DNA of 64,000 nucleotides from Eledone cirrhosa (lineage: Eukaryota): positions 17,050,001 through 17,114,000 of the forward strand of contig OZ024752.1 in assembly GCA_964016885.1 (NCBI GenBank), in the 5' to 3' direction. Made by a program: the position numbers and the translations under genes. The notes below the pieces were generated by a model, which worked only from the letters and a program-made list of their open reading frames with translations, was not told the origin of the DNA and searched no databases. This document shows, piece after piece, positions 1 to 64,000 of this stretch (positions within the stretch are counted from its first letter, which is position 1; each line of letters begins with the position of its first letter).

Positions 1-2560
1 AGACATAGATTCCTTTTGGAGAAAAATATGGGGTGAAAAGAAGAATTTCAACCAAGATGCAATGTGGCTAAGAGAAATCCGAAAGAACTATTGCTCCTAC
101 ACTACAACAAAAACATACGAAATAAGTGAGGGTACCCTTGAGACTGTGATAGGAAACCTCCAAGATAAGAAAACACCAGGAAGAGACATGATTGTCGGCT
201 ACTGGTACAAAAAACTGATATTCTATCGGAGGTATCTTACTGACCTCTACCAACAAGTTCTTAAGGGAGATACACTTATACCAGAATGGTTGACATTAGC
301 ACAAACATTACTGGTCCCCAAGAACAAAGACACCCACTTGGAAAAAACTACCGACCCATTGCATGCCAGAACCTGATGTATAAGATGTATACAGCCTGCC
401 TGAACCTATTCCTCCCAGATCACTGTGAAAATAATAACATCATCACAGATGAACAAGCAGCTAGAAAGAAAGGGGTTTGGGGATGTGCTGAACAACTCCT
501 AATCAACAAAACTGCGATGTCGGAGGTGCGACAACTTAGGAGGAATATGACTACAGTCTGGCTGGACTACAGGAAAGCTTTCGATTCTGTTCCCCACTCT
601 TGGATGATAGAGGCCCTCCAACTTGCTAATGTCCCAGACATTATTGTCAGAGCCATAGAGAGGCTGTCTTCTTCTTGGGCTACTATCCTAAGGTTAAAGA
701 CAGAGAGGGAGGACTCTATTTTCACTGATAAAATAAAATATTGCAGGTGTATATTTCAGGGGGACAGTCTCTCTGTGATATTATTCATCTTGTCATTAAA
801 CCCCTTGTCCTTTCTGCTCAAGAACTGTGAGGGATACATCATTGGCTCACAGGAGGACAGAAATACGAACCTAACCCATAATTTCTTTGTGGACGATCTG
901 AAACTCTATGCCAAGAACATGGATGGGCTGAAGAAAAATCTTGACCTGGTTACAACGTTCTCAAAGGATATAGGAATGGAGTTTGGCCAAGATAAATGCT
1001 CATACATGACTGTAAAGCGGGCAAAAACAACAACCCAATCTAGCAACATTGTCATCAATGGCCTGACTGTTTCACCGATATCTTATGAGGACTGCTACAG
1101 ATACCTGGGGATAGATGAGAACTTATCCTATAATGGTATCTGTAATAAAGAACGCGTAACCAAGGAATACTACACCCGATTAAGAAAGATCTGGTCATCG
1201 GAACTCTCTGCACAAAACAAAATAGTGGCTCACAATGTGTTTGCTGTGCCTGTTCTAACACCAACGTTTGGAATACTCAATTGGACGATAGACGAAATCC
1301 GAGCAGTTGATGTTGGAACTCGAAAAATACTGAACAACACCGGAAACTTCCACATCAACAGTGACATAAACCGCCTTTACTTGAAGCGTAAGCAGGGGGG
1401 CAGAGGCCTAACATCAGTCCAGACAACATTTGAATGTCGCATCTTATCTCTCCGACAACATCTACGAACCTCGAAGCGTAGGAGCCCGTTTCTCGAGCAA
1501 GTCTATCTGCATGAAACAGATAAGATCATGAGAGTTGGGAAGGAATTCCTCGAGAGATATTCCCTGTGTGATAATCAAAAACTCACACCCAGGGAAGTCG
1601 CTCAGCAGTATCGCAGTGAATCCATGGATGAAAAGCTGCATGCCTATCAGCAAAAAATCATGCATGGATATGTTGCCAGGAAGCTCCAGAGTGAGAGTAA
1701 TATAGATAAGGAAAGTAGTCTATCTTGGACCAACAACCGCTATATTGGCTCCCACTTTGAAGGATACGCTTTTGCAATCCAGGAACAGGAGATTAGCACG
1801 AAATACCTGATTCACAAAAGAGATAGGGATGCAGGCAAAACACGTAGATGTGATAACAAGTGCAGACTCTGCAAAAAAGATAGCCCGATAATAAACACAT
1901 TAAAAGCTACAGCAATGTGGAAGACATCCATGTACATAATATGAAAGAGTAAAAACCCCAATAAAATGCAGGCATAACAGACCAGATATTATGATATGGG
2001 ATAGGGAGAAGAAAGCATGCACAGGAGTAGAAATTAGATGCCCAGCAGATGCCAATATAATATCAAAGATTAGTGAAAAGGAGAACATTTATGCAGAACT
2101 GATGAGAAATCTGCAGATACTCCACCCTGATTACACCTTCAGATTTATGCCTGCAATTATTGGGGTACTGGGATATGTTAGTAACTGCCTCAATACAAAT
2201 CTTGAGAAGCTAGGCTTCACAGGAACAGAAAGAACACAACTAGTTAGGAAATTACAAGTACAATCCATTAATGGAACAGTAAAAATATGTAAAACATTCC
2301 AAAATATTTGCATCTAATAACTGCATATACACATGTACAGATACAAAGCATATACACATGCACACATACAACTCAAAACGTACACATCCACACATACAAT
2401 AACATCCATATCTACACACGCATGCATACATACATATCTACCTAGTTGATGTTGTGTAAATTTCAATGAGGGAGTCTTGTGTCTATGTTAGAAACCGACT
2501 CTCTCTCTATTGGTAAAACTTTGTGAAATTATAAAACCAGAAGAACATACATACATACAC
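1..2560 (+). mobile_element. R4/Dong-like non-LTR retrotransposon (RT + restriction-like endonuclease), defective, cut by window start
   Basis: ORF 286-1944 has RT motifs (NYRPIAC, WLDYRKAFDSVPH, IFQGDSLS, FVDD, YLG, GGRGL) and CRLC. ORF 1991-2317 has RPDIMIWD..VEI.CP and K..Y, typical of the RLE. Frameshift near 340, internal deletions, ends in (CATA)n at ~2546-2560. Confidence 0.9.
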
Positions 2561-2562
2561 AC

Positions 2563-3080
2563 ATGATGGCTGTCCCCTTGTTATCGAGTATGGCCATTGC
2601 ACGATATACTATTATTAATAACTATCAATTAATTCTATCGTGCAATGCCTGTGCGTGAGGAAACACTGTGCACTGAGCCAATCCCGCTCTCTGAGCGACA
2701 GTAGCTATAACCCAAAAAGAAGAAAAGATCAACATCATCGGTAACTACTGAGCCGCAGGTTTTATATGTGAGTTATCCCAGCTTCCTGAATTGCCTTCTC
2801 CTAGAAGAATTCCCCGACAAAGGCTAGGGGTCCTTCACTCCCAGTGGTTTAACCAAGCGGTACATGTGTATATACATATTTACACAATTTCGGATGGCCG
2901 TTGACTCTTATGAGTTCTTCCGCCCTTTGTCAGGTTTTGTTTTTTGTCCTGCAGGGTGTCAAAAATCCTCCTCCTCACCAAGTAAACTTGGTGGGGTTGC
3001 CGGTTTAGTCGCCGACGACCCGACCATGCGACAGGTTGTACTGGGTTACATGTTACCAGTAGCACTCAAGAGTAACCCGA
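2563..3080 (-). mobile_element. Non-autonomous bipartite RTE-related element (5' structured region + RTE-type 3' end + (TATG)n tail)
   Basis: The reverse complement starts ...CTACTGGTAACATGTAACCCAGTACAACC and ends GGCCATACTCGATAAC..GCAGCC/ACAGCCATCATGT. Homologous copies lie at 45345-45780, 46312-46873, 7430-7725 and 61406-61923. The same 3' end follows the RTE zinc-finger tail at ~45000-45035. Confidence 0.65.
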
Positions 3081-3344
3081 CATACACACATACATGATGG
3101 CTGCCCCTCGTTATCGAGTATGGCCATTGCACAAGGAAAAAAAAAATGAAATAAAATAAAATAATAATAATAATAATAATAAATAAAAAAAAAAAAAGAA
3201 ATATATATATATATATATATATATACATACATATATACACACATACATACACATACACACACACATATACACACACACATACATTAATAACAATAATAAT
3301 AATAATAATAATAGCAATAATAATAATAACGACAACAACAATAA

Positions 3345-3510
3345 TGTTTTCTTTATTAACCACAAGGGTTCACATAATGTAGACATTAAGGACAGTACAG
3401 GACAATACAGGACGGTACAAATGGGCATTTCTGCGTGTAAAAAAACAGAGGTTGAAATAAAATAACAAAGAAAAATTCCCCAATACGGGGGAGACTTCCA
3501 AGGTTCGACA
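3345..3510 (-). mobile_element. Tx1-like LINE 3' UTR remnant
   Basis: TTTATTAACCACAAGGG..TTCCCCAATA resembles the Tx1 3' ends at 62155-62300 and ~8495-8650. AATAAA on the minus strand lies next to an (AAT)n tract. Confidence 0.45.
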
Positions 3511-3596
3511 ACAACAATAATAATATACATATTCATATATATATACACACACACGCACGCACATAAGCATATCTACACACACACACACGATAGCAA

Positions 3597-6500
3597 CTAA
3601 CAGTACTGCGATCGAATGTGGCTTTTTAGCCCAGCCAATGATCTAAAATGTCTTGCACAGAGTCGGCAACCAAAACATTCACTGGGAATAGTCGGCTGTG
3701 GTTGGAGTTCGTGTACTTTTGCATGTCGCTTGAGCCCTCCTGCTGATTTACATTCTCTACCACATGTTTGGCAAGCATGATGAGTAGCATCTCCAACAGC
3801 AGCCTGGTAGTCAACCACTGGTCTTACTTTATGACTGCGAAGATGACTTTCGAGTCCAGCTTTGCTTAGGCAGAGTCTCGCACAGACGCTGCATGTCAGC
3901 ACCATAGGAGGACCCTCGCCGCCTGGAAGTGCAACAGCAATGCCCTTCCTCACATCCCGCTTTACCTTCTCGTGTGCGATTCGAGATGCCTCAAAGGCAA
4001 CTTTTCCCTCATATACAGTCTTTCTCCATTTATTACGATCAGCAGCAATATTCTCCCATGTATCAGCAGAGATGTTAGCGTCTTTCAGAGAGGCTTTCAA
4101 GGAATCCGTATACCTCTTTTTTGGTTTATGTGGCGGTCGTTTTCCTTTAACCAACTCTCCATAGAAGAGTTGTTTTGGTATTCTAGAATCCTTCATCCTG
4201 GCAAGGTGACCACTCCAACGGAGTTGTTGCTTAAGCACAAGAGCTTCTATACTGTCACACATAGAGCTTTCCAAAATCTCGACATCACTGATGTGGTCCC
4301 TCCAGTGAACGCCATGGATCCGTCTGAGACACATCTGATGGAAACGCTCCAATTTCTTAAGGTGGCGTCGATATGTGACCCAGGTCTCGCAGGCATAAAG
4401 AAGACAAGAGAGTACACATGCCCTGTACACCTTTACCTTTGTCCTCCTGCATATGTCTCGCCGACCCCCAGAGTCGCCTTTCTAGCTTTCCGAAAGCATC
4501 ACTTGCTTTCCTAATCCTAAGTGAGATTTCACCGTCAAGGTTGCCGTATCGATTGACAGTGCTTCCCAGGTAGACAAACTGATCAACCACTCCAAGTCGT
4601 TTGCCATACACATAGATGTTTGGTTCAGTGTATTGCTTACTAGGGGCAGGTTGGTACATGACGACGGTTTTCTTGAGACTGACAGTCAAACCCAGGGCAG
4701 TGCAAGCGTTAGAAAATGCATTCAAAATGTGCTGCATATCACTCTCTGTGTGCGCTACAAGATCTCAATCATCTGCATACAAGAGGTCTCTTATGATTGA
4801 TGTAAATACTTTTGTCTTCGCAGCAAAGCGCCTGATGTTAAATATGCTGCCTGAGGTTCGATATCGGATGTAAACACCATGCTCGCAATTCCTGAATGCA
4901 ATACAGAAAACCATTGCAAAGTATATGGCAAACAGGGACGGTGCTGGAATATCCCCCTGTTTCACTCCATTTTTTACTGAGATAGGCTCCGACATGTTAC
5001 CTCCGACATTAACCCAAGCCTTCATGTCGTCATGGAAAGACCTAACTAAAGCAAGGAACTTATCAGGACAACCAAGTTTCTGGAGAACCTTCCATAATGC
5101 ATCTCTGTTGACAGTATCGAAAGCCTTTGTCAGATCGAGAAAAACCTGATACAGATCCAAGCCTTGTTCAATGCACTTCTGGAGCTGTCTAGCTGAGAAG
5201 ATCATATCAGTAGTGCCGCGTCCAGCACGAAAACCAAATTGACTTTCAGGAAGAACACAATCTGCAATGTGTGTCAGCAGACGGTCCAGAAGCACCCTAC
5301 ATAAAACTTTCCCTACGACAGAAAGCAATGATATACCTCTGTAGTTCCCACAATCATTCCTGTTACCCTTTCCCTTGTACAAGACCACCATTACTGCATC
5401 TCTCCAGTCCTCAGGTACGGATTCATTAGCCCATATCCTTCCAAACAAAGAGTGAAGATGTTGCAGGAGTCTCTCACCACCATATTGTAGGAGCTCAGCA
5501 TGTATGCCATCCATACCTGGAGACCTTCCACTGTTCAGCTTCGAGATAGCCGCCGCAACCTCCACAAGCGTCGGAGGTTCTGCGAAAGCTACTTTCACAG
5601 GACTTTCCGGAATGAGATTGAGGAAATCTTCATTGACGACAGACGGCTGATTCAAAAGATCATCAAAGTGCTCTCGCCACCTTCGTAGAATTCCTTGTGA
5701 GTCACGAAGAAGTTCTTTGCCATCCTTGCTGCGAGGCGGTGTCACCAGAGAAGAAGACGGTCCATAAACTTCACGCAAGAGACTGTACAACAGTTTTGTG
5801 TTATTGGAATCTGACGCAGTTTGTATCTCATCAGCCTTCTCACTCCACCACTTATCCTTCATCTGAGAAAGACTCCGCCTAACACGTGATTTTACATCCT
5901 TGAGTTCCTTATGCAACATATTCTTCTCCTGTGGTTTTGCCGTCAAGTAGCGTGACAGAGCACACCTCTTATCAGCCAACAAGTCTTCTATATGTATATC
6001 ATTCTCATTAAACCAGTCCTGATGTTTTCTCTGCACCAATCCCAGAACACGCCCGCCTACATCATAAACCGAATTTTTAAGGGTCGGCCAATCCTCACCA
6101 AGATCTGCAACCTGCATCTCTTCTTCCAATGTCCTCTTCACATTTTTATCGTTAAGACGAGCAGCATTCAATCTTTTGGGCAGGGCAACACTAGGAGCCC
6201 GGATTTTACGTTTAGTGATTAGTTTCACCTTTGCGCGTACCAGGCGGTGGTCCGCCCAGCACTCAGCTCCATGAAGAGCACGAACACACTGCACATCCTG
6301 TCTGTCACGCATCCTGACTAGGACGTAGTCCAAAAGATGCCATTCCTTAGATGCAGGATGCATCCATATGGTCTTGAATTTGTTCTTTTGTTGGAACATG
6401 GTGTTGGTAATACACAGATCCAGCTCCTCACACATCTGCAGCAGGAGCATACCATTGTTGTTACACTTTCCCACCCCATGCATTCCGATTACATTCCATG

Positions 6501-7075
6501 TGTTAAAATCCCTACCCACTCTAGCATTAAAGTCACCAAGCACTATGACTTTGTCTGCCTGAGGGATATTTCTTAGAACACCTTTCAAGGCATGGTAAAA
6601 GGACATTTTTTCTTAATCGACAGAATTCATAGTTGGAGCATACACACTCACCAGGGTAGCATATCTTCCCTTGTCCAGCGGAAATCTCATGGACATAAGA
6701 CGCTCACTAATCCCTACTGGGAACTCTTCTAATTTATTCACAAGTACAGTCTTAACAGCAAATCCTACCCCAGCCTCTCTTCTGGTTCCTTCATCTCTTC
6801 CTTTCCAGAAGAATGTATATTCTCCACAAAATCCCGTAAGATGACCATCTCCAGCTAACCTCGTCACAGATAAAGCCACGATGTCAAGATCGTAACGTCG
6901 AAGCTCCTTTGCAACAAGAGCGGTCCTTCGTTCAGGACGCTCCGAAGAATCCCTGTCAAGCAGCGTCCGTACGTTCCAGCAGCCAAGACTAAATGCCCTG
7001 TTTGGCTCTATTACAATGGCACGATGACGAGCGGGCCCAGGCTGTGATAACTTGGGGCCCCTGCCCTTATTGCCA
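3597..7075 (-). mobile_element. RTE-clade (BovB-like) LINE, near full length, pseudogenised: APE + RT + three C-terminal C2H2 fingers
   Basis: ORF pieces 6613-7140 (GCWNVRTL, VYAPT), 4765-6606 (LGDFNARVG, DH, NYRGISLL, KQGD, YADD), 4357-4737 and 3597-4430 (LRWSGH, CxxC..HxxxH x3). Two in-frame stops and one frameshift. Confidence 0.93.
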
Positions 7076-7211
7076 ATGATCTTTTTTGTTCCAGAACCTA
7101 AATTGCCAATTATCTCTTTTACATTGTTCTGGAACATCATTGAATTGGGGAAAAAAAAAAAAAGAAAAAAAAGTAATAATAATAGTAATAATAATAATAA
7201 TAATAATAATT

Positions 7212-7395
7212 GTTTCTACTTTTTGGCACAAGGCCAGCAATTACCCAGTACATTACTGGTACTTTATTTTATCGACCCCGTAAGGATGAAAGGCAAAGTG
7301 AACCTCGGCGGGATTTGAACTCAGACCGTAAAGGGACGTAACTATGCTGGAAAGCATGATGTCCGACTCTCTACCGATACTGCCAATCCATCGCC
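7212..7395 (-). mobile_element. tRNA-derived SINE (cephalopod-type) inserted in (AAT)n
   Basis: B-box GAGTTCAAATCC on the minus strand and core CCTTTCATCCTTACGGGGTCGATAAAATAAAGTACCAG. Matches copies at 40580-40767, 23563-23725 and 8040-8180. Confidence 0.8.
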
Positions 7396-7429
<34 letters not shown>

Positions 7430-7863
7430 GTACACTATTAATAATTATTAATGCACTCGTGCAATGCCTGTGCGTGACGAATATTTTTAAAGTGAGGAAA
7501 GACTGTGCACTGAGCCAATCCCACTCTTTGAGCTATAACCCGAAAAGAAGAAAAGATCAACATCATCGGTAACTACTGAGTCGAAGGTTTTATATCGGAG
7601 TTAACCCAGTTTCCTGAGATGCCTTCTCCTAGAAGAATGCCCTGAAAAGGGCTAGGGGTTCTTCACTCCCAGTGGTTTAACTGCGCGATCGGGCATCCAG
7701 CCCGATTATTTCTATGTCCCCGCGCGAAAAAAAAAAAAAAAAAAAGAACACTTATTGACACTTATACGTACGACATACACACACACGCATACATATGCGC
7801 GCGCACAGCAACACTCATACATACAAATAAACACACACACACGCTACTCTACTCACTTACACG

Positions 7864-7922
<59 letters not shown>

Positions 7923-8039
7923 TACCGTCATTACTGATACAAGATTACAAGATTATGTCAACTGTTGACTTTCAAGAGTTTGTATAGTTGAAGCCGATCG
8001 TATTACAGTCCAGTATTATTATAATTGCTTTACAGCATA

Positions 8040-8180
8040 GAGTTATGGCTCCCCACGCTCTGAGCTCAAATCCCGCCGAGGTCAACCTTGCCCTTCATCC
8101 CCGCGGAGTCAACAAAAGAGAGTACCAGTGATGCGCTGGACAGTCGCTGGATCCGTGCCAAAAGCAGAAAAATTATTATT
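8040..8180 (+). mobile_element. Diverged copy of the same SINE
   Basis: GAGCTCAAATCCCGCCGAGGTCAACCTTGCCCTTCATCC...GTACCAG...GTGCCAAAAGCAGAAAAATTATT. Confidence 0.7.
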
Positions 8181-8489
8181 AAAGTTGTTTTCTTAAGGCC
8201 CGGTCGCTGGTGATGGTGATGGCGGCGGCGGTGGCGGTGGTGGTGGCAGTTGATGTTGTTGTGTGTGTGTGTGTGTTTTGTTATTTTGAGTTTTTTTGTT
8301 TTTTTTTCCCCTTTTCTTTTCTTTTCTTTTCCCTTCCTTTTTTTATGTTTTGATGCCGCTGTTGTTGTTGTTGTAAATGTTCATTTCAGTTCATTCTGAA
8401 GCTGTTGTTGCTGTAAACATTAGTGCCGGTGTTGTTGTTGTTGTAGATGTTGGGGTTGAAATCTGGTCGTTTGACTGAGTGATGTATAT

Positions 8490-10035
8490 ATTTTTCTTTT
8501 ATTTGCCACTAGGGCATCAAAAGTGGGACAAGTACAAAGGGGGGAGTTTACACAAAAAGGCGTCCTCAATAAGGAGGAGGCAATAACAAAATATAAAAAT
8601 AAAATAAGATATAACAAAAATAAAATTTTTAACAAAATCCTCAATAGAGAGGAGGCGCCTTGGGGGGTCGCACACACCCCCGAAAAAAGTGTGCAACCCT
8701 TTTCCTCAGGAGCACAGAGAGGGGGTGCTCCCTCGTTCCTTCCTCTTTTCCACCTACAGGCTTATGTAAAGAGAAGGCCCATTCACACGGGCCATTCTCG
8801 CCACTTTCACCCACCTTTCATAAAAACGACTGGGGTGCAGCACCTCTCTCTCCATCCTGATCCTTCTTCCGAAATGATATCGGAAGAAACGGACCAGTTG
8901 TTGGCCAGAGAGAAAGGTGCCTGACCTCAGTCCTTTCAGACGCGTCCACCATACAACCTCTTTCGCCATGGCTATTACGCACAGAAACACCGCCTCTGCT
9001 TCATCTTTGAAGGGGGGAGGCGGCTTGATCATTACAATAGACTCGGTGGTCAACCGGATCGGTCCCACCCTTGACAGCAGTTGTTCGACATAGCCCCACA
9101 GATCGGCTACGCCCGAGCAGTGTACCAATGCGTGTGCAACGGTTTCCTCGTCGCACACGCATCTGGGACAGATCTTTTTGGCGGGGTCCCTACCCGGGCG
9201 CCCGTGTCTGTAGAGCCTTTCTCGAACGGGTAAAGCCCCTCGGTAGCACTGCCAGGCCAGGGACTTCTGGAAGTTGTCCATAGGTCCCGGGCTGAATGTC
9301 CTACCGAACAGGCTGGCCAGTTCGTCCTCCTCCATGTCTAGGGCTTCTCCGAGGGCGTCGTCGCACCTGCTGCGTACCAGCCCTCTATAGAATGTTGCGG
9401 TGGAGTCTCCACTGATAACCGGATCCGCCTGCCAGAGGGCGGTGAGCGCCTGGGCACACTCAGTGTGCCAGGCGCCCAGTTTTCTCGGTCTTTGCTTGAC
9501 CCAGGATTGCAGCTCGGTGAGTGAGACGAGTCTGGGAAAGGTTCGTCTCACAAACGAGGCCCACACCGGTTGTCCGGTGAGGAATACGTAGAGGTGCCGT
9601 AGCCTTAATGCGTGTTTACGCATCATTAGCCACGGCATCCCCAGCCCTCCTTTCGAAGGGTGTTGACAGCAGATGGATCTCCTCACCATAGGAGCCCGCC
9701 CCTTCCAAAGGAATTGGAAGAGCGCGCGCTCCATCTTGGTGAGGGTTTCCCTTGGGCAGGGCACTACGGTCAGGCGGTAGTAGATGACGGACGCTATATA
9801 AGTGTTCGCCACCTCCGCCCGACCTTTCAGGGATAGTTTGCAACTGGCCCACTTCTGGGTCAGTGCAAACACCCTGTTCGTAACCTCCGCCCAGTTTTTC
9901 TCCACCTGGAGGTCCGGTCCGAACCAGACCCCGAGCAACTTCACCGGGCCCTCCGTCCAGCGTCCGACGACGCCATCGGAGGGCATCGGTCTGCCCCTCC
10001 ACGTGCCGAGTTGCAAACCGATCGACTTGTCCCGA
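8490..10035 (-). mobile_element. Tx1/L1-clade LINE, 5'-truncated (RT C-terminus and CCHC zinc knuckle)
   Basis: ORF 8754-10106: KLLGVWFG, LSLKGRAEVAN, GGLGMP, CPRC..ETVAHALVHC. Homologous to 62406-63971. The ORF N-terminus is read-through from a microsatellite. Confidence 0.88.
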
Positions 10036-10820
10036 TATACACACATATACATACACACACACATATATATATATACACATTCAACATACAGTAGAGAGTT
10101 TGACAACAGGTCGATGACTTTAGTCTAGATAGGGTATGGTATGGTAATGACATGTGACGATGGGGAGAGAGTGTAGACGTTATTGTGGTGGTGGGGACAG
10201 TGAGATGTATCTAGTTCATTTGACCGTTTTCTTCTCTTAGCAAAATTTGAATTTTAGATGTAAGTAAATGTAAAATGTAAAATATAAATAAGGATTGCTC
10301 TGCTAAAATATACTAAAATATTTGTGTAACTTCCACAAACTTCTGTCGTGTCATTCCCGAGTCCAGTGACCAAAAAATTGTTGTATTTTGATGTTTCAGA
10401 ATACAAAAATTAATTAAAAACTTACCCCACGAAAAGACAGCGTGTGTTGTCCTATCTATAAGCTCCCTCACATATCTACATACATACATACATACATACA
10501 TACATACATACATACATACATACATACATACATACATACTGGAATGCATTAATTTCATGTATTTTTGTGTGCATGTCTATTTGTGCGTGCATATATAAAG
10601 TGAGTTTAGAGTTGACTTTACCTGTAATTTGTGTTTTACAATTCATGCTTAGATGCACCTTGGTAAGTAGAGATCAGATACGTTATTAATAATGGACAAC
10701 CTCAATCATTAGGTAACATCTGTTCACTGATCTTTTCGATGAATGCCATTTCTTTAAATACAACACGTATTACATAGTGACACAGTTGACATGTACATTA
10801 TTGTTATCATATTTGCACAG

Positions 10821-10854
<34 letters not shown>

Positions 10855-10886
10855 ACGCACACACACACGCACTCCCCCCAGCACGC

Positions 10887-10919
<33 letters not shown>

Positions 10920-10986
10920 CACATACACAAACACATATGTATAGTGACAGCACTCCTCCTCTCTCCTCTCTCTGCCCCTCTCTCTC

Positions 10987-11092
<106 letters not shown>

Positions 11093-11104
11093 GGAACCAG
11101 TAAG

Positions 11105-11198
11105 ACCCCGACAGCTGAGCTCAAGCCGTTTCGACGGCTAATTCTGGACTAAATGAAAATTTATCCTGGTATTTAAATAGCCGATCTTCTCAAGGGGT
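11105..11198 (-). ncRNA. Type I hammerhead ribozyme, U3:A8 core variant
   Basis: Minus strand: ACCCC-UUGAGAA-GAUCGGCUA..UAGCCGUC-GAAA-CGGCU(ugagcuc)AGCUG-UC-GGGGU. All three helices form and the cleavage triplet is GUC. Confidence 0.7.
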
Positions 11199-12356
11199 AA
11201 TTCCATATATGGTCAAAGTGATTGTCAAAAATCAGTAGTAATTCTGTGGTTGCAAATTAGTAGGGGAGATGGTGGCTAAACCTGCCAGTAGGAGAAAGAG
11301 GGGAGGTGGTGGAGTAGACCCAATCAAGCGTTGGTAGTGCCAGCTACAGCTGGGCATGAGGTCAAAGAAGATACAGGGGAGGGGGAGGGGGAGGAAGTCG
11401 GAACGGTAGGTAGAACAATGGGGGGTAGAAATATATAGGAAAGAAAAAATACTGAGAGTGAAGAAAAGCAAATAAGTGTAAAGAAAAACGTAAAGTAAAT
11501 TAAATTCTACGACCTAGGTGTCAGGCTATTGTTAGGCTAGAATAAATAAATAAAGAAAGAAAGAAAGAAGTAAAGAAAGAAATAAAGAAATAACGAAATA
11601 GGTAAAAGAACTAGGTGGGACGGATAGGCAAGGACCCTTTTAAGAGGTATAAGTACGTAAATGATACGGTGACGGGTCAACAAAAGGGGCCAAAATACTA
11701 AAGAGACTACCACGAAATAAACAATAAAGGTTTCCATCCCGGGCACAATGCCAGCAACCACCCAGTGCAGCAAAGTGAACTAGTACGAGATAATAATTCT
11801 GAGTCCCGAGAAAAATATATACTAATGCTAACTCTAAAAGATCTAAAACAAGCTACATGAAAGTTCGTACGAAGTAAAGGTAGAATACGGAAAAATAAAT
11901 TCAGAATCCACCCCGCCCAAAAGAAAAGCGAAGAAAGAAATACTGAAACGAAAAAATAAGGCATAAGTGCCACTAAGAAATATAGAGGGCAGAGAGAATA
12001 GTGGGAGCGGTCGGAAAAAGGGGACAAGTATCCGGGGTCTAAACCAACTGCTATAAAGGGCGGAGTCCGCCAAATCTATCATAGACTAGGGGAGGGGGTG
12101 GGGGTACTAAGGCTACAAGGGGCCAAAGGGCAGCCTCGGGTGGGCGAGAAAAGACGCCGACAAAGGAGAAGAGCTGGGGTAGAAGGACTAAGGAGAGAGG
12201 GGGGAAGGAAATAAAGGAAGCGATAAAAGAATACAAAGAAGATCTTACGTCTCCCTTGGCAAGCAGGGGTTACCCATTGCAAAATCGGCAAGTGGGGTGT
12301 TATAGCCCTAGTCTACCCCCCGGGTCATTATACAAATATATATATATATATATATT

Positions 12357-12432
<76 letters not shown>

Positions 12433-13080
12433 TATAATATATAATATATGTAGTAATAAACACAGTAAATTGTGTGTCTAAAATTACGAGGGCTGAGATA
12501 CCACATTGGTTTGACAAATTTAACCTGAAGCAAACGGAAAATCTATGTATGTAAAACAGGTGTCTGTCTGTCTGTTTGTGTAACCGCATGAATTTCTACA
12601 TTTTACATAGGTTTCTGAAGTCCTATTACGCGTCGTAGGCTATTTTATTTTTCCGTACCTCGATTGTGGGGTCCCCCAGTGGCAGGTAACCCCCTTAAGC
12701 CTCTCGATTGGAGTCAGCAGCACTACTGCATAAAGGCCCCATAATTCCTGCAGTTTGTCTCCCATCTTCACCAAAATTAATCTTTTGTTTACTTATGGCT
12801 TACAAATAAATTTGCAGGCATGCACTTGCGCAGAAATTCAGGTAGGGGACCCCTTGGGGGCAGTAAACCGACTTGATGAATGTTGAAGTGGATATCATCA
12901 ATGGAACAAAACGTCATAACTGCTTCAGTTGGTGTTTGGTTTTCACGAAGCGAGACGTATTGGTTACCAATGGCTTATAAAGGAAGGTGATCACATGAAC
13001 TTTTACTTGAACTTATCAAGACGTAAAATAAGAAAATTTCAAAAAATTTTTTAAAAATTAACTTACTTACTAAAATTTTC

Positions 13081-13162
13081 ACTCCAACTAATTAGTTTCT
13101 GCAATGGGATAAAGACAGCTACGTAATATAACTGTCGAGAATTCATTGCGTCATCAGGGAGT
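13081..13162 (-). ncRNA. Type I hammerhead ribozyme (family A)
   Basis: ACUCC-CUGAUGA-CGCAAUG..CAUUGCA-GAAA-CUAAUUAG-UU-GGAGU on the minus strand. Confidence 0.85.
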
Positions 13163-14062
13163 CTATTCTCAGCTAAGTCTCCAGGCAATGCGCGGACACT
13201 GGGAGCTCATATAAAAATAATAATAATTCGGTAGATGGAACAGCTAGCGGGGACTGGATTCCATGTACTGAAAAGCTCGCTGTCTCTGGTCAAATGGCAG
13301 ATTCTAAAGAATCAATCACGTGACACTGAGGCTAGTCGGTAGGAGTGGGATGGTAAGATGACAGAAGCCTACTATCACACCAATAAATTAGTAGTGGTTT
13401 TGGCAGGTTTGCTAAAAAAATAAGTAATTTGGAGATAAATATAGAGAATTTAGTATATCTACTAACATATGCGTACAGATGTACGCTAATGCCAGCAAAT
13501 ACACAGGTTAACGCAATGACGCAGATGACGCAATGAATTCTCGACAGTTATATTACGTAACTGTCTTTATCCCATTGCAGAAACTAATTAGTTGGAGTGA
13601 AAATTATAGTAAGTAAGTTAATTTAAAAAAATTTTTTTTAAATTTTCTTATTTTACGTCTTTTATATTATTGTTCTGCATCCTCCTGCATTGAACCACCT
13701 AGGTACTATGACTTAACCTGTGTATTTGCTGGCATTAGCGTACATCTGTACGCATATGTTAGTAGATATACTAAATTCTCTATATTTATCTCCAAATTAC
13801 TTATTTGTTGAGCAAACCTGCCAAAACCACTACTAATTTATTGGTGTGATAGTAGGCCTCTGTCATCTTACCATCCCACTCCCTACCGACTAGCCTCAGT
13901 GTCACGTGATTGATTCTTTAGAATCTGCCATTTGACCAGAGACAGCGAGCTTTTCAGTACATGGAATCCAGTCGCCGCTAGCTGTTCCATCTACCTAATT
14001 ATTATTATTTTTATATGAGTCCCCAGTGTCCGCGCATTGCCTGGAGACTTAGCTGAGAATAG

Positions 14063-14144
14063 ACTCCCTGATGACGCAATGAATTCGCGACAGTTATATT
14101 ACGTAACTGTCTTTATCCCATTGCAGAAACTAATTAGTTGGAGT
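14063..14144 (+). ncRNA. Type I hammerhead ribozyme (family A)
   Basis: ACTCC-CTGATGA-CGCAATG..CATTGCA-GAAA-CTAATTAG-TT-GGAGT; palindromic helix III, GUU triplet. Confidence 0.85.
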
Positions 14145-14331
14145 GAAAATTTTAGTAAGTAAGTTAATTAAAAAAAATTTTTTTTAATTTTCTTATTTTA
14201 CGTCTTTTATATTATTGTTCTGCATCCTCCTGCATTGAACCACCTAGGTACTATGACATAACCTGTGTATTTGCTGGCATTAGCGTACATATGTGCGCAT
14301 ATGTTAGTAGATATACTAAATTCTCTCTCTT

Positions 14332-14434
<103 letters not shown>

Positions 14435-14484
14435 CTACATATATATTACTACATATATATATTACTACATATATATATATATGT

Positions 14485-17400
14485 CCTGGGTATGACATTA
14501 AACTACATCTAGTGGCAAGGCTCCAGTTCGGGAGTTCAGGAGATGTGGGGAATGTGGAGTTACCCCTTAGTTGTCATGACTCCCAGGTCTGCCCTGGCCC
14601 GGGGTGGTAGTACCTGTTAGGGCTCCATTTATGGGTTAAATAACTACCTTATTCGAGTGGCGCCGGTAAGGTATTGTCAGCCATTGAAAAGAAATATGGA
14701 GAGTCGATCTAACAGCACTAGGGTTAGAGCCCCTAATTACACTGTCAAGGAGCAGCCTGGTCGTTATGACTCTGCTGGCTTAGAGCCACAGAGAGGGCCA
14801 GTGGATGATGGATCAGCTGTCCCTGAGACAAATATAAAGAATGCAGTTTTGTCCTGCAGAAGAGCCATCAAAATGGGCACTTTGAATGTGAGGACTATTC
14901 GAACGCTGGAGAAGAGAGAGGAGTTGGGACATCTGTTCGAGGAGAGTGGTATACAGATACTTGCGATCCAAGAACACAGGATTCTACACGATGAGCCCGT
15001 GAGGAGTGTGATGATCGGGAGGAAGAACCAGCTCATCACTACATCGGCAGTGAAGAACACAACAAATGCTGCAGTAGGAGGAGTGGGTTTTGTGTTCAGT
15101 GCAAAAACCAATCTGTTGGTGAGGGAAATAATGCCTATCTCCCCGCGAGTGTTGAGGGTGACCTTCAATGGAAACCCAAGACTGACAGTCATCTCAGCCT
15201 ATAGTCCAACCGAGGGGGACAGTGATGTGAATGCCGAGGAGTTCCATGAGGAGGTGTGTAGAGCTGTCAACACCACTGAGGCACACAATATCCTGCTTGT
15301 TTTGGGGGACTTCAATGCACATCTGAGTAAGGAGGGCAGTGAAGATCCTTGCTGGTACGTCCATAACAACACCAACCGAAATGGAAGACTACTGAGAGAC
15401 ACCCTGCTGGAGGCGAACTTGATGGCGACCAACCTAGGGTTTAGGAAGAATCTGGGGGAAGATGTGGACCTACATCTCAGATATGCACCTGTCCAAGTCC
15501 CAGATTGATTTCATTCTGGTGAGGAAAAAGTGGCGGAATAGTGTTCTGAACACGGAACCATATAGCTATTTCAGTACACTGGGTAGTGACCACCGGCTTG
15601 TTATGAGTGAGGTCCGCGTGAGCTTAAGAAAGAGCAAGGCTCAGCCCCGGAGAACAATCTATGACTGGGGAGCTTTCAAGGAAGATGATAAGCTACAGGA
15701 GAGGTTCACAGTGGAAGTGAGAAACAGGTTTAGTGCTCTGTGTGGAGAGTCAGAGGAGAGAGAGATTGGATGGACTGAGGAGAGTGTGACGAGGAGGTAC
15801 GGGCACTTCACCAATGCAGTGGCGAAAGCAAGTGAAACCCTGGTGCCGAGGAAAAAGAACAAAGGGAAGCACGTCAGCTCTGCAAACCCAAAAGTGTGTG
15901 CAGCCAGAGAACACCTGAAAGCTGCCAGGGACCAATTCTATGCTGATCCTACGGAGGAGAGGATGAAGACTGTGGAGGTGATGAGGGAGGAGCTCTGTGC
16001 CGCTTGCACTGAGGTCAGAGAGGAGGCACTGATAGAGAAGATCAGAAGTGTGGAGAGAGCGGTTGACAGATCTGGATGTAAGGAGAGCTGGATGATCATC
16101 AACGAGATCACAGGGAGGAAGAAAAGGTGTTCGAGTCAGATCCAGGGAACGGGGCCCGAGGATAGGAAGAGGAAATGGCTAGACCATTTTAGGACCCTAC
16201 TAGGAGAGCCACCCTCCACAGCTCAGAGCACTGGGGATATCAGGCGGCTGTTTGAGGAACTGGATGTTGAGACAGAGCCCTTCACCAGAGAGGAGCTTCA
16301 GAGAGCCAGGAGGAAGATCAAGGAGGGCAAGGCTCATGGAGAAGATGGAGTGGCATCAGAGGTGATGAAGAGGTGTGATTTTGATGATATCATCCTGGGG
16401 TTCTGTAACGGGGCACTGGAGAAAGGAGTTGCCCCGAATCAGTGGAGGATCAGTGGCATCGTCCCAGTGCCAAAGAAGGGAGATCTCTCTGGCACCAACA
16501 ACTACCGGGGGATCTCACTGACGTCACTTGTGGCAAAGACCCTCAACAGGATGATTCTTAACAGGATCCAGCCTGAGATGGAGAAGAAGCTCAGGGACAA
16601 CCAGAACGGCTTCAGAGAGGGTAGATCAACCACCAGTCACATCCTGATGCTGAGGAGGATATTAGAGGGAGCTAGAGCAAAGTGCCTTCCTGCGGTCATG
16701 GTTTTCATTGACTTTAGGAAGGCCTTTGATTCTGTGGACCGTTACTGCCTGATGAAGATCTTACAGGCTTATGGAATCCCCAAGAGGATAGTGGACCTGA
16801 TATCATTGCTCTACACCAACACCAAAGCCCAAGTCATTACACCTGATGGGATGACAGAGTTCTTTGAGATACTGGCTGGAGTGCTCCAGGGAGATACATT
16901 GGCTCCCTACCTTTTTATCATCGTAGTGGACTATTGTATGCGCCTTGCACTGGAGAAACACCAGGACTCTGGCTTTATTGTAGCACCGGCTCAGAGCAGG
17001 AGAGTTGGGGCGAAAAAGGTATCGGATGCTGAATTTGCCTACGACATAATTTTGGTGACAAATACAGTGAAGGAGGCAGAGGATTTGATGCGGGAGGTTG
17101 AGGCTGTGTCGATGAGTGTGGGGCTGAGAATGAATGAGACTAAAACAAAATATCTGGTAGAGAATGTTGAGAAGCCAGAGGGGATCACTAATGTAGGCGG
17201 GAAGCCGCTGGAATTGGTTGAGGACTTCCTGTATTTGGGAGCAAAGATTGGGAATGCGGAGGATGATGTGGTTGAGAGGAAGAGCAAGGCCTGGGCGGCG
17301 TGTCACAGCTTGAGATCGGTGTGGAAGTCGGACCTTCGTAGAGACCTGAAAATCCGCCTCTTCATTGCTGTAGTGGAGTCTGTGCTGCTGTATGGGTCTG

Positions 17401-17790
17401 AGACTTGGACACTGACCAAAAGACTCACTCAGATGGTGGATGGGTGCTACACGAGAATGCTGAGGATGGCTCTGAACATTAATCAGTATACACTGAGGAT
17501 GAAAAACTCAGAGCTGTATGGGAGCATCCCAAAAGTCAGCTCAAAAGTGACACAGAGAAGACTGAGGTTGGCTGGACATGCTCACCGACATCCAGAGTTG
17601 ACATTGCACTCAGTGCTCCTTTGGGAGCCCCTACATGGACACACTAGAAGAGGAAGACCAAGGTTAACATATGTTGATGCCCTAAGGACAGACACTGGTT
17701 TGTTGGAGATGCAGGATATGGCAGCGATAATGAGGGACAGAGACCGCTGGAGAGAACTCGTCCATGGATCTCGGGAATTTTACCCGCCTT

Positions 17791-17792
<2 letters not shown>
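14485..17792 (+). mobile_element. RTE/RTEX-like LINE, essentially full length (5' UTR, APE, RT), inserted in (TA)n
   Basis: ORF 14657-15508 (GTLNVRT, IQEH, AYSPT, LGDFNA) joins ORF 15462-17792 (SDH, NYRGISL, FRKAFDS, LQGD, FAYD, YLG, GRP) through one frameshift near 15460. The catalytic FADD reads FAYD here but FADD in the 43.5-kb copy. (TA)n on both sides. Confidence 0.92.
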
Positions 17793-17835
<43 letters not shown>

Positions 17836-18094
17836 CGATGAATTAGTTTTGCGAGGTTTTTATATGAAATCGTGTGTCGAAACAAATATTGTTATACTTG
17901 GGGAGGGTCATATTTGTGTAATATTGCCAGAATTAATAACAGAACACACTCACTGTTTGGTTGGTTTTCGCTTTTCGCTTCTCTGTCTTTTATATCGGTA
18001 ATCTAATTTATTCGGTCCTCAATGTTGCCATTGACTGACCAACGGTCAAAAATAATACAGATACAATATAGACACAAACACATATATATAGTTT

Positions 18095-18135
18095 ATCAAA
18101 GTTCTTTCGTTGCACATCTGCAACATCGTCAGTGG
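18095..18135 (-). ncRNA. Minimal hammerhead ribozyme in Penelope pLTR
   Basis: Reverse complement of the motif at 20489-20529. Confidence 0.65.
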
Positions 18136-20488
18136 TGCTATTGTTTCCTCCCGTTACATTGTATGTCTACGCCATCTTTATTTAGTCTGTTTATATATTT
18201 ATTTATTTATTTGTTTGTTTGTTTATTTTATTTTGTCTTCTTTGCGCATGCGTTTGCGTGTGTGTATAGTGTTTTGTTTGATGTGTGTTCGTGATTGGGT
18301 GACTGTGTATCGGTTAATGTATTCTATCTTTACTAGTGTGTGTTTATATGTGTTTGTTATTATTGTGCTTGTGTATGTATTTATTTATTTATTTATCTAT
18401 TTATTTATTTATTTATGCTTCTCTTAGGTCAGTGTTGTTTGTTTGGGTGTTGTTGTTATTCCATTCATTCTTTCTGTTTAGTTTTGGCCTTCTAAGTTCT
18501 ATTTCACTGGCCTCTCTGATTTGCCTATCTGCTGGGTCATTTCTATGTTTAGATATTATTCTAATTTCTATGTTGTCTATGTTACCGTCGTGTTGTTGTC
18601 TGGCATGTTCGTATAGTACTGACCCGTTTTTTCGTCCTTTTAGTTCCCCCCAGTGTTGGTCTATCCTTTCACCTATGCTACGAGCTGTCTCGCCTATGTA
18701 TGTTGTTATCATGTTTCTGCAAGTACCCTCTGTACATCTTATGCTATAGACTACGTTTCTAGTTTTACAGTTTATCCGGGGGTTTACCTTACATATGATA
18801 CATTTCCTATTAGTACAGTGGGTTTTCTTAAAAGGGTAGGTTTTGCTGATCAGGGATTTTATGGTAGTTTCTGGCTTTTCTACCACCTTAATCTTTAAGT
18901 GGGTCTTTCTCAGGGCCTTTCTACACTGGTTAGCTAATTTCCCTCCAGGGGTAGCGTCAACAAACATGACACTCTGGTATCTCTGGTTGTCGTACCATGA
19001 GGTGGCTTTCCCTATCTTATGTCTAGCCCTATCTAAGCAATTCCATGATTTGCTCCTGTATAATGGGCAAATTCCTTTCATGTCCAGTTCTATGAGGGTC
19101 TTATACTTCTCCATGGCTCCTTCGTATACTCTGACTCTGTCTCTTTGGTTGTAGCCAGAGAACTGCATGCGGTTGATGAAGTGTTGGATGTGTCTTTCCA
19201 TTTCTGTTGGGTCGCACATGCGGGACACATTCTTCATCACTCGTACCAAATCTGCGATCAGAATATTAAACTTAGCACTACTGGACATTGCTGAGTTTTT
19301 GAGTATCAGGTATTTGGAGGCCATGGGTTTAGCATAGTGTGAGTGGAGAATTTGGGCTCTCTCGTCTATAGTGTTAATCCAGAGTTCCGTGTCTAATACA
19401 GGTAGTCTATTGTTAGGGTGTTTGGAAGGGTAGTCGATAGTTACAGTTATACTCTGGTGTATGGAATTAGCTATCTGCTGGATGCTTTCCATTGTGCTAC
19501 GTTCTAAATCAAACTTGTTAGTGCTCTCTAGTGAGGATGTTCTTATAACTATATTGATATCGTCTACGTAACGAGAGTACATGATGAGGTCTATGGAGCT
19601 CTCATTAAGGAGATCTTTAAGTCTCCTTTCCCACCATACCATAAAAAGGTTGGCAACATCACCAGCTATGCTGGTGATGTTACCAACGTTGCTAACCAGT
19701 GTAGAAAGGCCCTGAGAAAGACCCACTTAAAGATTAAGGTGGTAGAAAAGCCAGAAACTACCATAAAATCCCTGATCAGCAAAACCTACCCTTTTAAGAA
19801 AACCCACTGTACTAATAGGAAATGTATCATATGTAAGGTAAACCCCCGGATAAACTCTAAAACTAGAAACGTAGTCTATAGCATAAGATGTACAGAGGGT
19901 ACTCGCAGAACATGACTACAACATACATAGGCGAGACAGCTCGTAGCATAGGTGAAAGGATAGACCAACACTGGGGGGAACTAAAAGGACAAAAAAACGG
20001 GTCAGTACTATGCGAACATGCCAGACAACAACACGACGGTAACATAGACAACATAGAAATTAGAATAATATCTAAACATAGAAATGACCCAGCAGATAGG
20101 CAAATCAGAGAGGCCAGTGAAATAGAACTTAGAAGGTCAAGACTAAACAGAAAGAATGAATGGAATAACTACAACACCCAAACAAACAACACTGACCTAA
20201 GAGAAGCATAAATAAATAAATAAATAGATAAATAAATAAATAAATACATACCCAAGCACAATAACAACAAACACATATAAACACACACTAGTAAAGATAG
20301 AATACATTAACCGATACACAGTCACCCAATCACGAACACACATCAAACAAAACACTATACACACACGCAAACGCATGCGCAAAGAAGACAAAATAAAATA
20401 AACAAACAAACAAATAAATAAATAAATATATAAACAGACTAAATAAAGATGGCGTAGACATACAATGTAACGGGAGGAAACAATAGCA

Positions 20489-20529
20489 CCACTGACGATG
20501 TTGCAGATGTGCAACGAAAGAACTTTGAT
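20489..20529 (+). ncRNA. Minimal hammerhead ribozyme in Penelope pLTR
   Basis: CA-CTGACGA-T-GTTGCA(gatg)TGCAAC-GAAA-GAAC-TT-TG. Helix I is weak; the same layout occurs at 38168-38210. Confidence 0.65.
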
Positions 20530-20730
20530 AAACTATATATATGTGTTTGTGTCTATATTGTATCTGTATTATTTTTGACCGTTGGTCAGTCAATGGCAAC
20601 ATTGAGGACCGAATCAATTAGATTACCGATATAAAAGACAGAGACGCGAAAAGCGAAAACCAACCAAACAGTGAGTGTGTTCTGTTATTAATTCTGGCAA
20701 TATTACACAAATATGACCCTCCCCAAGTAT

Positions 20731-20785
<55 letters not shown>

Positions 20786-21241
20786 CCTTGTCTACATTCT
20801 AACTAAAATATACCATAATTTCCTTTGGTGGCGTGGGGTTTCACAGCCTTCCGGTATATAGCAGTGGCGTGGTTCGATTGCTACAGGTAATTCCCTGCAC
20901 TATTTCCCCCCCTCAAAATATTTATATCCCCGTTTCTTTCCAACTATATTATTGTAAATATGTGTTGTAATGACTATTGCAAGAGGCAAAACATTCTGGC
21001 TGATTCGACACCCACGTGCTTTTTCTAAAAGACATTCCCCCCGCTCCTTTCTCTTCTCATACTATATGTTTCTACTTCTTTTATTCCTCATTCTATTTGT
21101 TGATGGAAATATTTTTCTCTATTCCTCTGTGAATATATCACACAGTAGCCAGTTCGTTATACGATCAAGCAGGGATGTTCTAACACAGTCCTCTCTCCGT
21201 TCAGGTATGGATTTACCTACCCAAGAAAGAGAGAAGCCTGA

Positions 21242-21690
21242 TCATACTTCTGTTAATTGTTCTTCTACCAAACGTATTTTAGATAAAGCAGCTATGTCTA
21301 TGTTCAACCTTCTAAGTTCTTTTGTAACAAGTGTAGTTGTACGCTCCGGACGTCCGGACGAGTTTCTATCCAGTTCTGTCCTAACGTTCCAACAACAAAT
21401 GTTGAGTTTGACTCGATCTTTCGAGTATTTTTTACATTTTGTTCTATTCTTATTTCTGCTCGAGTGAGGCAAAGTAAGTTCTGGGCGCCTGTGTGTAGAC
21501 TTGTGACTATAAGCTTGCAACTGGTCAGGCGAAGAAAGATGTAAGAGACATCTGTATATCAGTATATTATAGTGGTAAACACTTGTACAACACAAGTAGC
21601 ATTTGCTGAGTGTCCACAACTAGAGTCCAGTGACATGCCGAAACAAGATGACCGGGAGTTGCTTCTACGGCAGGTTTTAAGGAGTTTCCT
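21242..21690 (-). mobile_element. RTE LINE 5' fragment (APE N-terminus)
   Basis: ICCWNVRTELDRNSSGRPERTTTLVTKELRRLNIDIAALS is homologous to ORF 6613-7140. Confidence 0.8.
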
Positions 21691-21700
21691 TCTTACTTAA

Positions 21701-21783
<83 letters not shown>

Positions 21784-21899
21784 TACTCATTCATACGTAC
21801 ACACATACACACACACGCTACTCACACACACACACTCATATTTAAATATTACAGTCATTATTAATACTATAATTGTGGCCGCTGTTGTCACTGTTATTC

Positions 21900-22160
21900 T
21901 CTCTCTTTCATTCACTGCCTCCGTCTCTCTCACTTTCCCCATATCTCACTATTATAAGCAAATAGGGACTCACGCTCTGGCCACCCCGCGACCCCGGCGG
22001 ACACAATAGAGAAGTCCTTTCCTCCGAATATGGTGAAGAAGACGCGTTGGAAGAGCCATTTCAGCTCGCGAAGTTTACACCTGTGGGCAGCGAACTCCAT
22101 GCCGATAGTGGTGAGTAGGGTGGTGGTCATAGGGCCAAGGACACCAGAAGTCTCCACTCC
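21900..22160 (-). mobile_element. CRE-like non-LTR element, RLE C-terminal fragment
   Basis: VETSGVLGP..LFQRV; homologous to 28980-29450. Confidence 0.7.
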
Positions 22161-22202
22161 TAAATTGTATCTTGAGCACATTACGAAATGGAAGATTTAG
22201 AG

Positions 22203-23290
22203 CAGCTGTTCTCAAGTTGTTCTATTGCCCGTATCCCTTTTCTAAAATTTCAGTTTCTTTAAATCTATGATAACTAGATGGGAAAAATAAACACATTCCC
22301 TATTCTGTCCACCGGAGCTGCGGATCAGCCTGCGCATGGGCCCCCATTTGCTTATAGTGAAAGATGAGGAGAGCGAGAAAGACGGAGGCAGTGAGTGAAA
22401 GAGAGAGGACATCAATACTTATTTATTTGTATTCATCAAATGACTACTACTAGAGAGAAAGTAAAAAATGTTCAAGACATGGAAATTTGTTGTTAAAAGC
22501 AACACGAATACTATTCTAAAGATCAATTAGATCAAGTGATGCCTGTGCGTGAAGCTTTTTAAAGTGAAGAAAAGCCTTGTAGTGGACCAATCCCACTCTC
22601 TGAACAACGGTGACAGGTATCCAAGATGAACATGTCAACATCATACATACAATTATTAAATGTATGATAACTAGATCCGAAAAAGAAACACAAGAGAAAA
22701 TAAAATAGTTTATTTAAAAATACAAAATGTATAAAAGTATTTTTATTTGTCGTTATTTTTCTTGTCTTATTTTTGCTAAACAATGTTTAAGACATGGGAA
22801 TTTGTTGTTAAAGGCAACACGAATATTATTGTAAAGGTTTAAGTGGTTTCTAAACTTCGTTGTCTTATATAGAAAAGTTGAAAATCACAACTCGCATAAA
22901 CCCGTTGTAGCAAATGGAAGCGGAATCATTGCTGATCAAAACTGCTCAAATTAATTTTTATCCCAACTCAACTTTCATGACCTGTTTGACTCCTAGATCA
23001 ATTAGATCTTCTTTAAATTCATTATCGTTCGATATTTTTTGTAAATCGAAGAGAAACGGACCAATAAGCCACTGTTCTGCTAGTTGTAGAGATACTCCTG
23101 AAAAATACTCATGAAATGATTTGCACAGTATTTGAAGCTGTACAATAAATGTTCAGTGTTTAACTAGAATTGGTGAATTAAAAAGAATATTCCATCATCT
23201 TCATTTATTCAAGTGAAACCAAATTCATGATAGTCTTCATTGCATTTTCTCACTTTGGATATTGATATATTTAATTGTGACCTGGAATGC
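22203..23290 (-). pseudogene. hAT (Buster/Charlie-type) DNA transposon fossil, transposase C-terminus
   Basis: Minus-strand translation across stops and frameshifts at ~22840-23150 gives SFHEYFS..EQWLIGPFLFDL..EFKEDLIDL and LPFATTGLCEL*FST..TKFRNHLN (hAT dimerisation motif). TIR-like CAGCTGTTCTCAA at 22203. Confidence 0.65.
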
Positions 23291-23562
23291 TAAAAAATAT
23301 TAATTATTAAAGCGTAAAAAGATTTAATATTCAAAGTTTTTAACAATATAATTTTTATTAATTTAAATTCCATTTGCTTAAAGTTCATTTGGGTTCACAA
23401 TTAAAACTTTAATCCCCAAGCTGAAATATACGCGGATAAAATTACATTTACTTTAGAGTTCAGTATATTATCTCTAATATTTCGGTGAAAAGATACAAAC
23501 CACAATTGAAAAGTATTCAACACCTATCAATTGGTTGCTTAGGGTTGACCTATTTTACAATA

Positions 23563-23725
23563 ATTGTTTCTACTTTTGGCACAAGGCCAGCAATTATCCA
23601 GTGTATTACTGGTACTTTATTTTATCGACTCCGTAAGGATGAAAGGCAAAGTTAACCTCGGCGGGATTTGAACTCAGAATGGCAAGGGCCGTAACTCTAT
23701 GCGTCAAAACATGGCGTCCGACCCT
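23563..23725 (-). mobile_element. tRNA-derived SINE copy
   Basis: Near-identical to 7212-7395. Confidence 0.8.
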
Positions 23726-25130
23726 ACAATAATATTAACCTTCCAGACAGGCTTCTTTCTAAACATTGCTCTGAATATTAATAGATTTAATTAAAACTAC
23801 ACCCTATAATAAGGAAAACATTACGCATCAGGAAAGTTCGACTGGATTCACTCTTTCTCTGTGTATTCGTATCAGCTTCCAAAATTTATAGCTAAAAGGC
23901 TTATTCGTAAACATACCATATATCGCTAGATATACAAAATACACATACTTATATGTATACAACTATATTGCAGCGAACACCTTAATTAATAATATAACTT
24001 TAATCGGATAAACATGAGCTTGTTTATTAGACTATATCTAATAAACATGTAGCTAAATTTTAATGTATTTGATTCTACTTTAAACACACTTTATCATAAC
24101 ATAGATCACATATATATATATATGATGACATATATTTCTATATATATTCGGATACCTAACGGGACCGAAGACCCCATATAGAGGGAATCAGTTCTCAACC
24201 AAGATATATTCACCAACGAGATATGCCAATACGAACCCTTTTGAAATAATATAAGGATATGGCAGTTCTCCTAAAAATAAAAATCCTCACAATATGAGAA
24301 AGTGTCAAATATTTTCGGAATTAAGAATTTCCGAAAATATCGAATTGAAAATAGCGAGTTTGGCTTATAACATCTACCTCCCTTCTTCTGATTAGTGAAT
24401 GCTAAAGCTGGCGCATTAGTGCACCAGCTCCTGCAATTCTTGCACTTAATTAAGCCTTAAAAAGTAAATTATAATGAGGTTAGGCCTAATATTTAAATAT
24501 TTTGAATTACATTCTAACTTCATTTAACACTCTACATACTAATTACAGACACTTTCTGGATTTATATTTTAACTTTCGGCTAACATGTTAAAATCCGAAA
24601 ATATTTGACACTTTCTCATATTATGAATATTTTTATTTTTAAAAGAACTGCCTTATCCTTATATTATTTCAAAGGAGTTCGTTCTGGCATATCTCGTGAG
24701 AGAATATTTCTTAAAATGTTTAGAAGATTCAGACGTCGACTTAGTTGATAAGTTTTAAGAAGATCTAGTTAGAAAATTCACTTAACCGAGTCACAGAGAA
24801 GCCTGATAAAAACTAGATACGTCAGGTCAAAAACAGAAGAACTAAGTCCAAATATTTTGCCAGACTAAATCCTAGCCAGAAAACCCTCTAATTATAAGAT
24901 TTTCAATCGGAAAATTAGGGAATTGGGGTATTTAAGATGTATGTGTCTAACTTACATGCTGGTGTATGTCTGCATCTTATTGAAAGCCCATGATAGGGAG
25001 GTATTACATCTTTAAAGTTATGGAGGAAGGGACCCAAAAGGGTGTCATACTCCATAGTATATACATAGGTATCTGTTGGACCACTATCGTTTTCGACGGT
25101 GAGTGATCAAGTTATTCGATCAATGGAGCA

Positions 25131-25131
<1 letters not shown>

Positions 25132-25161
<30 letters not shown>

Positions 25162-25700
25162 CTTCTTCTTCTTCTTCTTCTTCTTCTTCTTCTTCTTCTT
25201 CTTCTTCTTCTTCTTCTTCTTCTTCTTCTTCTTCTTCTTCTTCTTCTTCTTCTTCTTCTTCTTCTTCTTCTTCTTCTTCTTCTTCTTCTTGAGAGGGTCG
25301 TCGAGGCAGAGTAATCAAACACTCCTTCCAGTGGTCCTGTCAGAAGCAACCATTTCCCGTTGCTCCGGCTGGATCCCCAAGCGAGACTAACCAAGCTCAT
25401 GGTTGTTATCCAACCATCTTACTCGGGGTCTACCTCTGTGTCTTCTGCCGATTGGTTTTTGCCCTAAAATCTGTCCAGCGATTATTTGCTGATACATTCT
25501 AACCACATGCCCACAGTATCGGATCGGTTATATCTCAATTCAGAGAAGTAGTGGCTCTACCTGGAGTGACTCTCTATCGAGTAAATGTTACTCCAAATAC
25601 CTTTCGGGGGAACCTCGTTTCGGCTGCTTGTAACCGCAATCGTATTCTTTCGGTTATTACCAAGATTCATGACCATAGGTAAGGGTTAGCACGAATATCA
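25132..25700 (-). mobile_element. RTE-like LINE 3' fragment with long (GAA)n tail
   Basis: The minus strand reads KPIGRRHRGRPRVRWLD..MVASDR; a pure (CTT)n tract at 25132-25290 lies at its 3' end. Confidence 0.65.
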
Positions 25701-25994
25701 AATTGAAGATAGTTGAGCTTTTACACCTACCTCTCTTCTGATTACCGAATGCTGAAGAGTAAATTATAATGAGGTTAGGCTTAATATTTAAATATTTAAA
25801 ATTATATTCTAATTTCATTTAACACTCTACATACTAATTACAGACAACCTCTGGATTTATATTTTAACTGTTCGTTTTAGTGTTGATTCCTATTCCTTTG
25901 AAGACCATAAATATATATGGAGGAGAATGACTGATATAATCAATTATCGATCGTCAAGATCCTAGACCTCAATCGCTTACTGAGTGGGATGGAG

Positions 25995-26060
25995 CTCGTC
26001 AAATCGAACTCGCAACCTCACGTTTGCGAATCCAATTCTCTAACCACTAAGCCACGCGCG
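25995..26060 (-). mobile_element. tRNA-derived SINE head
   Basis: Minus strand: GCGTGGCTTAGTGGTTAGAG (A-box) ... GAGTTCGATT (B-box). No complete acceptor stem. Confidence 0.55.
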
Positions 26061-26453
26061 TTCACTAATCAACTATACACAGTTATATTGGAGGATTTAT
26101 TCTGTAAGGGTTTCTGATTTAGGCACAAGGCCAGAAATTTTGGAGTGGGAAAGTCGATTAAATTGACCCCAGTGCATTACTGATGCTTTATTTTATCGAC
26201 CCCGTAAGGATGAAAGGAAGCCGTAGCTATGCAACGGCTTCCTAAAATCGTATTTCTTTAGAAATACGAAACTTCTATACATATTGTATAAAGCTATGCT
26301 TGAAGCGAAATCTTATTTCTTTTCTATTATATGTTGAGCCAACTTATGCAGCTTCATATGCAAATGAGATTAATCACCTCATTTACACAGACGAGAAAAC
26401 TATATATTCTCGGTTGTTTTCAAGTCCAGCAGTCGCAAAGCGGTGGAGGGATC

Positions 26454-26491
26454 GTCCTGACGATGGCCAGTCAAGCCTGAAATGCATAGAC
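26454..26491 (+). ncRNA. Minimal type I hammerhead ribozyme inside a ~310-bp direct-repeat unit
   Basis: GTC-CTGACGA-TGGC(cagtcaa)GCCT-GAAA-TGCA-TA-GAC. The unit is bounded by direct repeats 26234-26280 and 26544-26590. Confidence 0.8.
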
Positions 26492-26904
26492 AGTTGTCCC
26501 CCTTGCTTCTGCTGGACATCACCAGAGGGCGTTAGCATAGCTACGGCTTCCTAAAATCGTATTTCTTTAGAAATACGAAATTTCTATACACACATATATA
26601 TATGTGTGTGTGTGTGTCTGTATGTGTGTATGTATGGTGATGGAGGTGTTGGTAGCTGTGGTAGTGGTGTGTGAGTGTATATATATATATATATATATAT
26701 GTTTGTGTGTGTGGTGGGGGAGTATTTGTCGTATATGAGGTAACAGGTGTGATATGATAATTGGAAATCATTTGAAAATGTCAGGTCAAATTTTGATGAC
26801 AAGATAGTGTGACATGCATATTTCATTGAACAGGTTAAGCAACAAGTCTTTGAAACCACAAAACACACTGAGTTTTTTGTTTCATAGACGTCATTTTGTT
26901 ACTG

Positions 26905-28870
26905 AAAATTGCAACTACTTCCTGTAGAAGAGAAAATTAGCACTACTTCCTGTAGAAGAGAAAATTACCACTACTTCCTGTAGAAGAGAAAATTACAACT
27001 ACTTTCTGTAGAAGAGAAATTTGCTACTTCCCGTAGAAGAGCACATTACAACTATTTCCTGTAGAAGAGAAAAATACAACTACTTCCTGTAGACGAGAAA
27101 ATTACAACTACTTCCTGTAGAAGAGAAAATTACAACTACTTCCTGTAGAAGAGAAAATTACAACTACTTCCTGTAGACGAGAAAATTACAATTACTTCCT
27201 GTACAAGAAAAAATTACAACTACTTCGTCTAGATAAGAACATTACAACTACTTCCTGTAGAAGAGCACATTACAACTACTTTCTGTAGAAGAGAAAAATA
27301 CAACTACTTCCTGTAGAAGAGAAAAATACAACTACTTCCTGTAGAAGAGAAAATTACAACTACTTACTGTAGAAGAGAAATTTGCTACTTCATGTAGAAG
27401 AGAAAATTACAACTTGCTGTAGAAGAGAAAATTACAACTATTTCCTCTAGAAGAGAAAAATACAACTACTTCCTGTAGACGAGAAAATTACAACTACTTC
27501 CTGTAGAAGAGAAAATTACAACTACTTCCTGTAGAAGAGAAAAATACAACTACTTCCTCTAGAAGAGAAAAATACAACTACTTCCTGTAGACGAGAAAAT
27601 TACAACTACTTCCTGTAGACGAGAAAATTACAACTACATCCTGTAGAAGAGAAAATTACAACTACTTCCTGTAGAAGAGAAAATTACAACTACTTCCTGT
27701 AGAAGAGAAAAATACAACTACTTCCTGTAGAAGAGAAAAATACAACTATTTCCTGTAGAAGAGAAAATTACAATTACTTCCTGTAGACGAGAAAATTACA
27801 ATTACTTCCTGTAGAAGAGAAAAATACAACTACTTCCTGTAGAAGAGAAAAATACAACTACTTCCTGTAGAAGAGAAAATTACAACTACTTACTGTAGAA
27901 CAGAAATTTGCTACTTCCTGTAGAAGAGAAAATTACAACTTGCTGTAGAAGAGACAATTACAACTATTTCCTCTAGAAGAGAAAAATACAACTACTTCCT
28001 GTAGACGAGAAAATTACAACTACTTCCTGTAGAAGAGAAAAATACAACTACTTCCTGTAGAAGAGAAAATTACCACTACTTCCTGAAGAAAAGAAAATTA
28101 CAACTACTTTCTGTAGAAGAGAAATTTGCTACTTCCCGTAGAAGAGCACATTACAACTATTTCCTGTAGAAGAGAAAAATACAACTACTTCCTGTAGACG
28201 AGAAAATTACAACTACTTCCTGTAGAAGAGAAAATTACAACTACTTCCTGTAGAAGAGAAAATTACAACTACTTCCTGTAGACGAGAAAATTACAATTAC
28301 TTCCTGTACAAGAGAAAATTACAACTACTTCGTCTAGATAAGAACATTACAACTACTTCCTGTAGAAGAACACATTACAACTACTTTCTGTAGAAGAGAA
28401 AAATACAACTACTTCCTGTAGAAGAGAAAAATACAACTACTTCCTGTAGAAGAGAAAATTACAACTACTTACTGTAGAAGAGAAATTTGCTACTTCCTGT
28501 AGAAGAGAAAATTACAACTTGCTGTAGAAGAGAAAATTACAACTATTTCCTCTAGAAGAGAAGAATACAACTTCTTCCTGTAGACGAGAAAATTACAACT
28601 GCTTCCTGTAGAAGAGAAAATTACAACTACTTCCTGTAGAAGAGAAAATTACAACTACTTCCTGTAGAAGAGAAAAATACAACTACTTCCTGTAGACGAG
28701 AAAAATACAACTACTTCCTGTAGAAGAGAAAAATACAACTATTTCCTGTAGAAGAGAAAATTACAATTACTTCCTGTAGACGAGAAAATTACAATTACTT
28801 CCTGTAGAAGAGACAAATACAACTACTTCCTGTAGAAGAGAAAAATACAACTACTTCCTGTAGAAGAGAA
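26905..28870 (+). repeat. 28-bp tandem minisatellite (~70 copies) with higher-order structure
   Basis: Unit ACAACTACTTCCTGTAGAAGAGAAAATT; diagnostic variants recur at ~1105-bp spacing. Confidence 0.95.
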
Positions 28871-28979
28871 CATACATGTAAAATATGTCCAGAAAAACCT
28901 TTAAAATTGAAATTTATAAATTAAAACAATAAAAAAGTAAAAATCTCAAATAGCATCTCAGATATGATATTTTATCCAC

Positions 28980-29450
28980 CCAGCTGGACCGAGGGGACGG
29001 CAAAAGGCCAGACGGTATGACCATCTTCCCGTTCCGCGGTGGAAAACCCCACGTCTGGGATGCCACTTGCAGTGACACTTTCTCCAGCCTTAACCTGGTG
29101 CAGTCTGCGACTAACCCAGGTTCTGCTGCACGTCGGGCTGAGGAGGGCAAACTATCCAAGTACCGGTCACTCTCCGACAGGTTCGCGGTCGTGCCCTTGG
29201 CAGTGGAAACTTCTGGTGTCCTTGGCCCTTGGGCTTCCTCCATACTCACCACCATAGGCGCTGATCTGGCCAGCCGCAGATGTGACCCTCGCGAGATGGA
29301 ATGGCTGTTCCAGCGCATCTCCCTTACCATCCTCCGGGGAAACGCCTTCTCCATTCTGTCCGCCGGGGCTGTGGGAAGGCCAGCACGTGGGATCCCATTT
29401 GCTCATAATACAGAGAGATGGGGAGGGCGAGAAAGAGGGAGGCGATGACA
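28980..29450 (+). mobile_element. CRE-like non-LTR retrotransposon 3' fragment (RLE)
   Basis: RPDGMTIFP..VWDATCSDT..AEEGKLSKY..PLAVETSGVLGP..FQRISLTILRGNA. Confidence 0.8.
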
Positions 29451-29727
29451 GTGGGAGTTCGGCTCCTCCATGTTCGGACCATACCCTTGAAATATATAAA
29501 GATGGAAATTTCAACAATTCCTAGACATTACCTTTTACTATTTTATATCTATTAATCAACTTGACCGGATGGGAGATAGACGTTATTTTGTAAATAAACC
29601 GATTTTAGGATGAATAACGTACGAATGAGCAGAGACCACAGAATACCATGTTGTTAGAATGTGGTAAATATAACAAGGTACTGGAGGTATTCGCACAAAA
29701 TCAGAGATGAGCTTACATATTGAGGGT

Positions 29728-29813
29728 TATCTGAGGATCTTTCGATTACAGAGTCAGGTTCGATCAATAATAGATCATTCCTCGAGCTGATCGACAGTGA
29801 AACATATGTAATA
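29728..29813 (+). ncRNA. Candidate hammerhead ribozyme
   Basis: TAT-CTGAGGA..TCGATTA/TGATCGA..GAAA-CATATG-TA-ATA. Palindromic helix III; helices I and II are imperfect. Confidence 0.55.
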
Positions 29814-29950
29814 TGTTATTAAATATGTTATGATGCAATACTGACTCTTTGTTTCTTTATTCTTATACTATTATACTGTGCTCTGCGCGAGCATCGAGTG
29901 CTCATCCGGCATACCAACTACAGACGCAATTATCTTGCACCTAATCACTC

Positions 29951-30028
<78 letters not shown>

Positions 30029-30299
30029 TAAAACATGTCTTTAGAATCACTAGATATAATATATACCATTTCCTCTCCTAATCACCATAATTAACCATAT
30101 AAGAAATCAATTAGACCAAGCTATAAGAATAAAGGCTCCTATGAAGAAATCTCCGACAAATAACCGAAAGCAGCCCCTTCGCGGTGGCTGCGATGGAGTA
30201 TTTATCGAACATTTCGACAACATGTAGAAATCGACCAGATGTACAGTCAACTAAACATAATTAGGTGTAAAATCAAACTTAGAAGAAATGCGTACATAC

Positions 30300-30373
30300 C
30301 TCTACCATGGTTTCATCCGTATTTTAAGACATCCGATAACAGGGAATGTCTAGAGCTTCGGATTCATCAGGAG
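30300..30373 (-). ncRNA. Type I hammerhead ribozyme (family B)
   Basis: Reverse complement of CTC-CTGATGA-ATCCG..CGGAT-GAAA-CCATGG-TA-GAG. Confidence 0.85.
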
Positions 30374-30556
30374 TGAACTCAAAATTAGACATTTAATTTT
30401 CCAAAGTGATCGCGCCAAAAATACATTCAAAAATGGCTAAGAATCGTGACGTGGCAGCGGTCAAGCTAGAAAGGATGTGATTAGTTGCTTACAACGTTTT
30501 TGAATGTATTTTTGGCGCGATCACTTTGGAAAATTAAATGTCTAATTTTGAGTTCA

Positions 30557-30630
30557 CTCCTGATGAATCCGAAGCTCTAGACAGTCCCTGTTATCGGATG
30601 TCTTAAAATACGGATGAAACCATGGTAGAG
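30557..30630 (+). ncRNA. Type I hammerhead ribozyme (family B)
   Basis: CTC-CTGATGA-ATCCG..CGGAT-GAAA-CCATGG-TA-GAG; GUA triplet. Confidence 0.85.
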
Positions 30631-31212
30631 GTAATTAGGTATGTACGCATTTCTTCTAAGTTTGATTTTACACCTAATTATGTTTAGTTGACTGTATATC
30701 TGGACGATTTCTACATGCTGTCGAAATGTTCGATAAATACTCCATCGTAGCCACCGCGAAGGGGCTGCTTTCGGTTATTTGTCGGAGATTTCTTCATAGG
30801 AGCCTTTATTCTTATAGCTTGGTCTAATTGATTTTTTATATGGTTAATTATGTTGATTGGGAGAGGAAATGGTATATATTATATCTAGTGATTCTAAAGA
30901 CATGTTTTATGATATATAGCTCTGATTATTTAATTTATTAATTCTTCATTGAGCCACAACGTGACCTGTTGCAAAACACATATATATCTATGACTTTATA
31001 TATATGTAAACCTTTATATGTAATAATCTCCCGTTTGGTTGAGATACAATTTGGCTATATTGGGCTGCGCTTTCAGCAATAAGCCTACCCGCCGTAAGCA
31101 ACTAATCACATCCTTTCTAGCTTGACCGCTGCCACGTCACGATTCTTAGGCATTTTTGAATGTATTTTTGGCACGATCACTTTGGAAAATTAAATGTCTA
31201 ATTTTGAGTTCA

Positions 31213-31286
31213 CTCCTGATGAATCCGAAGCTCTAGACAGTCCCTGTTATCGGATGTCTTAAAATACGGATGAAACCATGGTAGAG
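31213..31286 (+). ncRNA. Type I hammerhead ribozyme (family B)
   Basis: Same motif, second tandem unit. Confidence 0.85.
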
Positions 31287-31868
31287 GTAATTAGGTATGT
31301 ACGCATTTCTTCTAAGTTTGATTTTACACCTAATTATGTTTAGTTGACTGTATATCTGGACGATTTCTACATGCTGTCGAAATGTTCGATAAATACTCCA
31401 TCGTAGCGACCGCGTAGGGGCTGCTTTCGGTTATTTGCCGGCGATTTCTTCATAGGAGCCTTTATTCTCATAGCTTGGTCTAATTGATTTTTTATATGGT
31501 TAATTATGCTGATTGGGAGAGGAAATGGTATATATTATATCTAGTGATTCTAAAGACATGTTTTATGATATATAGCTCTGATTATTTAATTTATTAATTC
31601 TTCATTGAGCCACAACGTGACCTGTTGCAAAACACATATATATCTATGACTTTATATATATGTAAACCTTTATATGTAATAATCTCCCGTTAGGTTGAGA
31701 TACAATTTGGCTATATTGGGCTGCGCTTTCAGCAATAAGCCTACCCGCCATAAGCAACTAATCACATCCTTTTTAGCTTGACCGCTGCCACGTCACGATT
31801 CTTAGCCATTTTTGACTGTATTTTTGGCGCGATCACTTTGGAAAATTAAATGTCTAATTTTGAGTTCA

Positions 31869-31942
31869 CTCCTGATGAATCCGAAGCTCTAGACATTCCC
31901 TGTTATCGGATGTCTTAAAATACGGATGAAACCATGGTAGAG
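31869..31942 (+). ncRNA. Type I hammerhead ribozyme (family B)
   Basis: Same motif, third tandem unit. Confidence 0.85.
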
Positions 31943-32798
31943 GTATATAGGTATGTACGCATTTCTTCTAAGTTTGATTTTACACCTAATTATGTTTAGT
32001 TGACTGTATATCTGGACGATTTCTGCATGCTGTCGAAATGTTCGATAAATACTCCATCGTAGCCACCGCGAAGGGGCTGCTTTCGGTTATTTGTCGGAGA
32101 TTTCTTCATAGGAGCCTTTATTCTTATAGCTTGGTGTAATTGATTTTTTTATATGACAAAGAGCTCAGGATTTCTTCTCCTTTGAGCACATTATTTACAG
32201 GGAATAGCGAGAGCCTATGCCTCCGTTAATTTATCGTGATATTTCGCTCCTAATAACAGTCTTTCCTACCTCAGTTTGGTTGAGCACACTTCTCTGAGTG
32301 GCTTTGGGCTGCCCTTTCTAGCAGTTCGTCCCCCAGAGGCCACTGGTTCACTGCCCTTAAACACGCTGTGACTTCTCCCTCCCATGTGTAGCTGGACAGT
32401 CAATTTTAAAATTCTCTTAGTGTTGTCTGAAATGTATAGCCTTACACACGGTGATGAACCGAGGCTAACCCATTGCTTTCAACAAATTATTGGTGAAACA
32501 TATCTTTGGATTAGTGTCTTTGGATTTGTACGTGTGTTATATAGTTATAGAGGTATTTATTTACGCTTTAATTTATATTTTTAATTATCATGTCTATAGT
32601 CTGCCTTTCATAAATTATAGATTCCATACACTGGTGGTTTTTTTCCCCTGTTTTATTGATAACGCACTATATATCTCTCTCTGGTGTGTTACCTTTTCAA
32701 CATATTGTATTTTAAAGAGCTCAAGATTTCTTCTCCTTTGAGCACATTATTTACAGGGAATAGCGAGGGCCTATGCCTCCGTTAATTTATCGTGTTAT

Positions 32799-32842
<44 letters not shown>

Positions 32843-33313
32843 GGGGTGGGGGTGCGCGCGTGTGTGTGAGTATGTATTTGTGAATGTGTCTGTTGACATC
32901 TGGAATATGGCTTAAGAGAAACTTGAAGATAATGGTATGATAGGCACTCAATATTTTGAACTGGTCTATAGAATTCTCTAGGCCTTTATCACTCTAAGAA
33001 GAATTAGCTTTTAAAGAATTTCCCTTTTCTTTAAATCCATCAACCATGACTGACCACCAACGATCTTATAGACACCTGAAATATAGGCATTGTTAGCTTA
33101 AGAGAAACTTAAAAATAAGGAGTGGCACCCATTCTGAACTTGTTTATAGAATTCTTTCTGCCTTTGTTACTCTAAATATAAATTATAGCTTTAAAGAATT
33201 AGCTTTTATTGAATTCTCTTTTCTATCAACCAATGACCTCTACCCATCGCACTCCCCACCTTCCCCTACCACCTGAAGAGATCTATAAATACCATATTTA
33301 TTTTTTGATACCC

Positions 33314-33364
33314 AGATTCCTGATGATTTCTAAAGAATGAAACAGTTCTAGTCCTGTAGAATCT
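33314..33364 (+). ncRNA. Type I hammerhead ribozyme
   Basis: AGATTC-CTGATGA-TTTCTAAAGAAT-GAAA-CAG(ttctagtc)CTG-TA-GAATCT; 6-bp helix I. Confidence 0.85.
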
Positions 33365-33461
33365 CATCTATATTAAAACTTTTATGCTCTGCTATGTATT
33401 GAGTACCTTAATTACTGTGGTTACCTCCGATTCAACCCGGAATAACGTATATATATATAAC

Positions 33462-33546
<85 letters not shown>

Positions 33547-33737
33547 GGTTTGAGGTTCACCACTGTATAGAGCTGGTCTATTCCGTATGGTCAATCGTAA
33601 TGCAATAATATAGAGAGTACTCAACGTAAAGCAGTTCAACCGTCTTTGTTTTTGTAGTTGGTGGTGCTATTACGGAGTTAAATATTATAATGAAATGACA
33701 GGAGGCTGGATTTGTGTAAATCCTTGAAAGGTTTATT

Positions 33738-33795
33738 ATACTATGATCATTTCAATGACCGGGTTCCGTATGAATCCGGTGATATCATCAGGTAT
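33738..33795 (-). ncRNA. Type I hammerhead ribozyme
   Basis: Reverse complement of 34424-34481. Confidence 0.75.
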
Positions 33796-34423
33796 TCGAA
33801 ATATAATACGTGAATGTAATAGATAAAATCCATGGGGATTTTAACTTCATCCTAGAAGTCTAAACACTATAACACACTGACTCCCAATATATTCACCTCT
33901 GCTAAGATGCGGGTCCCTGTGAACATTTTCTCGCGCCACTCCTGGCTTGACTGTGGCCTGACATTAATATCGACCTTTCTTCCTCTTTCTTTCTATCTTC
34001 CTTCTTGTAGCCATCAACCCTTACTTTTCTACTTCTCTCTTCCCTCCCTTCTCTTCTCCCCTCCTCCTGTCTTCCTCCCGCAGACTTATCTTCCTTCCCC
34101 CTCTTGCTTGCCTATATCTGACCAGTAGTAGTTGCCTTTCTTCTTTTAGCTGACATTAACCCTGACTTCTCTTCTTCTTTCTTCCCCCTTCTTCTCTCTC
34201 CTTCCTTTCTTTCTTTTACCTTGTGTCATGAGATCGACGTTAACTTATGCTACCATCCCTTTCTGTTTTCGTTTATCTGACCGGTAGTAGCATACTATAA
34301 ACTTTAGTCACGTCACTCCAGGGCGACCGGCTGAGGTTGAAGGAACAGAATAGCGGTTGCCCTCGGGTCCTCGATTTTCAGCCCCATGGATTTTATCTAT
34401 TACATTCACGTATTATATTTCGA

Positions 34424-34481
34424 ATACCTGATGATATCACCGGATTCATACGGAACCCGGTCATTGAAATGATCATAGTAT
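34424..34481 (+). ncRNA. Type I hammerhead ribozyme
   Basis: ATAC-CTGATGA-..ACCGG..CCGGT..-GAAA-TGATCA-TA-GTAT; palindromic helix III. Confidence 0.75.
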
Positions 34482-34542
34482 AATAAACCTTTCAAGGATT
34501 TACACAAATCCAGCCTCCTGTCATTTCATTATAATATTATAT

Positions 34543-34630
<88 letters not shown>

Positions 34631-35090
34631 TAAAACATGAGAAGAAAGAATACTGCGTGGTTGCACATGGGTTACATATGATAAAAATAGTCCTTCGTCA
34701 GTGATTTTCCAACCTTCATTGGTATTTCATCGCTTTAAAAATCATATACCTTCGGTTGGTGCGAACAATAGCTAAATAAAGCTATTGGGACAAGTAAATC
34801 GCGTAAAGCGAGCGAGACAGTAAACAACAGGGAAGGATAGCAACGCAAAGATAGGAAAAAACAAGCAGCATGGGAATCCGGTCAGCTTAAGCTGGGTGGA
34901 TTTCATGAGCGAGAGGGAAATACAGACCATCCGACGTGAGTGAGATGTGAGCAAGAAGAGAACCCACTACAGGCCAAACGGGAGGAAGTGAAAAGGGGAG
35001 AAACAGAGAGTGAGTGAGTGGAAGTGCGAGGAAGAGGCCAGTCGAGAGAAAGTGTAACTGACAGAGGGAGCGAAAGAAGGTGAGAGAAAC

Positions 35091-35121
<31 letters not shown>

Positions 35122-35128
35122 TACATGT

Positions 35129-35204
<76 letters not shown>

Positions 35205-35844
35205 CAATATATAGAGGAGATAACACGAGAGAGTTTGTTTTCAATTACAGGGGTATAAGGCAACGAGAGTGAAAAATAAAAAAAAACATAATTAAAGAGA
35301 TAAATTAAAATGTATAAACCCACCTTTATAACTATAAAACACCTGGACAGACTCAGAGAGAATGCATTACCATAAACTGTGTAAGAATCATAACGACTCA
35401 GGGTTCGTCAGCAGGTTTAAATAAGGTACGTCTCCCATTTCTAAATAGACATTAGATAATTAACGTGTTGTACGTGTAGGGAGAAGGAAAATACGCGCGC
35501 CAGACAGTACATAGTGGCTCCTATGGATAAATAAACTGCCTGAAATGGCAGCTTATAACCATTCAACTGAAAAGGCGCAACAGAGAAATTAGTAAGGAGC
35601 TGAAATATCAAATGAAGCAACGGAGTTAGAGACTCGCGTGTATCCCTGTAATTAAATGAGCTGAAGGAATAAGTACCGGGCTCTTCATAATACAGTATAG
35701 ACAGGAGAAAACAGAAAAGAGTATGTTTTCAATTACAGCGCGAGTCTTTAACTCTGTTGTTTCATTTGATATATATATATATATATATATATCAAATGAG
35801 TGCTCACCCGGGTGAACCTGCAGTAACTCCTAGTTACACCCACT

Positions 35845-35896
<52 letters not shown>

Positions 35897-35899
<3 letters not shown>

Positions 35900-36530
35900 C
35901 CCAGAAAAACATGGGACGAGCTGATAAATTCCGACCTCACACGCTTACACCTCTCCAAGACAATGTCACTGGACCGAGACCTTTGGCGGTACTCAGTAAT
36001 AGAGAAGACCCGCCTTACCTAAATACAAAGTAAAAACCTACTACAGTCAGTAGGCATCTCTATCAAAACACACCCCCGTCCCACCACCTCCACCCCACCC
36101 ACACCGCCCCTTTCAATGTAAAGTTATGTTGGTCCCACAACATCCAGGCCGAAACAAATGAGATCGTGTAGGTGTCACGACAAAAACACACAGTCCACGC
36201 TGTAAATGTGGCCGTGTAGGCAACACGGTAAAAACCTCCCAGCCCCACACTGTAAATGTGGTTGGTGTTAGGAAGGGCATCCAGCTGTAGAAAACCCGCC
36301 AGACAGTCCACGCTGTAATGTGGCCGTGTAGGCAACACGGTAAAAACCTCCCAGCCCCACACTGTAAATGTGGTTGGTGTTAGGAAGGGCATCCAACTGT
36401 AGAAAACCCGCCAGACAGTCCTATGCGAGCAAGACAACCACTCTTGCCTCAAGTGGGAAAACCCCCGTCCAAACCCATGCAAGCGTGGAACACGGACGCT
36501 AAACCTGATGATGATGATGATGATGATGAT
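35897..36530 (+). mobile_element. LINE 3' remnant followed by a SINE-like repeat with (GAT)n tail and internal ~120-bp tandem duplication
   Basis: PRKTWDELINSDL..DRDLWR at ~35900-36010. GGTGTTAGGAAGGGCATCC occurs twice (~36264, ~36376). Ends AACCCATGC..GGACGCTAAACC(TGA)n. Confidence 0.6.
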
Positions 36531-36689
36531 ATACAATGCAAACACCAAAACCAACCACTAGCACAACCCGAAACAACACCGCACAGACAACACATCACAA
36601 CAACCAACTACATGCTAACTCCAAACAGAATCTGACCAACCGGCAATAAAACAACAACCCCATAACTCCCAGCTGTAACCGCAAAAAGC

Positions 36690-37120
36690 GGGGGGAATGC
36701 CCACTGAGCGGGAAGTGCCTCGTTTAATACATTATATACCAGTACGATGTCACAGCCGGTCGGAAGGAATACACCTATATAGGCGCGACCTCGACTACAT
36801 TTAAAGAGCGTTTGTACAACCACAAAAGCTCTTTCAACCACAGACCTAAGCGTTCCCAAACCAGTCGGGCCGATTTAATCTGGAACCTCAAAGATAGGAA
36901 TCTGAAATACCAGATCAAATGGTCCGTTTGGAGACGCATGGCCCAACTTTCCAGCAGAGGAAGCCACTGCAGGTTGTGCCTGGCAGAATCGGTAGAAATC
37001 ATTAAATTAAAATCGGTCATTAATTTGAGATCGGAAATCCTCATAAACTGCAGACACACCGAAAAGCATAATTCTCTGCCATGGTATATGGGCAGTAACC
37101 ACAGACCGACCAAAACTTAA
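36690..37120 (+). mobile_element. Penelope-like GIY-YIG endonuclease fragment
   Basis: TYIGATSTTFKERLYNHKSSF..IKWS..CRLCLAE..INLRSE...CRH. Confidence 0.75.
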
Positions 37121-37583
37121 CCACCTGAAATTAGACAACGATAGACACAACATCCTAGTAACTGCTAACTTTATCATCGTCTCCATTACTACTGTTACGT
37201 TCATTACAATTGATGTTCTTGTTAATATTACATTGCATCCTTTATCATGTCCCTCATCACTAAACATATCACCGTATATCCACAACTCTCAACCACACTA
37301 ACACATACCACATACCCTTAAGGCACACACAAACCAGCAGCGCCATGCACATCACCCCAATTGATTTCATCACTTCCATTTGTATTACCAATTTCATCAC
37401 CGTTATTTAACATTACAGGGGCGGTGGATTGGCAGGTTCTTTCTATTTCAAGGTTAACGCTTGAAATAGAAGGAACATGGTCTTATCGTTTCGGTCGCTT
37501 GTCCTTCATCAAAAGAAAGTATGTTAAATAAGATAAACTGAAGGGTGAATGCAGCGATTCTTTGCATAAACTTTAATCTGTTA

Positions 37584-37629
<46 letters not shown>

Positions 37630-37660
37630 ATCAAAAGATGGTTAAAAGAGTTCCAAGTAT

Positions 37661-37727
37661 TTTATTATGCGCATTTCAAAAACATATATCATCATGGGAT
37701 GATATCTGCGTTCTCATCAGATAAAAT
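37661..37727 (-). ncRNA. Type I hammerhead ribozyme
   Basis: Minus strand: UUUUAU-CUGAUGA-GAAC..GUUUUU-GAAA-UGCGCA-UA-AUAAAA. Confidence 0.75.
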
Positions 37728-37874
37728 AGGGAGACATGAGCTGAAGCTTAAAAAACACTTGTGAGCAGCGAGGTTTTAAATCAACATATCTTATATTAGT
37801 TATACCCCAGTCCTAGAGTGCTACTTATCCGATATTTGCATTGCTTTATTGTGCTACAATAAAATTCACCTCCT

Positions 37875-37906
<32 letters not shown>

Positions 37907-38167
37907 TTCGTTTTCTGAATTTGTTTAGCAAGATTCTTTATCTGAAAACGTGTGTTGAAACCGATATTGTTATACTTTGGGAGGGTCATGTTGCCAATAA
38001 GAAACACACGTACCAGTTGCTTTCACTCCAATTTATTATAAATCAAGAAATTTTTTCAAAAAAAAAAAAAAGAATTTATGTAAAAGAATTTATTTTTTAT
38101 TTTTTTTTTTTTAAATTTATAAATTTCCGGTTGGTTGGTTCCACAACCGGATGGTTGTTCATATATT

Positions 38168-38210
38168 GTCAAAGTTATTTCGTCACACATTGTGTGACCT
38201 CTTCAGTGAC
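38168..38210 (-). ncRNA. Minimal hammerhead in a solo Penelope-type pLTR fragment (~37915-38290)
   Basis: Minus strand: GUCA-CUGAAGA-G-GUCACAC(aau)GUGUGAC-GAAA-UAAC-UU-UGAC. The neighbouring TATTGTTATACTTTGGGAGGGTCA matches the Penelope terminus at 17887. Confidence 0.75.
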
Positions 38211-38354
38211 TGGCGATTTCTTTCTTTGTTTTGTGCCAGTCCTTTGTTCCGTCCTACGCCATCTTGTTTTTGTATATATAGTAATAATAATAAATTTGAA
38301 TAATTCTTTGCTTAAACTTTAATCTGTTATTTTAATAAATAAATAAATAAATAA

Positions 38355-38509
<155 letters not shown>

Positions 38510-38657
38510 TAACAGATTAAAGTTTAAGCAAAGCCGCAATTCTTTGCTTAAACTTAATGTGTTATTTTAAATATTTGCTCTAGGGTTCTTATATATTTGA
38601 TATATATTTATGCTTATCGAGCCCTCTTTGGAGTTTAGTCTTCTCATTTATTATTAT

Positions 38658-38715
<58 letters not shown>

Positions 38716-39007
38716 TATAAAGCATGTCCATAGAATCATTCGATAATATATATACACCATTTCCTCTCCCAATTAGCATAATCAACCACACAAAAAAACA
38801 ATTAAACCAGGCTATAAGATTAAAAGCACCTATGAAGAAATTGTAGATAGATAAACGACAGCCATCTATTAGCGATCAACCGCTATAGAATATTTACCCA
38901 ACATTTCAATAGCACGTGGAAATCGATTAAATATACCTTCAACCATACACAATTAGGTATAAAATTAAAGTTAGAAGAAAAAATGCATATACACATACCA
39001 GGATTAC

Positions 39008-39088
39008 GTTTCTACCCTTAGGGTTTCGTTCGCTTTCGGAAATATCCTATCAAGGATAAATTCTCGAGCTTCGAACTCATCAGGAAAC
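39008..39088 (-). ncRNA. Type I hammerhead, diverged family B copy (unit ~38715-39290)
   Basis: Minus strand: GUUUC-CUGAUGA-GUUCG..CGAAC-GAAA-CCC(uaa)GGG-UA-GAAAC. Flanks are homologous to the 30-32 kb unit. Confidence 0.88.
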
Positions 39089-40579
39089 AAACTCACTTGG
39101 ACAAAGATTTTTCTTAAATGATCCCCGCCAGAAACGAATTCAAAATGGCTAAGAACTGTGACGTGGCAGTGGTCAAGTCAGAAAGAATGTGATTGGTGCC
39201 TTACGACGAGTGGGCTAGTTGCTAGAAAGCGCAGCCCAATATTGCCCAAATTGCATCTCAACCTTATGGGAGATTATCAAATATAAAGATTTACATATAC
39301 ACAAACTATATATATATATATGTGTGTGTGTGTATATATGTGTAGATATGTGTATGTGCGTGTGTATATGTAAGTGTATGTATGTGTGAGTGTGTGTATG
39401 TGTGTGTATGAATATGTATGTGGGCTGTAATTATCTATACATGTAGGGAAGTGAATATGTGACCAAGCATGTCGCTCCACCCACACATCCCCTCCCAAAC
39501 CAATATCACCATCGTACATTTCTGACAAATATTCCCAAACTATCCTGAATTTTCTCTTTGCTGTCATCCCATTCTTATCAAAAGACAAGTATCTTACACC
39601 TCATTAAAACCCCCCCACCACCAGACAAACACCTAAATTCATCTTTAATATAGAAAATTGTAGAAGTTATTCTTCATAAATTTAAGGTAGTTGATTCAGC
39701 TATAAGAAAAGAATTTGAAAAACATCCTGCCATTATATTCATCACAGGTCATTTATTGAAATGTAACCCGCAGGAGGAGACTTTTACAGTCCCTTTCCTA
39801 AACAGTCTTTAAACAACCCAACACCACTCCCAATTATCTTGCTGTTACCATTCACTATTTTCTGTATATGTATCTGTTAGACACGCAGTGACTAACAACA
39901 GAATGTTTTAAGTCTGCATGTTGTATGAAAATATATGCGTAGTTTGTGAATAAAAGATTCAAGGGGTATTGCTGGCCGTGGCGATTCCTTCCAAACATGT
40001 TTTGTAATGTATCGTCTTATTGGCTAATTTCATCGTCTTATTGGCTAATCAACCAATGAGAGTAATTGTTGCTCAAAAGCGTTTTGTTTGCACGTTTATT
40101 TATCGTTTCGCTTTCGAATCTTCCTCATGTATTTTGTCGTTTTATCATCAAAATATTTTTCTCGTTTTGGTAAGTTATATTGTTAATTTATATATGAATT
40201 TTTAAATTTATATTAACTATTTTTTTTCAGTTCGTTATAACATGCTTAGAATATTGGTTGTATCATATTTACTTGTATATATGTCCATATTATTGTTCGT
40301 TTTATGTTAGATTATTTTATTATTATTATGTTAGATTATTTTTTTATTATTATGTTAGACTATTTGTATGTAATATTTAATTTTTATTAATTCAACTATA
40401 ACAATTATTATGTAAAATATATTTATTTAATATTGATTGTTTTTTGTAGTTGTTTATATTAAAAGTCTCAAAATATTTTTATACATCTTACAATAATATT
40501 TATAAGATCATTTATAAAATAACAATTATATAAACTAATTACATTACAACAATAATTTATTATTAATATATATCATTAA

Positions 40580-40767
40580 GGGCGGTGAATTGGCAGTATC
40601 GGTAGAGGGTTGGACGCCATGCTTTCTAGCATAGTTACGTCCCTTTACGGTTTGAGTTCAAATCCCGCTGAGGTTAACTTTGCCTTTCATCCTTACGGGG
40701 TCGATAAAATAAAGTACCAGTAATGTACTGGTAATTTGCTGGCCTTGTGCCTAAAGTAGAAACAATT
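40580..40767 (+). mobile_element. tRNA-derived SINE, full copy
   Basis: GGCGGTGAATTGGCAG..GAGTTCAAATCC..GTCGATAAAATAAAGTACCAG..GTAGAAACAATT. Confidence 0.85.
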
Positions 40768-41109
40768 ATTAATATATATCATGTTTAACTAGAATTATTA
40801 CAAGCGTTGCCTTAAAAAGATATTAAACTAGACCTGAAAAATGCGCAAGCTCAAAAGAGCCACAACATGTTATAATAAAATTTCAAAAGTGTGGGACTAG
40901 AGTTGTTGCTCAAAAATATTGTAATCATTATCTATCGTACACTCTGTGGCATCCTTTTATAAAAAAAGAGACTCATAACGAACTCAAGATGACACGATAA
41001 TTATTTAAGTGAATTTATAATATAGAATTCGGTTTAAGTGCATTTCGTATTAATCATTACTAAACATCTAATATGAGATATTGAACATTAGCTTAAATAA
41101 TTATCGTGT

Positions 41110-44100
41110 CGTTGTGAGGCGGCGAGATGTACAGGATCTGTGCAGTGTTCGTGTGATGCGTGGGGCAGAGTGTTGGACCGACCATCGTCTGGTGAGAGCA
41201 AGAGCAAGATGTGTAGTTCGTAAAAGGGAGAAACGGCGAGGGGTATCACTTCCGAAACGGCTGAACGTTGCCCGTCTGAAGGATCCTGAAGTCAGAGAAA
41301 ATCTGGTTAAAAAGATGAATGCGTTAGAGTGCGGAAATGACTGGACTTCCTTTAAGGAGGCAGTTTATGGGGCATGTGCTGATGTTGTTGGATTCACGGA
41401 TAAGAAGCATCAGGATTGGTTTGACCAAAATGACAAGCTTATAGACAAGCTTTTGGAGGAGAAATATATGCTCCACTCCGCATTGCTTGGTAGTGATTTA
41501 AGTACCGATCGGCAGAAGGCAATCGCTGATAAGCTGAAGCTCGTAAAAGCTGATGTGCAACGAAAATTGCGTGAAATGAAGAATAAATGGTGGAATGACA
41601 AAGCCGATGAAATACAACTTGCGTCGGATGTGAAGGACGTTAAGGCAATGTATAATCTTCTTCGTGAAGTGTATGGACCACCTACATCACCAGTTGCGCC
41701 TCTTAGGACAAAGGATGGCAATCAGCTCCTTAGAGATCCCAATGATATCCTGTTGAGATGGCGGGAACACTTTGACGAGCTTCTCAATAGGGATTCAGAG
41801 GTTGACGAAGAGTTTATCAGGTCCATACCTGATAAGCCAGTAAAGGAAATCCTTGCTGAGCCTCCAACGATCGAGGAGGTTAAAAGTTCTGTCAGGAAAC
41901 TCAACGGTGGGAAGTCGTCCGGATTGGATGGGCTGTATGCTGAGATCTTGAAGCACGGTGGAGAGAATCTCTTGCACCGACTTCATTCTTTGGTTCTGGA
42001 TGCCTGGAACAACAATCATGTTCCCAATGACTGGAAGGATGCTGTGATGGTTGTTTTGTACAAGGGAAAGGGAGACAGGGATAACTGCGGAAACTATCGT
42101 GGAATATCACTGTTGTATGTTGTCGGCAAAGTAGTTCTCTGTAGAATTCTGTTGGGCTGTTTGTTGCTCCACATTGCTGATGAAACTCTACCAGAGTCGC
42201 AGTCGGGCTTTTGGGCTGGGCGTGGCACTGTGGACATGATCTTTACAGCCAGACAACTGCAGGAAAAGTGTGTTGAGCAAAATATGGATCTCTACCAGGT
42301 GTTTGTTGGTCTGACAAAGGCGTTTGACACGGTCAACAGAAAGGCTTTATGGGATATCTTGAGGAAGCTGGGGTGCCCTGAGAATTTTTTTTTCCATTTT
42401 GCGTTTGTTTCATGATGACATGAAGGCATAGGTAAATGTTGGTGGAAAGTTCTCTGAGCCGGTGACGGTCGAGAATGGAGTCAAACAGGGTGACATTCCA
42501 GCTCCAACGCTCTTTGCTTTTTACTTCTCCATTGTCTTCGAACAGGCCTTCGGGAACTGCAATCATGGTATATATGTTCGCTATCGATCAACTGTAAAGC
42601 TGTTTAATAACAGGAGGTTCAATGCTAAGTCAAAGGTTCACTTGTCTCTAATCAGGGATTTGCTTTATGCAGATGACTGTGACCTGGTAGCGCACACTGA
42701 GATTGATATGCAGCATCTCATGGATGCATTTTCTAATGCGTGTACTGCATTGGGACTTACCATAAGCCTGAAAAAGACAGTAGCCATGTACCAACCAGCC
42801 CCTGGGAAGCCATGTTGTGAGCGCAACATCTTGGTTTATGGTGAAAGGCTAAGGGTCGTTGGCAGTTTTGTATATCTTGGAAGCACTCTGAGTATGTCCT
42901 GCGATCTTGATGGGGAAATATCAAACAGGATACAGAAAGCCAGTGATGCTTTTGGAAAACTGAACAAGCGTCTCTGGTCTCAACATGGAATTTCGGTAAA
43001 GACAAAGCTCAAAGTATCATGCGTGTGTGCTCGCGGCACTTCTTTATGCTTGTGAGACGTGGGTGGTCTACCGTAGACAGATGAAGCGACTTGAGAGGTT
43101 CCACCAGTACTGCTTACGTCGGATCCTCGGCATAACTTGGCAAATGTTTGTCAGTGACGTCGAGGTTCTGGACAGAAGTGGCTGTGATAGTGTCAAGTCC
43201 TTGATTTTGAAACATCAGCTGCGTTGGACAGGCCATCTTATAAGGATGAATGACAAGCGAATGCCGAAGCAGCTGCTTTATGGCGAGCTCCAAATGGGGA
43301 AAAGGAACGCGAGCAAACCCAAGATGCGTTTTAAGGACTGCATCAAGGGGGCGCTCAAGAAAAGTAACATCCCTTGTGAGCACTGGGAAGCATGCGCTAG
43401 CGACCGATCGCTTCCCACCTACATTAGTGATCCCCTCTGGCTTCTCAACATTCTTTACTACATATTTTGTTTTAGTCTCATTCATTATCAGCCCCACACT
43501 CATCGACACAGTCTCAACCTCCTGCATCAAATCCTCTGCCTCCTTCACTGTATTTGTCACCAAAACTATGTCGTCGGCAAATTCAGCATCCGATATCTTT
43601 TTCGCCTTAACTCTCCTGCTCTGAGCCGGTGTTACAGTAAAGCCAGAGTCCTGGTGTTTCTCCAGTGCAAGGCGCATACAATAGTCCACTATGATGATAA
43701 AAATATCAGGTAGATCAGGCGGCTGTTTGAAGAACTGGATATTGAGACAGAGCCCTTCACCAGAGAGGAGCTTCAGAGAGCCAAGAAGATCAAGGAGGGC
43801 AAGGCTCATGGAGAAGATGGAGTGGCATCAGAGGTAATGAAGAGGTGTGATTTTGATGATATCATCCTGGGGTTCTGTAACCAGGCACTGGATAAAGGAG
43901 TTGCCCCGAATCAGTGGAGGATCAGTAACATCGTCCCAGTGCCAAAGAAGGGAGATCTCTCTAACACCAACAACTACAGGGGGATCTCACTGACATCACT
44001 TGTGGCAAAGACCCTCAACAGGATGATTCTTAACAGGATCCAGCCTGAGATGAAGAAGAAGCTCAGGGACAACCAGAACGACTTCAGAGCAGGAAGATCA

Positions 44101-45035
44101 ACCACCAGTCACATCCTGATGCTGAGGAGGATATTAGAGGGAGCTAGAGCAAAGTGCCTTCCTGCGGTCATGGTTTTCATTGACTTTAGGAAGGCCTTTG
44201 ATTTTGTGGACCGTCACTGCCTGATGAAGATCTTACAGGCTTCAGGAATCCCAAAGAAGATAGTGGACCTGATATCACTGCTCTACACCAACACCAAAGC
44301 CCAAGTCATTACACCTGATGGGAGTTCTTTGAGATACTGGCTGGAGTGCTCCAGGGAGATACATTGGCTCCTTATCATCGTAGTGAACTTTTTATGTATG
44401 TCTATTTATCTATCTATTGATGTACGCATATATATATATATATAATTATTTCTATTTTTGGCACAAGGCAAGCAATTATCTCAGTGCATTACTGATACTT
44501 TATTTTGTCGACCCCGTAAGGATAATAAGAACAAAGTAGAGGTTTTACATACGAGATTTATTGCTTAACCCAGTTATCTTTCCCAGGCAGCTCGCTCGTG
44601 ATCTGGGTTCATCATCCCAGACCAGACTCCAAGTCTGCCTGATCCTCAGACCAGTGTTAACACATCGAAAAGGAAGGTAAGGAAAAGAGACTGCTCTAAA
44701 CTGCCTGCTGTTGAACATCATCTGGTTTTCCAGCACTGTGGTCGAGTCTGCCTGAATAAAACTGGTTTGACTAGACACGAACAAAGTCATATCAGTAGAC
44801 CTTATGTAGATTATGTCCTGAAAAGGTGTAAAGAATGTGGCAAGAAGTGTGCTAGCATGGGAGGTCTTAAAATACACATGAGAACACACAGCCAGAACAA
44901 AGCAATGGAAAGTCCCGGAGGAGCCTATAGCTGCCAAGTATGTGCCAGAGGGTGCACATTTTTGGCTGGTTTGAAAAGCCACATTCGTGCCTCACATTTG
45001 GCTATGCTTGATCATGAGTTTGCGGCCATCATGTA
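41110..45035 (+). mobile_element. Degenerate RTE (BovB-like) LINE, related to 3597-7075, interrupted by insertions at 43408-~44580
   Basis: ORFs 41081-42415, 42462-43055 (KQGD, YADD) and 43027-43408. The C2H2 tail resumes at ~44670-45000 (CKECGK..HMRTH, CQVC..SHIRASH), followed by GCCATCATGTATG. Confidence 0.88.
43408..44387 (-). mobile_element. Internally inverted fragment of the 14.5-17.8 kb RTE family
   Basis: 43408-43707 is the reverse complement of ~16912-17202; 43712-44387 is a forward copy of ~16238-16927. Confidence 0.88.
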
Positions 45036-45240
45036 TGTGTGTATGTGTATATGTGTGTGTGTATGTAGGTATGCATGTAAGTCTGCTTGTGTGTGTGCGC
45101 GCGCGTGCATGTATGCATGCATATTCGTAACAAGACTAACTATTTAACTTTAAAAAATATGAATCTCTTTCTCTCTCTCTTTGTCTCTATATCTCTTTAT
45201 GCATGCATATATGTGTGTATGTATGCATCTCTCTCTTTCT

Positions 45241-45312
<72 letters not shown>

Positions 45313-45344
45313 CGTGTGTGTGTGCGTGCATGTGTCTGTATGTA

Positions 45345-46962
45345 TGTTAGGTCGCTCTTCAGCGCTACTGGTAATAGGTAACCCAGTACAACCTGTTCAT
45401 GGTTGGATCGTCGGCGACTAAAACTGCAAGTTCGCCCAGCTTGATTGGTGAGGAGGAGGATTTTGGACACCCTGCGAGATGCAAAACAAAACCCGTCAAA
45501 GGGTGGGAATCAGGAGTATAAACGGCCATCCAAGAAAGTATTTTTTAAGGGGGGGGGGGTGGAAGGAGAGAGCCCTCGTCTTAATTAAGACATCTCTCTG
45601 GAAGGTCACTCTGATATAAAACCTGCGACATCGTTTGCATCCAATGGTGTAGACCAGTTCTATTTTTTGAGTAAATGTATTCGATGTTCAGAGGGTGGGA
45701 TTGGCTCCGTGCACAGTCTTTCCTCACTTAAGAAAGTTTCAAGCCCCGGCATCGCTTGATATGTGACATTTTTTGTGATGCATGGTATTGCTGGCCATAG
45801 GCAGGTCCCTAGCAGGACTAAAAAGCTACGTCCGTGATATTCATGCTTAAGTTTCAAGCGATGGCATTACGCGAAATCGAGTTTCATGTATGTATGTATG
45901 TATGTATGTATGTATGTATGTATGTATGTATGTATGTATGTATGTATGTATGTATGTATGTATGTATTGGGTAAGAGAGTGCGACTGGCTTTGTGCAGTG
46001 CCTTTGCTCACTATAAAAGCTTCACGGCACAGGCATTGCTTTATATCTGGAGATCTCTCTGCACTTGTCGTCACATGGTACAATGGGCCCAGCACTATGT
46101 GTCAATAATTGTCACAAGTGTAGTGTTTGTACCAGAGTTTTCAAGTCGCTGGCTGGACTAAAAAGTCACACTCGTTCAGCGCATCGGTAGGGGTTCTCCT
46201 ACATGGATATAAAGTAGTGGCCGTACTCGAAAACGAGTTGGCAGCCACCATGTATGTATGTATGTATGTATGTATGTATGTATGTATGTATGTATGTATG
46301 TATGTATGTTATCTACTGGTAACATGTATCCCAGTACAACCTGCCTCATGGTCGGGTCGTTGGCGACTAAACTGGCAACCCCACCAAGGTTTCTTGGTGA
46401 GGAGGGTGACTTTGGACATCCTGCAGGACTAAAAACAAAACCTGTCAAAGGGCAAAGGAGCTCTTAAGAGTCAATGGCCATCCAAAATCACCGGGAGAGA
46501 TGACCCCTTAGCCTTGTCTGATATAACACCTGCAACCCTGATGGTATCCAATGATGTTGACTTGTTCTTCTTTTTGGTAAATATCATCTTGGTTAAGAGA
46601 GTGGGACTGGCTTTGTGCAGTGCCTTTGCTCACTATAAAAGCTTCACGGCACAGGCATTGCTTTATATCTGGAGATCTCTCTACACTTGTAGTCACATGG
46701 TACCATGGGCCCAGCACTATGTCTCAATAATTGTCACAAGTGTAGTGTTTGTACCAGAGTTTTCAAGTCACTGGCTGGACTAAAAAGTCACACTTGTTCA
46801 GCGCATCGGTAGGGTATCTCCTACATGGATATAAAGTAGTGGCCGTACTCGAAAACGAGTTGGCAGCCACCATGTATGTATGTATGTATGTATGTATGTA
46901 TGTATGTATGTATGTATGTATGTATGTATGTATGTATGTATGTATGTATGTATGTATGTATG
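45345..46962 (+). mobile_element. Cluster of non-autonomous RTE-related bipartite elements with (TATG)n tails, partly tandem
   Basis: 5' module at 45345 and 46312; 3' module duplicated at 45970-46250 and 46592-46873, each followed by (TATG)n. Confidence 0.7.
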
Positions 46963-47660
46963 TTCTTCTGGTTTTATAATTTCATAAGGTTTTACCAATA
47001 GAGAGAGAGTCGGTTTCTAACATAGACACAAGGCTCTCTCATTGGAATTTACACAACATCAACTAGGTAGATATGTATGCATGCATGCGTAGATATGGAT
47101 GTTATTGTATGTGTGGATGTGTATGTTTTGAGTTGTATGTGTGCATGTGTATATGCTTTTTATCTGTACATGTGTATAAGCAGTTATTAGATGCAAAATA
47201 TTTGGAATGTTTTACATATTCTTTACTGTTCTATTAATGGATTGTACTTGTAGTTTCCTAACTAGTTGTTCTTTCTGTTCCTGTGAAGCCTAGCTTCTCA
47301 AGATTTGTATTGAGGCAGTTACTAACATATGCCAGTGCTCCAATAATCACAGGCATAAATCTGAAGGTGTAATCAGGGTGGAGTATCTGCAGATTTCTCA
47401 TCAGTTCTGCATAAATATTCTCCTTTTCACTCATCTTTGATATTATATTGGCATCTGCTAGGCAGCTAATTTCCACTACTGTGTATGTTTTCTTTTCCCT
47501 TTCCCATATCATAATATCTAGTCTGTTATGCCTGCATTTTATTGGGGTTTTTACTGGAACATTTCACCAGTACTCTTTCATATTATGTACATATGTCTTC
47601 CACATTGCTGTAGCTTTTAATGTGTTTATTATCGGGGCTATCTTTTTTACGAACTGCATT
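46962..47660 (-). mobile_element. R4/Dong-like 3' fragment
   Basis: ORF 47258-47512 (MIWERE..VEISC) and the 3' UTR match ~1875-2546. Confidence 0.88.
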
Positions 47661-47776
47661 GTATGTATGTATGTGTGTGTGTAAGCATGTATTCATGTGT
47701 GGTGCAAGCTGAACTATCGAAGATATACCCAAATTATAGATATTGTTCAGGTGTTTTGCAACCTTTATTCATATAA

Positions 47777-49020
47777 CTAAAGACGAATCCATTGTGGCAG
47801 AAAATAATCATTATAGTCAGCACTGTACGCATTTCGAAGTCCGGATTTTTCTTTAGCTGGTGGGAAAAAGTAAGTAACTTTTCCTTTACATAAGAATCCA
47901 GCCCACCAGCTGAAACTACCTACAGAAGAAATCAAATGATCACTGCTAGATAGAATAGCCATATCTTCTATTGCTGAGTTACCCTTTACAAAATAAGTAC
48001 TATTGTCAAATATATTTTTTTCACACCATGGTATACCATTAGAACAAACAATAAATATCACATTTTTATAATGAGATCGAAACCATTCTTTTGCCTTTAT
48101 GAAATATTCCTTTGTAGCCACGTTATGTCCATGAGAGTTGTTAACCATATCACCACGTCGTACATGTATTCCCACCAACGTCCAGTTCTTTATTGATGTA
48201 TTTATAGAAATGTTTTCATGAGTTTTAACAAAGTTCCTTAGAATTCTAACAGCTTTCTGTTTAATGTTCTTTTTAAAAGTGAACTGGGAATGGATTTCGT
48301 CGAATATGTGTTCAAAATACTTGTAAGACTGTAAATATGATCCAATAATAATATTGTTATTATTACTAATATTAAAGAAACTAGGATCAAAAGAACTGGC
48401 ATGGTGTTCATATTTTCTTTTAGCCTTATTGCAAGAAGATTTATTTTTCTCAAAACCGTATATATTAAATATTTTTTGTAAATTTATGTCATCATTACGA
48501 ATAGTCACATTCATATTTTTTAGTCTTGCTAAACCTAAACCCGTTGCAAAAATAAACATTTGATTACCCAACCTTCCAATTAAATTGATGCACACGTATT
48601 TTTGTGTAGTTCTTTGTCTTTCCAAACTTGTAGTATTATTGTAGGTAGGTGGTTGAGTGCTTGTTGTTCGTGTTTCCAAACTTGTTGTGTTATGGTAGGT
48701 AGGTGGTTGAGTACTTGTTGTTCGTGTTTCCAAACTTGTAGTGTTATGGTAGGTAGGTGGTTGAGTGCTTGTTCGTGTTTCCAAACTTGTAGTGTTATGG
48801 TAGGTAGGTGGTTGAGTAGATGTTATACGTTTCTTCAACATGGTCGTCTTAAGAAGAGTAGACGGTGTGGTGAACTTTTCCAATTTGCTATTTCTTATAA
48901 AATTGACTGGTGATTTGAAATTAACTATTCTTTGTTGAATTCCGGTGAAGGGAATTCCCATAAAGACAAAATACAGGGAAACAACAGCCAACATACAAAG
49001 CCATAGAAACTTGCGTTGAT
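47777..49020 (-). CDS. Galactoside alpha-1,2-fucosyltransferase (GT11, FUT1/FUT2-like), type II membrane protein with mucin-like stem
   Basis: Uninterrupted frame (ORF 47777-49177) with TM FLWLCMLAVVSLYFVFMGIPF and motifs GRLGNQMF, YLQSYKYF, GIHVRRGD, DMAILSSSDHLI..GSFSWWAGFL. A polypyrimidine-TTTTACAG acceptor ends at 49021, so the true start is probably in an upstream exon that I could not locate. Confidence 0.92.
48606..48826 (-). repeat. Coding tandem repeat, 4 x 51-54 bp (TSTQPPTYHNTTSLETR)
   Basis: Visible in both DNA and protein; in frame. Confidence 0.95.
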
Positions 49021-49407
49021 CTGTAAAATAAAAGTAGAAATTATATAATGTAACTAGCTGGCCCCGTGCCGTCAAAAATGATGGCTCATTGTAATATCTA
49101 TACATAATATAAACAAGAGATGTTTGTTGTTTGTTTCTTGGCACAAGAGTGATACGAATACACAAAGGCACAGCCAATGTGTAGTCAATTCGCTATACAT
49201 ATACACAGACAAGTGTGACGAACCATAGAACGCTGGACTGCTATAGTTTCTCACCACTCTCCCTTCCTCAGTCATCACATACATGTGTGTGTATGTAATA
49301 ATCATTTCTCTAAGTGTGTCTGTTTATATATATGTATGTGTAGATGCATGCGTGTATTTGTAATTGTATAGTCTACGTATCTTTCTAAATAAAACACACA
49401 CACACAC

Positions 49408-49456
<49 letters not shown>

Positions 49457-49599
49457 TATTATATATAAATATAATTTACACAAACACACACACACGCACA
49501 AACACTCACATAATCATAACAGCCAATGTGTGTAGCCAATTTACTATACATATACACACACATACAGGAGTAGCGAATGTTAGACGCTGCTTCCTGTAG

Positions 49600-49832
49600 T
49601 TTGTCATCATCCCTTCCTTCCTCAGTCATCCCTTGTGCGTGACGTCTCACCCCTTCCTTCCACAGTCATCTCTAGTGCGTGACGTCATCACCTCTTCCTT
49701 CCTCAGTCGACGTAATCCCTCTTCCTTCCTCAGTCGACGTTATCACCCCTTCCTTCATCAGTCGACGTATTCCCTCTTCCTTCCTCAGTCGACGTTATCA
49801 CCCCTTCCTTCCTCATTCGACGTTATCACCCC
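49600..49832. repeat. ~28-bp minisatellite upstream of the fucosyltransferase
   Basis: Repeated CAGTCGACGT(T/A)ATCACCCCTTCCTTCCT; one TGACGTCA at 49680. Confidence 0.8.
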
Positions 49833-51226
49833 TGTATGTGTATGTGGACAATTTTTAATGAGGGCTCATATATTCTAAACCATTCATGCGATTTCTTTTA
49901 AATTTTTTACAGAGCTTCTCCTTGCACAAAACCTGTACATGATCTACAAAGGCTTTCAAAAATCGATATTGGGACCTTTGGAGACATTAAAAAAGTTTCG
50001 GTTATTTGTGTGAATTTTCGAGATTACGTAAGACAAGAGTTATCTTTAAGTGAAGACAAGAGTTACCTTTCATAATTCGGCTCATTCGGATTTTAATTTA
50101 CTCTTTGTACTTGAAACAAAAGCTACGCTTCCTTGAGACTAACAATATCATTTTGTATATTTTACAACCAGCAATTTCTAACAGATTACTAAGTTAAGTT
50201 ATAGATTTGACATTGTATAATTTATCGTTTCAAGCTTGATGTTCATACATTAAGTGATGTCATAACTTTTATAATATTATGCTTTGTACATAATAGTGTC
50301 TATTATTCACTTCACTTCTCTATTTCATGATGCGCTTTTACTGTTGTCAAAAAAGACACCGAGATCACATATTAATTATTTCGCTGGAATAGTGCCTAAG
50401 GTTTTCATGTTTACATAAAGTACGTTTTTCTTCTATGTATGCAAATTTACTTTGTTTAGTTTAATGAGCTACACCGAAAGCTACTTGAACCGTCCAAAGG
50501 ACGGGTAGTTTAACTAGTATAGAATAGAATTAGAATTTAGCTTCGAGCATAGCTGTATACAAATATGTATTTGAATTTCGTATTTCTAAAGAAATACGGT
50601 ATGTTTATAACTAAACATTTACAAAAGCCGTAGCTTAAGTTTTTTGTTATACACGTACCGTATTTCTGGTTTCATTAGCTTTACCCATAGCTGTATACAT
50701 ACATGTATTGAAATGTATGTTTATCCATAAACGTACATACATATGTATGGATAATAAACATACATATATATGTTTATCCCAAGTGTCTGCTTGGTAATCT
50801 GCTCAAAATAAATGTTTGGCTTATTTTATTATATGAGAAAATTCTTTCTTTTTCCAACACCACCACCTCCACCCTTCCATTACCATCATCATCATCACCA
50901 CCACCAACACCACTATCATTATCATCTTCGTCACCACTACTGTCACTAGCACTACCGTAGCCACCAACCACAACCATTTCACTACATCTCACCCCTTTCT
51001 CCTGTTCCGATCTTAAACACAGACTGAAATCCATACCTTTCGCAAATCTTTCCCTCTCTCTATCTCTTTCCTTTTCTCTCCCATTCTCTTTCTCTCACTA
51101 TATCTTCCCTACACTCTCTCTTCCATTCTCTCTCTGATATTTTCTCTCTCCAACACTCCCTTTCTCTCGCAGACTATCTTTCCCTCTCGCTCTCTCATTC
51201 TCACCCTCTCATTCCATTTACCTCTA

Positions 51227-51675
51227 ATGAGGAATCTGCAGATACTCCATCCTGACTATCCCTTCAGATTTATACCTGTGATTATTGGAACACTGGGATA
51301 TGTTAGTAACTGCCTCAGTACAAATCTTGATAAGCTGGACTTCACAGAACCAGAAAGAACACAATTAATTAGGAAATTACAAGTACAATCCATTAATAGA
51401 ACAGTAAAAATATGTAAAACATTCCAAAAATTCTTCATGTAAATATTGCATGTACACATGTACAGATACAAAACATATGACCATGCACACATATAACTCA
51501 AAATATCTACATCCACACATACAATAACATCCATACTTACACACACACACGCATACAGATATACATACGTAACTACCTAGTTGATGTTGTGTAAATTCCA
51601 ATGAAAGAATCTTGTATCTATGTCAGAAACCGACTCTCTATTGGTAAAATATATAAGAAATTATAAAACCAGAAC

Positions 51676-51680
<5 letters not shown>
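51227..51680 (+). mobile_element. R4/Dong-like 3' fragment
   Basis: MRNLQILHPDY..KICKTFQ plus the 3' UTR ending AAAACCAGAACATATAC. Confidence 0.88.
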
Positions 51681-51716
<36 letters not shown>

Positions 51717-51758
51717 ATTAACAACAAAGAGCGCTTAGAACATAGGTATATCTTTAAT

Positions 51759-51804
51759 TGCTAACAGTGTTTCGTCCACACTAGAAGTGGGACTCTTCAG
51801 AGCA
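51759..51804 (-). ncRNA. Type I hammerhead ribozyme (GUU)
   Basis: Reverse complement of 52880-52925 with C17U. Confidence 0.82.
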
Positions 51805-52071
51805 TAAAGAGTAAATACATAGTATACAAGCATTGACAAAGCCAAAACAGTAAAAATATGTAAAACTGTTGAACTGCGGCTAACTGCAACACCTAAGGCG
51901 TTCGCGTGCTCCTGATATATTCCATATATCACCATGAGTCAACACTAGTGTCACCTTAGGATTTCTATAATAATATTATTATTACATGCCCTAATAATTA
52001 CCATCTTGATTACCCTTATTACATCTTTTTACCCCCAGTTACATTTTTATAAATATGCATTACTTGGACTG

Positions 52072-52115
<44 letters not shown>

Positions 52116-52879
52116 TTGTATATACGTCTCTTGTATATATATTTTTTATATATATTTTTGTATATATTTTTGTATATTTTATATATTGTACGTATATCAC
52201 TTGTTGAACATAGCTTGATAGCTTATGCATTTGCCAGTCTTATCTTTACCCACACCTTCCTTTATGGTGTATATTTTACTCCATTTTTTTTGGTGTATTG
52301 TTTTATTTATCTTCTGGTGTATATTTGACTTTACTTTATTTTATTTTATTCTATTTTATTTTATTTTTTATTTTTTATCTTTTATCTATTTTTTATCTAT
52401 TTCTTATCTATTTTTTATCTATTTTTTATCTATTTTTTTATCTATTTTTTATCTACCTCTTATCTATTTTTTATCTATCTCTATCTCTTAACTTGTGCCC
52501 ATCCGTCTATGATATGTTATTTGTATTAGTGTATACTGTATGTGTTGCATATGGGTGCTTGTGTGTAGGTGCATGCGGGTGCTCATGCTTATGCGTATAC
52601 TTGTATGTAGCTGTATGTTAACGGAACCCTGCCCAACTGTGAGTGATAACATTTCTTTTTTATTTTTCATTTTTATTTTTATTCTTATTTTTATTTTTAT
52701 TTTTATTTTTATTTTTATTTTTATTTTTATTTTTATTTTTATTTTTATTTTTATTTTACTCTTTTCTTATTTTACTCCTTTTACTTTACTCTTTAAACTC
52801 CTCCCAACTTATGGTATCCCCACACATATTCTTCTGTTTTGGCTTTGTCAATGCTTGTATACTATGTATTTACTCTTTA

Positions 52880-52925
52880 TGCTCTGAAGAGTCCCACTTC
52901 TAGTGTGGACGAAACACTGTCAGCA
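52880..52925 (+). ncRNA. Type I hammerhead ribozyme (GUC)
   Basis: TGCT-CTGAAGA-GTCC..GGAC-GAAA-CACTG-TC-AGCA. Confidence 0.87.
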
Positions 52926-53052
52926 ATTAAAGATATACCTATGTTCTGAGCGCTCTTTGTTGTTAATTGTATTACGGCTCTGTCCTCTGACATTGAGCTA
53001 ACCATATACTGCCTATTTGATAAGTGGAGTGTTACACACTCCCAATTCTCTC

Positions 53053-53105
<53 letters not shown>

Positions 53106-53141
53106 GTTGAAAATTGCAAACTTGACTGTCACCACATATTA

Positions 53142-53180
53142 TGAACCTGAAGATTGCGAAAGCATGAAAGTACTTGATCA
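53142..53180 (+). ncRNA. Minimal hammerhead ribozyme
   Basis: TGAAC-CTGAAGA-TTGC(gaaa)GCAT-GAAA-GTAC-TT-GATCA; one helix I mismatch. Confidence 0.65.
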
Positions 53181-53330
53181 ATTAACACTTAGAATTTAAT
53201 ATTCTATCATACTATTTCATTATAATACCATTATAAATTTTAAAGGATTGTAAATAAAACGAGTAAATCAGACAAAGTTGGAATTCCTCTTATTAATATA
53301 ATCTTCTATACACAATCATATACACCCGTG

Positions 53331-53437
<107 letters not shown>

Positions 53438-53735
53438 GTATGAGACGTAGCTCCGTTTAATTGATTATTTGTCTAGTTAAGTGCTACGGGCTAAGAGGAA
53501 AGACTGGATACATTTTATCTTACTGATCCTCGGGGAGAATAGTCGGTATCATTTGTCTATTATTTCTTCGAAGTTACATTTAAAACTTATAGATCAGTTT
53601 AAATGATTATTTATCTAATTGATTTCTACGGACTAGGGTGAAGAAAGATTGGGTGTATTTTATCTAATAATTCTTCAAACTTACAATTTTATATATATAT
53701 ATATATGTATATATATATACAAACATACATACATA

Positions 53736-53837
<102 letters not shown>

Positions 53838-54124
53838 ATGTATATATACTAGACCACCCGTGACCAGTTGGGTCACGTTCGTTTCAAAATATTTTTTAAA
53901 TAATTAAAATATACACAGACATGTATATAATGTGAAATGGAACTGGAAGGCCCATACATATATGCGTGTGTATATATATATAGGAACAAGTAAGACCCCG
54001 ACGGCTGAGCTCAAGCCGTTTCGACGGCTAATTCTGGACTGTTCCTATTACCCACTCTACTACCCTAAGTATTGAGTACTTTGGTGCGTTATGGTCCACC
54101 TGGTTCCTTACCACTTTTCCTTCG

Positions 54125-54168
<44 letters not shown>

Positions 54169-54324
54169 AATTAGTATATCTACCAACATATGTATACCTA
54201 TGCTAGCAAATATATATGTTATGTCTTAGTAACTTTGTGGTTCTATGCAAGGGGATGCAGAACAATTATATGAAAGACGTAAAATAAGAAAATTATTAAA
54301 ATTAACTTACTTACTAAAATTTTC

Positions 54325-54406
54325 ACTCCAACTAATTAGTTTCTGTAAGGGAATAAATATAGTTACGCAACGCAACCATAGAAAAATCCTTACGTCATCA
54401 GGGAGT
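54325..54406 (-). ncRNA. Type I hammerhead, diverged family A copy (unit ~54165-54540, with inverted arm)
   Basis: Minus strand: ACUCC-CUGAUGA-CGUAAGG..CCUUACA-GAAA-CUAAUUAG-UU-GGAGU. Confidence 0.85.
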
Positions 54407-55628
54407 CTATTCTCAGCTAAGGATTTCTCTATGGTTGCGTTGCGTAACTATATTTATTCCCTTACAGAAACTAATTAGTTGGAGTGAAAATTTTAGTAAG
54501 TAAGTTAATTTTAATAATTTTCTTATTTTACGTCTTTCATATATATATATGAATAAAGTTAGTCCTTCATCAGTGATCTTCCAACCTTCATTGGTATTTC
54601 ATCGCTTTATAGACCATATACCTCCGGTTGGTGCGAGCAACGGCTAAAGAAAGTCGTTGGGACACGTAAATAAGGGGAACGAGCGAGACTGCAAACAAAC
54701 AAAGATGGTAATGCAACGAAAAGTGAGGAAGAAAGAGTCAAGGCCCAGATTTCCATGAATATAAGTTCGGTGAAATCGTGAACGAGAGAGAATAAAGACC
54801 ATCAAACCTAGTCGAAATGTGACCCAGGAAGGAATTTCGCACAGGTCAAACGGGAGGAAGAAGGAGTCTAGTCCCTTAATTCGGTGAACATAAGTTCTGT
54901 GAAATTATAGACAAGAGAGAAAAAAGGAACAACCAGCCTGGTTAAGCGTGCGCGAGAAAAGAATTACGCACAGGTGAAACGGGAGGAAGTAGGAGAGGTA
55001 GTAGCAGAGAGTGAGTGAGTGAAGGGCGATGAAGAGGCTAACAGAGAGAGTGACTGTTAGAGAGGGTAAAGGGAGGTGAAAGATACAGAGAAAGAGGAAG
55101 CAGTAAGAACGAATATATATATATATATATTGGTAAACGGAATAGAAAATGCTGACAAATTGTTCACAGTGGAAAATAGTTTAATGAGGAATAAATGAGA
55201 ATTAGTAATTGTATTGGTTAGTATTCAGTTTTGGTTTTAAGTTTTACCGGTTGCGCATTTCTAAATGCTTTTCAAAAATAATTTTGAGATAGAGCGTCCG
55301 TGATGTTTGCTCCGATCTGATTAGTTTTGGGAATTCTACCTGTTTTTATGTTAAAAAAGTGGCTCCAGCGCTATTAAAATTGGTTTTTGCGCCAATTCGT
55401 GTTGCAAAAATTCTTGTGGTCAAAACAATTTTGATTGGTCGGTAGAGGTCATGTGAATGTAAAAAATTGATTTTGCGCCAAGACTGAGAAATGACTCTTT
55501 CACAACAAATATGTGTGTATGTGTGTGTGTGTGTAGTAGTAGTAAAGTGTTCGTTGTTGTGATAATGGTTAGCAGGGACGTGTGTGCGAACCGCAGCCTG
55601 TTGACAGTTCAAATGCTTATTAAGACAC

Positions 55629-55709
<81 letters not shown>

Positions 55710-55817
55710 GCAGAGTAATTCGTGGTAGAGGGATGGTCAGTAGGAATGTGTCTGTAAGTGAGTGGAGGATATTTTAACATGTTAAAAGATATTTTTCAGC
55801 TCTTGTCTTATACGGAG

Positions 55818-55854
<37 letters not shown>

Positions 55855-56066
55855 AGTCTCTTTGTATGTTAATGTACGAGTGTGTATGTGTGTGTGTATA
55901 TATATGTGTGTGTGCGTGTGTGAGAATGTGTGTGTGTGTGTGTGTGGGTGGACCAGTATTTTTTTCCTGGTAAAATGGTGTACATTATTCGATATTTTCA
56001 GTAAAATTGATTCTCTCAATAGAACATCAAAAACCTTAACAATAAAAGGTGTGAAATGATATTGAC

Positions 56067-56098
<32 letters not shown>

Positions 56099-56179
56099 TT
56101 CACTATATATATATATTTTTTTTTTGTGTTGCACCATAGAACATGTGTGTTTACGTATGTCATTGTGTTTATATGTGGG

Positions 56180-57520
56180 TAGAGATGTGTGCTGATGTAG
56201 GTATGTATGTTGATGTGTGTATGTTGTGGGTTCGTCTTAGGGAGAAGTGTTTAGACGGGGTCCGTATTTGTTAATAAAGTAAGATTCCTTGCTGATGCGC
56301 TGGGTGTGGGTGGCATTATCTTTAAATTTGCAGAGGGGAAAGATTCTGAAGTTGGGATGATTTTGGGCGGCACAGGTATCAATGTGTTCACTCAGTGGTA
56401 TTTTCCTGTATTCCCGTATTTTAATTTGGGATCTATGGGCAGTCATGCGTTGGTGGAGGCTGTTTTTGGTCTGGCCTATGTATTGTTCTCGACAACCTGA
56501 GCAAGTTAATACATATATTAGATTTTCCAATGCACATGTGAAATTGTGTTTTACTATAAAACGTTGTCCTTCTTTGAAATAGAATTCCGAACCCTCTATT
56601 AGGTTGATGCAAATGCCACAGTTGGGTCTATCGCATTTTTTTTACTGTGGGTTTCGTTGTTGTGGTTGGCAGTACTTTGGCATGTGTTAGGATGTTTTTC
56701 ATTGACTTAGATTGTCTTTTGCTCTTTATGATATCGTGTGTTCGTAGGATTTGGTTCATTCTATGGTCCTTTTTCAACACAGGGATGTTCTGGAGGATGG
56801 TGTCGAAGGCCTCATTGTTGAGGGGGTTGTGTGTGGAACTTTTAGTTTCGGTTGATTTACTTTAGGGTGTCTAAGGTCCTGGGTACTGAGTTTTAGGGCA
56901 CGTTGGAATCAATTGTCAATTAGTGATGCAGGGTAGTCCCTGCCTATGAGTGTGTCCTTTAATTCTTGTAGCCGTAAGTAGCAGGTGTTTTTATTGGAGA
57001 CTATAGTACAGATTCTCTTGGCTAAGTTGTAGGGAATATTAATTTTAACGTGTCTAGGGTGGCAAGAGTTGAAAGGAAGATATTGCTTGGAGTCTGTGGG
57101 TTTGTAGTATATGTCTGTTTCTATTTTTTTGTTATGGATCTTAATGAGGATGTCGAGGAAGGGGAGTTGTTGATGGCTGTATTCCATCGTGAAGTTAATA
57201 TTCGTGTTGAGCCCATTTATAAGGGTGTAAAATTCTTTAAGTTTTTCGATGTTTTCGTGCCAAAGGATGAAGCAGTCATCTAGATATCGCTTCCAGTTCC
57301 TTTCTATGTGTAAGTGGAGAGTGTTTCCAAATTTGTTTAGGACTTTAGTGTAGAGGGTGATTTCCAGGTATCCCATGACTAGGTTGGCATAATTGGGGCT
57401 GTTTTCGTTCCCATAGCGGTCCCAGATTTCTGCCTGTAGGGTTTGTTATTGAAAACGAAGTAATTGTTCTCCAAGATAAATTTGAGTCCCTCTATCACGA
57501 ATTCAATATTCCAATTGGAT
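56180..57520 (-). mobile_element. Penelope-like (Neptune-type) element, 5'-truncated, frameshifted
   Basis: QKSGTAMGTK, RYLDD, LPFLD, YYKPTD..SCHP, CxxC linker and NLIYVLTC..QYIGQT..HRS (GIY-YIG). Confidence 0.9.
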
Positions 57521-57524
57521 GACA

Positions 57525-60500
57525 CTCGCACTTTCAAACATTCGATCGTTGAAGAGAACAACCCTCGGAGGTACACTAATAATGCCACAACTACAGTCAG
57601 GTTGAATAACTGGTTATTCTTCTAACTATATCTTCTGAAGACACCTTTTATTCGAATTCGTAGAGATATCCGACTAAATACATAATTCATCTTACAAGGA
57701 TTTGCTACAAACAGCATGGCTGAACACAACATCAACAAAAAAATTAAGGAAATACCGAAGACAAATAACAAGGAAGGTAATCAAACTTTATTCAGTTGTA
57801 ACTACAGAAGAAAACGAAATTATAAATCGCATTTCTCTTTGAGTTGCGAACTTAATAATGATTTATTTAATTGTTATAAAATGGCAAAAAACAATCCCTC
57901 CATTGGCTATATGAATAGAATGAAGCTACACTGGGACGAAATGCACCCAGAGCTAAATTATTTCATAGCGAAACAATTACGCCAACAAGCGACGTTTGTT
58001 GAAAGTAAAAATAAGATAAATATTATTAATTGTAAGTCCCCCACAACAAACATGTTATCAACAACTCGTGTTACAGTTAAGCTACTAAACTTCCTAGCAG
58101 TCAGGTCGATCAATGCCTTGAAACAACTATGCCAGTAAGAAACTTGACACCACCTGTACCATCTAAGTCTACCTCGAATGCTTGGAAAAACACTATCGAT
58201 AATAATAATAATCGAAGAAATTTGACACCACGTGTACCATCCGAGTCTACCTCGACTATTGTGGAAAATACTATCGATAATGATAATCAAAAGTATAAAC
58301 AATTGAAAATTTCCCTCAATGAAATCTTCCCGAGAGAAATTAACTCATGTATAAATATCTCTCTTGCTGAACGTGTTAAAACGACAATGTTGAATAAAAA
58401 ACCAAATAATGAAATATTACGTGTTATTGACGAAATAGGGATGAATATTTACGACGGATAAAAACCCCAACATTTTGGCAAATCAACGCCAAAAATACCA
58501 TCATATATAACTAAAATAGAAAAAAGATTGCTGACCTACGAAAAAACATAGGATATGTGACAATGCTCCTTACATGCAAACAAACACAAAAAAACCTCAC
58601 TCCTCACCAACAAAGAGTGAAAAATAAAATAGAAACGATGTTTGGTAACAGTAGAACCAGAACTCTCCAATATAAGCTGATCACCCTCAAACAAGAATTT
58701 AGAACTGTTAGCGAAAAACGCCGATACCTGAAGAAGGTAGATGAGATAAAAGTGCTTAATAAAAGATTCAGACGAAACCAAACATCAGTCTATAGAAATA
58801 TGAAGGGCAAAATAATAAGTGTCACCGAGACCCCATCCCAGAAAGACATAGATTCCTTTTGGAGAAAAATATGGGGTGAAAAGAAGAATTTCAACCAAGA
58901 TGCAATGTGGCTAAGAGAAATCCGAAAGAACTATTGCTCCTACACTACAACAAAAACATACGAAATAAGTGAGGGTACCCTTGAGACTGTGATAGGAAAC
59001 CTCCAAGATAAGAAAACACCAGGAAGAGACATGATTGTCGGCTACTGGTACAAAAAACTGATATTCTATCGGAGGTATCTTACTGACCTCTACCAACAAG
59101 TTCTTAAGGGAGATACACTTATACCAGAATGGTTGACATTAGCACAAACATTACTGGTCCCCAAGAACAAAGACACCCACTTGGAAAAAACTACCGACCC
59201 ATTGCATGCCAGAACCTGATGTATAAGATGTATACAGCCTGCCTGAACCTATTCCTCCCAGATCACTGTGAAAATAATAACATCATCACAGATGAACAAG
59301 CAGCTAGAAAGAAAGGGGTTTGGGGATGTGCTGAACAACTCCTAATCAACAAAACTGCGATGTCGGAGGTGCGACAACTTAGGAGGAATATGACTACAGT
59401 CTGGCTGGACTACAGGAAAGCTTTCGATTCTGTTCCCCACTCTTGGATGATAGAGGCCCTCCAACTTGCTAATGTCCCAGACATTATTGTCAGAGCCATA
59501 GAGAGGCTGTCTTCTTCTTGGGCTACTATCCTAAGGTTAAAGACAGAGAGGGAGGACTCTATTTTCACTGATAAAATAAAATATTGCAGGTGTATATTTC
59601 AGGGGGACAGTCTCTCTGTGATATTATTCATCTTGTCATTAAACCCCTTGTCCTTTCTGCTCAAGAACTGTGAGGGATACATCATTGGCTCACAGGAGGA
59701 CAGAAATACGAACCTAACCCATAATTTCTTTGTGGACGATCTGAAACTCTATGCCAAGAACATGGATGGGCTGAAGAAAAATCTTGACCTGGTTACAACG
59801 TTCTCAAAGGATATAGGAATGGAGTTTGGCCAAGATAAATGCTCATACATGACTGTAAAGCGGGCAAAAACAACAACCCAATCTAGCAACATTGTCATCA
59901 ATGGCCTGACTGTTTCACCGATATCTTATGAGGACTGCTACAGATACCTGGGGATAGATGAGAACTTATCCTATAATGGTATCTGTAATAAAGAACGCGT
60001 AACCAAGGAATACTACACCCGATTAAGAAAGATCTGGTCATCGGAACTCTCTGCACAAAACAAAATAGTGGCTCACAATGTGTTTGCTGTGCCTGTTCTA
60101 ACACCAACGTTTGGAATACTCAATTGGACGATAGACGAAATCCGAGCAGTTGATGTTGGAACTCGAAAAATACTGAACAACACCGGAAACTTCCACATCA
60201 ACAGTGACATAAACCGCCTTTACTTGAAGCGTAAGCAGGGGGGCAGAGGCCTAACATCAGTCCAGACAACATTTGAATGTCGCATCTTATCTCTCCGACA
60301 ACATCTACGAACCTCGAAGCGTAGGAGCCCGTTTCTCGAGCAAGTCTATCTGCATGAAACAGATAAGATCATGAGAGTTGGGAAGGAATTCCTCGAGAGA
60401 TATTCCCTGTGTGATAATCAAAAACTCACACCCAGGGAAGTCGCTCAGCAGTATCGCAGTGAATCCATGGATGAAAAGCTGCATGCCTATCAGCAAAAAA

Positions 60501-61403
60501 TCATGCATGGATATGTTGCCAGGAAGCTCCAGAGTGAGAGTAATATAGATAAGGAAAGTAGTCTATCTTGGACCAACAACCGCTATATTGGCTCCCACTT
60601 TGAAGGATACGCTTTTGCAATCCAGGAACAGGAGATTAGCACGAAATACCTGATTCACAAAAGAGATAGGGATGCAGGCAAAACACGTAGATGTGATAAC
60701 AAGTGCAGACTCTGCAAAAAAGATAGCCCGATAATAAACACATTAAAAGCTACAGCAATGTGGAAGACATCCATGTACATAATATGAAAGAGTAAAAACC
60801 CCAATAAAATGCAGGCATAACAGACCAGATATTATGATATGGGATAGGGAGAAGAAAGCATGCACAGGAGTAGAAATTAGATGCCCAGCAGATGCCAATA
60901 TAATATCAAAGATTAGTGAAAAGGAGAACATTTATGCAGAACTGATGAGAAATCTGCAGATACTCCACCCTGATTACACCTTCAGATTTATGCCTGCAAT
61001 TATTGGGGTACTGGGATATGTTAGTAACTGCCTCAATACAAATCTTGAGAAGCTAGGCTTCACAGGAACAGAAAGAACACAACTAGTTAGGAAATTACAA
61101 GTACAATCCATTAATGGAACAGTAAAAATATGTAAAACATTCCAAAATATTTGCATCTAATAACTGCATATACACATGTACAGATACAAAGCATATACAC
61201 ATGCACACATACAACTCAAAACGTACACATCCACACATACAATAACATCCATATCTACACACGCATGCATACATACATATCTACCTAGTTGATGTTGTGT
61301 AAATTTCAATGAGGGAGTCTTGTGTCTATGTTAGAAACCGACTCTCTCTCTATTGGTAAAACTTTGTGAAATTATAAAACCAGAAGAACATACATACATA
61401 CAC
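57525..61403 (+). mobile_element. R4/Dong-like non-LTR retrotransposon, near full length, defective
   Basis: Broken N-terminal ORFs 57716-59219, RT 59129-60787 and RLE 60834-61160; identical to 1-2560 over the shared part. Confidence 0.9.
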
Positions 61404-62152
61404 ACATGATGGCTGTCCCCTTGTTATCGAGTATGGCCATTGCACGATATACTATTATTAATAACTATCAATTAATTCTATCGTGCAATGCCTGTGCGTG
61501 AGGAAACACTGTGCACTGAGCCAATCCCGCTCTCTGAGCGACAGTAGCTATAACCCAAAAAGAAGAAAAGATCAACATCATCGGTAACTACTGAGCCGCA
61601 GGTTTTATATGTGAGTTATCCCAGCTTCCTGAATTGCCTTCTCCTAGAAGAATTCCCCGACAAAGGCTAGGGGTCCTTCACTCCCAGTGGTTTAACCAAG
61701 CGGTACATGTGTATATACATATTTACACAATTTCGGATGGCCGTTGACTCTTATGAGTTCTTCCGCCCTTTGTCAGGTTTTGTTTTTTGTCCTGCAGGGT
61801 GTCAAAAATCCTCCTCCTCACCAAGTAAACTTGGTGGGGTTGCCGGTTTAGTCGCCGACGACCCGACCATGCGACAGGTTGTACTGGGTTACATGTTACC
61901 AGTAGCACTCAAGAGTAACCCGACATACACACATACATGATGGCTGCCCCTCGTTATCGAGTATGGCCATTGCACAAGGAAAAAAAAAATGAAATAAAAT
62001 AAAATAATAATAATAATAATAATAAATAAAAAAAAAAAAAGAAATATATATATATATATATATATATACATACATATATACACACATACATACACATACA
62101 CACACACATATACACACACACATACATTAATAACAATAATAATAATAATAAT
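58844..62152 (+). repeat. Direct duplication of window positions 1-~3310 (offset 58843)
   Basis: Identical ORF translations at a constant offset. Identity runs through downstream repeats and microsatellites up to the (AAT)n tract. Confidence 0.95.
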
Positions 62153-64000
62153 GATTTCATTTATTGGCCACAAGGGCCGACATATAGGGGACAACACAAT
62201 AGACAGGGACAGTGGGGGTTTACATAGAGATCGAGTAAGTATAAATAACAAAAAAACAAAATAACAATAAAAATACAACAATGAAAGTTCCCCAATAAGA
62301 GGGATCACCACCCAGGGTTGACTCAAGCACCCCACCAGTCCTGAGCCACCCGACGCTCCTAGGGCACCCGGGAAGGGCACCCCTCTCCTTCTCGAATTCA
62401 CCAGCCTACAGGCGCATGATCAGAGTAGGCCCACTCACGCGGGCCATTCTCGCCACATTCACCCACCTTTCAGTAAATGTACTGGGGGGCAGCACTTCTC
62501 TCTCCACCCTCACCTTCCTTTCCAAGTGAAACTTGAAGAAGTTGATGAGGGATTGGCCGAAGAGAAAAGTGTCTGTCTTCAGTCCTTTCAACCTGGTCCA
62601 CCATGCAACCTCTTTCGCTACTGCCACCAGGCAGAGGAAAATTGCCTGCCCTTCCTGACCAAAAGAAGGCGGCGGGTCAATCTTCACTATGGACTCGGAC
62701 GATAGCCGGATCCGTTCTACACGCGACAATAGCTGTTCGACATAACCCCACAAGTCAGCAATGCACGGACACTGGACGAGTGCGTGCAGAACGGTTTCGT
62801 CGCTCTGCGCGCATCTCGGGCAGGTTCGTCTGACAGCACTTCCGTGCCTGTAGAGTTTATCCCGAACCGGCAGCGCCCCCCGGTAGCACTGCCAAGCGAG
62901 GGATTTCTGGAAGTTATCCATCGTCCCCGGCTCGAAAGTCCTCCGGAACATACTGGTCAGTTCTACTTCGTTGACGCCCAGAGCCTCTCCTAGTACGTCA
63001 TCGCACTTGCCCTCCACTAATCCTCTATAGAAATCTTGAGTGGAAGTTCCACTGACCGCATTGCCCACCTTGCAGAGTGCAGTGAGCGCCTGGCAACATT
63101 CCAGATGCCAGTCGCCCAGTCTCGGTCTCTTCTTGACCCAGGACTCCAGCTCAGTCAAAGAGATGAGCTGCGGAAAGGCCCGTCTAACAAACGGCGACCA
63201 CACCTGTTCACCGTTTAGGCAAAATATCTGGAGATGTCGCAGCCTCAGCGCATGTCTGCGCATCATTAGCCACGGCATGCCCAGCCCTCCACGAAGAGGG
63301 TGCTGGCAGCAGATGGACCGCCTCACCAACGGGACCCGTCCCCTCCACAAAAATTTGAAAAGGAGCCGTTCCAAATTGGCGAGGCGTGGACGGGGGCAAG
63401 GCACGACGGTCAGGCGGTAGTAGATGACGGACGCGATGTACGCGTTCGCCACCTCCGCCCGCCCTTTCAGTGATAGCTTTCTCTCAGCCCATTTCTGGGT
63501 GAGGTTGGCTATCCTGCTCGTCACCTCGTCCCAATTCTTATCCACCTGGAGGTCTGGTCCGAACCAAACCCCGAGCAACTTTACCGGTCCGTCTGTCCAG
63601 CGCCCAACGACGCTGTTGGACGGCATGGACTTGCCTCTCCAGGTGCCGAGCTGCAAGCCCACCGACTTTTCCGGGTTAAGTTTTGCTCCCGTCAACCTTT
63701 CATATTCCTCCAAATGGGTGCGGATCACCTCGATTTCCGAGGTGTCCGACACCATCACGGTGATGTCGTCCGCATAAGCGGACGCAGCCTTTCTACGTCC
63801 CGGTTCGAGCGGGATGCCCTGCAACAACTCCAGCTTCCGCAGTAGAGGCTCAAGAGTCAATACGTACAGAAGTGAGGAGAGAGGGCACCCTTGACGGACC
63901 GATCGAGAGATCTGAAACGGTTCCGAGAGGTGGCCATTAACTTTGACCACCGAGCGGATGCCGCTGTACATTGCAGCGATCCAGCTTCTGAAGACGGGGC
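62153..64000 (-). mobile_element. Tx1/L1-clade LINE, open RT frame, cut by window end
   Basis: ORF 62406-63971: VRQGCPLS, AYADD, LLGVWFG, GGLGMP, CPRC..ETVLHALVQC. 3' UTR with AATAAA abuts (AAT)n. Confidence 0.92.

What the first reader, a model, noticed from the sequence alone, without database searches (positions are those of the whole stretch)
38715..39290. Compensatory changes in the diverged family B hammerhead
Seen: against the 30-32 kb copies, helix II changes ATCCG/CGGAT to GTTCG/CGAAC, helix I CTC/GAG to GTTTC/GAAAC, and helix III palindrome CCATGG to the true hairpin CCC-TAA-GGG. The core is invariant while the flanks are clearly diverged. Inference: selection acts on the ribozyme fold, with a possible switch between dimer-dependent and monomeric cleavage.
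Basis: partly seen in the sequence, partly recalled or inferred. Interest (0 to 1): 0.75.

Follow-up and report, generated by a model that had tools for sequence, protein, structure and literature searches.

The report
Hammerhead ribozyme subfamilies of a retroelement
This is one copy of a common non-coding jumping element whose hammerhead-shaped RNA keeps its catalytic letters and base pairs across many subfamilies; its longer third stem is predicted to let it cut alone while still able to pair up, a variation of a kind already known in such elements.

Summary
The 39 kb copy (38709-39325, minus strand) and the 30-32 kb copies belong to two subfamilies of one ~656-bp non-coding element with at least 916 genomic copies and Penelope-like (PLE) insertion anatomy. 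In 85 copies retrieved without using the ribozyme, the 11 core positions never change on subfamily branches (P about 0.006) yet decay at background rate in single copies. Selection therefore acts on source elements, not on inserted copies. Helix III forms a ladder from 2 to 4-5 pairs. The long form is predicted to fold active alone but still dimerises (10 of 11 positions pair), and tandem ribozymes are no commoner in short forms (4 of 40 versus 3 of 25). This is a likely gain of monomer competence, not a switch. New here: an extended helix II with a possible 4-bp pseudoknot (not significant). PLE hammerhead covariation and short/long helix III pairs are published; the scan noted PLE hammerheads on other DNA before.

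The parts
38709..39325 (-). 5'-truncated copy of a ~656-bp non-coding PLE-type element (long-helix-III subfamily)
   Evidence: 74.8% identity to 30976-31574 over 620 columns; 98-100% matches across the genome
39007..39089 (-). Type I hammerhead ribozyme motif: helix I 39089-39084 with 39012-39007; core 39083-39077 and 39027-39024; helix II 39076-39072 with 39032-39028; helix III 39024-39014; predicted cleavage between 39013 and 39012
   Evidence: cleavage site inferred from the hammerhead consensus, not assayed
39033..39071 (-). Extension of helix II: ~6x6 internal loop capped by a second hairpin (helix IIb)
   Evidence: recovered de novo by consensus folding of 85 copies; 83% of cells paired in 20 hand-picked rows
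39066..39094 (-). Candidate 4-bp pseudoknot: GAGY at 39094-39091 with RCUC at 39069-39066
   Evidence: 79, 82, 78 and 84 of 85 copies paired; fourth pair U-A 38, U-G 31, C-G 15, C-A 0; 0 lineage changes in the 6 GAG/CTC columns, P about 0.06; covariation not significant, p 0.06
39142..39196 (-). Conserved promoter-like block (CCAAT-, CACGTCA- and GCCATTTT-like motifs; factor names recalled, untested)
   Evidence: 28-nt pattern from this block has 916 exact genomic matches, control 0; GCCATTTT run invariant on lineage branches
38830..38998 (-). Possible spliceosomal intron (GTATGT donor-like site, TTTCTTCATAG acceptor-like site); unproven
   Evidence: donor-like site matched in 53 of 85 copies and missing in one whole clade; acceptor-like block invariant on lineage branches; no RNA data
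38661..38719 (.). (TA)n run at the element's 3' end, the likely insertion target
   Evidence: 75 of 89 loci end in a TA-rich run
30020..32155 (.). Short-helix-III subfamily array: one inverted truncated copy plus three tandem 656-bp units, four hammerheads with CCAUGG

Best explanation
The 39 kb and 30-32 kb copies are two subfamilies of one high-copy, non-coding element with Penelope-like insertion anatomy whose hammerhead core and pairing are conserved between subfamilies, likely because source copies must self-cleave their RNA to be mobilised by a PLE enzyme in trans. Shown: family size, anatomy, core conservation on lineage branches, neutral decay in single copies, covariation of two helix II pairs, and a graded series of helix III lengths. 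Inferred: a promoter in the unit drives a transcript through partial tandems, the ribozyme cuts it to unit length (possibly circularised), and a PLE reverse transcriptase-endonuclease inserts the copy into (TA)n. Predicted: the lineage of the 39 kb copy has a 4-bp helix III and 6-bp helix I and can fold active as a monomer while remaining able to dimerise; CCAUGG lineages (2 bp plus palindromic tetraloop) would gain more from dimerising.
For: 816 and 916 exact matches to two independent patterns, controls 0. 78 of 89 loci end at one of two fixed 3' points and 75 of 89 in a TA-rich run; 5' truncation, partial tandems, inverted 5' pieces and ~100-bp tails match the PLE anatomy described in PMC8557442. 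Core: 0 changes in 11 columns on branches with 3 or more leaves against 0.62 per column in 247 outside columns, P about 0.006; on terminal branches 29 changes against 24.7 expected. Pair changes keep pairing in 26 of 37 lineage events against 29 of 95 terminal events, p 6e-5; 20 of 31 against 26 of 75 without the pseudoknot, p 0.006. Helix II pairs 1 and 3 rank 1 and 4 of 45,150 pairs. Active monomer is the minimum-energy fold for 3 of 3 longer-helix-III copies tested and costs 2.6-4.1 kcal/mol for 4 of 4 CCAUGG copies. Young intact PLEs exist in the genome.
Against: No cleavage, transcript or circle was observed. No autonomous partner sharing this unit was found: PLE reading frames near the copies are separate insertions. 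Each helix II double change is a single event on the tree; pair 1 is U-U in 17 and A-C in 8 of 85 copies, in successful clades. The covariation null is lenient: 7 of 8 top-scoring outside pairs are not complementary. Helix I pairs are not individually significant (best E 0.26). One small clade amplified with a broken helix II pair 5 and a duplicated 3' flank, so a perfect fold may not be required. With 30-60 nt of flank, the predicted active fraction is low for most single copies, long forms included. No sharp pile-up of 5' ends at the cleavage site.
Confidence: 0.8

Rival explanations
1. A true mode switch: CCAUGG subfamilies cleave only as dimers and the CCC-UAA-GGG lineage cleaves only as a monomer, under selection for a different life cycle.
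For: Helix III hairpin +2.9 against -2.9 kcal/mol; active monomer gap 3.6 against 0 kcal/mol; stepwise lengthening along the tree, with later long forms losing a perfect palindrome; inverted 5' pieces differ, 21 of 40 short against 4 of 25 long.
Against: The long helix III still forms a 10-bp self-duplex (-14.8 against -11.2 kcal/mol), and some long variants are perfect palindromes. A second tandem ribozyme occurs in 4 of 40 short, 1 of 15 intermediate and 3 of 25 long loci, p 1.0. PMC7229834 describes a 2-bp plus tetraloop helix III as the invertebrate type, and coral and mussel monomers cleaved. Polarity is unrooted.
Confidence: 0.15
2. All subfamilies work the same way (dimer or factor-assisted), and helix III length drifts by slippage in C and G runs under a loose constraint to stay self-complementary.
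For: 32 different helix III strings in 85 copies, most variation in long forms; all tested forms give a double hammerhead of -9 to -17 kcal/mol against two free monomers; axolotl variants with 1-bp and 2-bp helix III both worked best as dimers (PMC7229834).
Against: Lengthening is directional along the tree and keeps the stem paired; the predicted monomer gain is large.
Confidence: 0.35
3. The fold is conserved because this copy, or the copies in general, serve the host (for example regulating the neighbouring glycosyltransferase gene array).
For: The copy is retained near-identical in 7 units of a ~60-kb segmental array that carries a Glyco_transf_11 frame.
Against: Retention follows from the segmental duplication. 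Core positions mutate at background rate in individual copies, 29 against 24.7 expected, and terminal pair changes mostly break pairing, 66 of 95.
Confidence: 0.04
4. The compensation is an accident of shared ancestry between two lineages and reflects no selection on RNA structure.
For: Few independent events; non-complementary column pairs score almost as high; pair 1 is often mismatched.
Against: Full hammerhead consensus in place; zero lineage changes in the core; pairing kept in 26 of 37 lineage events, often through G-U intermediates; slid controls fall from 92% to 27-49% paired (on 20 hand-picked rows).
Confidence: 0.05

Closest known systems
Metazoan non-LTR retrozymes (Cervera and de la Pena 2020, PMC7229834; Li, Clavereau and Pollet 2026, 10.64898/2026.07.22.740005)
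   Same: Non-coding, AT-rich, repeated unit with one type I hammerhead; monomers and short tandems; proposed PLE origin; two helix III variants in one genome, one with a U-U at the base of helix II (axolotl Amex1/Amex2).
   Different: Unit is ~656 bp (170-400 nt in the 2020 paper, within the 51-972 bp range of the 2026 preprint); mostly single dispersed copies with PLE-type truncation and inversion; a graded helix III series from 2 to 4-5 bp inside one family; helix II extended by an internal loop and second hairpin. Circular RNA not shown here.
Hammerheads in pLTRs of Penelope-like elements (Cervera and de la Pena 2014, PMC4209133)
   Same: [quoted passage not shown]
   Different: Not a minimal hammerhead: it has a real helix III and no extra base between A9 and 10.1; G10.1-C11.1 is not kept (48 of 85); no reading frame; monomer-stable long helix III was described there for fungal and protist PLEs, not metazoan ones.
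Pseudoknot-stabilised hammerheads (Perreault et al. 2011, PMC3088659)
   Same: Base pairing of 4 or more pairs between the helix I side and helix II side, predicted there for about 40% of motifs and for all three types.
   Different: Here the candidate pairs a 5' flank with one strand of an internal loop in an extended helix II; statistically unproven.

Membership tests
Type I hammerhead ribozyme | Core CUGANGA, GAAA and UH in order | tested here: met
Type I hammerhead ribozyme | Three helices round the core, helix I open | tested here: met
Type I hammerhead ribozyme | Match to an Rfam hammerhead model | tested here: not met
   0 hits at gathering threshold in the window; no hammerhead family among 54 hits to E 10 in 29900-40000; the 39-nt helix II extension is the likely reason (inference). 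Not a defining feature of the class.
Type I hammerhead ribozyme | Loop 1-loop 2 tertiary contact or pseudoknot | tested here: inconclusive
   candidate 4-bp pseudoknot conserved but p 0.06
Type I hammerhead ribozyme | Self-cleavage at the NUH site | not testable with these tools
   needs transcription assay
Non-LTR retrozyme / non-autonomous PLE | Non-coding repeated unit with one type I hammerhead, occurring in tandem | tested here: met
   no frame of 150 aa or more in the element; 656-bp tandems; 8 of 80 loci carry a second ribozyme-bearing unit
Non-LTR retrozyme / non-autonomous PLE | PLE insertion anatomy: fixed 3' end, 5' truncation, partial tandem, inverted 5' copy, tail, microsatellite target | tested here: met
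   tail here is ~100 bp against 30-40 bp in PMC8557442
Non-LTR retrozyme / non-autonomous PLE | Homology to the pLTR of an autonomous PLE | tested here: inconclusive
   no linked frame among the loci fetched; nearby PLEs have other termini; only one PLE family searched genome-wide
Non-LTR retrozyme / non-autonomous PLE | Expression as unit-length linear and circular RNA | not testable with these tools
   no RNA holder listed
Minimal (dimer-only) PLE hammerhead | No helix III beyond 15.1-15.2 and an extra base between A9 and 10.1 | tested here: not met
   helix III of 2-5 bp, no extra base

The most novel reading that the evidence does not exclude
One retroelement family preserves a stepwise record of a hammerhead evolving from dimer-dependent (2-bp palindromic helix III) to monomer-competent (4-5 bp) cleavage, on a scaffold in which a pseudoknot docks the helix I flank on an internal loop of an extended helix II. 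The change goes with a different insertion pattern (fewer inversions and tails). It would give a natural allelic series for testing what hammerheads do in PLE transposition.
Probability: 0.25. Interest if true: 0.55.

Novelty: new variant of a known kind. Interest (0 to 1): 0.32.

Why it matters
The function of hammerheads in Penelope-like elements is still open (PMC8557442 calls it unclear and raises the possibility that they are passengers). This family gives direct comparative evidence that the core is under selection in source lineages and neutral after insertion. It also offers natural variants with helix III from 2 to 5 pairs for a monomer-versus-dimer assay. The phenomenon itself, covarying PLE hammerhead families with short and longer helix III, is published, so the gain is a good test system and not a new class.

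Tried and rejected
Rfam: no hammerhead hit at either threshold; the miRNA-like hits come from inverted repeats and microsatellites. RNA evidence: no RNA holder listed; laying four contig runs of unrecorded type showed only that the family is present, with no joint at the candidate intron or cleavage site; no evidence either way. Autonomous partner: PLE-like frames near copies (L127, L131, L138, L177, L182) are separated by (TA)n or other sequence, and where a ribozyme was seen it was a different one; the abundant PLE at window 18413-19726 has a different terminus. Cleavage site as 5' end of insertions: 8 of 19 arrays stop 10-60 nt downstream of the upstream cut against about 0.21 elsewhere, p 0.03 for a bin chosen after looking, one of 11 bins; one copy (L185) starts exactly at the cut; not accepted. 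Tandem-frequency test of the switch: negative (hand count of listings 8 of 81 against 2 of 73 loci, p 0.10). Long-range structure in the rest of the unit: consensus fold exists but top covarying outside pairs are mostly non-complementary. Alternative partner for GAGY as a helix I extension: the C variant would mismatch there (read). Polarity short-to-long: unrooted; terminal branches 0.025 against 0.033, p 0.05, so not settled. Pattern-selected copies were excluded from conservation tests because the pattern fixes the core. Alignment A2 was mis-positioned and not used. Lunse et al. (PMC5785218) is not held.

Full report
Observation. A motif scan of the window finds a type I hammerhead on the minus strand with its core at 39083, and four related ones at 30370(-), 30560, 31216 and 31872. 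The 39 kb motif is the minimum-energy fold of its sequence, z -2.5 to -2.8 against shuffles; the 30-32 kb motifs are not, z -0.6 to +0.3. Rfam reports nothing at gathering threshold and no hammerhead family to E 10.

What the element is. The ribozyme lies inside a repeat at 38709-39325 that is 75% identical to the 656-bp tandem unit at 30-32 kb. Five other blocks of 12-18 identical bases lie outside the ribozyme, so the pairwise contrast of invariant core and diverged flanks is weak by itself. The window is part of a segmental array of about 60-kb units (7-8 copies) that carries a Glyco_transf_11 frame; copies inside it are not independent. Genome-wide, a ribozyme pattern has 816 exact matches and a promoter-region pattern 916, with reversed-pattern controls of 0. 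The 39 kb form has 33 dispersed matches at 98-100% among the 40 scored, so it is a young member of another subfamily. No frame of 150 aa or more lies in the element.

Insertion anatomy. Of 89 promoter-anchored loci examined (98 fetched, 9 skipped as already held), 78 end at one of two fixed 3' points and 75 end in a TA-rich run. Copies are 5'-truncated, often preceded by a partial tandem copy, often flanked by an inverted truncated copy, and sometimes carry a ~100-bp tail. This matches the description of PLE insertions in PMC8557442 (passages seen), whose tails are 30-40 bp. A very young PLE family with open frames up to 1,218 aa exists in the genome, but it has a different terminus, and PLE frames near the copies are separate insertions. 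The mobilising partner is therefore inferred, not found.

Test of selection. I used only copies retrieved by the promoter pattern: the first 100 matches, all from one contig, plus 4 window copies. Thirteen were dropped as truncated and 6 more could not be anchored, mostly for indels in the ribozyme, leaving 85. On a tree built from columns outside the ribozyme, the 11 core positions show 0 changes on branches with 3 or more leaves, against 0.62 per column in 247 outside columns (63% with none; P about 0.006 if columns are independent). On terminal branches the core has 29 changes against 24.7 expected. Changes at paired positions keep pairing in 26 of 37 lineage events and 29 of 95 terminal events (p 6e-5); for helices I-III alone 20 of 31 and 26 of 75 (p 0.006). 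Selection thus acts on source elements, and inserted copies decay neutrally.

Covariation. Helix I pairs are not individually significant (best E 0.26). Against this: 7 of 8 top-scoring outside pairs are non-complementary, so ancestry alone gives scores nearly as high; each double change is one event on the tree; and pair 1 is G-C in 48, A-U in 10, U-U in 17 and A-C in 8 of 85 copies. Helix I changes pass through G-U intermediates in other subfamilies, and the 3-bp helix I of the 30-32 kb form looks like a lineage-specific reduction of a 6-bp helix (direction inferred). On 20 hand-picked rows, 92% of cells pair against 27-49% for slid controls; that control leans towards the structure.

Helix III. 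The 85 copies show 32 strings; CCAUGG is found in 39, and longer forms follow in order along the tree: 6, 7, 8, 9 and 10-11 nt. The tree is unrooted and terminal branch lengths are similar (0.025 short, 0.033 long, p 0.05), so polarity is open. The isolated hairpin costs +2.9 kcal/mol for the short form and -2.9 for the 39 kb form; self-duplexes are -11.2 and -14.8. In whole ribozymes the active monomer is the ground state for 3 of 3 longer forms and lies 2.6-4.1 kcal/mol above it for 4 of 4 short forms, while a double hammerhead is 9-10 kcal/mol below two free monomers for six of the seven and 17 for a long perfect palindrome. With longer flanks the predicted active fraction drops for most copies. 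A second tandem ribozyme occurs in 4 of 40 short, 1 of 15 intermediate and 3 of 25 long loci (p 1.0). Inverted 5' pieces differ, 21 of 40 against 4 of 25 (p 0.004), but this is one lineage contrast and may reflect the partner enzyme. The evidence fits a gain of monomer competence, not a switch.

Extra structure. Consensus folding recovers helices I, II, III and a second hairpin beyond a ~6x6 internal loop. GAGY just upstream of helix I is complementary to RCUC in that loop in 78-84 of 85 copies per pair; the fourth pair is U-A 38, U-G 31, C-G 15 and never C-A, and all 6 of its lineage events keep pairing. It is not significant (p 0.06). Pseudoknots between the helix I and II sides are common in hammerheads (PMC3088659, passages). 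Splice-like donor and acceptor sites follow the ribozyme; the donor is missing in one clade. Names of promoter motifs are recalled, not tested.

Mechanism. Shown: anatomy, conservation pattern, covariation. Inferred from PLE and retrozyme biology: transcription from the unit's promoter through a partial tandem, self-cleavage after GUA to give unit-length RNA, possible circularisation, and reverse transcription with insertion into (TA)n by a PLE protein. No RNA holder was listed, and the contig runs were uninformative.

Comparison with the literature. [quoted passage not shown] PMC7229834 (passages and section 14) reports two axolotl variants with 1-bp and 2-bp helix III, the second with a U-U at the base of helix II, both more active as dimers, and active coral and mussel monomers. 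The 2026 preprint 10.64898/2026.07.22.740005 (parts 1-3 of 5) argues that such repeats derive from PLE pLTRs and found cleavage in 1 of 9 tested. PMC6765202 (passages) reviews the dimer model. Lunse et al. is not held. No supplements were read; alignments there may hold similar variants. Six searches showed no listing on a graded helix III series within one family or on this helix II extension, but subscription papers are not covered. Earlier scan notes on PLE hammerheads agree in kind; none matched this sequence.

Verdict. Observation confirmed; selection on the fold supported at the level of source lineages; the switch is not shown and is better put as a likely gain of monomer competence. 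New variant of a known kind; interest 0.32.

Noticed in passing
window 17886-20738; G000 genome-wide: 5'-truncated PLE with an inverted copy; its C-terminal part has at least 150 matches at 98-100% amino-acid identity, open frames up to 1,218 aa, 36,679 first-look candidates: a very young, abundant family. A hammerhead core with helix II lies near 18090-18135 on the minus strand (read by eye).
   Followed up: partly
window 51800(-) and 52884(+); 37720(-): Two further hammerhead families: an inverted pair with a 4-bp helix II, and one with an 8-bp helix I and palindromic helix III.
   Followed up: no
G000 C12, about 17.01-17.49 Mb; window 47777-49192: The window lies in a tandem array of 7-8 near-identical ~60-kb units; the unit in the window holds a Glyco_transf_11 (alpha-1,2-fucosyltransferase-type) frame with a Thr/Ser-rich repeat.
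   Followed up: partly
L091, L120, L188, L093, L151, L098: A small clade amplified although helix II pair 5 is G-A in most members and the 3' side of the ribozyme carries a short duplication; possibly a weakened or re-registered ribozyme.
   Followed up: no
promoter-anchored loci L091-L188: Inverted 5' pieces (21 of 40 against 4 of 25) and 3' tails (16 of 52 against 1 of 50 in the wider set) are much commoner in short-helix-III lineages than in long ones; cause unknown.
   Followed up: partly
window 39014-39024: The long helix III contains CCCTAA, the complement of the common animal telomere repeat (recalled); neighbouring variants lack it, so probably coincidence.
   Followed up: no
L185, near position 194: The upstream partial copy begins exactly at the predicted cleavage site, next to an inverted piece; one case only.
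   Followed up: partly
L127 1789-3870: A separate degenerate PLE with a reverse-transcriptase-like frame and its own long-helix-II hammerhead upstream, inserted beside a copy of this element.
   Followed up: partly
window 26904-28870: 28-bp tandem repeat, 71 copies.
   Followed up: no
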